In this document: positions 1-64,000 of the stretch, piece by piece
Layout of the letters: every line of letters starts with the position of its first letter
Numbering within the stretch: the stretch's first letter is position 1
DNA from: Candidatus Sungiibacteriota bacterium
GTDB taxonomy: Bacteria; Patescibacteriota; Minisyncoccia; Sungbacterales; JACQCQ01
Assembly (NCBI GenBank): GCA_016201505.1
Contig: JACQCQ010000013.1
Coordinates: forward strand, 80,830 to 144,829
Reading direction: 5' to 3'
DNA length: 64,000 nt
The notes under the pieces: generated by a model
Database searches by the model: none
The model's input: only the letters and a program-made list of their open reading frames with translations
What the model was told of the DNA's origin: nothing
Made by a program: the position numbers and the translations under genes

Positions 1-367
1 TGTTGACGCGGCGCATGATGAGCGGCGTTACGACTTCTTCTTCGCTCTGGCCCAAGGCGTATTCTTTTTCCGTGCGGCTTCTTAATTTAAATAAAATATC
101 AATCGAGTCCCAGCCGCCGGTCGTCTGCCAAATAGATTTAGGATGCAGCAGCGGCATCAAAATCTCTTCTCCGCCGATGGTGTTCATTTCCTGGCGGACA
201 ATCGTCTCAATCTTCCGCAGTACGCGAAGGCCAAGCGGCAAATAGGAATAGACACCAGCCATCAATTTTTCAACATACCCGGCACGCGTAAGCAGCCGGG
301 CATTGATGGCCACTTCATCTTTGGGCGCCTCGCGGGTGGTACGCGCAAACAGTTGAGACAGTCTCAT
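1..367 (-). CDS. proS: Prolyl-tRNA synthetase, N-terminal fragment. The start codon is rc of 365-367 and the gene runs off the left edge. It is not in the ORF track because there is no stop inside the window.
   Basis: Manual minus-strand translation gives MRLSQLFARTTREAPKDEVAINARLLTRAGYVEKLMAGVYSYLPLGLRVLRKIETIVRQEMN, which matches the conserved ProRS N-terminus (class II aaRS motif region). Confidence 0.8.
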   Translation of the reverse strand, partial: MRLSQLFARTTREAPKDEVAINARLLTRAGYVEKLMAGVYSYLPLGLRVLRKIETIVRQEMNTIGGEEILMPLLHPKSIWQTTGGWDSIDILFKLRSRTEKEYALGQSEEEVVTPLIMRRVN

Positions 368-409
368 CAAAATCAGTTTAATACGAAAAAGAGAACCCCT
401 CCAGCGTGT

Positions 410-451
410 ATAAAAAACAACGCCCCGATTCGCGCATGCGCGAATCGGGGG
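410..451 (-). terminator. Rho-independent terminator downstream of the 514..1152 minus-strand gene.
   Basis: Perfect hairpin CCCCGATTCGCGCATGCGCGAATCGGGG (423-450) preceded on the plus strand by an A-run, which is a U-run on the minus strand. Confidence 0.6.
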
Positions 452-513
452 CCAAGGGTTAAAGGATCAACGTGATAGAGTGACCCGCGGAGGGTCTGCC
501 TGCCGCAGGCAGG

Positions 514-1152
514 TCAAGCCGCCACAAGGAAAGAGGAATTGCGGGAGAACACCCGGTCGCCCTCATACCACCTGATCGGATCCGCGACAACGCGCGCAAA
601 CAGGTGCCACTCGCAGGCATTCCGGAACACGAACACTGCACGGAGGATGCCTTTGGCATCCTTGACATAGAAGATGTTGGCGCGGCCGTCGGTGAGGAGC
701 GGACCCGGCTCGCCCTGTGACTGATGCGTGATCAGCCAGTTGATCTGGGCGAGGGTCGTCTCCTCGTGCTCCGCACCGAGCTCCTGCCGGATCTCGCGGT
801 CGAGGGCGTTCCTTGTGAGGGACGCGTAGGCGAGAGTCACCTCGGCCTGCGGCTCCTCTTCACCCGCGAGGAACCACTCCCTGAAGTTCCCCCAGAGATG
901 CACTCCGTCATGGACGAGGCACGAAGCGATGAACTTCTCGGGGAGGGCAGGGATGGTGAGGGTGTTGATGGGGGCGAGGAGTTGGGGCTTTGCCGGCTGC
1001 GGCGTCTCGGCCTTCACCCAGCAGGTCTCCTGCCGCAGAAACTTCTTCAGCTCCGCTTCCCATCGTTCGCCATCTGCACCCAAGAGATTCTTCTCCAACT
1101 GATGGCGCAGTCCGAGGTTAGCCCGGAGCGCGCGTCTGAGCATAGGGTTCAT
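514..1152 (-). CDS. Hypothetical protein (212 aa) in a high-GC (~60%) island; no family recognised.
   Basis: Long clean ORF with its own terminator. Composition is strongly atypical versus the AT-rich neighbourhood. Confidence 0.5.
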   Translation of the reverse strand: MNPMLRRALRANLGLRHQLEKNLLGADGERWEAELKKFLRQETCWVKAETPQPAKPQLLAPINTLTIPALPEKFIASCLVHDGVHLWGNFREWFLAGEEEPQAEVTLAYASLTRNALDREIRQELGAEHEETTLAQINWLITHQSQGEPGPLLTDGRANIFYVKDAKGILRAVFVFRNACEWHLFARVVADPIRWYEGDRVFSRNSSFLVAA

Positions 1153-1381
1153 GGTCAGACTCCCTTCCTTTAAGTTTTAGCGCCTCATCTTCGCTGGGCG
1201 CCACTTGAATAGTACTATAATACCTAAAATAAGATGTGTCAATAATCGCGTCGCCTGGGGAGACTACTGGTGTGTTATTTCTATCGCTTTATAGAGATTC
1301 TATCTCCAGGCCTTTAAATGGCGAACTAAACCACGAAACAATCGCCCTTCCATTTACTGATACTTACATTACACATTACAA

Positions 1382-1419
1382 ACTAGTACATTTTATCCGA
1401 TCGGATAAAATGTACTAGT
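1382..1419. promoter_or_regulatory. 38-bp perfect palindrome ACTAGTACATTTTATCCGA|TCGGATAAAATGTACTAGT (operator type 1, copy a). It abuts the stop codon of the regulator gene.
   Basis: Perfect 19+19 inverted repeat. Related copies occur at 1978-2015 and 17034-17071. Confidence 0.6.
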
Positions 1420-1976
1420 TATCTATGAATACCAAACTTATACAATAAATACTTTTCTGAAGTAACTGAATCAGCCACAATATAATGCACGTATTTTCCG
1501 ATTTGGAAGGATTCTGCAATAAAATCTATCTCATCTTTACATTCATATGGCCAAACCCAAAGACTTTTTTGCAGCTGTACGCAGCCAAGATCAATCAGTT
1601 TATGGCGCAACGCATCCCTGCCTCTTCTCAATTGTTCAGGAATATCAAACGCAATCATCCTCCATTTGCCATCCCACATCGGAAAGGTGGGCAATACGAT
1701 CGATTCAAGGTTGTAAATGAGAGCTTTCCTTTTACCTTCTTCGGTCAGGGTAATCCTTGTTTTTCCGCCGATCTCTTTATATTCAATATATTTCTTGCGT
1801 CGTAAATAGTTAATCGTCCAAATAAATTTTTCTCGTTCCTGCTTTTGTTTTATTTCTTTACGGAGCGCAGAGAGCAATTTGCTTGAAAAATTTTTGTTCC
1901 CCAAAGCAAGATAGAAAGCTCCCGCATTCAATAAAAGTTTTAGGAGCTGGCTCGTATACCCATGGTGATTCCTCAT
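1419..1976 (-). CDS. Small transcriptional regulator with an N-terminal winged-helix and a C-terminal Cas2/PaaX_C-like domain (PaaX-family-like). The true start is probably the internal Met of ORF 1419..2267.
   Basis: The C-terminus MIAFDIPEQLRRGRDALRHKLIDLGCVQLQKSLWV resembles the Cas2/PaaX C-domain pattern (I/V)xFD(I/V)...RR..L...L...G.R.Q.S(V/L)(F/W). A wH-like segment KKYIEYKEIGGKTRITLTEEGKRKAL is also present. The longer ORF would overlap gap and read through the palindrome. Confidence 0.55.
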   Translation of the reverse strand: MRNHHGYTSQLLKLLLNAGAFYLALGNKNFSSKLLSALRKEIKQKQEREKFIWTINYLRRKKYIEYKEIGGKTRITLTEEGKRKALIYNLESIVLPTFPMWDGKWRMIAFDIPEQLRRGRDALRHKLIDLGCVQLQKSLWVWPYECKDEIDFIAESFQIGKYVHYIVADSVTSEKYLLYKFGIHR

Positions 1977-1977
1977 A

Positions 1978-2015
1978 ACTAGTATTTTATTCCCGATCGG
2001 ATAAAAAATACTAGT
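1978..2015. promoter_or_regulatory. Operator type 1, copy b (imperfect palindrome ACTAGTATTTTATTCCCGA|TCGGATAAAAAATACTAGT), 2 nt upstream of the regulator start codon.
   Basis: Same half-site core as 1382-1419. It overlaps the expected promoter/RBS region of the regulator, suggesting autoregulation. Confidence 0.55.
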
Positions 2016-2068
2016 TCTGCTTGGATGCTCGTATACTCCGATGCCTATGAGCCGATCATAAGCCTCGA

Positions 2069-3073
2069 CTACATCTTGCCTACCCTCCGCACGTGCTCGA
2101 CGAGGGTCGAGGTGTAACCGTACTCGTTGTCGTACCAGGAAAAAACTTTCACTAGATCGCCGTCGATCACCTGCGTCAGCGTTAGATCCACAATCGCGCC
2201 GTATGGCTCGCCGATGATGTCGGTGGAAACAACTGGATCCTCTGTAACTTTTAAAACTTTTTCCCATCTTGTGTCGCCCGCCGCTTTTTTAAAAATAGAG
2301 TTTACTTCCTCGACAGTGGTAGGTCGTCCAACCAGCGCTGTTATATCCGAGATTGACCCAGAAATAACGGGAACGCGGAAGGCCATGGCGCCGAATTTTC
2401 CGAGAAGGTCGGGGATGGATTGAATCACGGCTTCCGCCGCCCCGGTGGTTGAAGGCACGATGTTCGCCGCCGCGGCCCGACCGCGGCGCATGTCTTTTGT
2501 ATCCGGCCCGTCAACTAATTTCTGGGTTGCCGTATAGCCGTGCACCGTCGACATGCCGGCTTTTTTAATGCCGAGCGTCTCTTTTAGAATTTGCATCACG
2601 GGTGCCGTGGCATTCGTCGTGCAAGAGGCATTCGCCGAAATCTTTTTAATCGATCCAGCAAATAGAGTGTCGTTGACGCCAACCAGTGCCGTCGTGACTT
2701 CACCGGTTGCGGGGGCGGTGATCACCACCCGGCGCGCGCCAGCACTCAAATGCGCCTCGGCTTTAGCCGAGTCCGTATAGAATCCGGTGGACTCAAGCAC
2801 GACATCAATGCCGTATGACTTCCAGGGCAGTTTTAGCGCCTCTTTTTCGGCCAGAACCTTAACCTCCCTCCCATCAACTACCAGAAATCCTTCTTTTGCT
2901 TTTACTACTTTATCGTAACGGCCGTAGACGCTGTCGTATTTCAATAGATAGGCCAGCGTCTTGGTGTCGGTCAAATCATTAATCGCCACCATATCGAACT
3001 CCGGATCGCCAAAGGTGCGCCTGAAAAAATTACGCCCGATTCTTCCGAAACCATTGATGGCAATTTTTATCAT
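2069..3073 (-). CDS. gap: Glyceraldehyde-3-phosphate dehydrogenase.
   Basis: MIKIAINGFGRIGR Rossmann N-terminus; active-site ASCTTNA motif; full-length GAPDH similarity. Confidence 0.9.
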   Translation of the reverse strand: MIKIAINGFGRIGRNFFRRTFGDPEFDMVAINDLTDTKTLAYLLKYDSVYGRYDKVVKAKEGFLVVDGREVKVLAEKEALKLPWKSYGIDVVLESTGFYTDSAKAEAHLSAGARRVVITAPATGEVTTALVGVNDTLFAGSIKKISANASCTTNATAPVMQILKETLGIKKAGMSTVHGYTATQKLVDGPDTKDMRRGRAAAANIVPSTTGAAEAVIQSIPDLLGKFGAMAFRVPVISGSISDITALVGRPTTVEEVNSIFKKAAGDTRWEKVLKVTEDPVVSTDIIGEPYGAIVDLTLTQVIDGDLVKVFSWYDNEYGYTSTLVEHVRRVGKM

Positions 3074-3126
3074 AGCCCAACTTTTAACGCTCACGTCTCT
3101 ATACTAAAGAATTTTCTGAAACAGAG

Positions 3127-3333
3127 TTATGAGGCTTTAAACCCCAAGGTGCCGATCTCCTCGATAATTTTTTCTTTGGTAATTTTAGCGGGATCAAATT
3201 CAAACGTCCCCTGCTTTTTGTCGTAATCAACAAATGCCGACCCGACTCCATCGAGCTGGGAGGTCAGCATCTGGATACCCGTGGCACAGGCCCCGCAGTG
3301 CATGCCTTCAATGTTCATATCGATTTTTTCCAT
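3127..3333 (-). CDS. copZ: Copper chaperone with heavy-metal-associated (HMA) domain.
   Basis: GMHCGACA metal-binding motif; 68-aa HMA fold protein adjacent to copA. Confidence 0.85.
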   Translation of the reverse strand: MEKIDMNIEGMHCGACATGIQMLTSQLDGVGSAFVDYDKKQGTFEFDPAKITKEKIIEEIGTLGFKAS

Positions 3334-3387
3334 AATTTTTTAGCCAGTTTTAATTTTTGATTCTTGGCCGCCTTTGGGCGAGCCTCG

Positions 3388-5925
3388 TTATTTGAGCGGG
3401 CCGCCTTTGGACTTTAGCTCGGCTGCTTCTTTTAACTTCTCGCGCTCCATCGGCGGAAGGTAGCGGCGCAGAAACAGTGAATTCGTCACCACCGAGACCG
3501 AGGAGAATGCCATGGCAAACCCGGCAATCTCGGGGCGAAGCGAAGACTGCGAGAGATTCAGAAACGCCGACCCGGCCTTGCCCATCTTTGAGGCGAGGCG
3601 AACCACCCAGGGCGCGGCAGCGCCTCCGATGCGCGTCTGGGTGACAAACAGATGCAGGCCCCCAGCCACCGGAATGGCCACCACATTATATATGAACGCC
3701 CAGAAGAGATTCTGCCAGACCTTGTGGATGGTTTTACCCGAGAGCTGAATGGAAGTGACGACGTCGCGCAGATCATCTTTTACCAGCACCACCTGCCCGG
3801 TCTGCACCGCCACATCCGTGCCCGATCCGACGGCAATGCCGATATCGGCCTGCGCCAGTGCCGGCGAGTCGTTGATCCCGTCACCCACCATGGCGACCGT
3901 CTTGCCCTCGGCCTGCAATTTTTTGATGACCGCGGCTTTGTCTTGCGGCAGAACCTGGGCCATCGCGCGATCAATGCCAATCTCTTTGGCAATGGCCTCG
4001 GCCGTTCGCGGATTGTCGCCCGTAATCATTACAATTTCTTTGCCCATTTTTTTTAGGGCGAGAATCGCCTCTTTGGCGTGAGGCTTTAGGGTATCGGCCA
4101 TGGCAATAATCGCCTGAGCCTTCCCATCAACCGCCAGAAAGACGACGGTCTTGGCTTCGTTTTCGAGTTTTTCGGCCTCGGCGCGATGGGCTTCAATCGC
4201 CACATTCAACTGCTGCATATACGCCGAGTTGCCCAGCCTGACCTTCTTGCCCAAGACCGTGCCTTCAACGCCGAAGCCCGAAAGGGCTTTAAAATCTTTG
4301 ACCTCGGGCACCGCGCCTTTTTCTTTTTGCTTTTCAATGACCGCGCGCGACAAAGGATGCTCGGAGCCGGTTTCAACTCCGGCGGCCAGCGCCAAGGCCG
4401 CTTCGGCATCAGCACCGTTTATGGCCAGGAAGTTTGTGACGACGGGTTTTCCAATCGTCAGCGTTCCAGTTTTATCAAAGGCAATCAAGCTAATTTTATA
4501 AGCTTTTTCAAGCGCCTCGCCGCCCTTTAAGATAATGCCAAAGCGCGCCGCGCGGCCGATGCCGACAATGAGAGCCGTCGGCGTGGCGAGGCCCATGGCG
4601 CAGGGACAGGAGATGACCAGGACCGCAATGGCTTTAATCAGGGCCGCGCGAAACTGGCCGGGCACGAGAATAAAATACCAGGCAGAAAAGGTGACGACGG
4701 CAAGGACCACGACGGCCGGCACAAAATATTCTGAAATTTTATCGACTAAATCCTGAATCGGGGCGCGCGTGGCCTGGGCTTCTTCCACCATCTGAATAAT
4801 TTGGTAGAGCAGTGTTTCTTTGCCCACTTTGGTGGCTTTAAACTTAAAGAGGCCCTCCTGATTGATGGTGGCTCCGATCACCTCATCACCCGCGCCCTTG
4901 CCCACCGGAAATGATTCGCCGGTCACGACCTTCTCATCGATGTGGGTTTTCCCCTCGACGATGACGCCGTCAACCGGAATCTTCTCGCCGGGGCGCACCA
5001 CCACAACCTCGCCTTTTTGAATTTGATCGATCGGCACGGTTACTTCTTGGCCCGCGCGTATCACATGCGCTTCTTTGGCCTCCAATTTCAAAAGCTCCTT
5101 GATCGCGGCCGAGGCCCGGCCTCGGGCGACCGCTTCAAAGTGCCTGCCTAAGATGATAAAGAAGAGTAAGGCGGCGGATGATTCCCAGAAAGGATGGTCA
5201 ATGCCAAAAAACAGAAACCCGAACATCGAATAAAAATAAGCCGCCGAAGTGCCCAGCACGACCAGAACATCCATATTAGCCGAGCCGACGCGCACTGCCG
5301 TGATGGCATTTCTGTAGAATGGCCAGGCGATGACAAATTGGATGGGTGTTGCCAAGATCCAATAAATATAATTTAAATCAATGCGGAACGGCGGATGAGC
5401 GACATCCATAAAAATCGAGGCGATCAACTTCAGGGGTTGGGCTACAAACCAGAGCAAAAATTCAGCACTGTAGGCGCCGAAGCTCAAAACTTGCGAAATC
5501 ATCGAGGCGGCAGCCCCGGGTGATGCGTAGAGAGGCTGGGCCTGATTCAAAAAGTCGAACAGCTCATGCACATGCGGCAGATTAAACATGTGAATCAGCA
5601 TGTAGTAGACGATAATCGGGCCGGCCAAGAGAGCCGTGGCTTTGACGCGTCTCCTCGACTCCTCGATCTTGCGCGCTTCTACGGCCTCTTCTTCTTCAAC
5701 CGAGGCGCTCACTTCGTCGGGGCGTATGATGTCGTAGCCCAATTTGTGGACCAGCTCGTCGAGCCGCTCTAATTTGACTTTTGATTCATCGTATTCGATG
5801 GCTGTTTTTTCAGCGCCGTAGTTAGTTTTGACCGAAACCACGCCCAGCTCTTTTGCAACCAGCTTGTCAATTAAAATCGCGCATGAGGCGCAGTGCATTC
5901 CTTTGACTTTCAAAACTGTTTTCAT
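3388..5925 (-). CDS. copA: Copper-translocating P1B-type ATPase.
   Basis: N-terminal HMA (GMHCASCA); CPC transmembrane motif (SCPCAMGLATP); DKTGTLT phosphorylation site; GDGINDSPAL hinge. Confidence 0.95.
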   Translation of the reverse strand: MKTVLKVKGMHCASCAILIDKLVAKELGVVSVKTNYGAEKTAIEYDESKVKLERLDELVHKLGYDIIRPDEVSASVEEEEAVEARKIEESRRRVKATALLAGPIIVYYMLIHMFNLPHVHELFDFLNQAQPLYASPGAAASMISQVLSFGAYSAEFLLWFVAQPLKLIASIFMDVAHPPFRIDLNYIYWILATPIQFVIAWPFYRNAITAVRVGSANMDVLVVLGTSAAYFYSMFGFLFFGIDHPFWESSAALLFFIILGRHFEAVARGRASAAIKELLKLEAKEAHVIRAGQEVTVPIDQIQKGEVVVVRPGEKIPVDGVIVEGKTHIDEKVVTGESFPVGKGAGDEVIGATINQEGLFKFKATKVGKETLLYQIIQMVEEAQATRAPIQDLVDKISEYFVPAVVVLAVVTFSAWYFILVPGQFRAALIKAIAVLVISCPCAMGLATPTALIVGIGRAARFGIILKGGEALEKAYKISLIAFDKTGTLTIGKPVVTNFLAINGADAEAALALAAGVETGSEHPLSRAVIEKQKEKGAVPEVKDFKALSGFGVEGTVLGKKVRLGNSAYMQQLNVAIEAHRAEAEKLENEAKTVVFLAVDGKAQAIIAMADTLKPHAKEAILALKKMGKEIVMITGDNPRTAEAIAKEIGIDRAMAQVLPQDKAAVIKKLQAEGKTVAMVGDGINDSPALAQADIGIAVGSGTDVAVQTGQVVLVKDDLRDVVTSIQLSGKTIHKVWQNLFWAFIYNVVAIPVAGGLHLFVTQTRIGGAAAPWVVRLASKMGKAGSAFLNLSQSSLRPEIAGFAMAFSSVSVVTNSLFLRRYLPPMEREKLKEAAELKSKGGPLK

Positions 5926-5934
5926 ATGAGTGCG

Positions 5935-6363
5935 TTAACTTGAAGCTGGGACCACGTGTATGACCCCGACCATGTCAAAATGCGTCCGTTTTTTACCGTC
6001 GACAACTCCTTCGCCGCAGGGTACGGAGCAGTAAAAAGAAAAGTCGCCTTCTTGGGTCACCGTAAATTCAATCGTGATGGTTGAATTGGCCGGCATTCTT
6101 TGAGAGACGCCGTAGGCGTCAATCGCCAGGCCGTGATCATAATCGTCTTCGTTTACGACTGTGGCCACGATTTTGTCGCCGCGAATAACCGTGATTTGGT
6201 CGGGGAGAAAGCGCCACTGATTCTTTTTGGCGACAATCGTGACGGCTTTTACATTTCCGGTAATGACCGGGGCTTGACCTCTGGGCAAGATGAAATACCG
6301 ATAACCCATGCCGGCGACAAGTATCACGAGGCCGACAATGATTAAAATGAGATATTTATTCAT
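5935..6363 (-). CDS. Membrane-anchored cupredoxin-domain protein with CuA-like ligands.
   Basis: N-terminal TM helix; C-terminal FYCSVPCGEGVVDGKKRTHFDM (Cys-x3-Cys-Gly...His-x2-Met) resembling CuA/cupredoxin copper-site spacing. Confidence 0.6.
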   Translation of the reverse strand: MNKYLILIIVGLVILVAGMGYRYFILPRGQAPVITGNVKAVTIVAKKNQWRFLPDQITVIRGDKIVATVVNEDDYDHGLAIDAYGVSQRMPANSTITIEFTVTQEGDFSFYCSVPCGEGVVDGKKRTHFDMVGVIHVVPASS

Positions 6364-8509
6364 GAACTTTATCGGGTTTAATGCGCTTCGGCTCAAGATA
6401 GCGCTTGACCGCCCGCGCGAGCGCCACGATTAAGATAAGCGAGCCAATTAAATTCAGCCACCAGGGCGAAATCGGCAGTGTCGGCTTGTCGACCACCCTG
6501 ACCCAAAAGACAGCGGCGAGGGCCTCATCGGGCGGCAAATGAATGCCGGTCGGCCTAAACTGGGCAAAGACGCGATAAAGGCCCGACTCGGGAAAGGTTG
6601 CGGTAAAGTTGACGGTGTGGCCATAGCTGTCGGGGTGGGTGTGCACAAACTGCGACCAGTCATCTTTGATCATGGTCAAATGCATGGGGACTGTGAGGTA
6701 GTTTTCCAGCTCGACATCGGCCCCGGCAACCGTATGGACCTCGATTTGGAGGGTCGTGCTAATATTTTTGACGAAGGGATCAATACCGAGCATACCAACC
6801 TGATAGGTGCGACCGTCGGAATCGGCAACGAGAACCGTGCGCGAAAGATTTACATTTTTTTCATCAGTTGGTCCCGCCCCCCTGACCTCGATGACCGGCT
6901 CGCCAAAGACATGATCCACGCCGTCCTGTTGAATTTCAGACCAGATTTTATAGCGCCCGGGTTTTAGGAATGTATGTGTGATGGTCATGAGGCCGGTCGT
7001 GGTAGCCGCAGCAGCGGGGTGAATATGAAAGAATTCCGCCATGTCGGAACGCACGCCAATGACATGCATCAGCTTGCCATGGTTGTATTCCAGCTGCGAA
7101 ATAGGGATCGGCGAATTGGCCGGCTTTTGCGAGACGAAGAAACCAAGTTCTGCAGGTTCCCCGACACGTAGAGACGATGTGGCCTCGCAGGCGGCGCAGC
7201 CCGTACCTGCCAGTACTTTCATAATCGAGACCGGGCCGTCGGTTGTGGCCAAGGCATCGTGATAGGCTGTCGGGTTATGCGTGTGGCCGCTTCCGTTTGA
7301 GGTCATGGCGCCTGTATGCGTATCGGTCATCGATTCTTCATGCGTATGCGTCATGGCCTGATTTAAAAAGCGCTGCGGCAGGACGTTGATAAAAAGAACG
7401 GCGAGAAGCAGAGACAGAGTGATGAGAAACCAAAGCCGCAACGGCCGAACCCGGGTCTCAATTTTTTGTTCCTCGGGAGGAAGTTTCTCGGCCTGGGCTT
7501 TTTTCTTTTGGTAGTACCAAAAAAATGGCCAGACCCAAAGGAGTACCAAAGCCCAGTTTCCCAGCCAGAGCGGCTGGCCGAAAAGACCCGTTCCTGTCGG
7601 TATGCCGTGCGTGTGCGGGATGCCGCCTAAGTTGAATTGTTTGATCAAAAAGCCGAGAAAGCCCTCCTCCTGCGTAATACTCTCCAGGAGTGTGTGCTGG
7701 CCGGAGAAGACCCACCAGTCATGTGTAAACAAGCCGAGTATTAAAATAAAAGCGGCCACAAGGACCATCATCCAGCCGGTGGCTTTTTCGATTTTCTCTT
7801 TCCGCGAAACGAGCCAGGAGAGAGCGTTTGTGCCTAAGATGGCCAGCACCGCGAGAATTAAAAGCGGAATGACGCGGCCGATGGCATGGGTCAAAAATAA
7901 GGTCCAGCCGTAAAAGACATTGCCCGAAACCGCAATGCGGCCCAAGATCAGCGGGGTAGCCGGATGCGGGCAACCGACGCCGACGTTCCCCAAAAACAGT
8001 CCGAGAAGAAAGGCTTTGATGAAATCCTGCTGTTTTTGGATAAAGGCCGGCGCCGCACCACGGTAGGTTGGCATGTGAAAGTTAATCAGTCCAATCTCGC
8101 CCAGGGCAAAAAGATAGGCGAAGATGCCGGCGCCAAAGTACAGCCAATTTTTTACCAACTCAAGCGGAGCGCCCAAAGAGCCGATGGCCACCTTGCCGAG
8201 AAAGGCCGCGGCGATGCCGTACACCGAGAGCATCAAGGAAACTCCGAGACCAAAGGCGAGCGCAACCCCCAAACCTTTGAGCGGTCCCTTGCCCATGGAT
8301 AGCGGGACAATCACGAAGGCGAGCGGCAGGGTGCAGGGGAGCACAATCATGGTGAGCCCCATCACAAAACTGAAAATATACCAGCCGAGCCCGACGGAGT
8401 TTTGTCCCGCGCCGGCTACAATCACATACCCAACGCCAAAGAGGGCGAGAGCAATGAGACCAACCAGTACAGCGACGAGAATGAATTTAGCGCTCTCTCT
8501 GATGGCCAT
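6356..8509 (-). CDS. Fusion protein: CcdA/DsbD-type thiol-disulfide transporter TM domain plus a periplasmic His/Met-rich CxxC metal-binding domain plus a C-terminal TM anchor.
   Basis: CcdA-like motifs LPCTLPLAF and GVGCPHPATPLILG in TM helices. Downstream are MTHTHEESMTDTHTGAMTSNGSGHTHN and GTGCAACEATSS (CxxC) plus many His residues. The gene sits in the copper cluster. Confidence 0.7.
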   Translation of the reverse strand: MAIRESAKFILVAVLVGLIALALFGVGYVIVAGAGQNSVGLGWYIFSFVMGLTMIVLPCTLPLAFVIVPLSMGKGPLKGLGVALAFGLGVSLMLSVYGIAAAFLGKVAIGSLGAPLELVKNWLYFGAGIFAYLFALGEIGLINFHMPTYRGAAPAFIQKQQDFIKAFLLGLFLGNVGVGCPHPATPLILGRIAVSGNVFYGWTLFLTHAIGRVIPLLILAVLAILGTNALSWLVSRKEKIEKATGWMMVLVAAFILILGLFTHDWWVFSGQHTLLESITQEEGFLGFLIKQFNLGGIPHTHGIPTGTGLFGQPLWLGNWALVLLWVWPFFWYYQKKKAQAEKLPPEEQKIETRVRPLRLWFLITLSLLLAVLFINVLPQRFLNQAMTHTHEESMTDTHTGAMTSNGSGHTHNPTAYHDALATTDGPVSIMKVLAGTGCAACEATSSLRVGEPAELGFFVSQKPANSPIPISQLEYNHGKLMHVIGVRSDMAEFFHIHPAAAATTTGLMTITHTFLKPGRYKIWSEIQQDGVDHVFGEPVIEVRGAGPTDEKNVNLSRTVLVADSDGRTYQVGMLGIDPFVKNISTTLQIEVHTVAGADVELENYLTVPMHLTMIKDDWSQFVHTHPDSYGHTVNFTATFPESGLYRVFAQFRPTGIHLPPDEALAAVFWVRVVDKPTLPISPWWLNLIGSLILIVALARAVKRYLEPKRIKPDKVHE

Positions 8510-8510
8510 A

Positions 8511-8888
8511 TTATTGTCGTGACGATAACACAACTAAACTCACTGCAGCGCCCAAAAGGCCGATGTCGCGAAAGGTGATAAGATCAACACCGAAGAGCAG
8601 CAAAATCCCCGCCATCTCAAGCGCTGACAAGGTCGCCACCATCGTGACCCAGCGCCGCGGCAGAAAAGGAATAATTAAGACGAGAGCAAAGAGTAACTCC
8701 CCGACTCCCTGAATTTTAACAAATGACGCTGTAGTCAGTAGCGGGGCGACGGCCGACTTCAGCCAAAAGGGAATAAAGTTCGTCCAGCTTTTGGGATGTA
8801 CGAAAAGATCGAATCCGGAATAGACATACATCGCACCGAGACTCAAGCGCAGAACCCATTCCGGATTTATTTTTTTTAAAAGTGCCAT
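8511..8888 (-). CDS. DoxX-family membrane protein.
   Basis: Four hydrophobic helices; DoxX-like pattern (YVYSGFDLF...IPFWL...ELLFALVLIIP). Confidence 0.6.
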   Translation of the reverse strand: MALLKKINPEWVLRLSLGAMYVYSGFDLFVHPKSWTNFIPFWLKSAVAPLLTTASFVKIQGVGELLFALVLIIPFLPRRWVTMVATLSALEMAGILLLFGVDLITFRDIGLLGAAVSLVVLSSRQ

Positions 8889-8901
8889 TGGGTTACAAAA
8901 A

Positions 8902-9168
8902 TTATTCGCCCGAGAGTTCTTTAAGTCTTGCGAGAAACTTCGTCTTATCAAATCCGCCTGTCGCCCAGAGCTCGCCGTTCAACAAAATGCCGGGCGAAGC
9001 AAAAATCATGTGTTTTTGGGCGAGCGCCTGCCCTTCGGGTGTGATCACCGACGTGTTTTTGTAGGTCACAGCCGGCCAGTCCTTTTCAATGGAATGCCAA
9101 AACGCCTCAAAGGCCTGGCAATGTGAACAACCGGGCGAAGAAAGCTCTTCTAGAGCAATGTGCTGCAT
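8902..9168 (-). CDS. Thioredoxin-fold protein with a CxxC active site.
   Basis: SSPGCSHCQAF motif; about 90 aa thioredoxin-like length. Confidence 0.6.
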   Translation of the reverse strand: MQHIALEELSSPGCSHCQAFEAFWHSIEKDWPAVTYKNTSVITPEGQALAQKHMIFASPGILLNGELWATGGFDKTKFLARLKELSGE

Positions 9169-9374
9169 GCGATAGACTTCACTACTCACAAGTATACCAC
9201 CCAAAATTGACCCAAAAGCTCGGTCTGTGGACTAACTTTTGGGCTAACGTCAAAATCGGCCCTTATGGGCTCGCCGGCAGAACTTATTTTTGCCGTCATG
9301 ACTGGGCTGAAACGGCAAACTTCGCAGATAAAAGAAAAACGTCCGCCTAGGAACGTTCTTTCTGCATCAACGCA

Positions 9375-10325
9375 TCACTTCTCCACTTCAGCCGCCGGGC
9401 TCCGGCGCTGCATCCCCAAGATATAGTTATAGGCCGAAAGCGCCGCCTTGACCGCATCGCCCACCGAGATGTTATTTTGTTTGTAAATTTCGTCGGTGAC
9501 GTCACCAGCGGCATAAATCCCGAGCTTCGAAGTTGTACCAGTTTTATGATCAATCAGAACTTCCCCAAACGGATTCATCTCGACTAGGCCTTTTGCAATG
9601 TCTGAATTTGGCACCGCGCCAATTTCGACAAAGACCCCTTCCACTGCGAGCTCTTTTTCCTCACCGGTTTTGGCGTCTTTATACTTCAACCCCCTGACAA
9701 AATCGGCGCCCAAAACCTCTTGCGTTAAAGCATCATAAATAATTTCAACTTTGGAATTTGCCCGCACCTCATCTTGCGTGACCGGGTCTCCTTTCAGACT
9801 GTCGGAGCGCACCAAGAGATAAATTTTTGAGGCATAGGGCGTCAGATCCACGACCGCCTCAAGTCCCGCGTTCCCGCCGCCAACCACCGCCACCTTCTTT
9901 TCTGGAAAAAGCGGCGCATCGCAGGTGGCGCAAAAAACTACGCCCTTGCCTTCAAATTTGGCCTCGCCGGGAACACCGAGTCTTCTCCTGCGGCTGCCGG
10001 AGGCGAGGATAATTGTCTTGGTCTCAAAAGACTTCCCCCCATCGGTTTCCACCAGAAATCCGCCAGCAATTTCTGAAATTTTATTGGCGAGTTCGCCTGA
10101 AACAACTTCGAGTCCCTTTTGCGCCCGAATATGCCGCTCCAGTTTTTGGGTTAAATCAAAGCCGGTGAGCAATTCATCCCCAATCCAATTTTCGATCGAA
10201 GCCGACACCGCCGACTGCCCGCCAAACTCTTTAGCAATCAAAACGGACTTTAATTTTTTTCGCGCGACATAGACTGCAGCCCCTGCCGCTGCTGGTCCGC
10301 CGCCGATGATTACCACGTCATACAT
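9375..10325 (-). CDS. trxB: Thioredoxin reductase.
   Basis: VVIIGGGPAA FAD motif; redox-active CATCDA motif; second NAD(P)-binding motif VAVVGGGNAG. Confidence 0.9.
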   Translation of the reverse strand: MYDVVIIGGGPAAAGAAVYVARKKLKSVLIAKEFGGQSAVSASIENWIGDELLTGFDLTQKLERHIRAQKGLEVVSGELANKISEIAGGFLVETDGGKSFETKTIILASGSRRRRLGVPGEAKFEGKGVVFCATCDAPLFPEKKVAVVGGGNAGLEAVVDLTPYASKIYLLVRSDSLKGDPVTQDEVRANSKVEIIYDALTQEVLGADFVRGLKYKDAKTGEEKELAVEGVFVEIGAVPNSDIAKGLVEMNPFGEVLIDHKTGTTSKLGIYAAGDVTDEIYKQNNISVGDAVKAALSAYNYILGMQRRSPAAEVEK

Positions 10326-10418
10326 GAGCTGGAATTACGAATCATGAATTAAGAATAGAGGAAATACGATTGGGAGCCAAACTTCTTAATTCTCAACTCT
10401 TACTTCTTAATTCTAGTC

Positions 10419-10679
10419 CTATTTGCCCGTCGCCCAGCCTTTCAGGTCCTCGTAGTCGGCCTCGCCGCATAGAAAAGCTTTTGTTTCGGTATTAACAAAA
10501 AACGGCACGCCGCCGCAAAGCCCCTTATCAAGTTCCGCCAGTTTTTGGCCATTTTCCTCGTTCTGCCAAACTTCAAGAGACTCAATTTCTATACCTTCCT
10601 GCTTCAGCCGGTCTATTAAAGGCCTCATTCGCTCGCAGTGCGGGCAACCATTGCCGTAAAACTCTATCAACATAACCAC
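10419..10679 (-). CDS. Small thioredoxin/glutaredoxin-like redox protein (CPHC).
   Basis: YGNGCPHCE active-site motif; 86 aa. Confidence 0.7.
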   Translation of the reverse strand: MVMLIEFYGNGCPHCERMRPLIDRLKQEGIEIESLEVWQNEENGQKLAELDKGLCGGVPFFVNTETKAFLCGEADYEDLKGWATGK

Positions 10680-10755
10680 ACGACATTACAAAATAAGCCA
10701 CGAGTACCTGCAAATATTGGTATATTTTGGTGTGCCGTTTTGTACAGATCCGTGG

Positions 10756-10998
10756 TTACTTGATACCCAAAGCTTCCGCAATGCGCGGCTTATCAAAGCC
10801 GATAATGATCTTGCCGCCAATATCAATCACCGGCACCCCAATCTGCCTAGATTTGGCAATCATTTCCTCACGGGCTTTCGTGTCGGAGGCCACATTGACC
10901 TCTTCATACTTTACATCGTTCTCGGCAAAAAAGGATTTGGCCATCTTGCAATACACGCAGACTGGTGTCGTATAAATTTTTACGGATGGTGTTGGCAT
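10756..10998 (-). CDS. Glutaredoxin-like protein (NrdH/Grx family).
   Basis: KIYTTPVCVYCKMAK CxxC motif and a glutaredoxin-like C-terminal GVP...IGG pattern; 80 aa. Confidence 0.8.
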   Translation of the reverse strand: MPTPSVKIYTTPVCVYCKMAKSFFAENDVKYEEVNVASDTKAREEMIAKSRQIGVPVIDIGGKIIIGFDKPRIAEALGIK

Positions 10999-11047
10999 AC
11001 AATGTTCTTATTGTTATTTTATCACAGACGTCAATACTAGCCCTGCG

Positions 11048-11782
11048 TTACTTTGCCGCTTCAAGAGCCGCCTCAATCGCGGCTTTAAATTGTGCGTAGG
11101 GCTGGGCGCCGGAAATCCCGATGCCGTTTACAAAAGTGAAGGGCGTACCGTTCACGCCCAGCCGCGTACCCGCCCCGACTTCTTTGGCGATCGCCTCGGC
11201 GTACTTGCCCGAATCGAGACAATCATTGAATTTGGCCTGATCAAGCCCGATGTTTTTTGCCCACAGCTTCAGATTGGCAATTGAAAGATCGGGCTGGTTT
11301 TGAAAAATCGCATCGTGCATTTGCCAGAACTTGTTCTCTTCTTTGGCGCATTGGCCGGCTTCTGCGGCTTTTTCGGCCATGGGATGAATACTGGAAAGGG
11401 GAAAATCACGATAGACGAATTTCACTTTACCCGTGCGCACATAATCGCGGACCAAGCCCGGCTCGACCGACTGGAAAAATTGTTCGCAAAACGGACACTG
11501 GAAATCTGAAAACTCAACGACCGCGACTTTGGCGTTCGGATCACCAAGTATGGGATCGTCACTGGCGTAATAGGCCGCGGTGTCGGGAGAAGTATTTTTT
11601 GTGTCGCGCTTCAATGACGGAGCGCCGTTTGAATAAAGCACCGCGAGCGCAATGATAACGCCTGCCGCAATAATCGATCCGGGTATCAAATAATTCGTTT
11701 GGCCATCGGGGGCTTTTATTTCTTCGTCCATAGGCGGAAAAAATGAAGCTCGCGGCGTAGCCGCGAACATCTTGCATTTCAT
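11048..11782 (-). CDS. DsbA-family thiol:disulfide oxidoreductase, membrane-anchored. The start is uncertain.
   Basis: FSDFQCPFCEQF thioredoxin-like CxxC motif; N-terminal TM helix; DsbA-like length. Confidence 0.7.
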   Translation of the reverse strand: MKCKMFAATPRASFFPPMDEEIKAPDGQTNYLIPGSIIAAGVIIALAVLYSNGAPSLKRDTKNTSPDTAAYYASDDPILGDPNAKVAVVEFSDFQCPFCEQFFQSVEPGLVRDYVRTGKVKFVYRDFPLSSIHPMAEKAAEAGQCAKEENKFWQMHDAIFQNQPDLSIANLKLWAKNIGLDQAKFNDCLDSGKYAEAIAKEVGAGTRLGVNGTPFTFVNGIGISGAQPYAQFKAAIEAALEAAK

Positions 11783-12064
11783 CCTGATGAACTCATGCAA
11801 GATACAGCGCCTGCCGGCAGGCAGGGAATCCCCGCCTGCCATCTGCCTGTCACACGAGCTTAGGAAAGTGTGAGGATATAGAGTGTTCTGGCGATATATG
11901 GCGGAGTCTTATGACACAGGCACTGGCGGGCAGGCGCCAAAGCATCCGCATCTCGACTCAGCGGGCGATCATCGCTGTTTTTGAGTAAATATTTAAATGC
12001 GCTAAAAGCCTCCTGGCGGCGGCGGAGCTTCCCCATCATACGGGAAGTTCTAGTCGCTGGCAAA

Positions 12065-13294
12065 TTATATCTGGTCGAGAGGCACCTCGGGATTAGAAAG
12101 CAGCGCGAGACTCTGGCTCATATTTCTATGCTCCAAAATCCAGCGCGAAATGAGAGACTGGCTTTTGGCCGAGTTTATAAAAAAAGCACCTTTTATGATC
12201 CCCTGGCCAAGATACATTTCTTGATAGGCCAGAGGTTTTTTTGTCTCCCGGATAACGCGCTGATAGGACGCGTTCGAACTCCCCACCACGCTGATATGTA
12301 AACCTAAATTCGTGATCGAATACGAGGAAATATTGAGAAAGGCCTTTTTTCCACCCGCCATATTGGCCCCCGCGGCTTTCCCCTGAAGGAAAGCGTTATT
12401 CCAGTTGCCGACGGTATGCACTTCGCCTAAGGCGAGATCCTGAAATTCCGCCGCGTCTCCGGCAGCATAAACATCAAAAGCTCCTGTTTCCAAGAATTCA
12501 TCAGTAATGACGCCGTAGGTTCCGAGTGTAATGCCGGAGCCGGTTAAAAAATGAATGTTTCTTTCTACGCCAATCCCGACGCACAAGGCATCACACAGAA
12601 TTTTTTTCCCGTTCCGCGTCAAAACGCCGGCGATGGCTCCATCTTTTGACGCGATCGAATTAATCGTGTCGCCCAGATGCAGTTCGAACTCATGATCCTC
12701 AAAGTTTTTTTCGAGTATCGCACTGCCCGCCGGGCCAGAAAACTTCGAAAAAAAATGTTCTTCCGGCGCAACTAAAATCGTTTTAATCCCGCGCAGCGAC
12801 AGAGTCTCGAGAAACTCGAGCGCGATAAATCCGCCGCCGAGCACGACTGCCTGCTTGATATTCGGCAAGGCTTGGTAAAAAAGATCAGCATCGTCAACCG
12901 TTTGCAGTCTAAAAATATTTGAAACCCCAGCTCCACCGGGAAAAGGCAGCGGAAAAACTTTGCCGCCGGTCGAAATCAGTAACTTGCGGTATCGGACAAC
13001 GGCCCCGCTTTGTAGCACGACGTCATGCCGCTCGGGACGAACCTGAATCGCCTCCTCGCCCGCAAACACGTGGATATTTTTTTTGTCAAAATCTTTAATC
13101 GTCCGCATGAAAACCTGACCCCGTTTGATCCTCTGTTTTAAATACGAGGGGAGCAGAACGCGCGAATAGAGCATATGCGGCTCGTTCGTAATTACCGCGA
13201 TAGATCCCGAGGCATCTTTTTCGCGGATTGTTTCAGCCGCGGTAATGCCGGCAATGCCCCCACCGATAATCAGATAATCAACTGTTTGATCCAT
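12065..13294 (-). CDS. FAD-dependent pyridine nucleotide-disulfide oxidoreductase family protein.
   Basis: YLIIGGGIAG FAD dinucleotide motif, second Rossmann VVLGGGFIALEF, and C-terminal AAGD motif (YAAGDAAEF). Confidence 0.8.
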   Translation of the reverse strand: MDQTVDYLIIGGGIAGITAAETIREKDASGSIAVITNEPHMLYSRVLLPSYLKQRIKRGQVFMRTIKDFDKKNIHVFAGEEAIQVRPERHDVVLQSGAVVRYRKLLISTGGKVFPLPFPGGAGVSNIFRLQTVDDADLFYQALPNIKQAVVLGGGFIALEFLETLSLRGIKTILVAPEEHFFSKFSGPAGSAILEKNFEDHEFELHLGDTINSIASKDGAIAGVLTRNGKKILCDALCVGIGVERNIHFLTGSGITLGTYGVITDEFLETGAFDVYAAGDAAEFQDLALGEVHTVGNWNNAFLQGKAAGANMAGGKKAFLNISSYSITNLGLHISVVGSSNASYQRVIRETKKPLAYQEMYLGQGIIKGAFFINSAKSQSLISRWILEHRNMSQSLALLSNPEVPLDQI

Positions 13295-13346
13295 TGAGTT
13301 AAGTCTAAAGGACAAATGCCAAATGCCAAATTACGACTCATAAAAG

Positions 13347-13379
13347 AAAAAGCCCGAAGGGCTTTTTCTTTTATGAGTT
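13347..13379 (-). terminator. Rho-independent terminator downstream of the 13378..13692 ORF.
   Basis: AAAAGAAAAAGCCCGAAGGGCTTTTTCTTTTAT hairpin with a U-run on the minus strand. Confidence 0.6.
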
Positions 13380-13692
13380 AGAACTCTCTTCGTCCTCCTC
13401 CGCCGAAGTTTCGGCGGGGCGGTCTGTCGCCTCGAACTTCCTTGAAGCAATCGAAGCAATAGACCGGGCGGCCGGCTGTCGGCTGAAAGGGTACCGTCGT
13501 ATCCTTGCCGCATTTTGAACATGTTGCGGCAAACTTCGGTCGGTCAGCTCCAAAGCCGCCTCCCCCCTGGCGCGGCTGGTAGCCGCCACCATCCTGTTGC
13601 ATATTATCGTCCACGTTGATGCGATCCCAAAATTTGTATTCTTTTGGAGATCTCCACTTAATTTCGAACCCACTCTTTGGGAGCCGTATCAA
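13378..13692 (-). CDS. Small zinc-ribbon protein with Gly/Arg-rich (RGG-like) segments.
   Basis: CSKCGKDTTVPFQPTAGRPVYCFDCF (CxxC-x17-CxxC) plus GGGYQPRQGGGGFG and GGGGRREF. High GC. Dedicated terminator. Confidence 0.4.
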   Translation of the reverse strand: MIRLPKSGFEIKWRSPKEYKFWDRINVDDNMQQDGGGYQPRQGGGGFGADRPKFAATCSKCGKDTTVPFQPTAGRPVYCFDCFKEVRGDRPPRRNFGGGGRREF

Positions 13693-13792
13693 CGTGTTCG
13701 CCTACTAATTTACTAGACTACCCTCGTGATCGATTCTCTTATCTGAGCGTAAAAAGAGCATAGCACCGATACATCAAAAGTCAATAAACAAA

Positions 13793-13825
13793 AACGCGGC
13801 CCCGAGGGGGGCCGCTTAACTCTCT
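13793..13825 (-). terminator. Rho-independent terminator downstream of the P-loop kinase gene.
   Basis: GCGGCCCCGAGGGGGGCCGC hairpin flanked by an A-run on the plus strand. Confidence 0.6.
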
Positions 13826-14501
13826 AACGGCGAAGTTTCAAGAGAACGCGGTCAACCGCTCCCTTCCAGCGCCTGGCATCAGTCGTGTCGATCTCTATAA
13901 CTCGGACCGGGAGTTTTTTCAGGACCCACTGCCCGCCGGTCTGGTTCACCCACCGATAGTGCCGCGGCGTTCGGCGCCACATTTCGCGAAGCTTCACTGC
14001 TGCGCCTTTCGTCTGGCCCGTTCCCCGCCATTTCGATGTCGCGCCGCCAAAGAAGTCGCTTGCATGACTTCGGTAAGTCGCCGCTATCGTGCGGCCAACC
14101 ATGACATCAAAATCGCAATGCGTTCGGACATACACGAGACGAATGCGGTGCGCCTTCGCTAAACGTTTGATTCTCGCCCGCTTTTTCGCGTCGCTGAAGT
14201 CCGAGTCGAGAACGACGCTTCCGCTGCTCTCGATTACACGAAGTGCCGCATCCTCCGCGATACGGCGAGCATTTTCGTAACGCTCGCCCTGCTTGCGGAG
14301 CTCGACGCGAATGTTATCGCCAGCGATGACGACAGCACCGATGCGTGCTGCCGCGTAACGAGCAACGGAACTCTTGCCTGATCCGACCAACCCGATCATC
14401 GCGAGAATCACCGGGCGCTTCGTCCGTCGCTTTGGCACATCAAGACCGCGCATGAATGTTTTTTCGGCGCGTCGCTCTTTTCGGGTAAGGGTTGTTTTCA
14501 T
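13824..14501 (-). CDS. P-loop NTPase / predicted kinase (AAA_33 or zeta-toxin-like fold) in a high-GC island.
   Basis: Walker A MIGLVGSGKSS and a Walker-B-like hhhhD segment (VVLDSD). GC is about 60%, unlike the neighbours. Confidence 0.55.
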   Translation of the reverse strand: MKTTLTRKERRAEKTFMRGLDVPKRRTKRPVILAMIGLVGSGKSSVARYAAARIGAVVIAGDNIRVELRKQGERYENARRIAEDAALRVIESSGSVVLDSDFSDAKKRARIKRLAKAHRIRLVYVRTHCDFDVMVGRTIAATYRSHASDFFGGATSKWRGTGQTKGAAVKLREMWRRTPRHYRWVNQTGGQWVLKKLPVRVIEIDTTDARRWKGAVDRVLLKLRR

Positions 14502-14565
14502 ATGTCCTCCAGTCTGCTAGATTCAGTTCCGTCATATACCGCGGGGACTTTCCTGTCAATATTAT

Positions 14566-15633
14566 TCACAGGAAATAATGACGCACATCATGGAAACTGA
14601 TAAATAAAACCAAAATAAGAATCAAGATGATGCCTGCGGTGTGCGCCAGTTGCTCATGCCGCATATGGACCGGGCGGCCGCGAATCTTTTCCGTAAGCAA
14701 GAATAAAATCCTGCCCCCATCCAGTCCGGGAAACGGGATGACGTTTAGTACCGCAAGACTAACGGAGAGCGCGGCCACAAATTGAATAAAATAAACAAAC
14801 CCGAGCTTGGCAAATTGATTGGTTAAGACGAAAACGCCGATTGGGCCCGAAACACTTTCGGGAATGCGCCCCTCGATGACACCGGACTTAAAAATAGAAC
14901 CAAAGGCTTCAAGCGTTGCGCGAAGCGCATACCAAAGACTTTTCGCCCCATACCAGGGGGCTTTATACCAGGCAACTTTATATATCCCGACGTCAGCCAG
15001 CGCGATACCGAGCGGCCCCTCTCCCGCCGGAGGATTTTTTCGTGCTTCAACATCAACGACCTGCGTGTCCGATCCGTTTTGGATGGTAATATGCAACGTT
15101 TCGCCTTTATGCCGGTTTACAAAAAAAACCAGATCATCGGCACTCTTCGGCACCAAACTTTCATTGGTGGCAACTAGTTTCTCGACGATGCTCCCGAAAC
15201 TAATTTTGGCCTTCGCGGCTGGACCATCTGAAGCGACATCGGTGATCGTTACCTTTTGATTGACCGTATCACTATCTCCGACAGATGGAACACCGATGCC
15301 AAAGCCAATCGAAAATAAAACCCAGGCCAAAACCAGGTTCATGAAAACGCCGGCCAAAATAATAACCACCCGATGCCAAATGGGATGCGAGGCAAAGCTT
15401 TTTTTATTATCCGCCCCTTCGCCTGATTCACCGAATAATCTAACAAACCCGCCGAGTGGAACGAGATTTAAGGAATAGATTGTCTCGCCCACTTTTTTAG
15501 CCAAAATCCGCGGCGGAAATCCAAAGCCAAACTCGTCAACGCGAATGCCGAAACTCCGCGCCGCAAAAAAATGTCCCCACTCGTGAACAAGGACAATGAC
15601 TACAAGAACAGCGATAAAGATAATGACGGACAT
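14566..15633 (-). CDS. rseP: Site-2 protease, M50 zinc metalloprotease.
   Basis: HEWGHF (HExxH) in the first TM helix; PDZ-like middle region; multi-TM architecture. Confidence 0.85.
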   Translation of the reverse strand: MSVIIFIAVLVVIVLVHEWGHFFAARSFGIRVDEFGFGFPPRILAKKVGETIYSLNLVPLGGFVRLFGESGEGADNKKSFASHPIWHRVVIILAGVFMNLVLAWVLFSIGFGIGVPSVGDSDTVNQKVTITDVASDGPAAKAKISFGSIVEKLVATNESLVPKSADDLVFFVNRHKGETLHITIQNGSDTQVVDVEARKNPPAGEGPLGIALADVGIYKVAWYKAPWYGAKSLWYALRATLEAFGSIFKSGVIEGRIPESVSGPIGVFVLTNQFAKLGFVYFIQFVAALSVSLAVLNVIPFPGLDGGRILFLLTEKIRGRPVHMRHEQLAHTAGIILILILVLFISFHDVRHYFL

Positions 15634-15686
15634 ACAATCAAAGTACATTATTCTAACTTATCAAACCATAGCGTTGCATCATCGAT

Positions 15687-15718
15687 AAAAGTTCGATAGA
15701 CTAGTCTATCGAACTTTT
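15687..15718. promoter_or_regulatory. Operator type 2, copy a: AAAAGTTCGATAGACT|AGTCTATCGAACTTTT, 32-bp perfect palindrome between the TrpR-like gene stop and the rseP start.
   Basis: Perfect inverted repeat sharing the core GTTCGATAGACTAGTCTATCGAAC with copies at 16149, 20417, 29422 and 35243. Confidence 0.6.
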
Positions 15719-15804
15719 TCACATTGCGGCTAACGAGCGCTTCCATCTTTTAAAACTTGCGGGCGAGCCTTTTACGGGTAGATCGAGCAACGCGATTACT
15801 TTCT

Positions 15805-16143
15805 CTAATGTTCCCATGAAACCTTTGAATTTTTCTGATTTTTGTGGATCAGAATAATTTTTGCATAGCCTCCCGCCGAACGTACTAGCTCCCTTTCGAC
15901 TGAATACACGGTGCTCTTACTTATTTTAAGAATTCTACAAATCGCAATCACATCAAATCCTTGTTCGATGAAAAACGCAACCATAAAACGTTTTGCGAGC
16001 ATCACTTTCTCGCTCCGCGTGAAGAATTCAGAAAGAAACAACGAGGCGTCGACTTCTCGAAGCTTCCCTAAGGCTCTAAACAGCGAGGAGATTATTTCCT
16101 GTTCGAATTCTTTTGAAATTTTATTCTGTGATACTCTCGGCAT
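15805..16143 (-). CDS. TrpR-related YerC/YecD-family small DNA-binding protein.
   Basis: 112 aa. The segment EKVMLAKRFMVAFFIEQGFDVIAICRILKISKSTVYSVERELVRSAGGY matches the YerC/YecD Trp-repressor-like HTH pattern. Confidence 0.75.
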   Translation of the reverse strand: MPRVSQNKISKEFEQEIISSLFRALGKLREVDASLFLSEFFTRSEKVMLAKRFMVAFFIEQGFDVIAICRILKISKSTVYSVERELVRSAGGYAKIILIHKNQKNSKVSWEH

Positions 16144-16148
16144 AGTAT

Positions 16149-16180
16149 ATTAGTTCGATAGACTAGTCTATCGAACTAAT
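16149..16180. promoter_or_regulatory. Operator type 2, copy b: ATTAGTTCGATAGACT|AGTCTATCGAACTAAT, 32-bp perfect palindrome 5 nt upstream of the TrpR-like start codon and overlapping the tlyA stop.
   Basis: Perfect palindrome with the same 24-bp core as 15687-15718. Confidence 0.6.
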
Positions 16181-16904
16181 TGACAGTGTAGCGAAAATGA
16201 ACGAGGTACTCAACATTACCCTTTGCGCCCCGAATTGGTGATTCGGCGGATCCAGCTACTTCCCAGCCCTGAAGTTTCGCCCAGTTTAAAAATTTATGAA
16301 GCGCAGTTTTTCGAATTTCCGCATCGGTTACAATGCCGTGATGAATCTCGCGTAAGTCTACTTCATATTGCGGTTTAAAAAGAAATACCCCTTCGGCGGT
16401 ACTCGCTAAAAACTTTTTTACCGATAGCAGAATATATCTAAGCGAGGTAAACGAAACATCACAGGTGACAAATTCTATTGGTTCCGGCAATGAGACAAGA
16501 TAAAGCAAATTCGTCTCTTCCATCACGACGATGCGCGGATCCTCGCGCAATTTTAAGGCCAGCTTCCCGCGCGCCGTATCAATAGCATAAACTTTTTTGG
16601 CGCCATGATTTAATAAGACTTCCGTAAATCCGCCAATGGCCGCGCCAATATCGGCGCAAACTTTTCCTTCGACGTTAAGGTCAAACTTTTCAAATGCGCC
16701 TTCTAATTTATAGCCGCCGCGGCCGACGTATTTTCTCGGCTCGCGCACTTTTAAAATCGCCTCTTGCAGATAAAGCTCTGCCGGCGAAACGGCTTTCCGG
16801 CCTCCGACAAAAATATCGCCTTCGGTTACGCGAATAAAAGCTTCGGCTTTACCTTTCACAATCCCCCGCTCGATCAAAATTTCGTCCAGTCGCTTCTTTT
16901 TCAT
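16176..16904 (-). CDS. tlyA: TlyA-family rRNA 2'-O-methyltransferase (hemolysin A-like).
   Basis: S4-like N-terminus, YVGRGGYKLEGAFEKF, SAM-binding CADIGAAIGGFTEVLL and VYAIDTARG motifs. Confidence 0.85.
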   Translation of the reverse strand: MKKKRLDEILIERGIVKGKAEAFIRVTEGDIFVGGRKAVSPAELYLQEAILKVREPRKYVGRGGYKLEGAFEKFDLNVEGKVCADIGAAIGGFTEVLLNHGAKKVYAIDTARGKLALKLREDPRIVVMEETNLLYLVSLPEPIEFVTCDVSFTSLRYILLSVKKFLASTAEGVFLFKPQYEVDLREIHHGIVTDAEIRKTALHKFLNWAKLQGWEVAGSAESPIRGAKGNVEYLVHFRYTVN

Positions 16905-17033
16905 TTTTCTATCCTACTACAGACAAACTAGAAACGCCGCACGGAGTACACCCCGTGCGGCGTCTTCGCTTTCGCTCTTCGAGCTAAGCTACTAAAGCTT
17001 TAGTTAATGGCTGGATTTTCAATTCCTATACCA

Positions 17034-17071
17034 CTAGTACCTTTTATCCGATCGGATAAAAGGTACTAGCT
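17034..17071. promoter_or_regulatory. Operator type 1, copy c: ACTAGTACCTTTTATCCGA|TCGGATAAAAGGTACTAGC, in the frr-tlyA intergenic region.
   Basis: Near-perfect 38-bp palindrome with the same core TTTTATCCGATCGGATAAAA as copies at 1382 and 1978. Confidence 0.55.
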
Positions 17072-17283
17072 ACTGCTTAAAATTAAGTTTATACAAAATA
17101 CTGCAGGCGGTACAAACAAACAGCGCCTGAGGCCAGCCTCGGGATCTAGATCGCCCTTCTCAAGCTTGCATCCGGGGAGTTCCCACTTCCCCTGCAAAGA
17201 GCCCGAGGCGCGACGGCCAACCAGCACTTTTCCATCACGTTCGAGAATCAGCGCTGTTACTGTAGTTTGAGCCGTGATGCCCC

Positions 17284-17841
17284 CTAAACGGTCATGATCT
17301 CTCTTTCTTTGTGGGCGCCTGTATCTTCAATTTTTTTATTCATTTCGTCAATCAGTTTTTGGATTTCGCTTTTGCCGCGGAAATGGTCGTCTTTCGAAAT
17401 CGTTTTATCTTTTTCGGCACGATCCAATTCCTTCATTGACTCTTCGCGAACGCGTCGAACAGAAATTTTGGCCTCTTCAATTTTTTGATTCAGCAATTTA
17501 ATCAATTCGCGCCGCCGCTCTTCAGTTAATGCGGGGAGTGTCAGCCGAATACCATTTGAGTCGGCAATCGGATTCATACCGAGATTCGATTGCTGGATGG
17601 CTTTTTGAATCGGCTCCATGGCGCCCTTATCCCACGGGGCAATCATGATTTGGCGCGGCTCGGGGACACTGATGGCGGCAATCGCCCGCAATGGCTGTTT
17701 TGCGCCGTAATATTCAACTTCTAAATTTTCAACCAAGGCCGGCGTCGCCCGCCCGGTGCGCAGCGATAAAATCTCACCGCGAAAATGAATTAATGATTCT
17801 TCTAACTTCGGTTTTAATCCGTCGAGAGTTTGGGCAATCAT
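17284..17841 (-). CDS. frr: Ribosome recycling factor.
   Basis: Full-length RRF similarity (VENLEVEYYGAKQPL, IRLTLPALTEERRREL, ISKDD). Confidence 0.9.
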   Translation of the reverse strand: MIAQTLDGLKPKLEESLIHFRGEILSLRTGRATPALVENLEVEYYGAKQPLRAIAAISVPEPRQIMIAPWDKGAMEPIQKAIQQSNLGMNPIADSNGIRLTLPALTEERRRELIKLLNQKIEEAKISVRRVREESMKELDRAEKDKTISKDDHFRGKSEIQKLIDEMNKKIEDTGAHKEREIMTV

Positions 17842-17868
17842 ACTTGGGCAATCATACAGTGATTATAG

Positions 17869-18942
17869 CTATTTACCGACGACCGCAAAAATTATATTTG
17901 GATTATCGGGCTTGATGCGGAGTGCGGCAATCGATGCGGTTACATTCATCGGCATAGCGCGCCAATTCTCACCGAAGTCTTCCGAGACATAGATTGAATT
18001 GCCGGCGGCGGCATAAATCTCGCGTGAATTTTTGGTATTCACGGCTACTGACTGAATCGAAAGTCCTTTGGGTGGAATGATGAGCGGGACTTCTTTCCAT
18101 GTAGTTCCCGAATCGACTGAGCGCAAAAGTCCGAACTCGGAGGAGATATAGATAGTCGAAGGATTATTCTGATCAAGCCGGATATCGGTGATACTCGCGG
18201 CATTGGAGAAACTGGCATATCCCGGCGTCAATCGGGTCCAAGAAGCGCCCTCATCCTCCGTCCGATAGAGCTCACCGTGAGGCGTTAAAACAAATAATTC
18301 TGACCCGCGAGCTGGGTTTTGGATTAGGCTAATCAGGCCATCAGGAAACCATTTATCAACTTTCCAGGTTTTTCCGGCATCAGACGATGTCAAAAACCCG
18401 CCCTCACCGGTCGCGATATGCACCCGGCTTTCATTCTCGGGATTGATCGCGGCGCCAAAAACGCCGTACTTTAGAATCGGCACGAAATAAACCAGATCAA
18501 AGGTAATGCCGCCATCGACACTTTTTAAGACCTCGCCTTTGTTGTTTTGATAGACCGAAAGATAGATCAGCTTTTCATCTTTAGCACTTGTCGCGATTGA
18601 ATAGACCTCGGCGCTTTTGCTTACATTCTCTTTGGCATCAATTACGCGCGCCCAGGTTGCGCCGGCATTTTTTGAAACCCATAGGCTGCCGCCTTTCGTA
18701 CCCAAATATATAATGTTTGGATTCTTCCGATTAAACTCGAAACTCAAAATATGCGCAGGCAGTGCGATGCCGATTTCAGAACTTCGCACAGACAACGCCC
18801 ACGAGGATCCGCCGTCAGTGGATTTAAAAATGCCGGTCGTTGCCGACGTGGGATTTTTATTCGTCCCAATAAAAAACGGCAGAATGATTCCGAAAATCAA
18901 AACGAGCATCGCCAAAATTACCAGTAGATAACTAAACTTCAT
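17869..18942 (-). CDS. BNR/Asp-box repeat beta-propeller protein, membrane-anchored (Ycf48/sialidase-like fold).
   Basis: Seven S-x-D-x-G-x-(T/S)-W/F repeats (STDGGSSW, SKNAGATW, SVDGGITF, SSDAGKTW, TEDEGASW, SVDSGTTW, SEDFGENW). N-terminal TM helix. Confidence 0.75.
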   Translation of the reverse strand: MKFSYLLVILAMLVLIFGIILPFFIGTNKNPTSATTGIFKSTDGGSSWALSVRSSEIGIALPAHILSFEFNRKNPNIIYLGTKGGSLWVSKNAGATWARVIDAKENVSKSAEVYSIATSAKDEKLIYLSVYQNNKGEVLKSVDGGITFDLVYFVPILKYGVFGAAINPENESRVHIATGEGGFLTSSDAGKTWKVDKWFPDGLISLIQNPARGSELFVLTPHGELYRTEDEGASWTRLTPGYASFSNAASITDIRLDQNNPSTIYISSEFGLLRSVDSGTTWKEVPLIIPPKGLSIQSVAVNTKNSREIYAAAGNSIYVSEDFGENWRAMPMNVTASIAALRIKPDNPNIIFAVVGK

Positions 18943-19856
18943 GCGTGTAGGTTCATGACTATGATATCAGTTGCGAGGCGCGCATTCACGTTGGTGGTTT
19001 CCAGTGTCTCCAGCGCCCGCAAAGCTTTTGAAATATTTTTAGACTTGGATGCGTTCCCCGTTATCATGAACGATTCCCCAAGACGAAACAGATGCTCCAA
19101 AAGAATTTCGCGATCTGCGGCAGCTTGATAGTTGCCGGCGGTGGCCAGTGCCTCTGAAACCGTTGATTGGGAGATGCGCCACGCATCGCGATAGATTCCC
19201 TGCTCGTGTTTTTTTTGCGCGTCATCTAGGGTCATGGAAATCAAAACGCCCGGCAGGCCGCGAGATACTTGAATGAGCTCGGCAGTCGCGCCAGGTATTC
19301 TTTTTAATTCACCCGCGGCGGGGCAAGAAAATCGCATTGGGACAAGCCGCGAAAGAATAGTCGGCATGACATACTCCGGCTTTGACGAAATGAAAATAAA
19401 AAGCGTTTTTTCATTTGGCTCTTCTAATGTTTTTAAAAATGAATTTGCCGCATCGGGTGATAAGAGCTCCGCTGCCTCGACAATGACGATCTGCCAATCT
19501 TTTGAGGCAAGAGCGATGCGACGCCTTATGGCTTCAACTTCTTCGATGCTGATTTTGCTGCGGCGCTTCATCTCATCTTCGGCAATTGGCAGAAAGGGTG
19601 AGGCGAGCGAAAGCACTATCAAATTCGGATGCGTTTCCGACTTCATTCTTTGGCAGGCCTGACAAACACCGCAGCCGCCGATTTTCTTTGACTGGTTTTC
19701 GCAAAGCAGCATCGCCGCACAGCCTTTGGCAACGGTTAATTTACCGACGTCTTTTGGCCCATAAAAAAAGTAGCCGTGAGCCAGTCTCGAGTTTCGGCAG
19801 GCTTTCGTCAAATACTGAATCTCTTTTGCGTGCCCCAAAATCATCTCCTTATTCAT
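18939..19856 (-). CDS. holB: DNA polymerase III delta-prime subunit. The ORF is open up to 20192, but the conserved HolB N-terminus starts at the internal Met.
   Basis: MNKEMILGHAKEIQYL..HGYFFYGPKDVGK (degenerate Walker A typical of delta-prime), Cys cluster CGVCQACQ, and SRLV motif (ILSRLVP). Confidence 0.75.
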   Translation of the reverse strand: MNKEMILGHAKEIQYLTKACRNSRLAHGYFFYGPKDVGKLTVAKGCAAMLLCENQSKKIGGCGVCQACQRMKSETHPNLIVLSLASPFLPIAEDEMKRRSKISIEEVEAIRRRIALASKDWQIVIVEAAELLSPDAANSFLKTLEEPNEKTLFIFISSKPEYVMPTILSRLVPMRFSCPAAGELKRIPGATAELIQVSRGLPGVLISMTLDDAQKKHEQGIYRDAWRISQSTVSEALATAGNYQAAADREILLEHLFRLGESFMITGNASKSKNISKALRALETLETTNVNARLATDIIVMNLHA

Positions 19857-20215
19857 GCCACATAATTCGGAATTAATACATAACCAGGCGATTTTTTCGC
19901 TTTTGTGGATAAGATCGCCGAGGTCAGCACGAAAAATAGAATATACTATATATAGGATTACGTTCGAGATGAATTCATGTTCTTTCGGGCTGGAGTGTCC
20001 GGTCCATCCGTTGAAGAAAGAAGTCTTTCTTTGCACCAATTCATTTCTGTAGACGGCTAGCTCTTTTGTCAATTCATTCGTCCCTTTCCCTGTTGGAGAT
20101 TTTATTCTCCCTCTCGGGCGGGATCCTCGAAGGAGGATCCGACTATTCAGCGCTTCTCGCGGTGACCTCTCTTTTTTACGCGATTGAGGCAAAACATCTG
20201 AATGTGTTGGGCCTC

Positions 20216-20320
20216 CTTTTTCTTTGGCGCGAAAAGCTCCACGGCCGCATCAGGCGCGGCCGTGGCATCTCGCTTTTTCGCTTTGGGCGAAACTCTTGTG
20301 AGATCGGCGGAATCGCACCT
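20216..20320. ncRNA. Candidate structured RNA / conserved element, copy 1 of 2 (the other at 47398-47490), upstream of holB.
   Basis: Stems: CCACGGCCGC/GCGGCCGTGG, TTCGC/GCGAA, ATCTCGC/GTGAGAT. The same three stems with altered loops recur at 47398-47490. Confidence 0.35.
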
Positions 20321-20416
20321 GGCATATAATCTTTGACATGGCAGAGAATATACCAGCTGTTTCCGCATTCATCCACAGGCTTACGCCCACGGCTTTCTGT
20401 GATGGTAGGTAAACAC

Positions 20417-20448
20417 TATAAGTACGATAGACTAGTCTATCGTACTTA
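20417..20448. promoter_or_regulatory. Operator type 2, copy c: ATAAGTACGATAGACT|AGTCTATCGTACTTAT, with a symmetric T-to-A variant in both half-sites. It lies upstream of holB.
   Basis: 32-bp perfect palindrome; the half-site change is mirrored, preserving dyad symmetry. Confidence 0.55.
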
Positions 20449-20545
20449 TGCGTATGCAATCTAAGGTTCACAAAACACCCGACATCTGCCAACTGGCGGA
20501 TGTCGGGTCGATCTTTGCATTACTACACCTACGTACTCTCACCGT

Positions 20546-21100
20546 TTATGACGCGTCTTGCCGCAATGTTGCGAGTTGGATTTTTAACGCTTCGAGATTA
20601 GATTCGAGAATGGCAGTCCTCGGACTTTCATCGGCATTTATAATCATCTCGGAGAGAACGCCCTGCGTGATTGGTCCAAATGCTCCCCAACCGGTGGAAA
20701 GCGTATCGCCTTCGCAGACAATTTGCTCATCGCATTGAAATTGTTGTAAGGCCGCTTCTGTCCGCGGACCAAAAAATCCCGTGTCATTGCCGGACGAAAG
20801 ATAGCCGTACTGAATGAGATCTTTTTGTAATCTGGCAACATCTGTATGCGGCTCATCGATGGATGAGCTTCGAGGAAATTCGAGTGGCATGGTTGGCGCT
20901 TGGACGGTTAATTGTGGTTGGGCAGAGGTATAAGACGCAACACTAACAGATGCAAGGGAAGTCTTAAGCGAGAACTCACCGATCCCAATCATGGAGAGCG
21001 AGAAGACAAATAACATAAGCAGCAACACTTCCGACAGTGGGCTTAAACTTGGTTCAATTTTCTTTTTCTTTCGATGTTTCTTTAAGGTTTTCTTTTTCAT
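20546..21100 (-). CDS. Membrane-anchored protein with a putative peptidoglycan-binding domain (PG_binding_1-like).
   Basis: Lys-rich N-terminus plus TM helix. The segment LQKDLIQYGYLSSGNDTGFFGPRTEAALQQFQ matches the PG-binding repeat pattern. Confidence 0.6.
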   Translation of the reverse strand: MKKKTLKKHRKKKKIEPSLSPLSEVLLLMLFVFSLSMIGIGEFSLKTSLASVSVASYTSAQPQLTVQAPTMPLEFPRSSSIDEPHTDVARLQKDLIQYGYLSSGNDTGFFGPRTEAALQQFQCDEQIVCEGDTLSTGWGAFGPITQGVLSEMIINADESPRTAILESNLEALKIQLATLRQDAS

Positions 21101-21295
21101 AAAAAACAAAACACCCGCAAAAGGGGCGTCCCGCTTCCCATGTATCGAAGAGATGATCTCCTCACAATTTATAATACCCGATCACTTTTTATGATACAAG
21201 CGAGCTATCCACAATAGGCTACGAGATGAAGAATGGAGGCCAGCGACCAAAAAGATAGATAAAAATTGTATCAAGCCTGGGGCTGTACATCCAGT

Positions 21296-21335
21296 ATACA
21301 AAAAAGCGCGGCCCCCGCGGGGGCCGCTTTCTGCC
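21296..21335 (-). terminator. Rho-independent terminator downstream of the IMP cyclohydrolase-domain gene.
   Basis: GCGGCCCCCGCGGGGGCCGC hairpin flanked by A/T runs. Confidence 0.6.
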
Positions 21336-21337
21336 CA

Positions 21338-21946
21338 TCACTGACCGAACATCTCAAAATTGAAGTTTATCAAAATCAGATCATAGGCGGCAGTGCGCCG
21401 CAGAGCTTCAGTTGCAAGCTCCCGGATCTCATCTGTTCTCTCGCCTCGCCGGTAGGTCTTGGCGAGTTCGATGGCGCGGTCATACTGGTTTGGATGAGAA
21501 ACGGCGATACGCCGTCTTTTCGCCGCAGACCGCAGCATCGTCGGCCCGCCGATATCGGTCATGTCTATGACCTCGTCCTCGGTCACCCCATTACGATTCA
21601 TAACATCGTCGAGCGGCTTCAAACCGACCGAGACGAGATCGAAAAACGGCAGATCTAGACGCGCGAGGTCTGCCATGTGTTCAGGATTGTTCGCCTCCGC
21701 CAAGATGCCCGCGTGGATTTCTTTCGTCAGTGTGACTACTTGGCCGCCGAAGGTTGGAAACTCACCGAGGAAGAGCGCGCCGACATCAACTGATGGGACA
21801 TGGTAACTCTTGAAAAACTGATGCGTCCCCGGGGTGGCGTAAATGTTCCAGCCCATCTCCTCAAGCCTTTTGGCAAAACGGCCAAGCTCGGATGTTTTAT
21901 CAAAGCTGGAAATGAGCGCGTTATATAACCGCGAGCCCATGTACAT
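21338..21946 (-). CDS. Stand-alone IMP cyclohydrolase-like domain (PurH N-terminal MGS-like domain) without the AICAR transformylase domain.
   Basis: ALISSFDK, DIGGPTMLRSAAK, and TAAYD motifs align with the PurH N-terminal IMPCH domain. The protein ends after about 200 aa. Confidence 0.7.
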   Translation of the reverse strand: MYMGSRLYNALISSFDKTSELGRFAKRLEEMGWNIYATPGTHQFFKSYHVPSVDVGALFLGEFPTFGGQVVTLTKEIHAGILAEANNPEHMADLARLDLPFFDLVSVGLKPLDDVMNRNGVTEDEVIDMTDIGGPTMLRSAAKRRRIAVSHPNQYDRAIELAKTYRRGERTDEIRELATEALRRTAAYDLILINFNFEMFGQ

Positions 21947-22033
21947 GCGCGGCCTCCTTTTGCTTAGATGAGAACTGATTCTATTTTATCGCGCTTGAAG
22001 AAAAAAGCTACCTAAATATCCTATACTTACTGC

Positions 22034-22942
22034 ATGCGAAAAGAGACTGGCATGACTATTTTTCTCGTTCTTATTTTTCTCGTGGCTCTCTTCACCTATC
22101 AGAAACGAAATCTGACTTTTTTGCGCCTCACGCCCTCGCCCAATAAAGTGATGGTCATTAAAAATATTCGATATATTGACGACGGGCTGGAAAAGCATCG
22201 GCTGGATTTGTATCTGCCGAAAAATAAAAAGGATTTCTCGATTGTGCAATTTGTGCACGGCGGCTATTGGACTTCAGGCGACAAAGATTATTACGCCGCC
22301 ATCACCGGCTTATACGGAAGCACCGGCCGGGCTCTGGCGGCTAAAGGCATTGGTGTCGTCATCCAGAATTATCGACTGGCACCCGACGTACAAATTGACG
22401 GAGAAATTGACGATGTTGTTTCGGCCATCAAGTGGACACAAAACCACATTGCTGAATACGGCGGTGATCCAACGCATCACTTTTTAATGGGCCACTCTGC
22501 CGGCGGTCATTTAATTACGATTCTTGGGCTTGATCCGGAATATTTTGCCCGAGCCGGGATTAGAAGCGGCACCATCCGCGGCTACATTTCGCTTTCGGGC
22601 ATTGTTGACCTAAATGACATGGCGGCGAAAAATGATGAGCAATTTAAGGAGTCCATAATCTATAGAGTTTTTGGGCGCGATCCAGAAACGCTTATGCACT
22701 ACTCCCCGACTTCATACATTCAAAAATCGATGCCGCCGTTTTTAATCATGATCGGCGAACATGATTTTGATTATTTAATCCCCGAAACAAACGCTGCGAT
22801 TCAAAAAATGAAAGACGTTGGCGCCTCGCCCAAATTTAAAGTCATTGCCGGCAACACGCATATGGACATGGTGCTAAAGTTTGGGAGCCGTGAGGATAAT
22901 ATGACGCAACCGGTCGTTGATTTTATACATCAGTCTCAATGA
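22034..22942 (+). CDS. Alpha/beta-hydrolase fold esterase/lipase. The alternative start is at 22052.
   Basis: FVHGGYWTSGDKD oxyanion region, nucleophile elbow GHSAGGHL, and an N-terminal TM/signal helix. Confidence 0.8.
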   Translation: MRKETGMTIFLVLIFLVALFTYQKRNLTFLRLTPSPNKVMVIKNIRYIDDGLEKHRLDLYLPKNKKDFSIVQFVHGGYWTSGDKDYYAAITGLYGSTGRALAAKGIGVVIQNYRLAPDVQIDGEIDDVVSAIKWTQNHIAEYGGDPTHHFLMGHSAGGHLITILGLDPEYFARAGIRSGTIRGYISLSGIVDLNDMAAKNDEQFKESIIYRVFGRDPETLMHYSPTSYIQKSMPPFLIMIGEHDFDYLIPETNAAIQKMKDVGASPKFKVIAGNTHMDMVLKFGSREDNMTQPVVDFIHQSQ

Positions 22943-22944
22943 AG

Positions 22945-22985
22945 AAAACAAAAATCCCCGCCAGCGGCGGGGATTTTTGCAATTC
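22945..22985. terminator. Bidirectional rho-independent terminator between convergent genes.
   Basis: AAAATCCCCGCCAGCGGCGGGGATTTTT hairpin with flanking A and T runs. Confidence 0.65.
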
Positions 22986-22992
22986 CGGAAAT

Positions 22993-23211
22993 CTACATCC
23001 CGCCTCCCGGGTTGCACAATCGGCAGTCTTTCTTGTGAATGGCAAACTCGTAAATCGCCGAGAGTCCCACAAGAATATAAATGAGACGCGGCAAGAGCGC
23101 ATCCATCCCGCCGAGCCAACGACTGATCTCCCATCCAAACACGCCTTCAAGCAGCCAATTGAGGCCGCCGACGATGAGCAGGATGAAGGTGATCATGTGT
23201 AGTCCTTTCAT
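22993..23211 (-). CDS. DUF378-family small membrane protein.
   Basis: MKGLHMITFILLIVGGLNWLLEGVFGWEI...LIYILVGLSAIY, a typical two-helix DUF378 pattern. Confidence 0.55.
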   Translation of the reverse strand: MKGLHMITFILLIVGGLNWLLEGVFGWEISRWLGGMDALLPRLIYILVGLSAIYEFAIHKKDCRLCNPGGGM

Positions 23212-23337
23212 AGTGGTCTTTCTAATAGGTTCTGACCTTTGATTTATTGTAGCACACAAAAAAACCGCCGACTCGACTTCGCGAGGGGCGCAGATCGTCC
23301 TGCCGCCGGGCGGTTTTCGTTTTGACGCTTAAAAAAA

Positions 23338-24558
23338 TTAGAATGCGGAAGTTCCAAGCGGCGTGCCAAGGCCGGTTGGCCCGTCGTAGCCGGTAAGAGC
23401 GGTGCAAAGATAAGTGCCTGCGCAGCTGCCATTGGAGCCGGAGGTAATGTCGTGCATATTCGCTGAATTGCCGAGTGCATACGGCAGCGAGGCGGGAGAA
23501 GAGGAACCAACCGTTCCCTGAAGCCCATAGACGGCGGCAATCAGCGGACTCGACAAACTTGTCCCGCCGACCTTAAACCAGCCTGACTTGCCCTGATACC
23601 GAACACTGTCATACACCGCTGCTCCCGTGTTGGGGTCTGCCACTGCCGAGACATCGGCAATGGCCCGATGAGTACACGACGCATCGCTTTGCCAGGTTGG
23701 TTTTGATTCATACTGACTGCACCCCGACCCACTGCCTGACCAGGCAGTCTCGCTGTTATAGGAGTTATCTGAATTTAAGAATAACGTCGTCCCGCCAACG
23801 GCGACAACGTATTGAGAGGCGGCCGGATACTCCACGCCGTAGCCTGCGTCTCCCGAACTGAAGGTGAATACAATTCCAGAATGATTGAAGTGCGCGTCGT
23901 AGCCAGTCTCACCAGAAAATTCCGCCGAGCCGTATGAATTCGAGACTTCGTTGGCGCCGAGCGTTACCGCGCGATCCACCGCGGCCATTAAATTGGCATA
24001 TGAATTTGAGCTGGCTTCGACAAGCAGGATGCCGCAGTTTTGGCACATAGCGTGAGCTACTTCAACGTCGAGCGAAATCTCAAGCGCCCAACCGGAATTG
24101 ACCGAAGGATAATTAAATGTCTGACCAAATTGATTTACTTTTTGAAAGCAGGGGGAAGCCGAGGCGGCAATTGGTCCGGCACACTGAGGCAACACCGGAA
24201 TGGCGTAGGTTTTACTGTAGGTGGCGAGATCCGAATAAATATTCGGGTCATCATACGCGTCCACGATGGCAATAATATTTTTTGTAGCAGAAGTTGTGGG
24301 AACACTATAGGCCACGTGAAATTGGGTCGGTCCAAATCCGTTTGGCAACGATGTCGTTTTCGGCGTCGATCGATCAGATTCGGTGATCACGCGCACATGA
24401 CAGCGGACATCGCCATCCCTCGGATGACAGACTGCGATGTGCGGCTCATGAAGAAGCTTACTGTCATCTCTTTCATTATCAGTTTTGGCGACCGCCACCG
24501 CCGCCACAAGCAACGTAGCCGCAATGACACTAAAAAAGACTTTATCGGGATAGTTCAT
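23338..24558 (-). CDS. Secreted S53 (sedolisin-type) serine-carboxyl peptidase (S8/S53 superfamily).
   Basis: Signal/TM N-terminus. Sedolisin triad context: E-x-S-L-D-V-E (EISLDVE), SSGDAG, and GGTSLSSP. Confidence 0.75.
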   Translation of the reverse strand: MNYPDKVFFSVIAATLLVAAVAVAKTDNERDDSKLLHEPHIAVCHPRDGDVRCHVRVITESDRSTPKTTSLPNGFGPTQFHVAYSVPTTSATKNIIAIVDAYDDPNIYSDLATYSKTYAIPVLPQCAGPIAASASPCFQKVNQFGQTFNYPSVNSGWALEISLDVEVAHAMCQNCGILLVEASSNSYANLMAAVDRAVTLGANEVSNSYGSAEFSGETGYDAHFNHSGIVFTFSSGDAGYGVEYPAASQYVVAVGGTTLFLNSDNSYNSETAWSGSGSGCSQYESKPTWQSDASCTHRAIADVSAVADPNTGAAVYDSVRYQGKSGWFKVGGTSLSSPLIAAVYGLQGTVGSSSPASLPYALGNSANMHDITSGSNGSCAGTYLCTALTGYDGPTGLGTPLGTSAF

Positions 24559-24699
24559 AACCTCGTAGGCATCATACCAGACCTTGTGTCATATTTCAAA
24601 CACCGACCTCTGCAAAACTAAGACCATTCTGCCGTCGGGCGGTTTTCGTTTTATGAAAACCATGGGGGAGAAATTATGATACTCCGAGCTGTACTCATT

Positions 24700-24752
24700 T
24701 CCTGCGATCGCAGGAAATGAGTACAGCGAATCAAAAGCCGCGCGATGCGCGG
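24700..24752. terminator. Tandem hairpins: a 20+20-bp perfect palindrome followed by a GC hairpin with a T-run.
   Basis: GCTGTACTCATTTCCTGCGA|TCGCAGGAAATGAGTACAGC followed by AAAAGCCGCGCGATGCGCGGCTTTT. Confidence 0.5.
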
Positions 24753-25075
24753 CTTTTGTGTTGCTCAAAAAATTTCCCGCCTTCTCCGCCAGCTGGCAGA
24801 TACGGAAGGGCGCAGCAACTGTTTTATCCCTGAATGAATTCCAACTGTTCCGACTTTGGTCTTCCGAAGCTCCGTGAGGAGCGCAGGAGACCGCGCTGTA
24901 ATGTCCCCATTACAACGACTAGTCTCGGTGTATCGTGTTTCAGCCGTCCGAAGCTCTTGCGAGCGTAGGAGACTTCCGAGACCAAACACGTCTTTGGCTC
25001 GCCGTAGCTCCGTGAGGAGCGTAGACGGCTTTCATTCTCCAGGATGAGATAAGGAGGCGAGGCGCTTGCAGTACT

Positions 25076-26412
25076 TCTAAACGCACCTCGCATAAGGATC
25101 AGGCTTTCGCCTGCTAGATTTCGATCTCGGGCAATCTCCACGCCGCAGGCAAGGTGCACCTCGCCAAAAGCACGTCTCCGCTGCAGCGGAGCAAGACGAC
25201 CCGAGCTCTGTTATCCCGAACATCGGTACGATTTTTTTTTGCGATGCAGATACCGAGGTAGCGGAGGAAGCAGACGCCCAGTAGAGGATCGGGCGAAGGC
25301 ACTACCTACTAGCTAACCCGATCATACGTGATGTCCACCCCCGCGCTTCTCATCACCTTGTCCAGTGATACTCCGCAAGCGCCACGGGATTTCCTGCATC
25401 GCAAACTGAATTTCTATTTTTCCTTATCTCATCCTGGAGTTTTCGCCGCGCCAAAATTTTTATAAATAAAAACTTAGGCGGGCGTCCGACCTTCTAGGAT
25501 CACTGTTCAATCAGTTTGCTAGTTTTCTAGTTGACTAGTTAACTAGTAGGTCGCTAAGCGACCGGAACTGATGAACTGACAGATTCCTAAAAAGAATATG
25601 TTCCATCGACAGCTTCCGCTACCGATGCCTTGTTCATGTTCTCCCTATGTCGCCATAAGGCATGGACTATATCATCACCCTTTGTTGCAATGTCTTGATT
25701 TTTCTCGGATGCCAACTTCCGATAATCTTCAAGAAGTTTTCTTGAGATTTTTTCGAAATAAACATTCGGAAATAATCTGGATCTATGTGGAAACTTGGAT
25801 TATGGATTTTCCCCGATTGGATTCCAAAACTTATCAGCATTTGTTTAAGTTTCTCCAGTTTGATGCGATCATTCTGCACCAGTTGAATGTAAAACCTTGC
25901 GGATGGACTTCTTGGAATTCCTCCCTCGGCATCAAAGAATCCTCTTAAATACGCTATTTTTTCCTCAGCTGAATTTAACCGCTTAGGATCGAATTTTGTA
26001 TCTAAGAATTTTGCTCTTGTTTCCAATACATACACTTTACGATTTCTGCCTTCGCGATATATCCAGGAGGTATTATCCGTTAGCGCTAGGCAAGATTTTA
26101 GTACTGATAACCAATCAGTACCTAGCTGCGCAAACCGGTGTCTTTGGTTATACCGATTGAAGGTGCCATCGTGAAGCGCACCGAGTAAGTATGCTCGGCA
26201 TTCTGCAACAGAAGGGGCTTGGCGTGTAGTCTCTGAGGCGCCTCCGACGTTACGTCGGAGTTGCCTGCTGATTGTCTGCGCTTTTCGCATTATCACTTCT
26301 AGAACTATTTTAGCTCTATAAGTAGCAAAAAGATACTCAGGTTTTCCAGCATATAGCCAAGTTTTTATGTGAGAATTACTCCTCACAAGTCGCAACGGAC
26401 GCAGTCTGCGCC
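25076..26412 (-). mobile_element. About 1.3-kb intron-like insertion near the 16S 3' end (E. coli position about 1506-1520) encoding a LAGLIDADG homing endonuclease.
   Basis: 16S exon sequence (positions about 1400-1505) occupies 26396-26497 and the terminal about 22 nt occupy 25051-25072. The intervening 1.3 kb has no 16S similarity and carries the LAGLIDADG ORF. Confidence 0.6.
25667..26395 (-). CDS. Double-motif LAGLIDADG homing endonuclease (intron-encoded). The track ORF begins with a TTG; the start is uncertain.
   Basis: Two LAGLIDADG-like motifs: LLGALHDGTF and YLRGFFDAEGGI. Length 242 aa. Confidence 0.8.
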   Translation of the reverse strand: MRLVRSNSHIKTWLYAGKPEYLFATYRAKIVLEVIMRKAQTISRQLRRNVGGASETTRQAPSVAECRAYLLGALHDGTFNRYNQRHRFAQLGTDWLSVLKSCLALTDNTSWIYREGRNRKVYVLETRAKFLDTKFDPKRLNSAEEKIAYLRGFFDAEGGIPRSPSARFYIQLVQNDRIKLEKLKQMLISFGIQSGKIHNPSFHIDPDYFRMFISKKSQENFLKIIGSWHPRKIKTLQQRVMI

Positions 26413-26497
26413 TACGACTTCGTCTTTGTCACCGATCCTACCGTGGGCCACCATAAGTGGACTTCGGGTATTACCAGCTCCCCTGACGTGACGGGCG

Positions 26498-27232
26498 GTA
26501 TTAAGATCACTTCTGTGTCTTACACCACTGGGCGAACGGTTTTCCCGTACCCTAGCGGTTTCTTATATCGCTTTCGCGATATAGATTCGTCCCTTCCCGA
26601 GCACATATTTTTGGAGTCTATTGACGAAATTTATCAATAGGTATATAAATTGTATACGAGGAGGTGAAGGATTATGTTGGGTATCGCGGTTCCACCGATC
26701 CCTGCAAACGCGGGTGTCAGTAGCGATCCGGAAGGACTGCTCGCGCTCCTTCTTCTGATGTTCGTCGTTGTTCCGTCAATCATCGTCATTTTCGGCGGCG
26801 CGATCATGGCGAACGTCGAAGACTGAGATCAGCGGACGGCTTTCACCCCCCACAGCGGCCTCCAGGAGGTCGCTTTCAATTTCTCCAAAAATATGTGCTC
26901 GGTACTATGGATTCTGCTGACTTCTCAATAAGCATCAAGATAAAATTGCTTTTATCCTTTACCTTTCGGACTTAATAAGATCTCCTTCGGTCACCGAATA
27001 TACCATTCTCTCACATCTCGATACTCCGTATATAGCGTAAAATTTGTGCAGATGACTTCTCCATGTACTCGAAGGATCGTCGATCTACGCTACCTATTAG
27101 CGAGTATTCAAGCTATAAGACATATACTTTCGCCCTTCATCCTGAGGATCACTCCTCGAAGGACTGCGATTTCATTTCGCGACTTCTGCAAATCGTGGTG
27201 GGATTTAAACCCACTGGCATACTCGGCTGCAA
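26498..27232 (-). other. About 735-nt insertion in 16S at the conserved 1400 region, between GACGGGCGGT and TGTACAAG.
   Basis: Universal 1392 primer-site sequence is split: ...GACGGGCGGT at 26485-26494 and ...GTACAAAGCTCGAGAACGTATTCACC at 27235-27262. Confidence 0.6.
26674..26826 (+). CDS. Candidate 50-aa hydrophobic peptide with a strong Shine-Dalgarno, encoded inside the 16S insertion (antisense to the rRNA).
   Basis: AGGAGGTG is 5 nt upstream of the ATG. Translation MLGIAVPPIPANAGVSSDPEGLLALLLLMFVVVPSIIVIFGGAIMANVED has one predicted TM helix. Confidence 0.3.
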   Translation: MLGIAVPPIPANAGVSSDPEGLLALLLLMFVVVPSIIVIFGGAIMANVED

Positions 27233-27708
27233 AGCACCCGAGTACAAAGCTCGAGAACGTATTCACCGCGGCATAGCTGATCCGCGATTACTAGCGATTC
27301 CATCTTCAAGGAGTCGAGTTGCAGACTCCTATCTGAACTGGGGCGCACTTTGATGGGATTAGCTCCGCCTTGCGGCTTGGCAACCCATTGTATGCGCCAT
27401 TGTAGCACGTGTGTAGCCCAGGGTATCAGAGGGCCATGCTGACCTCGCGTCATCCCCTCCTTCCTCTCCCGAAAAGGAAGCAGTCTCTCCTGACACATAT
27501 AACAGAAGACAAGGGTTGCGTTCGTTAACCCACTTAAGGGAACAGTTCAAACCACGAACTGACGAGGGCCATGCAGCACCTGTGATTGCCGTCTTGTGAA
27601 CACACCGCGGTTTCTCGCGGTTTTTGCAATCATTTCAAACCCTGGTGAGGTTCCTCGGTTGTCATCGAATTGAACCACATGCTCCACCGCTTGTGCGAGC
27701 TCCCGTCT

Positions 27709-27740
<32 letters not shown>

Positions 27741-27838
27741 TCCCAGGCGGCAGATTTAACGCGTTAGCTGCGCCACTCCGAGGGTCGATACTCGAAATAG
27801 CTAATCTGCATCGTTTAGGGCGTGGACTACTGGGGTAT

Positions 27839-28920
27839 CTACAATTTTGTTGCGACAAAATTGGAATTTCTAAATCCGAATTTCTAATTTCTAAACAAAT
27901 CCGAAATCTCAAATTTCCAAATTGCGGACGAGACATTTCTGCTCGTCTCTCCGTATCGCTACGGAGATCGGACTGTATCATGACGGAAAGTATTACTGGC
28001 GCGGGTTTCGCTTTCGCTCACCCGCGCCGGGACTTCCGCCCTCGGCGTGCAGTCTCTGAGGGTTACGAAAGAGAGATCGGCGCTGTTTCTACATGCCGAT
28101 GGCCGAAACCGGGCCCGTCGAGGCTATCTCCGTAGCTTTCCTTGACGATGCGCTCGACGCGTACCACATTACCCATATCTTGAGCGATGGCGCGAGCTAC
28201 ATTGTCACCTTGAGCTTCGAACTCTACGACTGCCCAATATTTCATAGCTTCTCCTTTTCGTCCTTCCCTGCTGGTTGTCCGTTGACCGATCCGCGTTTAG
28301 CGGATACAGGTCGCACCGGATGCTTTTTTACCACTACTTTACATCGAACTTGCTGACTTCCTTCCGCATTCCTTCAAGGACCCTGCGAATCTCCGGCGAA
28401 TTGCCGTACTTCGCGAGGTACTTGTCGATCAGCTCGAGAAACCCGTTCTGCATGGCCTCGCGGGCCATTTGAGTGAACAAGCTCATTGTTTTTTTCCTTT
28501 CTGTGGTAGCACCGGATACACCGGATGTTCCAGCATATAGCTCCGCCGTCGCCTCACGGCTATGGCGGATCCCAACTTCACCATCATATTTTTCAATGGT
28601 GCGTCGGGACAAGTTTTCCAGGCAGTAGAAATTCGACTCGCTTCACAGCTGGCCGCAGAGAGGCCGGTCGAATTTCTACTGCCTGGTTTTTCCTTTTGAC
28701 GCGTTACTTCGCGTCCTAAGGGGACCATGCTCACGGTACCCCTACCGCCTCACTCTCGTTCGCTGTATCAACAGCGCCCTCAAGCGAGTCACATGTATGC
28801 ACAGAGAAATTTTTTCGAAACTCAAGGGAGGGATCCCGTCGTCGGAACGACAAATCCCTATGGGGAGAGTTGTAACATGCTCCTCCCTTGGTGATGAAAA
28901 AATTTCTCTGTGCAAAACAT
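27839..28920 (-). other. About 1.1-kb insertion in 16S after the 785-805 site. It contains small ORFs (28063..28245 and 28334..28612, minus strand) and a hairpin repeat element.
   Basis: 16S blocks on either side are contiguous in normal 16S (GGACTACTGGGGTATCTA at 27820-27838 and CCCATTCGCTCCCCACGCTTTCG at about 28925). The intervening sequence has no rRNA similarity. Confidence 0.55.
28613..28686. repeat. Hairpin element with 21-bp perfect terminal inverted repeats CCAGGCAGTAGAAATTCGAC...GTCGAATTTCTACTGCCTGG (family member 1).
   Basis: Perfect inverted repeat with a 28-nt interior. The terminal repeats match the element at 29205-29332. Confidence 0.6.
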
Positions 28921-29204
28921 GCGCGAGCGCTTTCGATCCCATTCGCTCCCCACGCTTTCGTCTGTGAACGTCAGGACAAGGCCAGCAACATGCCTTCGCC
29001 TTTGGTATTCCCTATGATATCAACGGATTTCACCCCTACACCATAAGTTCTAGTTGCCTCTCCTTGCCTCTAGTCGTGCCGTTTCGAATGCGGCCTACGA
29101 GTTAAGCCCGTAGATTTAACACCCGACTAACACGACCGTCTGGAGACCCTTTACGCCCAATAAATCCGGATAACGCTTGAAGCCTTCGTATTACCGCGGC
29201 TGCT

Positions 29205-29332
29205 GGCCAGGTAGTAGAAGTTCGACTGCGCGCGAGCGCAAATTATTTTCGAACATTTAATTTTCAGAGCCATGACAGATAGTGCTCCCAACTACAGAAA
29301 TCTTCATTTCATAGTCGAACTTTCACTACCTG
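29205..29332. repeat. 128-bp hairpin intervening element inserted in the 16S 530-loop region. Terminal repeats CCAGGTAGTAGAAGTTCGACTG / CAGTCGAACTTTCACTACCTGG. Family member 2 (IVS/MITE-like).
   Basis: The insertion splits the universally conserved GCTGCTGGCAC (519 site) into GCTGCTGGC | element | CTGGCAC, with a CTGGC direct repeat. The 22-bp terminal inverted repeats are near-identical to those of the 28613 element. Confidence 0.65.
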
Positions 29333-29344
29333 GCTGGCACGAAA

Positions 29345-29995
29345 TTCTACCGCCAATTTGGACTATATCATCACCCCGATGTTCATCGGGGGTCCCGCGT
29401 GTAGTCTCTGAGGGCTCTCTGCTATAAGTTCGATAGACTAGTCTATCGAACTTATAGAAACAGGTTGCCTGCTGATTGTTTCGTTGCGCGTCTTTGCAGT
29501 TTGCAAAACATTTCCGCGGACACAACGAAGTGTTCCAGTCCCGCAAGCCTCCCCACCGCAATACACTGATGTATTGTAGTGGCATGACTCACAGGATTCC
29601 CGAATCCATCTTTTCTTACGGCCAATAGGGCCGCGGGATTGCGATTTGTAACTACTCCGCCTTCGCTAAAAGCTTCGGCGGACAAGTCGTTACACTCGCA
29701 GACAAATCGGGAACATATAGCGAGATTTTCTTATGACGTATTACTACGCCAACTTCGCACCAAGTTTTTCTAACTTCACGAAGTTTGCAGCTTCTTATTC
29801 ATCTGGTACGGTCAGTCGTGCCTCGCTCTAGCGAACCACTCTCAATTTTAAATTTCCAATTTCTAATTTTCAATGAATGTCCTAATGTCTCAATTTCCAA
29901 AGGTTTGGGGTATTGAATCATTAAGAATTGACTGAAAATTGCAAAATTGATCATTGCAAATTGTGTGCCTCACAAAAGTGAGACACGACTTCTTC
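29345..29995 (-). other. About 540 extra nt in the 16S region between E. coli positions about 400 and 515. It contains the operator type 2 palindrome and sequence blocks shared with the LAGLIDADG intron.
   Basis: Blocks GCGTGTAGTCTCTGAGGG (29396-29413) and GTTGCCTGCTGATTGT (29464-29479) also occur at 26222-26238 and 26261-26276 within the LAGLIDADG ORF region. Conserved 16S resumes near 29995 (CTTTACAGACCGAAGTCCTTCTTCCTGCACGCGGCG). Confidence 0.5.
29422..29457. promoter_or_regulatory. Operator type 2, copy d: CTATAAGTTCGATAGACT|AGTCTATCGAACTTATAG, 36-bp perfect palindrome, located inside the 16S insertion.
   Basis: Identical 36/36 to the copy at 35243-35278. Confidence 0.55.
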
Positions 29996-30237
29996 CCAGA
30001 TAAAAGCAGTTTACAGACCGAAGTCCTTCTTCCTGCACGCGGCGTCGCTCGATCAGGCTTTCGCCCATTGTCGAATATTCTCGACTGCAGCCACCCGTAG
30101 GTGTATGAACCGTATCTCAGTTTCATCGTTGGGGATCACGCTCTCACGCCCCCTACCCGTCATAGCCAAGGTGCGCCATTACCACACCTTCTAGCTGATA
30201 GGACCAAGGCTCCTCCCCGAGCGCTCTTGCGAGCTTT

Positions 30238-30296
30238 ACCCCGCCTAAATTTTTGAGCTTTTTCATACTTTCAAAAAGCTCAAAAATTTAGGCGGG
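30238..30296. repeat. 25-bp perfect-stem hairpin expansion in the 16S V1-V2 region.
   Basis: CCCCGCCTAAATTTTTGAGCTTTTT-catactttc-AAAAAGCTCAAAAATTTAGGCGGGG. Confidence 0.5.
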
Positions 30297-30624
30297 GACC
30301 ATTGAGTATTAGCCAATCTTTCGGCTGGTTATTCTCATCTCGGGGGTAGATTCCAAGGTATTACTGAACTCGTTCGCCGCTAACTGGCAAATTGCGCGTA
30401 GCTAATGGAAAATAGTATTGCTACTATAAGCCATCCGCCAATTGCTATAAGCCAATTCGCACGACTTGCATGCCCTATCCACGCCGCCAGCGTTCATCCT
30501 GGACCAGGATCAAATCCTCTAATAGATCAGTTAGTTTTTCAGTTTACTAGTTGCCTAGTTCACATATTGCTAACTGCCGAGAACAAGAGGAAGAAAGAAA
30601 CGAATTTTTAGAAAACTCGCGAAA

Positions 30625-30675
30625 AAATAAAAAAAATTTAGGACCAGTCCCGCAGCTTCACAGCTGCGGGACTGG
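30625..30675 (-). terminator. Rho-independent terminator on the minus strand.
   Basis: 16-bp perfect stem GACCAGTCCCGCAGCT-tcac-AGCTGCGGGACTGGTC preceded on the plus strand by an A-run (a U-run on the minus strand). Confidence 0.55.
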
Positions 30676-30978
30676 TCTGCGGCGGATGAGATGCCGGGAG
30701 CAGCACCCTTGGCCACACACGCCTCCAGCCACGAAGCACTCCGGAATGCTCCGCACTAGATTTGGAGAGTTTCTCATTTTGGCATCGGCGACGAATCTCA
30801 CAGGATCTTCGCCGAACGCCGTACCAACGCCAGCAAAATCGGGCCTTCCAACACTGGCGTCTTTCGCCCTAGGTCCACCCCCATCGGGCGTTGGACGGCT
30901 CGCGCGTAGGCGAGGAGCCCTATTCGATTTTAATGTCTCGCGACACTCCCTTTTGGCCGCCGCACCATCAAAGATCTT

Positions 30979-31386
30979 CTACGGACGGCCTGTCCAGCCG
31001 TCATCGAATGAACCGATTCGATGCGTCGCAGGATCTGCCGGCGTTCCGGCGAGTAGCGAGAACTGCGTACCGAGATCGTCAGCCTTGAAACCGTGATCAA
31101 GCAGGAACTGACGCGTCCGCGCGATACGCTCGATGATAGGGTCTATGGCGCTTGAGCCTCTCTTCCGCCAGAGCTTATCCAGCGCCCAGAGAAGATCACG
31201 GGCCTTTCCCTTCTGATGCAGAATTTTCAAAGCTCCCGGTTCCCCCGCAATTTCGTAGAGAATCTCATCCTCGATAGATTCAAGCGCCCGAAGCTGATGG
31301 CGCCAGATGCGAAGCAACGAGCTTGCGGGAGGCACAATGTACCCCTCGCTTGTAAGCGTACCAAGGATTTTACTCGGCATTGTCAC
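30979..31386 (-). CDS. Hypothetical protein (135 aa) in a high-GC island. The frame stays open for about 100 more codons after an in-frame TAG.
   Basis: ORF with protein-like composition. After the TAG at 30979-30981 the same frame stays open to the terminator at about 30665. Confidence 0.35.
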   Translation of the reverse strand: MTMPSKILGTLTSEGYIVPPASSLLRIWRHQLRALESIEDEILYEIAGEPGALKILHQKGKARDLLWALDKLWRKRGSSAIDPIIERIARTRQFLLDHGFKADDLGTQFSLLAGTPADPATHRIGSFDDGWTGRP

Positions 31387-31776
31387 GACTCCTTTCCTTT
31401 TCCTTCTTCCTCTTGTTCTCTAATTCACTCATTAAGTTTTACTTAGCGAGTATAGTTCTAAAATCGAGCTCCGCAGTAATTATGAGAATCGGAATCCCGC
31501 ATCAATCTCGGCGCGACTTTCATTCGTTCGTGAGTCGAATGCTCGGAGATCGCCTCCGGCTGACTTTATAGAATAAGAAAGTTTGTCGTAAAGATTGGTG
31601 CGGGATTCTCGATTTTGTCCTCAAAAATTATCGCTTCACTCAATTTTTGAACAAAATCGGAACAGTTGGAATTTTTCCAGGCCTTTCAGTTTCTAGTTAC
31701 GCTCGCATTGCGAGCTACAGTTTTCTAGTTATAACTAGCCAACTAATAAACTAGCGAACTAAAAGGTTACTAATTT

Positions 31777-31806
31777 ATCCCGTTAGAAACTTTTTCTAAT
31801 CGGGAT
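31777..31806. repeat. Short hairpin ATCCCGTTAGAAACTTTTTCTAATCGGGAT, a minimal member of the CCCGTTAGA inverted-repeat family.
   Basis: Inverted repeat CCCGTTAGAA / TTCTAA(T)CGGG. Confidence 0.5.
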
Positions 31807-31830
31807 TGTGCTACACCCATTATTTTTATT

Positions 31831-31858
31831 CACTCCAATACTTTAAAGTATTGGAGTG
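31831..31858. promoter_or_regulatory. Operator type 3, solo copy: CACTCCAATACTTT|AAAGTATTGGAGTG, 28-bp perfect palindrome.
   Basis: Identical to the palindrome at 36548-36575 flanking the second TrpR-like gene. Confidence 0.55.
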
Positions 31859-31876
31859 CTTCAATAATGGTGTATT

Positions 31877-31905
31877 TGTCCCGTTAGAAACTTTTCCTAA
31901 CGGGA
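31877..31905. repeat. Short hairpin GTCCCGTTAGAAACTTTTCCTAACGGGAT (CCCGTTAGA family).
   Basis: Inverted repeat CCCGTTAG / CTAACGGG with a 10-nt loop. Confidence 0.5.
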
Positions 31906-32175
31906 TCTATTCAATTATTAAAATACTGTCCAAGCAGACACCACGAATTTATACAAACTGTTTTCGGCAAACACGCACAAACATTTCGTATCCTTTCGTT
32001 AACAATCTTGTAACGATTCGTGGTTTATTCTTACAAAACAGAACCACGCAAATTCCCATAAAGAAACTTGCGCGGTTCTGCCTGCATTGTGTCCCCCAAT
32101 TGACTCGAGGGTTTTGACTTGTTCCCGGCCCCAACGATTCCGATAGACCGAGTATTTTGATAGGCGAAACAGCTA

Positions 32176-32242
32176 CATCCCGTTTAGAAGTAAGAAACTG
32201 ATGTTTCTGCTACTTTCAGAGAAAGAGGACTTCTAACGGGAT
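32176..32242. mobile_element. MITE-like element (67 bp) with ATCCCGTTTAGAAG / CTTCTAACGGGAT terminal inverted repeats.
   Basis: Terminal inverted repeats share the CCCGTTAGA core with the elements at 32309, 35068, 58294 and 59674. Confidence 0.5.
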
Positions 32243-32308
32243 ACATTTAACCTATCTGACAACCAAGTTAAGGTAAGTAAAAGTATAAGCCTCTATAAGA
32301 AATTGTCA

Positions 32309-32473
32309 ATCCCGTTAGAAGCCGCGACTACGAAAGATAGAACTAAAATGATTATTTTTATTGAATCTAGACTAATCTGACACAAACACGTTTGATCGCG
32401 ATCCTACCTGCGCTCCGTCGGCCATAGCCTTTGGCGACGTGCGACCGGCAGGCAGGTCTGCTTCTAACGGGAT
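32309..32473. mobile_element. MITE-like element (165 bp). Its left terminal repeat ATCCCGTTAGAAGCCGCGA and right terminal repeat TCTGCTTCTAACGGGAT match the two ends of the 59674-59780 element in reverse orientation.
   Basis: 14-17-bp terminal inverted repeats. The internal GTTTGATCGCGATC block is shared with the 59674 element. It lies just downstream of the ROK kinase stop codon. Confidence 0.6.
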
Positions 32474-32498
32474 CAAGTATTTCCTCCAGCCGCATCGC

Positions 32499-33236
32499 TC
32501 AGCGAAACAGCAACGCCGCCCCGATGGCTTGAGCCGCATCCCCTAAAGCGCCAAATGCAATTTGAGGCACGATATCGCCTAATCGATCGGCTACTTTTTT
32601 CTGCAGGACTTCTAAATCATATTTTCCCGCCGCAATCGGCCCGCCGCCGATGACGACAGCTTGGGGATGAAATTTATGAATGGCTTCAGAAATTACCCCC
32701 GCATATGCGTTGGACGCATCACCGGCAATCGCAAATTCTTGACGGGCTAATTCTTCCCACTCAATGGCGCCTTTCTTCCAATGTCCGATTTCACCCGCTC
32801 GTCCATCATCGCCGACATAAAACGTTCCGTTCTTCCAAACAGCGCCCCCAATGCCAGTCCCGACGACAACACCGACCGCGTCTTTAAATCCGCGGGCCGC
32901 ACCCCAGGCCATCTCGGCGGAGAGAAAACAGCGCGCGTCATTATCGGCCCGGATCTCGCCTGAAAAATCAGGCAGCAGATCGGCCGCGGATTGGTGATTT
33001 AAAAATGAAATATTCGGTGCCTCTTCGATGATCAATCCGCCCTCTGGTACAAACCCGGCGAGGCTTAATCCGATCTTAGTTCCTTCAAAGTCTTTCGCGA
33101 TATCGGATAAGGATTTTTTTAATTCAGCTAAGCTTTTTGGAGTCTGGATTTTTTTAGCTTGAAAGTTTTGGCTAAGAAACCCTCGAAGCACGACACTTCG
33201 AATCCAGGTTGCGCCGATATCAATCCCCAAATACAT
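32499..33236 (-). CDS. ROK-family sugar kinase (glucokinase-like).
   Basis: MYLGIDIGATWIRSVVL N-terminal actin-fold phosphate-1 motif; GVVVGTGIGGAV; ROK signature region DGRAGEIGHW. Confidence 0.85.
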   Translation of the reverse strand: MYLGIDIGATWIRSVVLRGFLSQNFQAKKIQTPKSLAELKKSLSDIAKDFEGTKIGLSLAGFVPEGGLIIEEAPNISFLNHQSAADLLPDFSGEIRADNDARCFLSAEMAWGAARGFKDAVGVVVGTGIGGAVWKNGTFYVGDDGRAGEIGHWKKGAIEWEELARQEFAIAGDASNAYAGVISEAIHKFHPQAVVIGGGPIAAGKYDLEVLQKKVADRLGDIVPQIAFGALGDAAQAIGAALLFR

Positions 33237-33239
33237 GAA

Positions 33240-35069
33240 CTATAGCGCGCTCTGGTTAAATAATTCACCCGCCATATTCCAATATTCTGGTCTGGCATGT
33301 TTTGTTTTCATGTAATACCACCATTCTGCCCCCCAAAGATAATATTCATCAAATCCGGCGGCTTGGGCATAGCTGATAACTTCTTGGAAGTATGCGGGGG
33401 TGAAATTGTTAATTTGCGTTTTGATCGGAGTCTCCGGAATGGATAAATGCTGCCAGGGTTCGGCTTGTAATTCAATCACGAGATAGCGCTCATCGGGTTT
33501 GCCGGTAAAATATTTCACGAATTTTTCTTTCAGCAAAAAAGCGCCGGGACCAATGGGATATTCCGTCACACCAAAAAACGGACCCAAAATGCGCGAATAG
33601 ACTTTGCGGTACATCGTCGTGCCAAAAACATCGCCGCGCGAAGCCGCGCGAATCCAATCCCCCGTCTCGCCCGCGTCCGATATTAAAATTTGGTGCGCTG
33701 GATCAATTGATCGCACTAAGGCTATTTCGTTATCAAGAAATCCGCCGGGCCGCGAAGGGCAGGTGCCAAAGGGCAGAAATGGTTCATTTTCCACTTGCCA
33801 GAGATAGAGACTCGGACTGGCTACGTAATGTCGGACAACCTCGGCGATAAAGGGTTGCAGCTTGGCTTCTTTCTCCCCTGTCGAAAGATTCTCTACCCAG
33901 CCAGGAAGATGGCACTCCGGCCAACGCGGCAGCTTCATGCCGACCGCCAAAATTACCGGCAGGTTTCTTTTTTCGGCCTCATGCATAAGGATATCCAGCC
34001 GCGAGAAATCGAATTTATTTTCCTTTGGCTCGATCTCGTCCCAATAGGCCACAAGCCGCAGGCGTTTCGGTTGGAGTTCATCGAGTATGGCAATGTACGA
34101 CGAACGCCAATCCAGCCCGAGTTGGTCGGTAAAGGCGGTCGAGAACGTAAGTCCCCAGACAATCGGCCGGTCGGGATTCTTTTTTAATGTACCAGAATAA
34201 GCGGAAAGTCCGAACACTAAAAGCCCCGAGAAAATGAAAGCTATTGCCAGAATTTTCCCCCATAACACCCTGCCGCGAAATTTCTCATGCAGCAGCAATG
34301 CGCCAAAAATAAAAATAATGACATACTGAAAGCCCTGGACAGACTCAACCAGCGCCGGATGCGCCAGAAAAACGGCAAACGAAAATAAGAACGAGCCAAT
34401 TCCCGCGACGAGACGATTGGCCAGATAATATGCGCTTTCAGTTTTGATTTCCGCCCCTTTTTCGCTTTGCAGCTTCTGGCGAAACTGCGGAATCAGAAAA
34501 GCCAAAAGCGCAAGCAACACGCCGCCGATTTTTACCCAGACAAATCCGGCGATAAACGTGCTGTGAAGGTAGACGTATTTGGTGAGCACTTGTGAAAAAC
34601 CGAGCAGAAGTGCGCTGAATGTGGTCAGGAGGATCATGCGAACCCTCATTCCGCGCTCTTCGATAAAAAAGAGGACTAGGCCCCCGAAGACTAAAAACCA
34701 AAAGCCAAATGATTCGCCCTGCCCGACCGGAATATGCAGCAGATACGAAGAAAACAGAAGTGCCGAGAGGGCTGAAAATCCGGCAATGATGGGCAGGCTA
34801 ATGGAGGCCTCGCTGTGATGCAAGGCGAAATAAAGCAAGAGGAGACCCAGACAGAATAATGCCCCCGCGGCAAGCGCTGTACCTATCAAACTAATCGGAA
34901 TAACGACATTCCCAAAAGGAATTAAAACAAGCGCAAAAAGTCCCAAGAGGCCCAACCAGAAGGCATACGACCAAGGATTAAAAACCCCGCGTTTTAAAAT
35001 CACGCGATCAAAAACTGCTGCCAGACCAAGTAGGAATTGAGATAAAAGTGCGACAAAGAGCCAGTTCAT
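33240..35069 (-). CDS. Membrane-anchored glycoside hydrolase: N-terminal about 9-10 TM helix domain fused to a C-terminal clan GH-A TIM-barrel hydrolase domain.
   Basis: Multiple hydrophobic helices across the first 300 aa. The C-terminal domain has the WQVENEP motif (the NEP acid/base of clan GH-A) and GH5/GH42-like context. Confidence 0.75.
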   Translation of the reverse strand: MNWLFVALLSQFLLGLAAVFDRVILKRGVFNPWSYAFWLGLLGLFALVLIPFGNVVIPISLIGTALAAGALFCLGLLLLYFALHHSEASISLPIIAGFSALSALLFSSYLLHIPVGQGESFGFWFLVFGGLVLFFIEERGMRVRMILLTTFSALLLGFSQVLTKYVYLHSTFIAGFVWVKIGGVLLALLAFLIPQFRQKLQSEKGAEIKTESAYYLANRLVAGIGSFLFSFAVFLAHPALVESVQGFQYVIIFIFGALLLHEKFRGRVLWGKILAIAFIFSGLLVFGLSAYSGTLKKNPDRPIVWGLTFSTAFTDQLGLDWRSSYIAILDELQPKRLRLVAYWDEIEPKENKFDFSRLDILMHEAEKRNLPVILAVGMKLPRWPECHLPGWVENLSTGEKEAKLQPFIAEVVRHYVASPSLYLWQVENEPFLPFGTCPSRPGGFLDNEIALVRSIDPAHQILISDAGETGDWIRAASRGDVFGTTMYRKVYSRILGPFFGVTEYPIGPGAFLLKEKFVKYFTGKPDERYLVIELQAEPWQHLSIPETPIKTQINNFTPAYFQEVISYAQAAGFDEYYLWGAEWWYYMKTKHARPEYWNMAGELFNQSAL

Positions 35070-35172
35070 CCCGTTAGAGAATTAATCAGTAACTCTAGCG
35101 CAAGTTTAATGTCTATATGTGCTACAAGTCTCATTTTCGGAATACAGTTTCTCGCTAATTCTCTAACGGGAT
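35068..35172. mobile_element. MITE-like element (105 bp) with 17-bp terminal inverted repeats ATCCCGTTAGAGAATTA. Its left end overlaps the start codon of the upstream membrane GH gene.
   Basis: Perfect 17-bp terminal inverted repeats. The element begins with the AT of the gene's ATG (rc of 35067-35069). Confidence 0.6.
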
Positions 35173-35242
35173 AGACTATTTACCTCAATTGTATCCCGCG
35201 AACGGGTTAAGCTGAAATTGGGCAAAGGGGAATGGCCAAAAG

Positions 35243-35278
35243 CTATAAGTTCGATAGACTAGTCTATCGAACTTATAG
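35243..35278. promoter_or_regulatory. Operator type 2, copy e (36-bp perfect palindrome) upstream of the membrane GH gene.
   Basis: CTATAAGTTCGATAGACTAGTCTATCGAACTTATAG, identical to 29422-29457. Confidence 0.55.
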
Positions 35279-35325
35279 AAAGCTGAAAGATTATAATGAG
35301 AATATTCCGCTCTCGAAGTTTTATT

Positions 35326-36537
35326 CTAATCCCCCAACGGGATTGTATTCGTTGCGATGATTTTTTTGTACTCAAGGGCCGATGGTCGAATTTTGCGCTC
35401 TTGGGTTTTGTAGTTTACCTCCACCAGGCCAAACCGCGGACTAAATCCGGAGTCCCATTCAAAATTATCGATGAGAGACCAGTGTAAATAGCCAAAGCAG
35501 TTCACTCCCTTTGTTAAAGCTCTTGCGACGCTTTTCACATTATCTTGAATGTAGGCCGGCCGGTAATTATCTTTGGCGTCAGCCAGTCCGTTTTCAGTGA
35601 CGATAATCGACGCATTAAATCTTCGATGTAAGCCCATCAGTGCATGATACAGACTCCCGTCAAAAATTTCCCAACCCATATCTGAAACTTTTTTGTTTTT
35701 ATTTCTGCCAAAGCCGTAATGAATGCGATTATGAAAATAATGATTTAAGCCAATAAAATCAAAATGCCCTCGCGTGTGATTTAAAACATGATAGTTCCAG
35801 ATGCGGTCAGCCGCCCATTTCAAAATATAGTTCACCGGCCCGCCCGCGGATTCAAAGTAGACAATATTAACTGCCAGCCCGACTTTGGCATCGGGGCGCA
35901 CACCCTTTACCGCCTGATAGGCTTTCCGATGAGCAGTAATCAAGCGCGCGATAGCTTTATAAAATAAAAAAATATTCTTCTTTTGCGGCCCCCACTTGCC
36001 CCTTAAATAGGAGTTTAAGGCATAGATCTCCGGTTCATTGATAGTGATCCAATGGCGGACATCGCCACCGAAAGCCTCGGCCATTTTTTTTACGTAGCGT
36101 TCAAAGTACATCGGGAATTGGCTTGATTGAATCCCGCCCTGATTGCGAAGCCAAATTGGTAACGTAAAGTGCCACAGGGTGAGAAACGGCTCAATGCCGC
36201 GCTCGCGAAGCGCTTTAATTACCTCGCGATAATGTTCAATGGCAGCCTGATCGAATTTTCCTTTTTTCGGCTCAATGTATGACCACTCAAGCGAAAACCG
36301 GTGCGCATTGTGGCCTAAATCTTTGGCGATATCAAAATCCTCGCGGAATCGATTATAGTGATCAGAGGCGCGGCCTGAAATATAATCTTCGGGATTTAAA
36401 CCTTCGGTCTTTAACTCTAGAACGCGCTTGGGAGACTCTTCCCACTCCGTCCAATCATTATGATTTGCGCCTTCTACCTGATGCGCCGAGGTTGCAGCCC
36501 CCCAGAAAAATCCGCTCGGAAATTTAAATGTCTCCAT
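35326..36537 (-). CDS. bgl: GH1 family beta-glucosidase.
   Basis: N-terminal FPSGFFWGAATSAHQVEG GH1 signature; catalytic acid TINEP (WITINEPEI); nucleophile motif TENG (IIVTENGLAD). Confidence 0.95.
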   Translation of the reverse strand: METFKFPSGFFWGAATSAHQVEGANHNDWTEWEESPKRVLELKTEGLNPEDYISGRASDHYNRFREDFDIAKDLGHNAHRFSLEWSYIEPKKGKFDQAAIEHYREVIKALRERGIEPFLTLWHFTLPIWLRNQGGIQSSQFPMYFERYVKKMAEAFGGDVRHWITINEPEIYALNSYLRGKWGPQKKNIFLFYKAIARLITAHRKAYQAVKGVRPDAKVGLAVNIVYFESAGGPVNYILKWAADRIWNYHVLNHTRGHFDFIGLNHYFHNRIHYGFGRNKNKKVSDMGWEIFDGSLYHALMGLHRRFNASIIVTENGLADAKDNYRPAYIQDNVKSVARALTKGVNCFGYLHWSLIDNFEWDSGFSPRFGLVEVNYKTQERKIRPSALEYKKIIATNTIPLGD

Positions 36538-36547
36538 GTTATCAACT

Positions 36548-36575
36548 CACTCCAATACTTTAAAGTATTGGAGTG
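36548..36575. promoter_or_regulatory. Operator type 3, copy a: CACTCCAATACTTTAAAGTATTGGAGTG. It abuts the stop of the TrpR-like gene and lies 10 nt upstream of the GH1 start.
   Basis: 28-bp perfect palindrome. Confidence 0.6.
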
Positions 36576-36986
36576 CTATACTTTCACCATGTTCCATCGA
36601 CCCCTTGGATCTGATTTTCTCGGTAAGCTCATAAAGAGTTTTTCAATAGTTTCAAACGTATTCTTGAAATTTTTGCTCCTCTCAAGATTTTTTATAAACA
36701 TCCTGAATCCCCTTCCATCGCGCTGAAGTTTTTCACTAATCGTGCCTATGGTAGTTTGGCTAACTTTTAAAATTCGTTCTATCTGCTGATAGGAGTAATC
36801 CTCTTCGAGCAAAAGCGCTATTAAGATTCTTTTTCCGAGCATTGCTTTTTCAGTAGTAGTCAATAAATCATCAAAGAACAATTTCAACGAGCCTCTATCC
36901 CGCAAAATTAAGGTGGCTTCGACGATTCTGCTTGACAGATCATCTATATGGCCTGGCGTTAATTTATAACGTGATAGATGCGGCAT
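36576..36986 (-). CDS. TrpR-related YerC/YecD-family small DNA-binding protein (second paralogue).
   Basis: 136 aa. FFDDLLTTTEKAMLGKRILIALLLEEDYSYQQIERILKVSQTTIGTISEKL closely follows the YerC/YecD consensus (FFDDL.T..E...L..R...A..L.EG.SY..I.......S..TIS). Confidence 0.75.
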   Translation of the reverse strand: MPHLSRYKLTPGHIDDLSSRIVEATLILRDRGSLKLFFDDLLTTTEKAMLGKRILIALLLEEDYSYQQIERILKVSQTTIGTISEKLQRDGRGFRMFIKNLERSKNFKNTFETIEKLFMSLPRKSDPRGRWNMVKV

Positions 36987-36992
36987 GGCTGT

Positions 36993-37020
36993 ACTCTAAT
37001 ACTTTAAAGTATTGGAGTAA
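36993..37020. promoter_or_regulatory. Operator type 3, copy b: TACTCTAATACTTTAAAGTATTGGAGTA (1 mismatch), 6 nt upstream of the TrpR-like start codon.
   Basis: Near-perfect palindrome with the same core as 36548-36575. Confidence 0.55.
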
Positions 37021-37032
37021 AGTTTTTGGTGG

Positions 37033-37731
37033 TTATGGTGAATGCTTTTCGCGCCAGTCGGCGATTTTTTTATGATTTCCGGAAAGCAGAATCTTGGGAA
37101 CGGCGTATTTCTTACCTTTATATTCTAATACCTCCGGGCGCGTATAGTGCGGATATTCGAGCCCCTGCTTAAGAGATGCGGCCTTTTCTTTTTTAAGCAA
37201 AAGATTCCAATGCGATTCCTCTTTTAACGAATCAAGCCGAATGACTCCAGGGACCAAGCGCGCAATAGCCGAAATGATAACCATTGCTGCCGCATCACCA
37301 TCCGTTAACACATACGGCCCGATCGAAATTTCTTCGGCATGCAAAATTTTCAATACCCGTTCGTCGATACCTTCATATCGGCCGCTGATGAGCACGAGCC
37401 GCTGATATTTTTTTGCCCAGCCATGAGCCATTTTTTGGTTAAATGGCTTGCCTTTGGCCGAGAGCACAATGATCTTTGTACGCACTTCGGCGGGTTTGTC
37501 TTTTGACCTTACGTGCTCGATGACACGTATAATCGGCTCGGCCATCAGCACCATCCCCGCTCCTCCGCCGTATGGCCTGTCGTCAACTTGCCGATACGTT
37601 CCTTTGGCCCAATTTCTTACATTATGAATCTGGACGGAAATGAGGCCGCGTTCCTTGGCACGGCCCAAAACCGACGTATCAAAATACGACTCAAGTGCTT
37701 GCGGCGTTACCGATAGGATATCAAATCGCAT
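37033..37731 (-). CDS. trmD: tRNA (guanine37-N1)-methyltransferase.
   Basis: SPOUT knot region with GRYEGIDER and PYGGGAGMV. Full-length TrmD similarity. Confidence 0.9.
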   Translation of the reverse strand: MRFDILSVTPQALESYFDTSVLGRAKERGLISVQIHNVRNWAKGTYRQVDDRPYGGGAGMVLMAEPIIRVIEHVRSKDKPAEVRTKIIVLSAKGKPFNQKMAHGWAKKYQRLVLISGRYEGIDERVLKILHAEEISIGPYVLTDGDAAAMVIISAIARLVPGVIRLDSLKEESHWNLLLKKEKAASLKQGLEYPHYTRPEVLEYKGKKYAVPKILLSGNHKKIADWREKHSP

Positions 37732-37824
37732 TAAGCTGTATTCCAGCATATTTATTTTTATTTCTCAAATGTGAGCCAAAATCAAAATCCGTGCTGTGGC
37801 GCGGATTTTGATTTTGGTGTTTTG

Positions 37825-38181
37825 TTATATATTCCCGAGTTCATCGACGAGCTGGTCGAGATCCCGATTCTTTTCGTTTCGCACTTCGGGGCGTTCGGAT
37901 ACTCTATCGTCGCGCCTGACATAGGTTGACCCTTCCGGCTCGGCAATCTTCAAGTTAACCCTGGCATTATTTTTAATGCCGACGACTCGAAGCAGCGTTC
38001 GGATGGCCTTCGCAGTTGATCCATTGCGGCCGATCAGTTTTCCCATATCCGATTGCGAAACATGCAGTGTTAAGAGCACCCCCATTTCATCAACCTTGCG
38101 TTCAACTTTAACGGTAGACGGATCATCCACCAAGGCCTTCACCACATGTTCGAGAAACGCCTGATCTGAATTTTGATCCAT
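37825..38181 (-). CDS. KH-domain RNA-binding protein (KhpA/YlqC-like).
   Basis: GKLIGRNGSTAKAIRTLL KH GXXG loop region; position between rpsP and trmD as in the rpsP-ylqC-rimM-trmD cluster. Confidence 0.75.
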   Translation of the reverse strand: MDQNSDQAFLEHVVKALVDDPSTVKVERKVDEMGVLLTLHVSQSDMGKLIGRNGSTAKAIRTLLRVVGIKNNARVNLKIAEPEGSTYVRRDDRVSERPEVRNEKNRDLDQLVDELGNI

Positions 38182-38271
38182 AGCAGTACTATCAATCTTT
38201 CCGTAGCTTTCGACCTCGCGGCTACTCTAATTTGTAAGCAAACTATAAAACGAAATTATAAAAAATTCAAA

Positions 38272-38562
38272 TTATGCGGCTGCAGTAGCTGTAGCTTTTA
38301 TCTTCATTTTAATCGGGCGCGGCTGGGCCTCAATGATCTTATGTTTGATCAACAAATTGTGCGCCGTATCAGAAACTTGAGCGCCTTTTAAAAGCCAATA
38401 GTGGATACGTTCGCTTTTTAAAACAGTCTGCTTCGTCTTGGGATGATAGGAACCCAAAAGCTCCAGGTATTTTCCCCGGGCGGCATTTTGATGTTCGGTG
38501 ACCACGAGCCGAAAGGCTGGGTCATTTTTTCGGCCGACGCGCTGGAAACGGATAACTAACAT
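38272..38562 (-). CDS. rpsP: 30S ribosomal protein S16.
   Basis: MLVIRFQRVGRKNDPAFRLVV...GSYHP, a typical S16 N-terminus. Confidence 0.9.
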   Translation of the reverse strand: MLVIRFQRVGRKNDPAFRLVVTEHQNAARGKYLELLGSYHPKTKQTVLKSERIHYWLLKGAQVSDTAHNLLIKHKIIEAQPRPIKMKIKATATAAA

Positions 38563-38835
38563 GGACCCAAATTTCTAATATCTAATTCCTAATTTCTAAT
38601 ACCTAAAACTAACTCTACGAGAGTAACGAAAACGAGCCCACAAGTCAAACTACGCCTCCCGCATGGAATTGAAAGTCATACATTACCTATAACATCCTAT
38701 AGTACGTTATAGGTATGGAGAGCTGAAGCCATTGCATTTTTGGCACTTTGGAAATCTGGAAGAATCGATAAAATGAAAGCCGCGGGTTCCGCCGCGGCGC
38801 GTAGAGACATTGGATCAATCTTCTCTTCGCGTGAG

Positions 38836-39141
38836 TTAATCCCTCCGGTGGGATCGTTTGGCAACTATGAACGCGAGATCGCGCATGTGCTTATTAATCA
38901 CCGCCTGATTCAAATGAAAATCAGTGAACTCGGTGCGAAGCGCTTTCTGGAATGCAACCTTTCGATCTTCGAGGAGCTTTTGCGTTTTCCTCCAGCCACG
39001 TGATCGCGCTTTGGCGAATTGCTTGAGCTCTTCATCACAAAGTCGAATTTCTTCATAATAGACGACCCGCTGGTTCAAAACCTGAAGCTGGCAGACGACG
39101 AGATTCAGCAGTTGCATCGAACTCGAGACAGCTTTATTCAT
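38836..39141 (-). CDS. Hypothetical small protein (101 aa). It could be non-coding, and an overlapping plus-strand ORF also exists.
   Basis: ORF only. It sits where ftsY/ffh would normally lie between smc and rpsP. Confidence 0.25.
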   Translation of the reverse strand: MNKAVSSSMQLLNLVVCQLQVLNQRVVYYEEIRLCDEELKQFAKARSRGWRKTQKLLEDRKVAFQKALRTEFTDFHLNQAVINKHMRDLAFIVAKRSHRRD

Positions 39142-39194
39142 CAGTGCCCTCCCTATGTGTAGGAGCGTAAAACGCTGATGGCTGGATTGTCAAA

Positions 39195-41387
39195 TTACCG
39201 ACTTACGTACTGCTCGCCTTCCTCAAATTTAATCGAGACCAGTTTTGAGATGCCATCATCCCCCATGGTGACGCCGTACAAAATTCCGGCGCGCAGCATC
39301 GTCTCGCGGTTATGGGTGATAATAATTAATTGCGTCTTTTTAGAAAGTTCAACCAGCGTATCGGCATATTTTTGCGAGTTGGCTTCATCCAGCGCCGCAT
39401 CCGTTTCATCAAGCACCAAAAAGGGCGGCGGGTTCACCAGGACCATCGCAAATAAGAGCGCAATCGAGGCTAGCGCCCGCTCCCCGCCCGATAACATGGA
39501 AAGCGATCTAATGCGTTTTCGCGGGATATCGACGTCAATATCAATGCCGTATTCAATTTCTTCGGGTTCTTCTAAGCCGTCTTTTTCATCTTCATCACTC
39601 TTCCGACGGCCTAATTTTTCATAGGTTAATTTGGCGTGTCCCCCGCCAAAGATTATTTTAAAATACTGATCAAAGCCCTCATTGATTTTTTTAAATCCGC
39701 GATCAAAGTCATCGGCAATTTGTTTTTCTAAAGTCTCGATTAATTCTTGCAGTGAAGCGCTGGCGGCTTTTAAATCTTCCAGCTCCTTGGTTAAAAACTG
39801 GTAGCGCGATTCCGTGTCGGTGTACTCTTTAACCACCGAGGCGTCGATCCCGCCAATTTCTTCCAGCTTTCCCCGCAGCCGCTCAATTTTTTTAAATAAA
39901 TCTTGCGCGTCAGGATAGTGCGCCAGGTCATTGGCATCTACTTCACGCACCTTGGCTTCAGGCAGATTGACCAGAGCTAACTCTTTTTTAAGGGTCTCGC
40001 GGCGAGAATGTATATTCTCGCGAAGATAATTAGTCCGCTCGAGCTTCGATCGGATCTTGCCTCTTAATTCTTCGGCTTCGCGCAATTCACGCTCCAGTTT
40101 TCGCAAATCGGCCTCTGTGGCTCGCGAGACTGATTCGCGGACGCGCACTGCCTCGCGTTTCTTTGAAAGGTCAGCCGCGGCTTTTTGCAGTTCGGCTTCA
40201 AGCCTTTTTGCCTCCTCTTCCAGGATCTTGAGATCCTTTTGCCATGCCGCGTCCGGCGTAAGTTCCACACTGCCCCGGTCAATATCGCTGATTAAGGACT
40301 CAAGTTCGAAAACGGCGCTCTCAATTTTATGAGCCAACTCTGCGGGATTCCCCAGGCTCTCTTTTAATAACGAAAGGAGTTTGGTAATTTTTTCTTTGAT
40401 GTAGGCAGGGTCGGCAATGCGCACAGAGGGTTTTGCAAGCCTGTCTTTTTCGGCGAGGGCTCGTCCTTCGGCCCTGCCAAATTCGCGTTCCAAATTTTGG
40501 CGCGTCGTCTCCAAAGCCGCGAGTGAATTCTCGAGGCTGGTTACATCATCGGGATTCAGGGCCTCTGCCTCACGCGCTTCAATGGTTGACTTCAGGTGAC
40601 GGACCTTGGCTTCGGCTGATGCCAGTTCTTTTTCAAAAGGAGCGGCGTCTTTGGCAATTTCTTTTTCTTCACGCTCGATCTCAACTAAAATTCGGCAAAA
40701 ATAAATCCGTTCCAATTTTTCCAGATCGGCCTCGAGAGTTTCGCGAGCTTCGGCTTTTTCCGCCTGATGTTTTAAAAATTTAAGATGCGGCGCAATTTCG
40801 CGAACCAGAGCTTCAACTTGGTTCATATTCTCCTGCGTTAAGGCAAATTTCCGTTCGGATTCAATTTTTTTTATCTGATAAACCTTAAGTCCCAAAGCCT
40901 CCTCTAAAATCTCTTTCCGATCACGCGAAGAAGAGAGGAGCCAGCGGTCAACCTCGCCCTGTCCGATGATATTGTGCTTTTGATCTCCAAGCCCCATGCG
41001 CGCTATCAAGCCCACGATGTCTTTCAGGCGCACGATGGAATTATTCAGCGAGTACTCATTTGAGCCGTCGCGGAAAATCTTCCGCTCGACGATGACTTCC
41101 GGAAAATCAAGCGGAATTTTCCCGTCATGATTCTCAAAATACAAAGCCACCGAGGCCTTACCCATTCTCGGGACTTTCGGCGAGCCATTAAAAATCAAGT
41201 CCTCCCCGCGCCTGCCGCGGAGACTCTTCATGGATTGCTCGCCCAAGACCCAGCGGATGGCCTCGGCGATGTTTGATTTGCCCGAGCCGTTCGGCCCGAC
41301 AATGGCGCTGATCTCGACTGGGAATTCCAAAACCGTGTTTTTAGCAAACGATTTGAATCCAGAGATTGAAAGCTTAGAAAGGCGCAT
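39195..41387 (-). CDS. smc: SMC-family ABC-type ATPase, short form (about 730 aa) with coiled coil but no recognisable hinge domain.
   Basis: N-terminal Walker A GPNGSGKSN. The C-terminus has the ABC signature LSGGERALASIALLFA and Walker B LVLDETDAALD. A long Glu/Lys/Ala/Leu-rich coiled-coil middle. Confidence 0.75.
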   Translation of the reverse strand: MRLSKLSISGFKSFAKNTVLEFPVEISAIVGPNGSGKSNIAEAIRWVLGEQSMKSLRGRRGEDLIFNGSPKVPRMGKASVALYFENHDGKIPLDFPEVIVERKIFRDGSNEYSLNNSIVRLKDIVGLIARMGLGDQKHNIIGQGEVDRWLLSSSRDRKEILEEALGLKVYQIKKIESERKFALTQENMNQVEALVREIAPHLKFLKHQAEKAEARETLEADLEKLERIYFCRILVEIEREEKEIAKDAAPFEKELASAEAKVRHLKSTIEAREAEALNPDDVTSLENSLAALETTRQNLEREFGRAEGRALAEKDRLAKPSVRIADPAYIKEKITKLLSLLKESLGNPAELAHKIESAVFELESLISDIDRGSVELTPDAAWQKDLKILEEEAKRLEAELQKAAADLSKKREAVRVRESVSRATEADLRKLERELREAEELRGKIRSKLERTNYLRENIHSRRETLKKELALVNLPEAKVREVDANDLAHYPDAQDLFKKIERLRGKLEEIGGIDASVVKEYTDTESRYQFLTKELEDLKAASASLQELIETLEKQIADDFDRGFKKINEGFDQYFKIIFGGGHAKLTYEKLGRRKSDEDEKDGLEEPEEIEYGIDIDVDIPRKRIRSLSMLSGGERALASIALLFAMVLVNPPPFLVLDETDAALDEANSQKYADTLVELSKKTQLIIITHNRETMLRAGILYGVTMGDDGISKLVSIKFEEGEQYVSR

Positions 41388-41527
41388 ACTATTTAGAATA
41401 TCACGGTTCATTTGGGCGGACGAGATTTTTAGGTTATACGAAAAGGTTGATATACTGACATAATCTATGGTAAAACTCCGTCATCTTTAGCAAAGAAGCT
41501 CATCACTTGAGTACACGCAAAGGCCAT

Positions 41528-42286
41528 ATGCCATCAAACAAACCGCGAATTCTGCGCGGGCGAAAAGAAAACGGAGCGGCTCGAGCAATGGACTCTATCC
41601 CTTTACCCGTGCCTGCGTCTTTCGGAATTCTCAAGACTCGCGTCCCCGCAGTCGGAGGGGGGAAGTTTTTGGCTATCTCGGCAACAAATTTTATGCTGGC
41701 CTTCATGCTCCTCTATCTTGCGGGACTTATGCCCGATGGGGCAAAAGAGATTGCCGGAGCCATTACCCACCCGTTCATATTACAATCCCGGGCGGAAACG
41801 ACTCCCCTATCTGAAACAGAATCTCCCGCAGTCGGCGAGGATTCCAACTGGCGCATCGAAATACAAAAAATTAATGTTGACGCGCCGATTCTTCTGCCTG
41901 ATACGAGGGCGCCCGTCATCTTAAATGAAGATCTGACCCAAGGCGTCGTGCATTATCCGGGGTCGGCCATGCCGGGCGAAATTGGGAACGTATTTTTATT
42001 TGGTCACTCAACGGGACTCGCCTTCGTTCACAACAAGAACTACGAAATCTTTAACGACGTAAAAAAACTGGGGGCAGATGATGTCATAAAACTGGAGAAC
42101 AGCGGGCGCGTATACTTGTACCTTGTCAAGTCAGTCGAAAATAAAAAGGCGGGCGCCGCCGAAATTCAATTGACGTCAGATAAAAAACTGCTTACGCTTT
42201 CTACCTGTAACATTTTCGGCGGCGAGGAGGCGCGTTACATCGTAGAGGCGGAATTTTTAAGGAGCTATCCGGTGGTAGTCGATTAG
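41528..42286 (+). CDS. Sortase (transpeptidase) family protein.
   Basis: N-terminal TM helix. His in FLFGHSTG. Catalytic TLSTC motif (the TLxTC sortase signature). Confidence 0.8.
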   Translation: MPSNKPRILRGRKENGAARAMDSIPLPVPASFGILKTRVPAVGGGKFLAISATNFMLAFMLLYLAGLMPDGAKEIAGAITHPFILQSRAETTPLSETESPAVGEDSNWRIEIQKINVDAPILLPDTRAPVILNEDLTQGVVHYPGSAMPGEIGNVFLFGHSTGLAFVHNKNYEIFNDVKKLGADDVIKLENSGRVYLYLVKSVENKKAGAAEIQLTSDKKLLTLSTCNIFGGEEARYIVEAEFLRSYPVVVD

Positions 42287-42347
42287 TTTTCTAGTTTATC
42301 AGTTTGCTAGTTCAAACTAGCCGACTAGACAACTAGCGAACTGAACG
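42287..42347. repeat. ctagtt/aactag-rich repeat block (family also at 25508, 30527, 31683).
   Basis: AGTTTTCTAGTTTATCAGTTTGCTAGTTCAAACTAGCCGACTAGACAACTAGCGAACTGAAC shares AGTTTTCTAGTT...AACTAGCC.ACTA..AACTAGCGAACT with 31720-31765. Confidence 0.5.
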
Positions 42348-42446
42348 TGCCGCCGGATACTTCCTCGAAAAGTTCGGGGAAAAGATCGTTCACACACCAA
42401 CGAGAAGAAAACCCAAAAACGCCCTAACCGGGAAAGGCGGAGAATC

Positions 42447-43727
42447 GTGAGAAAAATCCTGATCGCGCTTAGTGTGGTCCTCGCCATGGTCTTTTTTGTC
42501 CCCGGCCAGTCGTTCGCCAGGTTCATCTGGGCCAACCCCGGTGAGAGTCCGTTCACGCCGGCAAACACGCAAGGCATCGAAACGCACATCCGCCAGATGT
42601 CCTCCCTTCCGAAAGAGGTACAGGATGATCTGATCCGACAGGTGCAAGACGCACTCGTCGCCAAGGCGGCGCTAAAGCAGCTGATCGACGCGGAGCCAAG
42701 CCTGACCACAGAAGAGAAGTCGACTGCGTGGGAACAATACGCAAACGCGCCGGCCCCGTTCTTCAATGTCGAGGAGCTGGAAAAGCGGAGTCTTCCCCAG
42801 CCCGTACTCAAAAAAGCTCGGGCCTTGGTCAAGATTCCTACCGTCGCCTTCCTAAAGCCCGGCCAAGAGTTCGACTACATGGCTTCGGGCAAGGACCGAA
42901 TCGTCCGCGACGTGGTCTACACGCCGGCTCCCGGCATGCAGGCCAGCGTGCCCGCAATCCATCGACAAGGCAGCGAGCTGAAGGCCTATATCTTCGAGGC
43001 GAGCAAAGACGGCATGGGTTATGTCATCGTCATGCCGACCATCTGCAACAACTTGGCGATGTATCGCCATCAGCTGAATCTCGCCCAACCCGCTCCTACG
43101 CCGCGAGCCACGCCTGATGGGACGCCTACTGCGACGCTCCAGCCGCTTGGCCCCGAGTGGAAAATCTTCCACATCCGGGAGTGGAGGCCAGGACCCACGG
43201 CCAATAAGCTCGTGGGACACGATGGCTACCAGAGCCGCGATCTCGGCTTCGAGCTGACCGAGCATCACAGTCGCGGCGCGAAAACCGAGGCTTTGGCTGA
43301 ACACCTGGCCTGCGGCTATTTCACCTTCAAGATATTCGGCGTCCGCGCGACCGCCATCGGCCAGCCGTTTGTCCAAAACGGCAAGATCCAGGATACGATC
43401 GGCCAAAAGTACGTCGTCCGCCACTACGACGATAATCTCGTCGATCTCGCAATCGAAACGCCGGTCTGCCAAGGCGAGGGCGACATCGCCTTCAAGCGCA
43501 TCGAAGATCCATCCGCGGCGTGGGTCCTGCCGCACAGCGTCGTCTATGTCGAAGGCGCAAAAGAGCGCCACTACCAATATCCTCGCACGCAGGCTCTCAA
43601 AACCTGCTCGGGGCTGGGCAACGACTGGAAGATCTGCGGCAGGAACGTAGTCGCCGAGATTGGCGAATTCGCTCAAGAGTTCGCTGATCTGACGGTGACG
43701 CGATTCAACTTCCGTATCGGTCAGTGA
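42447..43727 (+). CDS. Secreted hypothetical protein (signal peptide) in a high-GC (~60%) island.
   Basis: N-terminal MRKILIALSVVLAMVFFVPGQSFA signal peptide. Long ORF with strongly atypical GC. Terminator immediately downstream. Confidence 0.6.
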   Translation: MRKILIALSVVLAMVFFVPGQSFARFIWANPGESPFTPANTQGIETHIRQMSSLPKEVQDDLIRQVQDALVAKAALKQLIDAEPSLTTEEKSTAWEQYANAPAPFFNVEELEKRSLPQPVLKKARALVKIPTVAFLKPGQEFDYMASGKDRIVRDVVYTPAPGMQASVPAIHRQGSELKAYIFEASKDGMGYVIVMPTICNNLAMYRHQLNLAQPAPTPRATPDGTPTATLQPLGPEWKIFHIREWRPGPTANKLVGHDGYQSRDLGFELTEHHSRGAKTEALAEHLACGYFTFKIFGVRATAIGQPFVQNGKIQDTIGQKYVVRHYDDNLVDLAIETPVCQGEGDIAFKRIEDPSAAWVLPHSVVYVEGAKERHYQYPRTQALKTCSGLGNDWKICGRNVVAEIGEFAQEFADLTVTRFNFRIGQ

Positions 43728-43765
43728 CGAGATGAGGCGGCGCGGAACTCCGCGCCGCCTCATCA
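43728..43765 (+). terminator. Rho-independent terminator.
   Basis: GATGAGGCGGCGCG-gaactc-CGCGCCGCCTCATC, a perfect 14-bp stem. Confidence 0.6.
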
Positions 43766-43775
43766 GAAAATTTTT

Positions 43776-44477
43776 ATGTCAACTGCCAACAAAAAATTTA
43801 TTTTGGAAAATTCTTTTACGGGGAGATTTCTCTTTCTCTTGACTTTGTTATGCATATTTAGTTTTTCACTTATTTTAATAAACCGAGAATTCAACGCCCA
43901 TATTTCCTTCATCCATTCAGCCTTAGCGGACGCTGGCGGAGAGGGTTCCGGTGACGCGGGCGGAGAGGGATCGGGAGATGCCGGGGGAGAAGGCGCGGGT
44001 GATGCGGGAGGAGAGAGCATCGGAGGAGTTAGTGTTGCCCCGGGTCAGCCTAGCGGCAATCCGCCGGGCGATCAGCCGGGCACGCCGCCCTCAAGTCCGC
44101 CGACCGCACCAATCAGTCCGCCGCCGCCTGCACCACCGTCCCCTCCATCACCTCCATCACCTCCATCACCTCCAACTCCACCTTCACCGCCAGGCTCTCC
44201 GGGCTCACCGCCTTCAAGTCCCCCGGGCGGCGGGGGAAGTTTTTCTCCGGGAATTTGTCTTGATCCGGGCGGCTTAAATTACGGCGGCTCGCTGCCCTGC
44301 ACGTATCCCAGCGGCAATATCTCGTTAAGAAAAGAAATTTCGCCGACTGCATTTATTTATTTATCGCAAGTGCCTTATACCGGCATTGGCGACAATACCG
44401 AAACTATTGGTTTCTTTCTCTCACTTCTTGGTCTTAGTCTCGCCGGAACATATTTAATGACGAATCGAAAAACCTAA
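43776..44477 (+). CDS. Pro-rich repetitive surface protein with a C-terminal cell-wall-sorting-signal-like tail (candidate sortase substrate).
   Basis: N-terminal TM/signal. DAGGEGSG x4 repeats. PSPPSPPSPP tract. C-terminal VPYTG, then the hydrophobic IGFFLSLLGLSLAGTYLM, then the basic tail NRKT. Confidence 0.55.
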   Translation: MSTANKKFILENSFTGRFLFLLTLLCIFSFSLILINREFNAHISFIHSALADAGGEGSGDAGGEGSGDAGGEGAGDAGGESIGGVSVAPGQPSGNPPGDQPGTPPSSPPTAPISPPPPAPPSPPSPPSPPSPPTPPSPPGSPGSPPSSPPGGGGSFSPGICLDPGGLNYGGSLPCTYPSGNISLRKEISPTAFIYLSQVPYTGIGDNTETIGFFLSLLGLSLAGTYLMTNRKT

Positions 44478-44483
44478 CACGGT

Positions 44484-45470
44484 ATGGCCCAACTTCAGGC
44501 ACTATTACGTCCCTTGCTCGCAATTGCGGTCCTCTTCATCATCCTGATTTTAATCGTCGGGCTGATTGGCAAGATGTTTTCCGGCATTCATTTTGGTTCG
44601 CTGCTTTCTGCCATATCAATTTCGCGCGAGAAAATTAGCGTGGCCGCCGCTCCGGCTGTCGTTGCCTCCGGCGAGAAAACCGCCATCTCTTGGAACCATG
44701 AGCATAAAAGCGCTAACGGATTATATGAGCTTGTCTATCCCTGCCGAGAGAATCTAATAATAAAAACTGAATCAGGCGAGACAATCTCCTGCAACTCAAG
44801 TTATCCCCTGGGCTCATCAAACTCGATTATCATTATTCCCACTCTCGAAGGCAGCGATACGGCCAACATTCCCGTCTCTATCAGCTTTACGCCAAACGGC
44901 GCGGATCGCGTCGCTCTTTCCGGTTCAGTCCAATTGACCATTAACCCAGCATCGGGTGCATCGACCAGCAAAGCCAGCACGTCAACTAAAGGGTCAAGTG
45001 AGAGCACAAAACCCGGTAATAAAAAAATGAATACCTACCCCATACCTGGAGGCCAATCAACGCCGCCTTTGGCGAATCAGAACGGCTATCCTGATTTGGC
45101 TATCGAGCTTATCGCTGCGGGCTCACTTGCGACAACCAGCGGGACCGAGACGCTGATACCAAAATCTACGCTTCTCCCAGGCGAGCAGGCGGGAGTTCGG
45201 TTTATTATAAAAAATATCGGCAGCGGACCATCCGGCCCCTGGATTTTTAACGCCAATCTCCCAATCAATTCGAGCGGCAGTTTCTTTATCTCGGATTCAC
45301 AAGCTTCGCTAAACCCCGGCGAGAGTGTCGTGTTTACCATGGGCTTTAATAACCTGAAAAATTCCGGCGCTAACGTCGCAACCTTCACCGTTGATCCAAA
45401 CGCCTATATCTCGCGTGACCTCAATCGAGCCAATAACTCGTTCTCGGTCACCATCAATCGAGGATACTAA
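44484..45470 (+). CDS. Membrane-anchored surface protein with a C-terminal CARDB-like domain.
   Basis: N-terminal TM helix. Ser/Thr-rich linker. C-terminal PDLAIELIAAG...VRFIIKNIGSG...ESVVFTMGFN...ATFTVDPN pattern typical of CARDB beta-sandwich domains. Confidence 0.55.
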   Translation: MAQLQALLRPLLAIAVLFIILILIVGLIGKMFSGIHFGSLLSAISISREKISVAAAPAVVASGEKTAISWNHEHKSANGLYELVYPCRENLIIKTESGETISCNSSYPLGSSNSIIIIPTLEGSDTANIPVSISFTPNGADRVALSGSVQLTINPASGASTSKASTSTKGSSESTKPGNKKMNTYPIPGGQSTPPLANQNGYPDLAIELIAAGSLATTSGTETLIPKSTLLPGEQAGVRFIIKNIGSGPSGPWIFNANLPINSSGSFFISDSQASLNPGESVVFTMGFNNLKNSGANVATFTVDPNAYISRDLNRANNSFSVTINRGY

Positions 45471-45505
45471 AACTTGAATTAAGAATTAGGAATAAAGAAT
45501 TAGAC

Positions 45506-45541
45506 GAAAACCAAAAATCGGCCGCGGCCGATTTTTGGTTT
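45506..45541. terminator. Bidirectional terminator between the convergent CARDB gene and rnc.
   Basis: CCAAAAATCGGCCGCGGCCGATTTTTGG hairpin with flanking A/T runs. Confidence 0.65.
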
Positions 45542-46253
45542 AGCCCCAACTCTTAACTTGCAGACCCAAACGCGCGGCTTCTTCTTGGGCAATTTGTTTA
45601 GATGGCCCCTCGCCTTCGGCTACCAATTCCCTCCCCAAATAAATGCCGACCACAAAATGCTTGTCGTGATCCGGCCCCCATTCTCGAATGACTTCATAGG
45701 TTGGCGTGATCCCGACGCGCTCTTGTGCTTCTTCTTGAAACAATGATTTGGGATCTTGATACAGCCGTTTTTCCAAAACCATCTCGAGTTTCGGCATCAC
45801 GCTACCCATAATAAATTTTTTGGCCATGGCGTATCCCTGGTCTAAGTAAATGGCACCGGTTAAGGCCTCGAAGGTATTGGCCAAAATGTACTGCCTGGCG
45901 CGGCCGACGTCTTTGGCTTCGCCTCGCGAAAGCAAAAGAAATTCATTAAAACTTATACCCAGCGCCACATCTGAAAGCATTTTTGAATTAACCAGTGCCG
46001 CACGGAGGGTGGTTAACTCCCCCTCGGGCCTGGCCGGGAACATGGCATATAACTCCTCGGTTACGACAAGCTCCAGCACCGCATCTCCCAAAAACTCGAG
46101 CCGCTCATTGTGGCCCATGCCGAGATTGGGATTTTCGTTTAAATAGGAACGATGCAAAAATGCCTGACGCAACAGGTCCTTGTTTTGGAACGTTACATTG
46201 ATTTTTTCCTCCAACTTTCTAAAATCGGACATGTCCTCGGAAGCACGAATCAA
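45540..46253 (-). CDS. rnc: Ribonuclease III.
   Basis: RNase III signature ERLEFLGDAVL plus a dsRBD C-terminus. Confidence 0.9.
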   Translation of the reverse strand: MIRASEDMSDFRKLEEKINVTFQNKDLLRQAFLHRSYLNENPNLGMGHNERLEFLGDAVLELVVTEELYAMFPARPEGELTTLRAALVNSKMLSDVALGISFNEFLLLSRGEAKDVGRARQYILANTFEALTGAIYLDQGYAMAKKFIMGSVMPKLEMVLEKRLYQDPKSLFQEEAQERVGITPTYEVIREWGPDHDKHFVVGIYLGRELVAEGEGPSKQIAQEEAARLGLQVKSWG

Positions 46254-46344
46254 GAATCACGCTCGCCTGATTCCTAATTCCTGCCTGCTCCGTACCGAAC
46301 TGGTTCTGGTGCGGGGATTTTTAATTCTGCTGTTAATGGTTGGC

Positions 46345-46836
46345 TTATTTCTTGTCACTGGTCTCCTGTTTTTCTGCCTCTTTTTTCTCATGCCGCGATG
46401 GATGTTCCTTGCCCGGTTCACCGATTTCGCGATAGACCGTTCCTAAAACGCCGTTCACGAACCGAAATGATGAGTCGCTGCCGAATGATTTTGCCAGTTC
46501 AATCGCCTCATTGATCGCGACCTTCGGCGGTACTTCTTCTCGATTACCGAACAACAATTCATAGAGCCCCAACCGCAATAAATTTCGGTCAATCGTCGCG
46601 ATCATCTCAATCGGCCACTCGGGAGCGGCGCGTTCGATGATGGTATCAATCTGCGGCAGGTGGTCTTTTACGCCGTTGACCAGCCGCCAGATGAAATCCG
46701 TTTCTTCGAGTCCCGGCCCGAACTCCTCGATGTTCCGCTTCGTAATCACATCCAAATCCTCGGGGTTCTTCCCACGAAAGTCCCATTCGAATATGGATTG
46801 CATGGCAATACTTCTTGAAAGGTGCCGATTAGCCAT
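46345..46836 (-). CDS. nusB: Transcription antitermination factor NusB.
   Basis: AMQSIFEWDFR, IDRNLLRLGLYELLF, AINEAIELAKSFG, FVNGVLG: the conserved NusB helices. Confidence 0.85.
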   Translation of the reverse strand: MANRHLSRSIAMQSIFEWDFRGKNPEDLDVITKRNIEEFGPGLEETDFIWRLVNGVKDHLPQIDTIIERAAPEWPIEMIATIDRNLLRLGLYELLFGNREEVPPKVAINEAIELAKSFGSDSSFRFVNGVLGTVYREIGEPGKEHPSRHEKKEAEKQETSDKK

Positions 46837-46847
46837 AAAGGTACAAA

Positions 46848-46975
46848 TCCGAAATCCTAAATTCGAAATCCTAAACAAATTCTAATCCTCAAAAAACAAA
46901 ATTTCAAACGTTTCGAATTTTGAACTTTATAATTTGTCCCGAATTTAGGGTTTCGTATTTAGAGTTTGCTTAGCG
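46848..46975. repeat. AT-rich intergenic hairpin element (family shared with 56452, 58906, 59433) between nusB and rpmF.
   Basis: AAATCCGAAATCCTAAATTCGAAATCCTAAACAAATTC...GAATTTAGGGTTTCGTATTTAGAGTTTG, with inverted-repeat arms built from the CGAAAT / ATTTCG and CTAAA / TTTAG units. Confidence 0.5.
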
Positions 46976-47254
46976 ATGCGAGAGCTCCTCGGCGTTCAAT
47001 GTTTTGCTCTGTGCGGAGCTTTCCTTCTCGTGTTGCTGTAACTCTTTTTCTTTCTTTCTGCGTTCTTTCTTGTCGAGTCTCGCCAAGACATCAATCACCT
47101 GCTTGCCTTTGTAATAGCCGCAATTGGCGCAAATCGTGTGCGGATAGACTTCCGTCTGGCAGTGCGAGCATTTTGCGAGCGCGCGAAGCTTCAAGGCGTG
47201 ATGCGATCTCACGCGGTTCCTCTTGCCTCTCGTATGCCGCATTCGGATGACCAT
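46970..47254 (-). CDS. rpmF: 50S ribosomal protein L32 with a C-terminal Lys/Glu-rich extension.
   Basis: MRHTRGKRNRVRSHHAL and zinc-ribbon CSHCQ...CANCGYYKGK. Confidence 0.85.
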   Translation of the reverse strand: MVIRMRHTRGKRNRVRSHHALKLRALAKCSHCQTEVYPHTICANCGYYKGKQVIDVLARLDKKERRKKEKELQQHEKESSAQSKTLNAEELSHR

Positions 47255-47397
47255 TACAGTAGACTACTGTCTACTGTCCACCGACTACAGCCGGAGCGGT
47301 AGTCAGTAGTCTGTAGTCAGTATGCTTTTAATACCGAGATAGGATAACAAAATACGACTATTTTGACAACACTCACGACATGTTTTAAGGAAGAAGC

Positions 47398-47490
47398 GAC
47401 AACTATGAAGCTCCACGGCCGTGAGGCCGTGACATCTCGCAATTCGCCTTCAGGCGAACTCTTGCGAGATCGGCGGAATCCGCCAAAGCA
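47398..47490. ncRNA. Candidate structured RNA / conserved element, copy 2 of 2 (the other at 20216-20320), upstream of rpmF.
   Basis: Shares AAGCTCCACGGCCG..GCCGTG.CATCTCGC..TTCGCC....GGCGAACTCTTG.GAGATCGGCGGAATC with 20216-20320. Three stems are preserved with different loops and one G-U-compatible change on the plus strand. Confidence 0.35.
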
Positions 47491-47629
47491 TCCATTCCTT
47501 AACTCGGCTTAGGGTTATCCGTTGTAATCGCATTCAACCTCAGGCTAACGCCCGATGTCTTCTGCGACGGCGGATAAAAATACGGGGGAACGTCGCCGTT
47601 CCCCCACTCACCACGGATGCGGACTTCCG

Positions 47630-47872
47630 CTAATTGCGCCGATACCGGCGATCCCATTCTGCCTTCAACTTCCTCTCGGCCGAAAGATCCAGGATCACCG
47701 ACCGAAGCTCGGGAATCAGGACGACCTTCTGCTCGGCCTTTGGGGCCTTCGGCCCATCAGCCGACTTCGCAACATCATCGGGCTTCGATTTTTGCGGCGA
47801 GAAGTCGAAGTGCCGGAACTTCAGATCGCGTCCTAACTCCTCCAGACCGAAGGACCCCCGGAGTTCGTCCAT
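47630..47872 (-). CDS. Hypothetical small protein (80 aa) in a high-GC stretch with several overlapping ORFs in other frames. It may be spurious.
   Basis: ORF only. Charged, protein-like composition. Confidence 0.2.
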   Translation of the reverse strand: MDELRGSFGLEELGRDLKFRHFDFSPQKSKPDDVAKSADGPKAPKAEQKVVLIPELRSVILDLSAERKLKAEWDRRYRRN

Positions 47873-48059
47873 GGCATCCTCCTATGGCTTCGGATACCTT
47901 TATCATAACGGGTCTTTTATAAAAACCAAATAAAAAAACCTAAACGCGGTACAATCAGAAAGGCTCAAGCGACGGCGGCTTTGACTGAACATCCTACCTG
48001 TTTCGATAAAATAAAAAGCTCTGTAAGAGCTACCCGAGAAAGCCCCACTCTCCAGACAT

Positions 48060-48145
48060 CGAAAGTGATTTCTTATCGTCGGGCTGGCGGTGGGATCATT
48101 GCCGTTTGAAGGGTATTCAAAATAAAGGTGCGCTAAGAAATCACT
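48060..48145 (-). ncRNA. Conserved about 85-nt element immediately downstream of the mreB stop (copy 1 of 2; the other at 55048-55125 downstream of rpsI).
   Basis: Core TCGGGCTGGCGGTGGGATCATT..CG...GAAGGG.AT..AAA.TAAAGG.GCG conserved. It is enclosed by a different but self-complementary outer stem in each copy (GTGATTTCTTA/TAAGAAATCAC here, GGAAATTTTTCTTC/GAAGAAAAATTTCC in copy 2). Confidence 0.35.
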
Positions 48146-48156
48146 TCCAATGTGCG

Positions 48157-49167
48157 CTACCTCTTCGACATAATCGAGCGCTTGTAGATATCAAGATGCT
48201 CAAGCGCAATCCCCGTACCTTTGGCAACACAGAGCAACGCATCTTCGGCCAAGTGCGCCGGAATGCCGATTTCGCGCTCGATTAACACGTCTAAATTGCG
48301 AAGCAGCGAACCCCCGCCGGTCATCACAATACCGCGATCCATAATATCGGCTGATAATTCGGGAGGCGTCTCATGAAGGACCGTCTTGATGGCCCGCAAA
48401 ATCTCTGCCAGAGCCTCTTCTAAGGCTTGGGTGATGGCCGAAGATGAAATTTTAATCGTCCGCGGGAGGCCCGAGAGCAAATCGCGGCCTTTTACTTCCA
48501 TTGCCTCATCTTCAGTGATCTCAACCGCGCTGCCAATGGCAATTTTAACTTCCTCGGCGGTGCGATCCCCAATCGCTAAATTGAAATTTCGTTTAATATA
48601 TTCGGCGATGGCCTGATCTAATTTATTGCCCGCAACTTTAACTGATGTCGAAGCCACAATCCCGCCCAGCGAAATCACCGCGACATCAGTCGTCCCGCCG
48701 CCAATATCGATGACCATGTGGCCAGCGGCTTCATTAATGGGGATACCGGCTCCAATAGCGGCCAGCACCGGTTCTTTTACGACATAGGCGGCTTTGGCAC
48801 CCGCATGCACGGTAGCTTCAATCACGGCGCGCCGTTCAGTTGACGTGACACCGGCAGGAACTGAGACCATGACTTCGGGCCGTATAAAGCGAAACCAATT
48901 GCCGGCATTTGAAATAAAATATTTGAGCATGGCTTCGGTGACGCGATAGTCAGCAATGACGCCGTCCCGCAAAGGACGATAGGCCATGATGCTCTCTGGG
49001 GTTCGGCCGATCATGTCCCGTGCTGCATTGCCAACTGCGAGTATCCGGTTATCATCCACAGAAACTGCAACCACCGATGGCTCATTAATAATGACACCAC
49101 GCCCAGGCACAAAAACGAGCGTATTGGCGGTGCCTAAATCTATGCCGATTTTTTGCGAGAAAAACAT
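48157..49167 (-). CDS. mreB: Rod-shape-determining actin homologue MreB.
   Basis: IGIDLGTANTLV, DIGGGTTDVAVIS, and full-length MreB similarity. Confidence 0.9.
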   Translation of the reverse strand: MFFSQKIGIDLGTANTLVFVPGRGVIINEPSVVAVSVDDNRILAVGNAARDMIGRTPESIMAYRPLRDGVIADYRVTEAMLKYFISNAGNWFRFIRPEVMVSVPAGVTSTERRAVIEATVHAGAKAAYVVKEPVLAAIGAGIPINEAAGHMVIDIGGGTTDVAVISLGGIVASTSVKVAGNKLDQAIAEYIKRNFNLAIGDRTAEEVKIAIGSAVEITEDEAMEVKGRDLLSGLPRTIKISSSAITQALEEALAEILRAIKTVLHETPPELSADIMDRGIVMTGGGSLLRNLDVLIEREIGIPAHLAEDALLCVAKGTGIALEHLDIYKRSIMSKR

Positions 49168-49259
49168 GAGCGTTCCCATTTTACGCGCATTTAAAAGGCC
49201 GAGGCAAGGGGCTATCGAAACGCGCGCGCCTTGCGATATTAGACTGCAGTTTTAGACGC

Positions 49260-50735
49260 TTGGCAATTGTACGGCTTTTAGCTAGAGTTCTCGATATGAG
49301 GAAAACAACCCGTCGAGCCGTTTTTTATTTGTTTAGCGGGCTTTTTTTGATCACAACACCTTTGATCGTATTCTATGCCTTCGGTTATTCATTTGATTTC
49401 CAAAACGGTGTCGTGGTGCCTACCGGTGGCGTATTTGTGAAAGCCAACGTTGGCGCGATTCGCGTTTTGGCGAATGGAAAGCTCATGAAAGAAACAAATT
49501 TTTTAACTAAGGGCGCATTGATATCCGGCCTCTCGTCGGGCCATGTCGAAGTAGAGGTAGCGAAAGACGGATACATTCCTTGGAGAAAACCAGTCGGTAT
49601 CGAAGAGCAAGTTATTCAAGAATACCGCTCGATTCTTCTTGTACCCGAGGCCTTGCCGGCTGATCTCGTATACGGTACTACGAGCCAGGCGTCTTCAAGA
49701 CAGACTGTTTCTCTCGAGCTTTTGCCCGATCCAACGGGGAATTTCATTTTTTGGGCCGCAAAAAAAAGAAACTTAACCCGGCTACGCGTGATCAGTCGCG
49801 ATGGGGTTGAAACGCGGGCTCAAATCTCCCTGGAACCAGGCGAATCGTATCTTTCTGCCTCTTGGAATCCCAGCGGTAACGTAGTACTCGTTTCAACCAA
49901 CCGGCGTGGGCATACGATCTGGCGCGCTTTATCGGCTAATTCAAAATCCGTCCTACCGGTGTTTGATGAAAAAACTATTTTGCGTACGAGCACCTCAACC
50001 AGATCGGAAACCATCTCTGAAGCCTCGCTTAGCTTGATCACCTGGTCGCCGGCTGATATTGATGAATTTCTTGTGCTGGCAAACGGCGCGATTTACCGCT
50101 GGAATTTAAGCTCCGGGCTAGTCAAAAAAATTATTTCGAGTGCCAGATCGTTTGCCCGATTTAATGGAAATATCCTCTATTCAACTCAAAGCGGATTTAT
50201 TGCCACTGCCGATCTATCCGGCGAACATATAGAATCGCTGGATCATCCGGGTCTTTACGTTGCAAAAAGTCCGCTCCGCTATTTTCAAAATAAAGACGGC
50301 GTTTTGGCTTTGATCGACTCTGCCGGGGGACTTTATCTAGAAAACCCGAGCACAAGAAAATTCTCCCCCCTGACAACCGAGATCCATGAAGCTGAATTTT
50401 CCTCCAACACCGCCGAACTTGGCTACACCCAATCCGGCACATTCTCAACCATTGCTCTCGCTGATGAGACAACCCAGCCGTTCCGCAGAATGTACACCAA
50501 GTCGGCCATATTCACGACTGACGAAATTCTCCATTTTATATGGCTCGGCAATCCAGCAGCTCATATTGTCTATACGACCGCGCGGGGCGTATTTCTGGCG
50601 GAAACCGATCCGCGTCCGGGCGCAAATATCGTGCCGCTCCGCCGCGGAGACTACCAGATTGTCGAATCTCCCAACGACCCAAACAGTTTTTATTTCTCGG
50701 ACGGAGAAATTATTGAACGACTGACGATACGATAA
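49260..50735 (+). CDS. Membrane-anchored hypothetical protein with a PEGA-like domain and a beta-propeller-like C-terminal region.
   Basis: N-terminal TM helix. SGHVEVEVAKDGYIPWRKPV PEGA-like motif. Repetitive beta-rich C-terminus. Confidence 0.5.
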   Translation: MAIVRLLARVLDMRKTTRRAVFYLFSGLFLITTPLIVFYAFGYSFDFQNGVVVPTGGVFVKANVGAIRVLANGKLMKETNFLTKGALISGLSSGHVEVEVAKDGYIPWRKPVGIEEQVIQEYRSILLVPEALPADLVYGTTSQASSRQTVSLELLPDPTGNFIFWAAKKRNLTRLRVISRDGVETRAQISLEPGESYLSASWNPSGNVVLVSTNRRGHTIWRALSANSKSVLPVFDEKTILRTSTSTRSETISEASLSLITWSPADIDEFLVLANGAIYRWNLSSGLVKKIISSARSFARFNGNILYSTQSGFIATADLSGEHIESLDHPGLYVAKSPLRYFQNKDGVLALIDSAGGLYLENPSTRKFSPLTTEIHEAEFSSNTAELGYTQSGTFSTIALADETTQPFRRMYTKSAIFTTDEILHFIWLGNPAAHIVYTTARGVFLAETDPRPGANIVPLRRGDYQIVESPNDPNSFYFSDGEIIERLTIR

Positions 50736-50763
50736 GGTCATCCGATAACATGAAAAGTCCTAA

Positions 50764-50808
50764 AAAACATTCTCAAGTTCTTAAGAACTTGAGAATGTTT
50801 TTTAGGTT
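50764..50808. terminator. Bidirectional rho-independent terminator: 30-bp perfect palindrome flanked by A6 and T6.
   Basis: AAAAAACATTCTCAAGTTCTTAAGAACTTGAGAATGTTTTTT between convergent genes. Confidence 0.7.
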
Positions 50809-50822
50809 TCGTCTCCAGATGA

Positions 50823-51776
50823 CTACGGAAAGAATCTGCGATAGGGAGCCGAAATGATAGAACCGAATGTGGCGAGAAAGACCACCGCGACAACGAGCCA
50901 GCCGATAAAAGGAATAATTTTAAGAATTTGATAGAGCAGGACACCGATGACGATGGTTTGCCAGGAGATGTGACTCTCGCCTTTTTTATACCACAAAGAG
51001 ACATACCGGCCGAGTAAAATCGCCGCCACCGCCGATGAGACCACGATAGTTACGATATAAAGCAGAAGCCCGATCACGCCAATTGGTATGCCGATAATGG
51101 TGACAAAGGCAACGACAACCAGAATTGGAATACCAATCAAGCCAAGAAGTCCGCGAAGAATTTCTTTGCCAAAATTCGTCTCGGCCGCATGCACCACCTG
51201 CGATACCCAGGGGCCAAAGAAGTACCAAACAAGAAAGGCTAAAACAATGCCCATCAACGTTTTCATCACCCACCAAAAGCCAATAACGCCGAGGAGTCCC
51301 CCCGCGTGATTCTCGCCCGGTTTACGCGTATATTGTTTTACTGTTCCATGAACGACGCCCTGATTTTGAATATCACCGCCCGCCAGCAATAAATCCCCGC
51401 CGATGACAGCCCCCGGCAAAATTTTTACTCTCCCACCGGCCGCCAAAACATCGCCTTTCACTTGGCCCGCAATCGTCACCTCACCGCCCGCCACCCGCAG
51501 GCTATCGCCGACATTGCCCGAAATATTAATCGTCCCGCCGGCCAGCATGGCGCTTTTAGCGACATTCCCATTTACATTTACATTCCCGCCGGCCGCCGTC
51601 AGATCGCCGTTTATGTTGCCTTCAATGTTCAATGTCCCGCCGGCAATATAGAGATTGCTGTTGACTGATGCGCCTTTAGGCAGTAAATACTGATCGCCCG
51701 AATAAAATTCAGCGGCGAGCGAGACAAGCGGCACCAAAAGACCGAGGGCCGAAATGAGAATTAAGAGTTTTTTCAT
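50823..51776 (-). CDS. Bactofilin-like beta-helix repeat domain fused to a C-terminal multi-TM domain, adjacent to mreB.
   Basis: Signal/TM N-terminus. Repeats AGGTLNIEGNINGDLTAAGGNVNVNGNVAKSAMLAGGTINISGNVGDSLRVAGGEVTIAGQVKGDVLAAGGRVKI match the bactofilin (DUF583) pattern. Then about 5 TM helices. Confidence 0.55.
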   Translation of the reverse strand: MKKLLILISALGLLVPLVSLAAEFYSGDQYLLPKGASVNSNLYIAGGTLNIEGNINGDLTAAGGNVNVNGNVAKSAMLAGGTINISGNVGDSLRVAGGEVTIAGQVKGDVLAAGGRVKILPGAVIGGDLLLAGGDIQNQGVVHGTVKQYTRKPGENHAGGLLGVIGFWWVMKTLMGIVLAFLVWYFFGPWVSQVVHAAETNFGKEILRGLLGLIGIPILVVVAFVTIIGIPIGVIGLLLYIVTIVVSSAVAAILLGRYVSLWYKKGESHISWQTIVIGVLLYQILKIIPFIGWLVVAVVFLATFGSIISAPYRRFFP

Positions 51777-51850
51777 ATCAATTTCAACATACCATTTCTT
51801 TACCTTTCGTCCCACTTTGGGTGATAAATAATCCTGGTTTGATTTGCCGA

Positions 51851-52699
51851 TCAAAAACTACGCGCGGGCTGCTGGATTTGGGATTCTGCCCTAAACGCCC
51901 GATGAGCGCTTACCGAAGAATTTATTTGTTCGGGTCTCGCCTGCTTGATAATGACAGCCTGTCCTGTCGGGAGCCGAATGACTGGTTCATGATACCTGCG
52001 GCTGAACTCTTCAACGGCTTTATAGGCCCCGGGCCAGGACATAAATCCATAATCATCACAGACCATTACTCCGCCCGCTACGAGGCGAGGGTAGAAGTAT
52101 GCGAAAGCCGCCAGGGTGGGTTGGTAGAGATCCAAATCGACATGCACAAACAGATACTGCCTCTCGGGGACGTGCGCAAAGCTATCCGGTATCCAACCTT
52201 TATGGTACTCAATAAAATCGAAATCCTTCAGACTTTCTCGGACATCCTCTAGCGAATAGGCCATGCGGCCGCCGTCACTGCCGATTTTACTTGCGGGTAA
52301 TGATTTTTCGATGTCAAACTCGCTCGTAACATCTTCTTTCGTTCTAGCAGAGAGTCCTTGGAAGGAGTCGAACGCGTATATCTTATGCCTCCCGCCTTTT
52401 AGCACCGAACATAATTGAAATAGGGTAGTACCTCTGGCAATTCCCGCCTCCACAAAGTTCTGTTCCGGGTAGTTATGAAACCTCTGGCTGACATACGATG
52501 CGAGTTGAATCAAAGTATAGTTACGCACTTTGCTGGGGAAAAAATCTCCCTTATGAGTGGCTTTCAACGAATCTTGATATATCTCGTGGAACTTCTGGTC
52601 GTTTAACCAAAGATACCGCGGCTGATTGTTGAGACTCTGGGCGAGACGCATGACTTCATAGCCAAAATAGTTCGCAATTCGCCTGATTATTTTTCTCAT
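51851..52699 (-). CDS. TylF/MycF-family class I SAM-dependent O-methyltransferase.
   Basis: VEAGIARGTTL, IYAFDSFQGL, HVDLDLYQPT, GGVMVCDDYG: the macrocin-O-methyltransferase family pattern. Confidence 0.7.
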   Translation of the reverse strand: MRKIIRRIANYFGYEVMRLAQSLNNQPRYLWLNDQKFHEIYQDSLKATHKGDFFPSKVRNYTLIQLASYVSQRFHNYPEQNFVEAGIARGTTLFQLCSVLKGGRHKIYAFDSFQGLSARTKEDVTSEFDIEKSLPASKIGSDGGRMAYSLEDVRESLKDFDFIEYHKGWIPDSFAHVPERQYLFVHVDLDLYQPTLAAFAYFYPRLVAGGVMVCDDYGFMSWPGAYKAVEEFSRRYHEPVIRLPTGQAVIIKQARPEQINSSVSAHRAFRAESQIQQPARSF

Positions 52700-52726
52700 A
52701 ATGTTTTAAGACCATTATGAGCTGGC

Positions 52727-54067
52727 TCAGTTATTATCAAAATTTGACGCGGGGAAGTTCTCTCCATGATCCATCTCATCTTGAGACTGGGCCGAAGATC
52801 CCCCGCTCGATGTATTAAGCTGCTCGGCGGGAGACGTCAGTGGAACGAGACCCGTTGCCTGAACGCAGGCTATGATTTTCCCCTTCATGTCGGCTGTTGG
52901 TTGGAACGCGCCCTTGGCGTATTGATTGACAGCATCCGCGCCAAAAAGCTTAGAGATGCAGGCGAGTGGATTAAAATCAATTTTTTGCGGCATCATGCCA
53001 TGAGAACTCTCAGACCCTCCATACATATTTTTATTCTTTTCGGCCGATACTTTTTGAAAACAATCGCCGACTTTATGCCCCAGCTCGGAGTCTTTCATAA
53101 CCTGACCTGTTTCTACTTCACCCAGTTCATCCGGGGAGAGCGAATCCTTAAGGCAAGCCATTACATCGGACGGCAATTGAAACTTGGAAGAACCGCCTCG
53201 GCCCATGGGGCTCTCATGCATCATGTTGTGTTGTTCTTTTGAAAAATTCGCGCAGGTCGCCTTGTTTTCCGGCTGACTGCAAAATTGATGACATGACTCT
53301 GGCGAGTCGCATCCCCCCGGCCCCTTCATGTCTTCACTCCTAAAGTTCTTCTCCTCTTCATCCGTGATGAGTCCGGCTTTTTTGGCAAACTGGATGCATT
53401 CATCTTGATGCGCGGGGTCCTGGCAGTATGGCATGCACTCCTCTTTTGACTTGCAGCCGCCTGGAGTTTCGCCCGTCTTTATCAATTCAATAAACTTCTT
53501 GGCGCGCTGAATCTCGCTTGCATCCATTAAGCCATTCTGTTCGGCAAATGAGAGACACGCGTCCGCATGTGCCGGATCGTTGCAATACGCGCGGCAGGCG
53601 GTCTCCCCCCGGCAGCCGCCCGGCCCAATTCTTTGCGCGTCGAGTTTTGATTTGAACTTTTCAATTTTCTGAATTTCGTCCTGGCCGATTAGATTGTGCG
53701 CTTTCGCAAACGCCAAACACTCATCGCGATGTCCGGCATCAGAACAATATGCCCCGCAGGCTGATTTTGAAGTGCACCCGCCAGGTCCGCCATTTTTTAT
53801 CGCTTCCTCGATCTTCGACTGATTATCGGTTCTTCTGGGTGCGAGTCCATGAGACTCGGCATAACTTTGGCAGGCTTCGGCATTAGCCGCGACGTCGCAA
53901 AACGCTTTGCATTCGGCCATCGAGCCGCAATTGCCCAATTCGGCAATCGGAAACTTTATATCAAACGGATTAGCCGATAAGGCAAAATGCGAAAACAAAA
54001 CAGCTCCGATAATGATGAGGCATGTAAGCAGCGCCGGATGGCGGAAAGAAGTCATATTACTTTCCAA
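52727..54067 (-). CDS. Secreted Cys-rich tandem-repeat protein: five about 45-aa repeats, each GPGGC-x5-C-x3-C-x6-C with His/Asp-rich spacing.
   Basis: Signal peptide. The five repeats are:
- [34 protein letters not shown]
- [33 protein letters not shown]
- [32 protein letters not shown]
- [27 protein letters not shown]
- plus an N-terminal copy. Confidence 0.6.
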
Positions 54068-54317
54068 AGGGATTCTTATATGAATCTTGGAATGGATTCA
54101 CTGTTTTTTCATAGGGATTGGTCGCCGGAACTTTGTTGCCGATTGAGGAGGAGGCGCGAATGTTTATTCTGATGTTCTCGTTGGGAGTTGCTCTCGCAGC
54201 CGGCCCTTGATTAAAGATGCTCTCCTTCCAGTCCGGCCCCAAAGTTTTATATATGAAAAAAGCGGCAGCCAAAATGACGATAACGGTGATTAGGGCAATC
54301 ATGTATTTCATAGACAC
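54057..54317 (-). CDS. Small membrane-anchored protein (86 aa), probably co-transcribed with the Cys-rich protein.
   Basis: N-terminal TM helix [18 protein letters not shown]. 11-nt overlap with the downstream gene start. Confidence 0.4.
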
Positions 54318-54438
54318 TCTCTATTATAGATCCTGCAAAAAAGCCGTAAATACGCCTTTATAAACAATCACTTTTTAGACGTCTCAAATTTTTATTCTAA
54401 CTTTCTTAAGAACTTGAGAATGTTATTTTTACGCTGGT

Positions 54439-54897
54439 CTAAATTTTCTGCCAGCCGATGACGGGATGAAGTTCCCACCAGTTATGAAAGGTATCAAACC
54501 GGACAATGCCCCAGATTTTGATGCGATCGCCGGCTGTGGGTAGCGGCAAGTTTTTAATTTCAGGAATAAATTCAGTAACAAGCAACGACTCGTCCGGTGC
54601 CTTGATTACGACATGAAAGTCTCCGTCGGGTTGCGGGGCGATGATATTGACGACGCCCTCGACTGTAACTTTTGTCTTCTTGCTGCCGTGCGTAATGAAG
54701 GTGGCAAGATCAGTATCGTAATAGAGCAGGTCATCATCCTCCGTTTCACCTTGCTGGACAGAATAAGAAAGGGTTCGTTCTACAATTTTGGGAATTAAAG
54801 CCCGTGGATTTAATGTTTGGGATCGAATATAAAAACCAAACCCGATGCCCGCGCCCAAGACAACCAGAAACTTTACCGCCCAAAGCCATCGCGTCAT
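54439..54897 (-). CDS. Membrane-anchored hypothetical protein (152 aa).
   Basis: N-terminal TM helix, then a soluble beta-rich domain. Flanked by degenerate copies of the 50771 terminator palindrome. Confidence 0.5.
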   Translation of the reverse strand: MTRWLWAVKFLVVLGAGIGFGFYIRSQTLNPRALIPKIVERTLSYSVQQGETEDDDLLYYDTDLATFITHGSKKTKVTVEGVVNIIAPQPDGDFHVVIKAPDESLLVTEFIPEIKNLPLPTAGDRIKIWGIVRFDTFHNWWELHPVIGWQKI

Positions 54898-54989
54898 AAA
54901 CTTAGTTTAACCGTTCTCTGTTGACTATAGAAGGCTGACTGGGGAAACAGAATCAGTTCCGACAACATTCTCAAGTTCTTACTCTACCC

Positions 54990-55020
54990 CAGAAAAAACC
55001 GCCCGCGGGCGGTTTTTTTC
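54990..55020. terminator. Bidirectional terminator downstream of rpsI.
   Basis: AAAAAACCGCCCGCGGGCGGTTTTTTT. Confidence 0.65.
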
Positions 55021-55047
55021 TGCCTCATGCAAAGCGGGGAAATTTTT

Positions 55048-55125
55048 CTTCATCGGGCTGGCGGTGGGATCATTTACGCCCGAAGGGCTATCGAAATAAA
55101 GGCGCGAAGAAAAATTTCCTGCGAG
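55048..55125 (-). ncRNA. Conserved 3'-flank element, copy 2 of 2 (see 48060-48145), immediately downstream of the rpsI stop.
   Basis: Same conserved core as 48060-48145 with a covarying outer stem. Confidence 0.35.
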
Positions 55126-55692
55126 CTATCGTTTTTGCCACTGCGGGGCGCGACGGGCTTTTTTAAGTCCAAACTTTTTGCGCTCTACTTCTCGTGCATC
55201 GCGGGTTAGGAAGCCTGCCCGTTTTAGTCTTTTTCTAAATTCTGGATTGAATACTGTGAGTGCTCTCGAAATGCCAAGCCGAATGGCTTCGGCTTGGGAG
55301 TGAATGCCGCCACCATTAACTTTGGCCGAAACGCGAAAGCGGCCTTCAGAGCGCATCTTTTTCATCGGGTCATCAACCAGCCGCTGGAGTTCCATGGTGG
55401 GAAAATATTCCTTATAGGGCCGCTGGTTTACGACCGTCACTAAATCGCCCTTGGTATATAAACGCACGCGGGCGACCGCCGTTTTTCTGCGGCCGACAGC
55501 TTCAAAATAGCGATCGGTTTTGGGAATAACAAATTGAAAATCGGCCTCCGATTCTTTTTCGGGCTCCCCTACCATAGCCATTTTTGGACTATGGATGGCG
55601 ACTTCCTGCTTCTTGACTTTGGCGCGAGTCGTCGGCGCTTTCTCCTTTTTTGGTTTTTCCTCTCCGCCTTTGGCGGATTTCTTCGTCGGCAT
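55126..55692 (-). CDS. rpsI: 30S ribosomal protein S9 with an N-terminal Lys-rich extension.
   Basis: GRRKTAVARV, GGG, RLGISRAL, AGFLTRDAREVERKKFGLKKARRAPQWQKR: the S9 C-terminal signature. Confidence 0.9.
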   Translation of the reverse strand: MPTKKSAKGGEEKPKKEKAPTTRAKVKKQEVAIHSPKMAMVGEPEKESEADFQFVIPKTDRYFEAVGRRKTAVARVRLYTKGDLVTVVNQRPYKEYFPTMELQRLVDDPMKKMRSEGRFRVSAKVNGGGIHSQAEAIRLGISRALTVFNPEFRKRLKRAGFLTRDAREVERKKFGLKKARRAPQWQKR

Positions 55693-55716
55693 AGCCTAAT
55701 TCTTAATTCATTATTC

Positions 55717-56073
55717 CTAATTCTCGCTTCCTCGATGCATCACTAAATGCCTGATCCGAATCGCGCGGAGTTTGTTTTTCGGCAGCATGCCCATCACGGC
55801 ATGCTCCAAAACTTTCCGCGAGTCTTTAGCAAATAAATCTTTATAAACAGTTTCTTTCAGTCCTCCATGAAAGCCGGAATGATGACGATAGAGTTTTTGA
55901 TCCGCCTTCTTTCCGGTGACGCGAAGCTTATCGGTATTGGTGACTACAACTTTGGTCTCACCGGGTTTCGCATAATCAAATGCGGCGCCGCTTTTGCCCA
56001 TTAAGTGTTTGGCAACTAGAACGGCCAGCCGTCCGACAACCTTATTTGCTGCATCTAATTTCACCTCCTTCAT
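55717..56073 (-). CDS. rplM: 50S ribosomal protein L13.
   Basis: VVGRLAV.VAK.L; YYRHSGF.GG L13 core (LYRHHSGFHGGL). Confidence 0.9.
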   Translation of the reverse strand: MKEVKLDAANKVVGRLAVLVAKHLMGKSGAAFDYAKPGETKVVVTNTDKLRVTGKKADQKLYRHHSGFHGGLKETVYKDLFAKDSRKVLEHAVMGMLPKNKLRAIRIRHLVMHRGSEN

Positions 56074-56103
56074 AATTCCTCATTCATTATTCCTAATTCA
56101 CGG

Positions 56104-56451
56104 CTACACAAACTCAATAATGGCGAGTCTGGCCGCATCTGACTTGCGAACACCTAATTTCATAATCCGGGTGTATCCTCCATTTCGATCCTTATAATTC
56201 GGCGCGATTTTTTCAATCAAGATTCCCGCAATTTTCGGCGAAGTCGCGGAAATAATTTGCCGGCGTTTGGCGAGTGTCCCGGCTTTGGCTTTTGTCACCA
56301 ATTTTTCTACCGCTGGACGCAGTTCTTTGGCACGGGCTTCGGTCGTCTGGATGCGGCGGCGCAACACCAAAGCCGAGACGAGTGATTTCATAAACGCCTT
56401 TCTTTGATCCGTCTTGCGGCCGAATATTCTGCCCCTGCGTCTGTGCTGCAT
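56104..56451 (-). CDS. rplQ: 50S ribosomal protein L17.
   Basis: MQHRRRGRIFGRKTDQRKAFMKSL and TTEARAKELRP, a typical L17. Confidence 0.9.
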   Translation of the reverse strand: MQHRRRGRIFGRKTDQRKAFMKSLVSALVLRRRIQTTEARAKELRPAVEKLVTKAKAGTLAKRRQIISATSPKIAGILIEKIAPNYKDRNGGYTRIMKLGVRKSDAARLAIIEFV

Positions 56452-56581
56452 ACAAGCTAAATTCTAAATTCGAAACTCGAAATACGAAACAAATTCTAAA
56501 TTCAAAAGATTGAAATTCAAGACGTGCTTCATAATTTTGAATTTGGTCATTTGAATTTGTTTAGGATTTAGGATTTCGTGC
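56452..56581. repeat. AT-rich about 130-bp intergenic hairpin element between rpoA and rplQ. It is near-identical over about 117 nt to 58906-59042.
   Basis: ACAAGCTAAATTCTAAATTCGAAACTCGAAATACGAAACAAATTCTAAATTCAAAAGATTGAAATTCAAGACGTGCTTCATAATTTTGAATTTGGTCATTTGAATTTGTTTAGGATTTAGGATTTCGTGCTTAGGATTT, with long imperfect inverted-repeat arms. Confidence 0.6.
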
Positions 56582-57535
56582 TTAGGATTTTAGGCTTAAG
56601 CCTAATTTCGCAAGCATCGCTCTAATTTCTTCAATACCCTTGTCGCCAATGCCCTCGAATTCCCGAAGTTTTTCTTCAGTCTTTTTGGCCAGCGCGCCGG
56701 CAGTCTTAATACCAGCCTCCGCCAGCGCATTTAACGTTCGGCTCGAGAAATCCATATCGACTATTTTCAGCTTGGCCAGATCTTGAGTCCCGTCTTCGGC
56801 GGTTTCAGCTATAGATTCTGCCGTATGGGCGCGTGAGCCCATTTCCGGGCGCGTCTCGTAGTTTGCCAGAAGCGACTTAAATTGGTCAACTAGGATGCTG
56901 GTCGCGCCCGCCAAAGCTTCCTGGGGGGTAAGGCTGCCATCGGTTTCGATATGTAAGCGGAGGCGGTTATAGTCGGTTTGGTCTCCCACGCGCATGTTCT
57001 CCACTTCATAATTTACATGCCGCACGGGAGAAAATGCCGCATCCAGAGCAATCGTTCCAATTTCGACTTTATCTTTAGAACGCTGTTCAACCGGCTGATA
57101 GCCGAGACCGCGCGAGACTTCAAGCTCCATTTCGAGCGTGGCTTTTTTGTCGGTAATCGTGGCGATATGCAGATCGGGCGAGACGATTTCCAATTGCGAA
57201 GGGCATTTTAAGTCTTTGGCTTTTACCTCCTTCTCGCCTTTAACCGAAAGTGAGGCGGCATACGGCCCGTCGCCGTGAATCTTAAAGCGCAGCCGCTTTA
57301 AATTGAGAATAATTTCGACGATGTCTTCTAAAACGCCGTCAATCGAAGTAAATTCATGTCCGACACCTTTAATTTTGACGGAGGTGACTGCCGCTCCTTC
57401 CAGTGAAGAAAGCATAACGCGGCGCAGGCTGTTCCCGATGGTGAGACCGTATCCCGGATAAAGATTCTCGATCTCATAGGTGCCGCGGTTTCCTTCTTCT
57501 TGAATGACGCGCGCCTCGCTGGGTGATGGAATCAT
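56582..57535 (-). CDS. rpoA: DNA-directed RNA polymerase alpha subunit.
   Basis: Full-length RpoA similarity: N-terminal dimerisation domain and C-terminal alpha-CTD (RTLNALAEAGIKT). Confidence 0.95.
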   Translation of the reverse strand: MIPSPSEARVIQEEGNRGTYEIENLYPGYGLTIGNSLRRVMLSSLEGAAVTSVKIKGVGHEFTSIDGVLEDIVEIILNLKRLRFKIHGDGPYAASLSVKGEKEVKAKDLKCPSQLEIVSPDLHIATITDKKATLEMELEVSRGLGYQPVEQRSKDKVEIGTIALDAAFSPVRHVNYEVENMRVGDQTDYNRLRLHIETDGSLTPQEALAGATSILVDQFKSLLANYETRPEMGSRAHTAESIAETAEDGTQDLAKLKIVDMDFSSRTLNALAEAGIKTAGALAKKTEEKLREFEGIGDKGIEEIRAMLAKLGLSLKS

Positions 57536-57607
57536 ACTCTGGCTGGTACACTTCGCGGATAAACGTTCTGTGGCAGTTCACCCAACTCTTGCACCAGCTT
57601 GGACTCA

Positions 57608-58228
57608 TTATTTTGAATAAAACTCAACGACAAGTCTTAAATTCCTGCCGACACCTTCTTCTTTCGGCAGATCGTTTACAGTCGCCGCACACGCTTCGGG
57701 GTCGAGACTGATCCAAGCCGGCGGATTATATTTTTTGAGGGCATTGGCCAGTCCTTCAAAGCCTTGGCCTGCAAGTGACTGCGGGCGAATGGAAATAACA
57801 TCTCCCTTGCGTACGCGGTATGAAGGAATATTGACGCGGCGGCCATTGACCAGCACATGCCCATGCGAGACAATGTGCCGCGCGATACCGCGCGAGACGG
57901 TAAACCCCGCACGATAAACCACGTTATCAAGACGTCGCTCTAAAATCTGCATCAAGACCTCGCCGGTTTTTCCTGCCTTCTGCTGGGCCTCGGTAAAAAC
58001 TTTTTCGAGAGCCGTGTCCGTCAGCCCATAGGTGTATCTCATTTTTTGTTTTTCCATCAATTGTGTGCCGAATTCGGAGACGTTTCGTTTCGGCCGCTTG
58101 CCGTGCATGCCGGGCCGTGTGCCGCGGCGAAGAGAGGCGCATTTGGGCCCCATACAGCGTTCCCCTTTCATAAACATCTTCTCGCCATAGCGGCGACAGA
58201 CTTTACATTTTGCTTGGATGCGTGACAT
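57608..58228 (-). CDS. rpsD: 30S ribosomal protein S4.
   Basis: MSRIQAKCKVCRRYGEKMFMKGERC zinc-ribbon N-terminus. S4 domain with YRAGF and R-x-x-A-R-Q (IARHIVSHGHVLVNG). Confidence 0.95.
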   Translation of the reverse strand: MSRIQAKCKVCRRYGEKMFMKGERCMGPKCASLRRGTRPGMHGKRPKRNVSEFGTQLMEKQKMRYTYGLTDTALEKVFTEAQQKAGKTGEVLMQILERRLDNVVYRAGFTVSRGIARHIVSHGHVLVNGRRVNIPSYRVRKGDVISIRPQSLAGQGFEGLANALKKYNPPAWISLDPEACAATVNDLPKEEGVGRNLRLVVEFYSK

Positions 58229-58293
58229 GCCTATTTTGTCGAAATTATTGAGTGAGTGAAGCGAACGAAAAGAATTTCGTTACAAAACTGAGC

Positions 58294-58392
58294 ACCCCGT
58301 TAGATACTATGCGAACAGACATAGCGCTTACTTTAGAATTTGGGTTGCAATCGGGGTTTTTGGTCTTTTTCATACTCATTATCTAACGGGGT
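58294..58392. mobile_element. MITE-like element (99 bp) with ACCCCGTTAGATA / TATCTAACGGGGT terminal inverted repeats, between rpsK and rpsD.
   Basis: 13-bp terminal inverted repeats with the CCCGTTAGA core. Confidence 0.5.
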
Positions 58393-58449
58393 AAAGGTTT
58401 TGTTATAAAAATTGATTTCGCTTGGCTCATGAATTTTTAACAAAGCCCT

Positions 58450-58905
58450 TTAAACTCTCCTCACTTTTTTCGGCCGAACGCCATTATGCGGTACCGGTGT
58501 AATATCTTTAATCATCATGATATTGAGCCCGTGATTGGCGAGAGCCCTCACCGCCGAATCTCTACCCGAGCCAATACCTTTCACCAGTACAGCGACATCT
58601 TCCAGTCCGGTTTTTTTTACTTTCTCTACCACGGTTTCGGCGACCCGAGCCGCGGCAAAGGGGGTGGCTTTTTTGGCCCCCTTAAACCCCAGCGCGCCAG
58701 CCGAAGACCAGGCCATAACGTTTCCCTTGTCGTCACTGATCGAAATCATAGTGTTATTGTAGGTGGCTTGGACATGCGCCACACCCCGGACAACGTGTCG
58801 CCCCGAAGCCCCCGCCTCTTTCATCTTGGAAACTTTAGACTCGAGCTCCTCACGCTCTTTTAAAGCCTCCTCGGCGCCTTGTTTTGCTACGCGTTTTTTT
58901 CCCAT
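58450..58905 (-). CDS. rpsK: 30S ribosomal protein S11.
   Basis: GVAHVQATYNNTMISISDDKGNVMAWSSAG..GFKG.KK.TPFAA: the S11 core. Confidence 0.9.
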   Translation of the reverse strand: MGKKRVAKQGAEEALKEREELESKVSKMKEAGASGRHVVRGVAHVQATYNNTMISISDDKGNVMAWSSAGALGFKGAKKATPFAAARVAETVVEKVKKTGLEDVAVLVKGIGSGRDSAVRALANHGLNIMMIKDITPVPHNGVRPKKVRRV

Positions 58906-59042
58906 ACAAGCTAAATTCTAAATTCGAAACTCGAAATACGAAACAAATTCTAAATTCAAAAGATTGAAATTCAAGACGTGCTTCATAATTTTGAATTTGG
59001 TCATTTGAATTTGTTTAGAGTTTAGGATTTCGTGCTTAGGAT
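58906..59042. repeat. AT-rich intergenic hairpin element between rpsM and rpsK (near-identical copy of 56452-56581).
   Basis: About 117/118 identical to the rpoA-rplQ spacer element. Confidence 0.6.
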
Positions 59043-59432
59043 TTATGTCGGTGAGGCCGCTGATTTTCTGCCGGAGCCCATCGTCTTTCGCACATTGCCG
59101 CGGCGCGTTCGTGAATTCGTTTTTGTCCGCTGGCCGTTGACTGGCAGGCCGCGCATATGGCGCAGGCCGCGATAGGTTGAGATGTCTTTAAGTCTTTTAA
59201 TGTTCATCATAATCTCGCGGCGCAAATCTCCTTCAATTTTGTAACTCTTTTCAATTGCGTCTCGCAGCCGCCCGATTTCATCTTGCGTGAGGCTATCACT
59301 CTTTTTACTCGGGCTCACATTGGCAACTTTTAAAACCTGCTTGGCGTTTGTGGCACCAATGCCATAAATATATCTCAAAGCGACATCAACTCTTTTTTTA
59401 TCTGGAATGGCAATACCCGCAATGCGAACCAT
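59043..59432 (-). CDS. rpsM: 30S ribosomal protein S13.
   Basis: MVRIAGIAIPDKKRVDVALRYIYGIG...YRGLRHMRGLPVNGQRT: the S13 signature. Confidence 0.9.
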   Translation of the reverse strand: MVRIAGIAIPDKKRVDVALRYIYGIGATNAKQVLKVANVSPSKKSDSLTQDEIGRLRDAIEKSYKIEGDLRREIMMNIKRLKDISTYRGLRHMRGLPVNGQRTKTNSRTRRGNVRKTMGSGRKSAASPT

Positions 59433-59561
59433 AGTAAATCAAATTCTAAATCCGAATTTCTAAATCCGAAACAAATACCAATACACCAAATCCAAAATTT
59501 GGAACTTTAGAATTTAGAATTTGTTTAGAGTTTAGGATTTCGTGCTTAGGATTTTTCATGT
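59433..59561. repeat. AT-rich intergenic hairpin element between rpmJ and rpsM. Its 3' half matches the 56452/58906 elements.
   Basis: ...GAATTTAGAATTTGTTTAGAGTTTAGGATTTCGTGCTTAGGATTT is shared with the other copies. The 5' arm is built from AAATCCGAAA / CTAAATCCGAA units. Confidence 0.5.
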
Positions 59562-59675
59562 TTAGCCTTGCCGCTGCTTATGCTTTGGATTCTTGCATAC
59601 AACAAATACTCGACCGTTCCGTCGAGTTGTCTTGCAATGACTGCAGATCTTTTTAACCGATGCGCGAACTTTCAT
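59562..59675 (-). CDS. rpmJ: 50S ribosomal protein L36. It is not in the ORF track because it is under 60 aa.
   Basis: Manual translation [37 protein letters not shown] matches the L36 consensus ([11 protein letters not shown]...RR.GR..V.C.NP.HKQRQG). Confidence 0.85.
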
Positions 59676-59780
59676 CCCGTTAGAAGCAGATCGCGATCAA
59701 ACGCGTTGTCTGCAAAAATAAATGTAATTAAATTGCTCTTTGTAACCCCGCTATTTCGCGATCGCGGCTTCTAACGGGAT
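59674..59780. mobile_element. MITE-like element (107 bp). Its terminal repeats ATCCCGTTAGAAGCAGA...CGCGGCTTCTAACGGGAT match those of the 32309 element in reverse orientation. Its left end overlaps the rpmJ start codon.
   Basis: Both ends carry the CCCGTTAGAAG core and match the 32309-32473 ends in reverse orientation. An internal GATCGCGATCAAACGCG block is shared with 32309-32473. The element begins with the AT of the rpmJ ATG. Confidence 0.6.
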
Positions 59781-59786
59781 TAATCC

Positions 59787-60002
59787 CTACTTCATGCGCA
59801 GTACGATCCTGCCTTTCGTTAAATCATAGGGCGACATTTCAATCCGCACGCGATCCCCGGGCAGAACCCGAATGTGATGCACGCGCATTTTCCCGCCCAA
59901 ATGGGCCAGGATCTCTTGCCCATTGTCGAGGAGAACCCTAAACAGGGTAGAGGGCAACGCTTCAGTTACTTCGCCTTCATGGATGATTTTGTCACCTGCC
60001 AT
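59787..60002 (-). CDS. infA: Translation initiation factor IF-1.
   Basis: S1-like OB fold: [31 protein letters not shown]...[22 protein letters not shown]. Confidence 0.9.
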
Positions 60003-60078
60003 TGTATTTTTTCGCCTACGGCGAAAGGAGTAGTGATATGGTATCAGAGGGGGCCTTTCGCGTCAACCCTATTTTAAG

Positions 60079-61599
60079 CTAAGATCCGGCTGCAAACGGC
60101 TCAATCGTTAGATTGATTTTGGCTGGGTCATCGGGGGCATTTTTAAGCCAAAAAGGGAAGAATTTAAGCTTATAGGCCTTAAGCCCGGGTACCGTCTGGA
60201 GCGCACTTTCAATCGCCCCAGGCGAACTGCCTTCAATTTTTTGCAAAATAGCATCTCGGTCGAGTCGACCGCCAAGTACGACGGCATTGGAAAGCGTATA
60301 GGTCAGTTGGTGTCTCGCAATATCGAGATTAACCCCGGTTCTCGCGAGCGCGCTGCCAGGCTCCACAAAAACTTTAGGACTTGAGGTCGAAAATAAGGCC
60401 GCGACCAGTTCCTCTTCATCCTGATTTCGAAATGCCATGGCGTTCACCTTACCCGTGGCTGTCACCGCAAACTGATCACCGGCCGTTCCGGCCTTAGGCG
60501 AAGAAACATTGGTGATGGCAATTTCGCGGGCCCCGTCAATAATGGTAAACCCGTCAGGGATCTTTAGTTTCAATTGATCCCGAAGATAATTAAACAAATC
60601 CGCCGTTACGCCTTGGCTGGCATTTTTGATATCTATCTCGGTGATCACATTCGATTCACCGGATACGCCACCGGAAAATCCATTCGCGGCAGTTGCCGTA
60701 ATGGTTTGATATTTCGGCGTCCCTTTAAACCCGACAATCTTGAGTAGGACGGGGCCAGAGTTATAGAGGGGTCCAACATCCGCGGCGGAAACTGTTGCCT
60801 GAATGGTACTAGGCGACAGTTTGCCCGCCTGCGATTTTGCTCCGGGGACCGTCACACCTTTATCGAGGCGATAGATTTTTCCTTCTGGAGTTTGAAATCG
60901 GGTCTCTATAATTAAAACTTGCGGGTCAGTACCAAAGGCGTTGGTAATGAGAATCGTGCCTTTGGCTTTTTGATTGGTTCTGGCGTGTCCAGATGATTTA
61001 GCCGTAACTTGACGGCTTTCGGTGAAGGTAATCATCTCGCCGGGAATAATGCCCCGCGCCGGATCGATGGCGTTGGCATCCGAACTGACTTTCAGCGGCG
61101 TGGGGGGCAGATTAAAGGTGTCGGTCGTGGGGGTGAGCGAGATACTCACGCGAGCAAATGTCGTTGAGAGTAAAATGATAAGAGCCAGCACCGCTCCTAA
61201 AAAACCGCCGACCATAAGCCAGCTCCGCCGGTGGCGTCTTCGACCCGGCTCCCAGGTTCTAACTTCAAATTTGTCTTTGGGGGCTAGCATCTTTCTCGAA
61301 TCTGCTTGGGGTACTTCTTCTTTCAGCGTCACTTCTTCCGCCCGCGGGCGGAAAAAATCGGCAATAGCCTGATCCGTGTCAGCCGGCAGTTTGGGAGCTG
61401 GGATGGGCTCGGCCCTTTTTTTCGGTTTTGGCGGCGAGTCAGGCGTTTTTGGCTCGTCTCTAAATGTAATCTCTGTTACCGGTTCATTAGTTGGCTCAAT
61501 TTTTTTTAAAACAATGGGCTCGGCCCTTTTTTTCCCGACTCGAATGTCATTCAGGCCACGTCGCGACAGGGCTTTATTTTTATCAGGTAATCCAGTCAT
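60079..61599 (-). CDS. Membrane-anchored hypothetical protein: a Pro/Lys-rich cytoplasmic N-terminus, a single TM helix and a large extracytoplasmic domain.
   Basis: TM helix SWLMVGGFLGAVLALIILL. No recognised family. Confidence 0.45.
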   Translation of the reverse strand: MTGLPDKNKALSRRGLNDIRVGKKRAEPIVLKKIEPTNEPVTEITFRDEPKTPDSPPKPKKRAEPIPAPKLPADTDQAIADFFRPRAEEVTLKEEVPQADSRKMLAPKDKFEVRTWEPGRRRHRRSWLMVGGFLGAVLALIILLSTTFARVSISLTPTTDTFNLPPTPLKVSSDANAIDPARGIIPGEMITFTESRQVTAKSSGHARTNQKAKGTILITNAFGTDPQVLIIETRFQTPEGKIYRLDKGVTVPGAKSQAGKLSPSTIQATVSAADVGPLYNSGPVLLKIVGFKGTPKYQTITATAANGFSGGVSGESNVITEIDIKNASQGVTADLFNYLRDQLKLKIPDGFTIIDGAREIAITNVSSPKAGTAGDQFAVTATGKVNAMAFRNQDEEELVAALFSTSSPKVFVEPGSALARTGVNLDIARHQLTYTLSNAVVLGGRLDRDAILQKIEGSSPGAIESALQTVPGLKAYKLKFFPFWLKNAPDDPAKINLTIEPFAAGS

Positions 61600-61604
61600 A
61601 ACAA

Positions 61605-62759
61605 TTAGTGCATTTCTTTTTGTATGATACGAGAAACAAGTGAAAAAAGCACTGTGTCTTCAGGCGAATGAAATGGCCAACCGCTAAAATGCGCCGACAC
61701 CGTGTCTGTTGGATGAAGGATAGAAACTTCGGCCTCGCTGCCGGCGGCAAAGGCTGCGTGCCAGTCGGGGTCTTGGAGGGCCGCCGACCAAACCGGGAGC
61801 GAGGCATACCTGCCTAAAACATAAAAGCGCGGAGTGACGACGACTGTTTTTGAAGCCTCAAGCAGCGCTTGTTGCCATTCGCGTTTCCAAAAATCCAACG
61901 TTCTTGCCATCGCCTCCTGAAGTTTTTTGATTGTTTCCGGCAGGAGTCTCCCCTCTTGCCATTGAGACAGAAGTACTGCGACGCTTTTTTCCGGCAGGCG
62001 AAAATACTTTCCAACAATACGCCTCAAATCCGCGCCGCCGAATTGAAACACGCGCTCGAACGCAAGCACGCCGCCCTGATAGAAGAGCAGGCCGGAGGCA
62101 TATTCACCGATATCAAAAACTACTCCCGAGGCATCAATACCCAGCTCAAAATGAACAGACTCATGAATGGATGAAATTCGCGGATAGAGGAAAATCGGCA
62201 GATGCGGGTACCTGATTTTAAAATGATCGAGTTCCTCCTCGAGCATACGCGGCCAGGCGGAGAGAGTAATTGAGAATGCGAGTTCTTTCCCGCGGGCAGC
62301 GACATTGTGCAGAAGTCGGTATCCATCAAGGCTGATGTGATCAAGCTCCGGAGGAAAATGAGCGAAGGGCTCAGATTCATCTTGGTATGAACGGGCGGCA
62401 GCGCGTTTGGCGCTTTTCCAGTAGAGTGCCAACTCCTCGGGTGTGATAGAAGCTGCGGGATTCGCCCGCGTCATCTTAAACTCATACATGTCCGCCTGCG
62501 CGGCGCTGTAGGGCAGTGAAATATGAATTTCCCGTACCTCTTTTAAGATCAAAGAAATTCTTCTCAAAAAAGCCTCGAGCGCCCGCAATGATTCTTGGAA
62601 AAGGCGCACATCGTCAACTTCTGGTCTTAGATCAAACTGCTCATGCAAAATGAGTTCAGCCGTTTTTTCATGCTTAGATAAGCAAAAAGCGACAAGTAAA
62701 ACCCGCGGCGGATCAATGTCGCAGCCAATAAAAACAAGCTGTTTGGCTTTTCGAAACAT
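61605..62759 (-). CDS. Divergent actin-fold ATPase (FtsA/PilM-like). The start is uncertain.
   Basis: FIGCDIDPPRV (phosphate-1-like), VVFDIGEYASGLLF (phosphate-2-like, degenerate), QFGGADLRR (FtsA GGDHFT-like). Confidence 0.35.
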   Translation of the reverse strand: MFRKAKQLVFIGCDIDPPRVLLVAFCLSKHEKTAELILHEQFDLRPEVDDVRLFQESLRALEAFLRRISLILKEVREIHISLPYSAAQADMYEFKMTRANPAASITPEELALYWKSAKRAAARSYQDESEPFAHFPPELDHISLDGYRLLHNVAARGKELAFSITLSAWPRMLEEELDHFKIRYPHLPIFLYPRISSIHESVHFELGIDASGVVFDIGEYASGLLFYQGGVLAFERVFQFGGADLRRIVGKYFRLPEKSVAVLLSQWQEGRLLPETIKKLQEAMARTLDFWKREWQQALLEASKTVVVTPRFYVLGRYASLPVWSAALQDPDWHAAFAAGSEAEVSILHPTDTVSAHFSGWPFHSPEDTVLFSLVSRIIQKEMH

Positions 62760-62879
62760 GTACGTTCCCGGGGCTCTTGTTGGCTTAACGATACACCGCC
62801 ACACCTGAAATTTATATCTTGGAAAAGCCGAAAATTTATATTCTCCTATTCGCGCGAATTAGAGAAGATACCGGCGGGA

Positions 62880-63554
62880 TCAGGTGTTTCGGTAAACCAT
62901 CCAGATATCGATATCGCCTCCCGACGGGACCTTGTATTCGCGCTTGGCGGCGCGAACGATGGCGCGGGCCACATCCTCCGGCGGCCGGCCGTGAAATTCC
63001 GTCATGGGGGTTTTTGTTGTATCCGGATTTACTGAAACGATATAAAGGCTTGGATATTCTTCGGCGATCGATTGGGTAAATCCTCTGACGCCGAATTTTG
63101 TCGCCGAGTAGACTGACTCCATTTGCATACCTTGCTTGCCTAACCCGCTCGAGATATTAATGATGCTTTCGCGAATTAGAGGCAAGAGCTCTTTGGTCAG
63201 TTTAATCAGCTCCAGAAGATTCGTTTTCATTTGCAGTTCAATTTCGTCAAACGATTGGTCCTCAAGTTTTTTCCTAACGTTTACGCCGGCGTTATTAACC
63301 AAAACATCCGCGCCGCCAGCTTTTTTTATTGCCTCCGCAAAATTTTTGAGGCTTTCATCGCTTGTGATATCCAGGTGGAAAAATCGCACGTCCGATGCGC
63401 CAAGTTCTTTGACTTCATCAGCAACTTTTTCAGCTTCGTTCTTATGTTTGTTGTAGGTGAGTAAAAGCCTGTTACCCTCTTTTGCAAACTCAAGTGCCGT
63501 CGCCCGCCCAATGCCCGAAGAAGCGCCTGTAATAACTACTATTTTATTCTTCAT
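62880..63554 (-). CDS. Short-chain dehydrogenase/reductase (SDR) family oxidoreductase.
   Basis: TGASSGIG cofactor motif, NNAG, and catalytic YSATK. Confidence 0.85.
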   Translation of the reverse strand: MKNKIVVITGASSGIGRATALEFAKEGNRLLLTYNKHKNEAEKVADEVKELGASDVRFFHLDITSDESLKNFAEAIKKAGGADVLVNNAGVNVRKKLEDQSFDEIELQMKTNLLELIKLTKELLPLIRESIINISSGLGKQGMQMESVYSATKFGVRGFTQSIAEEYPSLYIVSVNPDTTKTPMTEFHGRPPEDVARAIVRAAKREYKVPSGGDIDIWMVYRNT

Positions 63555-63557
63555 AAT

Positions 63558-64000
63558 TTATCTTTCATTTCTGATATGCTCCAACACGTCAGTCCAAGAA
63601 TATACGCGGGTGATGTGAGAAGGAATTGGGTCTTGATTCCAGGGAGTATTAAAGAGCCATACTTTCCTCCCAGTATCCGCAACTTCCAGCGCATGAGCCA
63701 CTGAGTCATCGATAAATATTTCTACCCCCAACTCATTACAAACTCCAGCTTTGGTTCTTTTGATACCATCGCCGTGAAATTGATTTGTAAAATATACTCC
63801 ACTAAATAAACCCGAATAATATTTCTCAAGCCATGAAGTTGTACGTTCCGCAAGATAGCTTGGCTTAGAGGTTATGACCACAAGCAAGTAATTTTTACTT
63901 AGTTCTCTAACGGCCTCCGTGGCCCCTTCCACCGGCTGAGCATTGTAGTGTACATCGGAGTTATAAAATTCTAAGATGCGCCTTATGGCATCATCTCTTG
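63558..64000 (-). CDS. HAD-superfamily hydrolase (5'(3')-deoxyribonucleotidase-like). Partial: the frame stays open past the window end, and the GTG called in the track is probably internal.
   Basis: HAD motif II (LLVVITSKPS) and motif III/IV (IFIDDSVAHALEVADTGRKVWLFNTPWN). Upstream in-frame translation continues to 64000 without a stop. Confidence 0.55.
   Translation of the reverse strand, partial: RDDAIRRILEFYNSDVHYNAQPVEGATEAVRELSKNYLLVVITSKPSYLAERTTSWLEKYYSGLFSGVYFTNQFHGDGIKRTKAGVCNELGVEIFIDDSVAHALEVADTGRKVWLFNTPWNQDPIPSHITRVYSWTDVLEHIRNER

Follow-up and report, generated by a model that had tools for sequence, protein, structure and literature searches.

The question raised by this locus is what a protein built from tandem cysteine-rich repeats does in Candidatus Sungbacteria, and whether the small membrane protein encoded next to it belongs to the same system. 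The Patescibacteria (CPR) account for a large part of bacterial diversity; their genomes are tiny, and for most proteins specific to their lineages no function has been assigned. The DNA analysed here is a stretch of 64,000 nucleotides from a Candidatus Sungiibacteriota contig (JACQCQ010000013.1, positions 80,830 to 144,829), which we call the window.

Gene structure and repeat anatomy

The window contains an open reading frame at 52727..54067 on the reverse strand that, read from the ATG at position 54055, encodes 442 amino acids. This product is 100% identical to P0001, a protein from an NCBI MAG annotated as [quoted passage not shown]. The original prediction of a secreted protein with five tandem cysteine-rich repeats holds: the 442-aa frame starts with a signal peptide, probably cleaved at about residue 27/28, and contains five matches to C-x5-C-x3-C-x8-C starting at Cys 43, 94, 148, 201 and 249 (442-aa numbering; Table 1). 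Shuffling the protein sequence 100,000 times never produced two or more matches. A family definition of at least three tandem units of 48–56 aa with this spacing, with [YF] before C3 and F-A three residues past C4, applies to the window protein with its five units. Some details had to be corrected. The last spacer is x8 and not x6 (the example given at the time, YC.DP.H.DEC, itself implies x8), the repeat period is 48–54 aa and not about 45 aa, and the GPGGC motif, thought to be present in every repeat, is found in repeats 2, 3 and 5 but reads TPGGC in repeat 4 and LGNC in repeat 1.

The repeats of the window protein are 18–49% identical to each other. TRF found no tandem repeat at the DNA level, thus the array is old; a recent expansion is rejected both by this result and by the terminal repeats, which are positionally orthologous between the species compared. 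Repeat 1 has the highest identity of all units to its positional counterpart in relatives, and its residues P36, L40 and C43 are invariant in alignment A1. Its cap motif, [FY]P[IV]xELGxC after the signal peptide, is present in the window protein and in 81 of 83 family proteins.

Downstream of the five repeats four further cysteines are located in two C-terminal modules with identical Cys-x30-Cys spacing, the first of which is kept in many relatives as APPEV.xCLxx..G....G..xxCFE. The protein ends in a polar disordered tail, whereas 55 of 83 relatives carry a hydrophobic C-terminal tail (..LLGxILxPFxxIFR). Since the window protein lacks it, this tail is a common feature of the family but not a defining one.

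The AF2 models are all-alpha and confident for the repeats, with a pLDDT of about 88–94 in the full model and of 79 in a two-repeat model, and with three helices per unit. Helix 1 carries the pair C2-x3-C3, helix 2 carries C4 and the GPGG loop carries C1, and the stretch D-P-x-[H/N]..E-E-C forms the start of helix 2. Because the pTM is 0.49–0.50 and the pLDDT of the linker helix is lower, a rigid rod is not established by these models and the units could also be arranged like beads on a string.

Table 1. Features of the two-gene locus (window coordinates)
Feature	Position	Strand	Basis or remarks
Promoter-like site TTTACG-16 nt-TATAAT, 10/12	54323..54350	-	directly upstream of the small ORF; consensus scan and sequence reading, a consensus match alone (5 sites in the region, 4.8 expected)
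Small partner gene, bitopic membrane protein with C-terminal NPx-repeat tail	54057..54317	-	ORF; alignments A2, A6
Predicted transmembrane helix of the partner	54249..54305	-	sequence reading
Partner tail, 20 aa, three NP[FY] motifs, the last near the C-terminus	54060..54119	-	family comparison
Repeat protein CDS	52727..54055	-	442 aa from ATG; stop codon 52727-52729
Predicted Sec-type signal peptide without twin-arginine motif	53972..54055	-	sequence reading; helix at residues 7-25 in model
Repeat 1, N-terminal cap (FPIAELGNC...)	53795..53944	-	most conserved unit of the family
Repeat 2	53642..53791	-	AF2 pLDDT about 87-93, three helices
Repeat 3	53480..53629	-	motif match; AF2 models
Repeat 4	53321..53470	-	motif match; AF2 model
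Repeat 5, terminal and most divergent unit	53177..53326	-	motif match; AF2 model
C-terminal 2-Cys helical module 1	53021..53170	-	Cys 301/332; pLDDT 80-94
C-terminal 2-Cys helical module 2	52856..52975	-	Cys 366/397; pLDDT 82-88
Disordered S/G/Q/D/N-rich C-terminal tail	52730..52849	-	pLDDT below 50, residues 403-442

A small membrane protein with an NPF tail is encoded directly upstream

A small membrane-anchored partner had been predicted to follow the repeat gene with an overlap of 11 nucleotides. The partner gene is present and conserved, but in the direction of transcription it lies upstream of the repeat gene, and the overlap of 11 nucleotides is obtained with TTG 54067 as start codon, whereas with the ATG used by NCBI the junction is TAA-T-ATG. 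The small protein has 86 aa if translated from GTG 54317 and, more likely, 84 aa if translated from ATG 54311. In all 83 partner relatives a hydrophobic segment follows an N-terminal stretch of about six amino acids; read from the sequence, the topology would be N-in/C-out, with residues ~22–84 predicted to be extracellular. The members of the partner family contain two to five NP[FLYV] motifs with a modal spacing of 8 aa, forming an octapeptide repeat with the pattern x-N-P-[F/L/Y]-x-x-x-x (tail peptides of TNPFEKVKTNPFE type), and they usually end with ..NPF followed by E, Q or K. Pfam and NCBIfam gave no match for the partner, and a profile search returned 594 relatives of about 80–100 aa.

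A homologous small ORF is located directly upstream on the same strand at 84 of 88 repeat-gene loci, with a junction of -11 to +10 nt in most of them, and the window locus shows the same arrangement with its small bitopic NP[FLY]-repeat ORF. In the reverse direction, all three partner homologues looked up have a Cys protein with six repeats 1–6 nt downstream. Very divergent lineages keep the two genes next to each other, with stop and start codons that overlap or abut, while every other neighbour changes, and such adjacency is the classic signature of subunits of one complex. In addition, partners with more NPx motifs tend to go with proteins that have more Cys repeats (r = 0.49, n = 83, without phylogenetic correction). 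On account of the gene coupling and this modest correlation we infer that the NPF tail of the partner binds the repeats. It might also be that the two genes are merely co-transcribed, with the repeat protein being released as a soluble exoprotein and the small protein having a function of its own, for instance as a peptide associated with the membrane or the wall. The lack of an anchor of its own in the window repeat protein would fit such an arrangement, as would the search for Rosetta-stone evidence, in which none of 203 proteins proved to be a natural fusion of NPF tail and repeats; the near-universal adjacency and the correlated repeat numbers make it very unlikely nevertheless.

The partner is the only conserved neighbour: no Pfam family is common to more than three of 72 neighbours, and no blast cluster exceeds six members. 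The flanking genes are housekeeping genes, with r-proteins and rpoA in the window and dnaKJ, secDF and RF-1 at other loci.

The repeat defines a large family in Patescibacteria

The repeat was found in other CPR proteomes, where the original prediction had proposed to look for it. The repeat profile matches 1,796 clusters (50% identity), and the labelled relatives are nearly all Patescibacteria (CPR) MAGs; the family profile comes from 731 repeat units. The top homologues of the window protein have E values of 1e-130 to 1e-78. Loci in the genomes of relatives were found by a contig search with a single-repeat alignment, and a single peptide pattern matches at least 219 loci in species-representative genomes. 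Identity within the family is 30–45% across many candidate phyla, and all aligned relatives have an N-terminal hydrophobic segment equivalent to the signal peptide of the window protein. Some relatives carry additional modules, namely an N-terminal domain or C-terminal Kazal domains (PF00050/PF07648; P0006 is an example), the latter being absent from the window protein. Judged by their sequences, the window protein and its partner represent a large uncharacterised domain family that is almost confined to Patescibacteria.

Comparison with known families

The statement that the protein belongs to no recognised family was borne out. Pfam yielded only sub-threshold noise (E values of 0.16 and 0.93) and NCBIfam nothing at E<=1; phmmer and profile hmmsearch against PDB sequences gave no match to the repeat protein, nor did a fold search of solved structures. 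Sequence-profile, profile-versus-PDB and fold searches, which together approximate HHpred, thus did not place the repeat confidently in a known family. Pfam tags on relatives (PF25052, PF20787, PF22798, PF01934 and DUF2680) were re-scanned and judged spurious, since they are marginal, short and mutually inconsistent. A Kazal-type serine protease inhibitor identity was rejected as well: the repeat itself is not a Kazal domain, and Kazal domains, which are disulfide-rich and extracellular, are fused to the array as separate domains in some relatives.

Several known helical modules resemble the repeat in part. Helicobacter cysteine-rich proteins (Hcp) and Sel1-like repeats (PF08238) are exported bacterial tandem alpha-helical repeats with a disulfide per repeat that form an elongated solenoid. 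However, no Sel1 match was found at E<=1, and the Sel1-like unit has about 36 aa, two helices and one disulfide, whereas the unit here has 48–54 aa (about 50), three helices and four cysteines; in addition, Hcp proteins have no NPF partner. CHCH/twin-Cx9C proteins and alpha-hairpinins (with two disulfides) share with the repeat the helix-loop-helix arrangement with cysteines on facing surfaces, and C1 and C3 of the repeat are nine residues apart as in twin-Cx9C. The EH domain of eukaryotic endocytosis, a small helical module that binds Asn-Pro-Phe peptides, is a functional analogy to an NPF-binding role but an analogy only: the domain is a pair of EF-hands in the cytosol, it lacks disulfides, and it has no similarity to the repeat in sequence or fold.

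The repeat protein might also be a surface adhesin, a host-interaction protein or the scaffold of a secreted effector or inhibitor, with repeats that bind a ligand on the host cell or a host protease and a partner that serves as anchor only. The presumed episymbiotic life of CPR bacteria, the attachment role proposed for Cys-rich proteins of Peribacteria (below) and the Kazal protease-inhibitor domains of some relatives would suit this possibility, as would a marginal match of two relatives to the defensin-like family PF25052 (AtDEF-like; 26.7–30.2 bits, cutoff 25). The window protein has neither feature, the PF25052 match spans the signal peptide and repeat 1, and a defensin would have a cysteine-stabilised alpha/beta fold while the models here are all-alpha; a defensin identity was therefore rejected. 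A full-text literature search on the GPGGC motif and on Cys-rich surface proteins of CPR, Parcubacteria or Patescibacteria found no description of the family, only the large cysteine-rich extracellular proteins of Peribacteria, which have a signal peptide and have been proposed to act at the surface as attachment factors (Anantharaman et al. 2016, PMC4736985). These are different proteins, with an average of 1,655 aa, a 14-gene cluster and a weak resemblance to Myxococcus Cys-rich repeats and pappalysin (PMC4736985); the family described here, for which the NPF partner is the defining feature, has 360–1,500 aa and another motif and occurs mainly in Parcubacteria-type lineages. The high conservation across candidate phyla with an invariant cap motif, the positional orthology of the terminal repeats and the housekeeping contexts, which have no signature of mobile or variable loci, are what one expects of a conserved component with a structural role and not of an effector that evolves fast, and we consider an adhesin or effector role clearly improbable.

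Disulfides or metal ligands

The four cysteines of the repeat are strictly conserved: not one is substituted in 1,502 repeat instances, and all 1,474 complete instances contain all four. The connectivity of possible disulfides can therefore not be inferred from correlated Cys loss. Circumstantial evidence favours disulfides over a Cys4 metal site, since the signal is of Sec type without a twin-arginine motif, the Cys count is even in 72 of 83 relatives, the same proteins also contain 2-Cys modules and Kazal domains, and the window encodes a DsbA-like protein that is anchored in the membrane and has a CPFC site (PF13462 1.4e-36, PF01323 6.5e-24). A DsbD_TM-like protein is encoded in the window as well.

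Alternatively, the four cysteines of each repeat, with or without the Asp and His of D-P-x-H, could hold one thiophilic ion (Zn, Cu, Fe or another), so that the protein would bind or buffer metal outside the cytoplasm, acting at the cell surface as a multi-site store, as a chaperone or as a sensor. The absolute all-or-none conservation of four clustered cysteines, which are never lost singly or in pairs, is equally expected of a Cys4 metal site. Also, one helical turn separates C2 from C3, and the elements next to them contribute C1 and C4, a geometry in which all four could converge on one site. Many of the host organisms are from anoxic groundwater, a counterpoint to disulfides, and the reducing habitats of many hosts would be compatible with metal binding. 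The gene of the closest homologue, P0116, directly precedes genes for a ZIP metal permease and a YibE/F protein, but such an adjacency was rejected as a general feature, since a metal transporter is found in only one of 72 downstream neighbours. We know of no knuckle-type Cys4 motif with the spacing C-x5-C-x3-C-x8-C. The 2-Cys modules of the window protein cannot form a Cys4 site and, together with the Kazal domains in polypeptides of this family, imply oxidative folding. The DsbA-like protein encoded on the same contig also speaks against metal sites, and a signal of Sec type that lacks a Tat motif makes clusters assembled before export less likely.

The conserved His and Asp had been suggested as metal ligands, a suggestion that was weakened by the family comparison: in the 731 units the His position is H in 48% and N in 48%, and the Asp position is D in just 49% (N in 19%), so that neither can be an obligate ligand. 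In the models, the stretch that contains them fits a helix N-cap better than a set of ligands. Taken together, metal binding seems rather unlikely to us, and we proceed with disulfides.

A model for the cassette

With moderate confidence we propose that the repeat protein is a Sec-exported, disulfide-stapled rod of three-helix repeats that works with the NPF-tail anchor protein in the envelope. The cassette consists of two genes, is probably bicistronic and is characteristic of Patescibacteria of the Parcubacteria/Paceibacteria type. Gene 1 would encode a bitopic protein of ~84 aa with an extracytoplasmic tail of octapeptide repeats ending in ..NPF, and gene 2, translationally coupled to gene 1, would yield a mature product that is a string of ~50-residue three-helix units. 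After export, the membrane-anchored DsbA-like oxidoreductase might introduce two disulfides per unit by oxidising its four cysteines, with C1-C3 plus C2-C4 or C1-C2 plus C3-C4 as candidate pairings; a C2-C3 bond is sterically excluded because both residues are located on one helix. Stapled in this way, the units would be rigid mini-bundles and the array an elongated, protease-resistant rod.

The repeat protein is probably a component of the cell envelope, and probably tethered by its partner: the rod may be held at the cell surface by binding to the NPF-repeat tail, and many relatives have a C-terminal hydrophobic tail of their own in addition. There it might provide the envelope with a structural or spacing scaffold and in relatives also bear the Kazal or N-terminal domain. 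More tentatively, we put forward the possibility that each xNPFxxxx octapeptide is gripped by one disulfide-stapled repeat, which would be a new, sortase-independent mode of surface anchoring used mainly by CPR.

If such gripping of octapeptides takes place, it would constitute a new recognition code between a peptide repeat and a helical repeat, and it would give the envelope of ultra-small cells a rod of defined length on which Kazal or N-terminal modules are shown outward or to a host. If the cysteines bind metal instead, the repeat would be a new extracytoplasmic metal-handling repeat. NPF-tail binding provides a testable hypothesis for the attachment of proteins to the CPR cell surface. 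The repeat is a well-defined domain that can be curated, with its partner, as a new Pfam-type family, and as a small and probably very stable disulfide-locked helical module it should appeal to structural biologists and protein engineers. Since the cassette is widespread, strongly constrained and located among housekeeping genes, it likely belongs to the basic biology of the envelope in CPR bacteria.

Anatomy of the cassette

The ORF listing places two closely packed ORFs on the minus strand of window 52727-54317 (see table). Read from its ATG, the repeat gene encodes a 442-aa protein with 100% identity to the NCBI MAG entry 'hypothetical protein HY220_04310 [Candidatus Sungbacteria bacterium]' and with an N-terminal hydrophobic signal without a twin-arginine motif. 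The original prediction of five tandem Cys repeats was confirmed: C-x5-C-x3-C-x8-C matches five times (first Cys at residues 43, 94, 148, 201 and 249), whereas none of 100,000 shuffled versions reaches two or more matches. Two details of that prediction were miscounts: the last spacer is x8 and not x6, as its own example string implies, and the period is not about 45 aa but 48-54 aa (51, 54, 53 and 48 aa along the protein). The five repeats are 18-49% identical. In its DNA the gene shows no tandem repetition, thus the array is ancient. Located 3' of it, a helical Cys-x30-Cys module occurs twice and contributes four more Cys, and the C-terminal 40 residues form a polar tail predicted to be disordered. 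The predicted mature N-terminus starts with NPF, the tripeptide that is also repeated in the partner tail; [NSDK]PF is found just ahead of the motif of the cap (repeat 1) in 14 of 83 relatives.

The small membrane ORF had been described as following the repeat gene with an 11-nt overlap. In transcription order it comes first, and the overlap exists with the TTG start but not with the ATG, where the junction is TAA-T-ATG; the overlap is therefore a product of choosing the longest ORF. Directly 5' of the small ORF lies a promoter-like TTTACG-16-TATAAT, a consensus match only, and such sites are no more numerous across the region than in shuffled sequence.

Features of the cassette, its surroundings and selected homologues (window positions unless a locus is named)
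Feature	Position	Strand	Remarks
Repeat gene, longest ORF	TTG at 54067	-	446 aa
Repeat gene, ATG start	ATG at 54055	-	442 aa
Residues 7-9 after ATG	54029-54037		listed beside the mature N-terminus
Predicted mature N-terminus	about 53945-53971		NPFDIKFPI
Small upstream ORF (partner)	54057-54317	-	86 aa from GTG, or 84 aa from ATG at 54311
Flanking ORF	54439-54897	-	152 aa, N-terminal TM segment, no Pfam match
Flanking ORF	49260-50735	+	491 aa, N-terminal TM segment, no Pfam match
343-aa protein and TylF-like O-methyltransferase	50823-51854, 51851-52699	-	methyltransferase (PF05711, 2.7e-18) directly 3' of repeat gene; 4-nt overlap; 343-aa protein with bactofilin-like beta-solenoid repeats and several C-terminal TM helices; neither conserved at other loci
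DsbA-like thioredoxin, membrane-anchored	11048-11842	-	CPFC; PF13462 1.4e-36, PF01323 6.5e-24
DsbD_TM/CcdA-like domain protein	6356-8533	-	725 aa
Small thioredoxin-like protein (CSHC) and thioredoxin-reductase-like flavoprotein	8902-9204, 9375-10325	-	same thiol-redox cluster
HMA-domain P-type ATPase (CopA-like) and small cupredoxin-like membrane protein	3388-5925, 5935-6396	-	adjoin thiol-redox cluster
Hydrophobic C-terminal tail, examples	L088:3417-5336, L089:3757-5223, L090:3777-5654		also homologues P0008, P0039, P0054
N-terminal domain of about 120 aa	L030:3173-3760, L045:3326-3900, L064:3053-3600		also loci L047, L049-L052, L076
Closest homologue P0116 (45% identity)	L001:7277-9116		repeat gene, then ZIP permease and YibE/F membrane protein; divergent RND efflux pump precedes

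A discrete family of four-Cys repeat proteins

A word-indexed search retrieved 762 relatives at E<=1e-3, and a profile run exhaustively against 1.84 billion cluster representatives gave 1,796 matches at E<=1e-3, 1,485 at <=1e-10 and 972 at <=1e-30, which marks the family as discrete, with hardly any twilight zone. Typical members have 450-770 aa and 5-10 repeats. A single peptide pattern run over the GTDB species representatives gave 219 confirmed loci. The repeat was thus present in other CPR proteomes, where it had been suggested to look: nearly all of the 80 listed loci are from Patescibacteria/CPR MAGs (Kaiser-, Azam-, Sung-, Harrison-, Taylor-, Wildermuth-, Lipton-, Giovannoni-, Colwell- and Terrybacteria, Paceibacterota, and TPA bins labelled Saccharibacteria); apart from these there are several bins labelled no further than 'bacterium' and one bin each for 'Gammaproteobacteria' and Saganbacteria. 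The latter two copies (L056, CAYIMZ010000009.1; L073, WPAF01000061.1) and a homologue labelled 'archaeon' (P0043) are probably mis-binned CPR contigs.

The consensus of 731 units is G-P-G-G-C-[KR]-[SG]-x-E-E-C-x-A-[YF]-C-x-D-P-x-[H/N]-x-E-E-C-x-x-F-A-E-x-x-G-[LF]-[IM]. A unit HMM found 1,502 instances in 203 family proteins; each of the 1,474 complete ones retains all four Cys, the remainder being truncated alignments. Cap and last repeat show positional orthology across species. Relatives may carry additional parts. In 55 of 83, a long P/Q/E-rich spacer precedes a hydrophobic or amphipathic C-terminal tail of 15-20 aa closing with a basic residue (..SLLGIILxPFxxIFR), which looks like an anchor or sorting signal and which the window protein lacks. 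Some end in a Kazal domain, and a subset has a probably beta-rich domain of about 120 aa before the cap ('SVSLxKxxxGLFTLTIxDPDGIxxFSL'), for which no Pfam match was found at E<=1.

That the protein belongs to no recognised family was borne out by the sequence, profile and fold searches, none of which placed it with confidence in a known one: Pfam gave sub-threshold noise only, NCBIfam nothing at E<=1, and neither phmmer with the protein nor hmmsearch with a two-repeat profile (72 sequences) matched a PDB chain at E<=10. On re-scanning, the marginal Pfam tags precomputed for a few relatives proved inconsistent, and none applies to the window protein, including the defensin-like PF25052, which spans signal peptide and repeat 1. 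AlphaFold2 modelled the repeats confidently, the full-length protein with a mean pLDDT of 77.5 (repeat blocks about 87-94) and a two-repeat fragment with 79. In these models each unit has three helices: a short helix 1 bearing C2-x3-C3, helix 2 with C4 in its second turn and the F-A-x-x-x-G-L motif, and helix 3 as a longer linker. Foldseek against the PDB gave a best E of 0.47 with TM below 0.16, and full-text literature searches returned no description of the repeat or its partner.

An obligate membrane partner

The small ORF, already suspected to be a partner, is an obligate companion of the repeat gene, being located directly 5' on the same strand in 84 of the 88 loci examined, window included (median 88 aa); in the other four, upstream DNA seems to be missing or the gene model seems truncated or atypical. 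The junction is overlapping or abutting in most loci (-11 to +10 nt). Partners consist of a short N-terminal stretch, a transmembrane helix and a tail with 2-5 NP[F/L/Y/V] motifs, modally 8 residues apart and usually ending in ..NPF-E/Q/K. This family has 594 relatives, without Pfam assignment and named 'hypothetical' or spuriously, and in three of three long-contig members a six-repeat Cys protein is encoded 1-6 nt downstream. Apart from the partner, no neighbouring gene is conserved: the commonest Pfam family turns up three times at most in 72 downstream neighbours, and the neighbours on both sides fall into blast clusters of six at most. The surroundings are housekeeping genes, rpoA-rplQ-rplM-rpsI upstream in the window and dnaKJ, secDF or RF-1 elsewhere.

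Disulfides or metal

Disulfide stapling of the repeats is well ahead of metal binding, if not beyond doubt. It is favoured by the Sec-type signal, by the even Cys count in 72 of 83 relatives, by the 2-Cys modules in the same polypeptides, since these cannot form a Cys4 site, and by the Kazal domains of some relatives. The DsbA-like and DsbD_TM-like proteins encoded in the window argue in the same direction, and the thiol-redox cluster bears on whether this organism is able to oxidise the cysteines it exports. With one helical turn between them, C2 and C3 cannot form a bond; pairing would thus be C1-C3/C2-C4 or C1-C2/C3-C4. A Cys4 metal-binding repeat would fit the four clustered Cys, kept all-or-none, the reducing habitats of many hosts and the suggestive ZIP and YibE/F neighbours of P0116. 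However, this adjacency occurs in only one of 72 loci, and the His and Asp first proposed as ligands are not conserved (His 48%, Asn 48%; Asp 49%, Asn 19%). Metal binding is rather unlikely. In the models, D-P-x-[H/N]-x-E-E-C starts helix 2 and, by established helix-capping rules, looks like an N-cap box.

Proposed role

The build of the two proteins, their distribution and the pairing of their genes are shown. We infer that the two products bind each other in an extracytoplasmic complex, in which the repeat protein, once exported and oxidised, would be a disulfide-locked rod of three-helix repeats that the bitopic partner keeps at the membrane through its NPF-repeat tail. In the envelope of Patescibacteria such a rod could act as a scaffold, structural or as a spacer, bearing extra modules in relatives (Kazal, N-terminal domain, hydrophobic tail); we give this tethered scaffold about an even chance. 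The window protein, having no anchor of its own, would depend most on the partner. NPx motif and Cys repeat counts correlate with r = 0.49 (n = 83, without phylogenetic correction), and a search of 203 family proteins gave no natural fusion of the pair. That the proteins are co-transcribed without interacting seems very improbable, and an adhesin, effector or inhibitor scaffold is a distinctly unlikely role.

Most alike in working to this proposed rod are the disulfide-stapled helical repeats of Helicobacter Hcp/Sel1-like proteins and the helix hairpins of CHCH and alpha-hairpinin proteins, but the repeat protein differs from them in every comparison that could be run (unit length, helix number, Cys pattern, Pfam, fold). 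EH-domain/NPF recognition is a functional analogy only. Peribacteria are reported to have Cys-rich proteins outside the cell as well (PMC4736985), with the theme in common but not the architecture.

The feature is real and well delimited, a member of a large, uncurated and unstudied family that is nearly restricted to CPR bacteria. It would belong to a known kind, the disulfide-rich helical repeat surface proteins; new are the four-Cys three-helix repeat of about 50 aa and its obligate NPF-repeat membrane partner. With their function still inferred, the family and its partner are well suited to curation and to a simple experiment on binding and structure.
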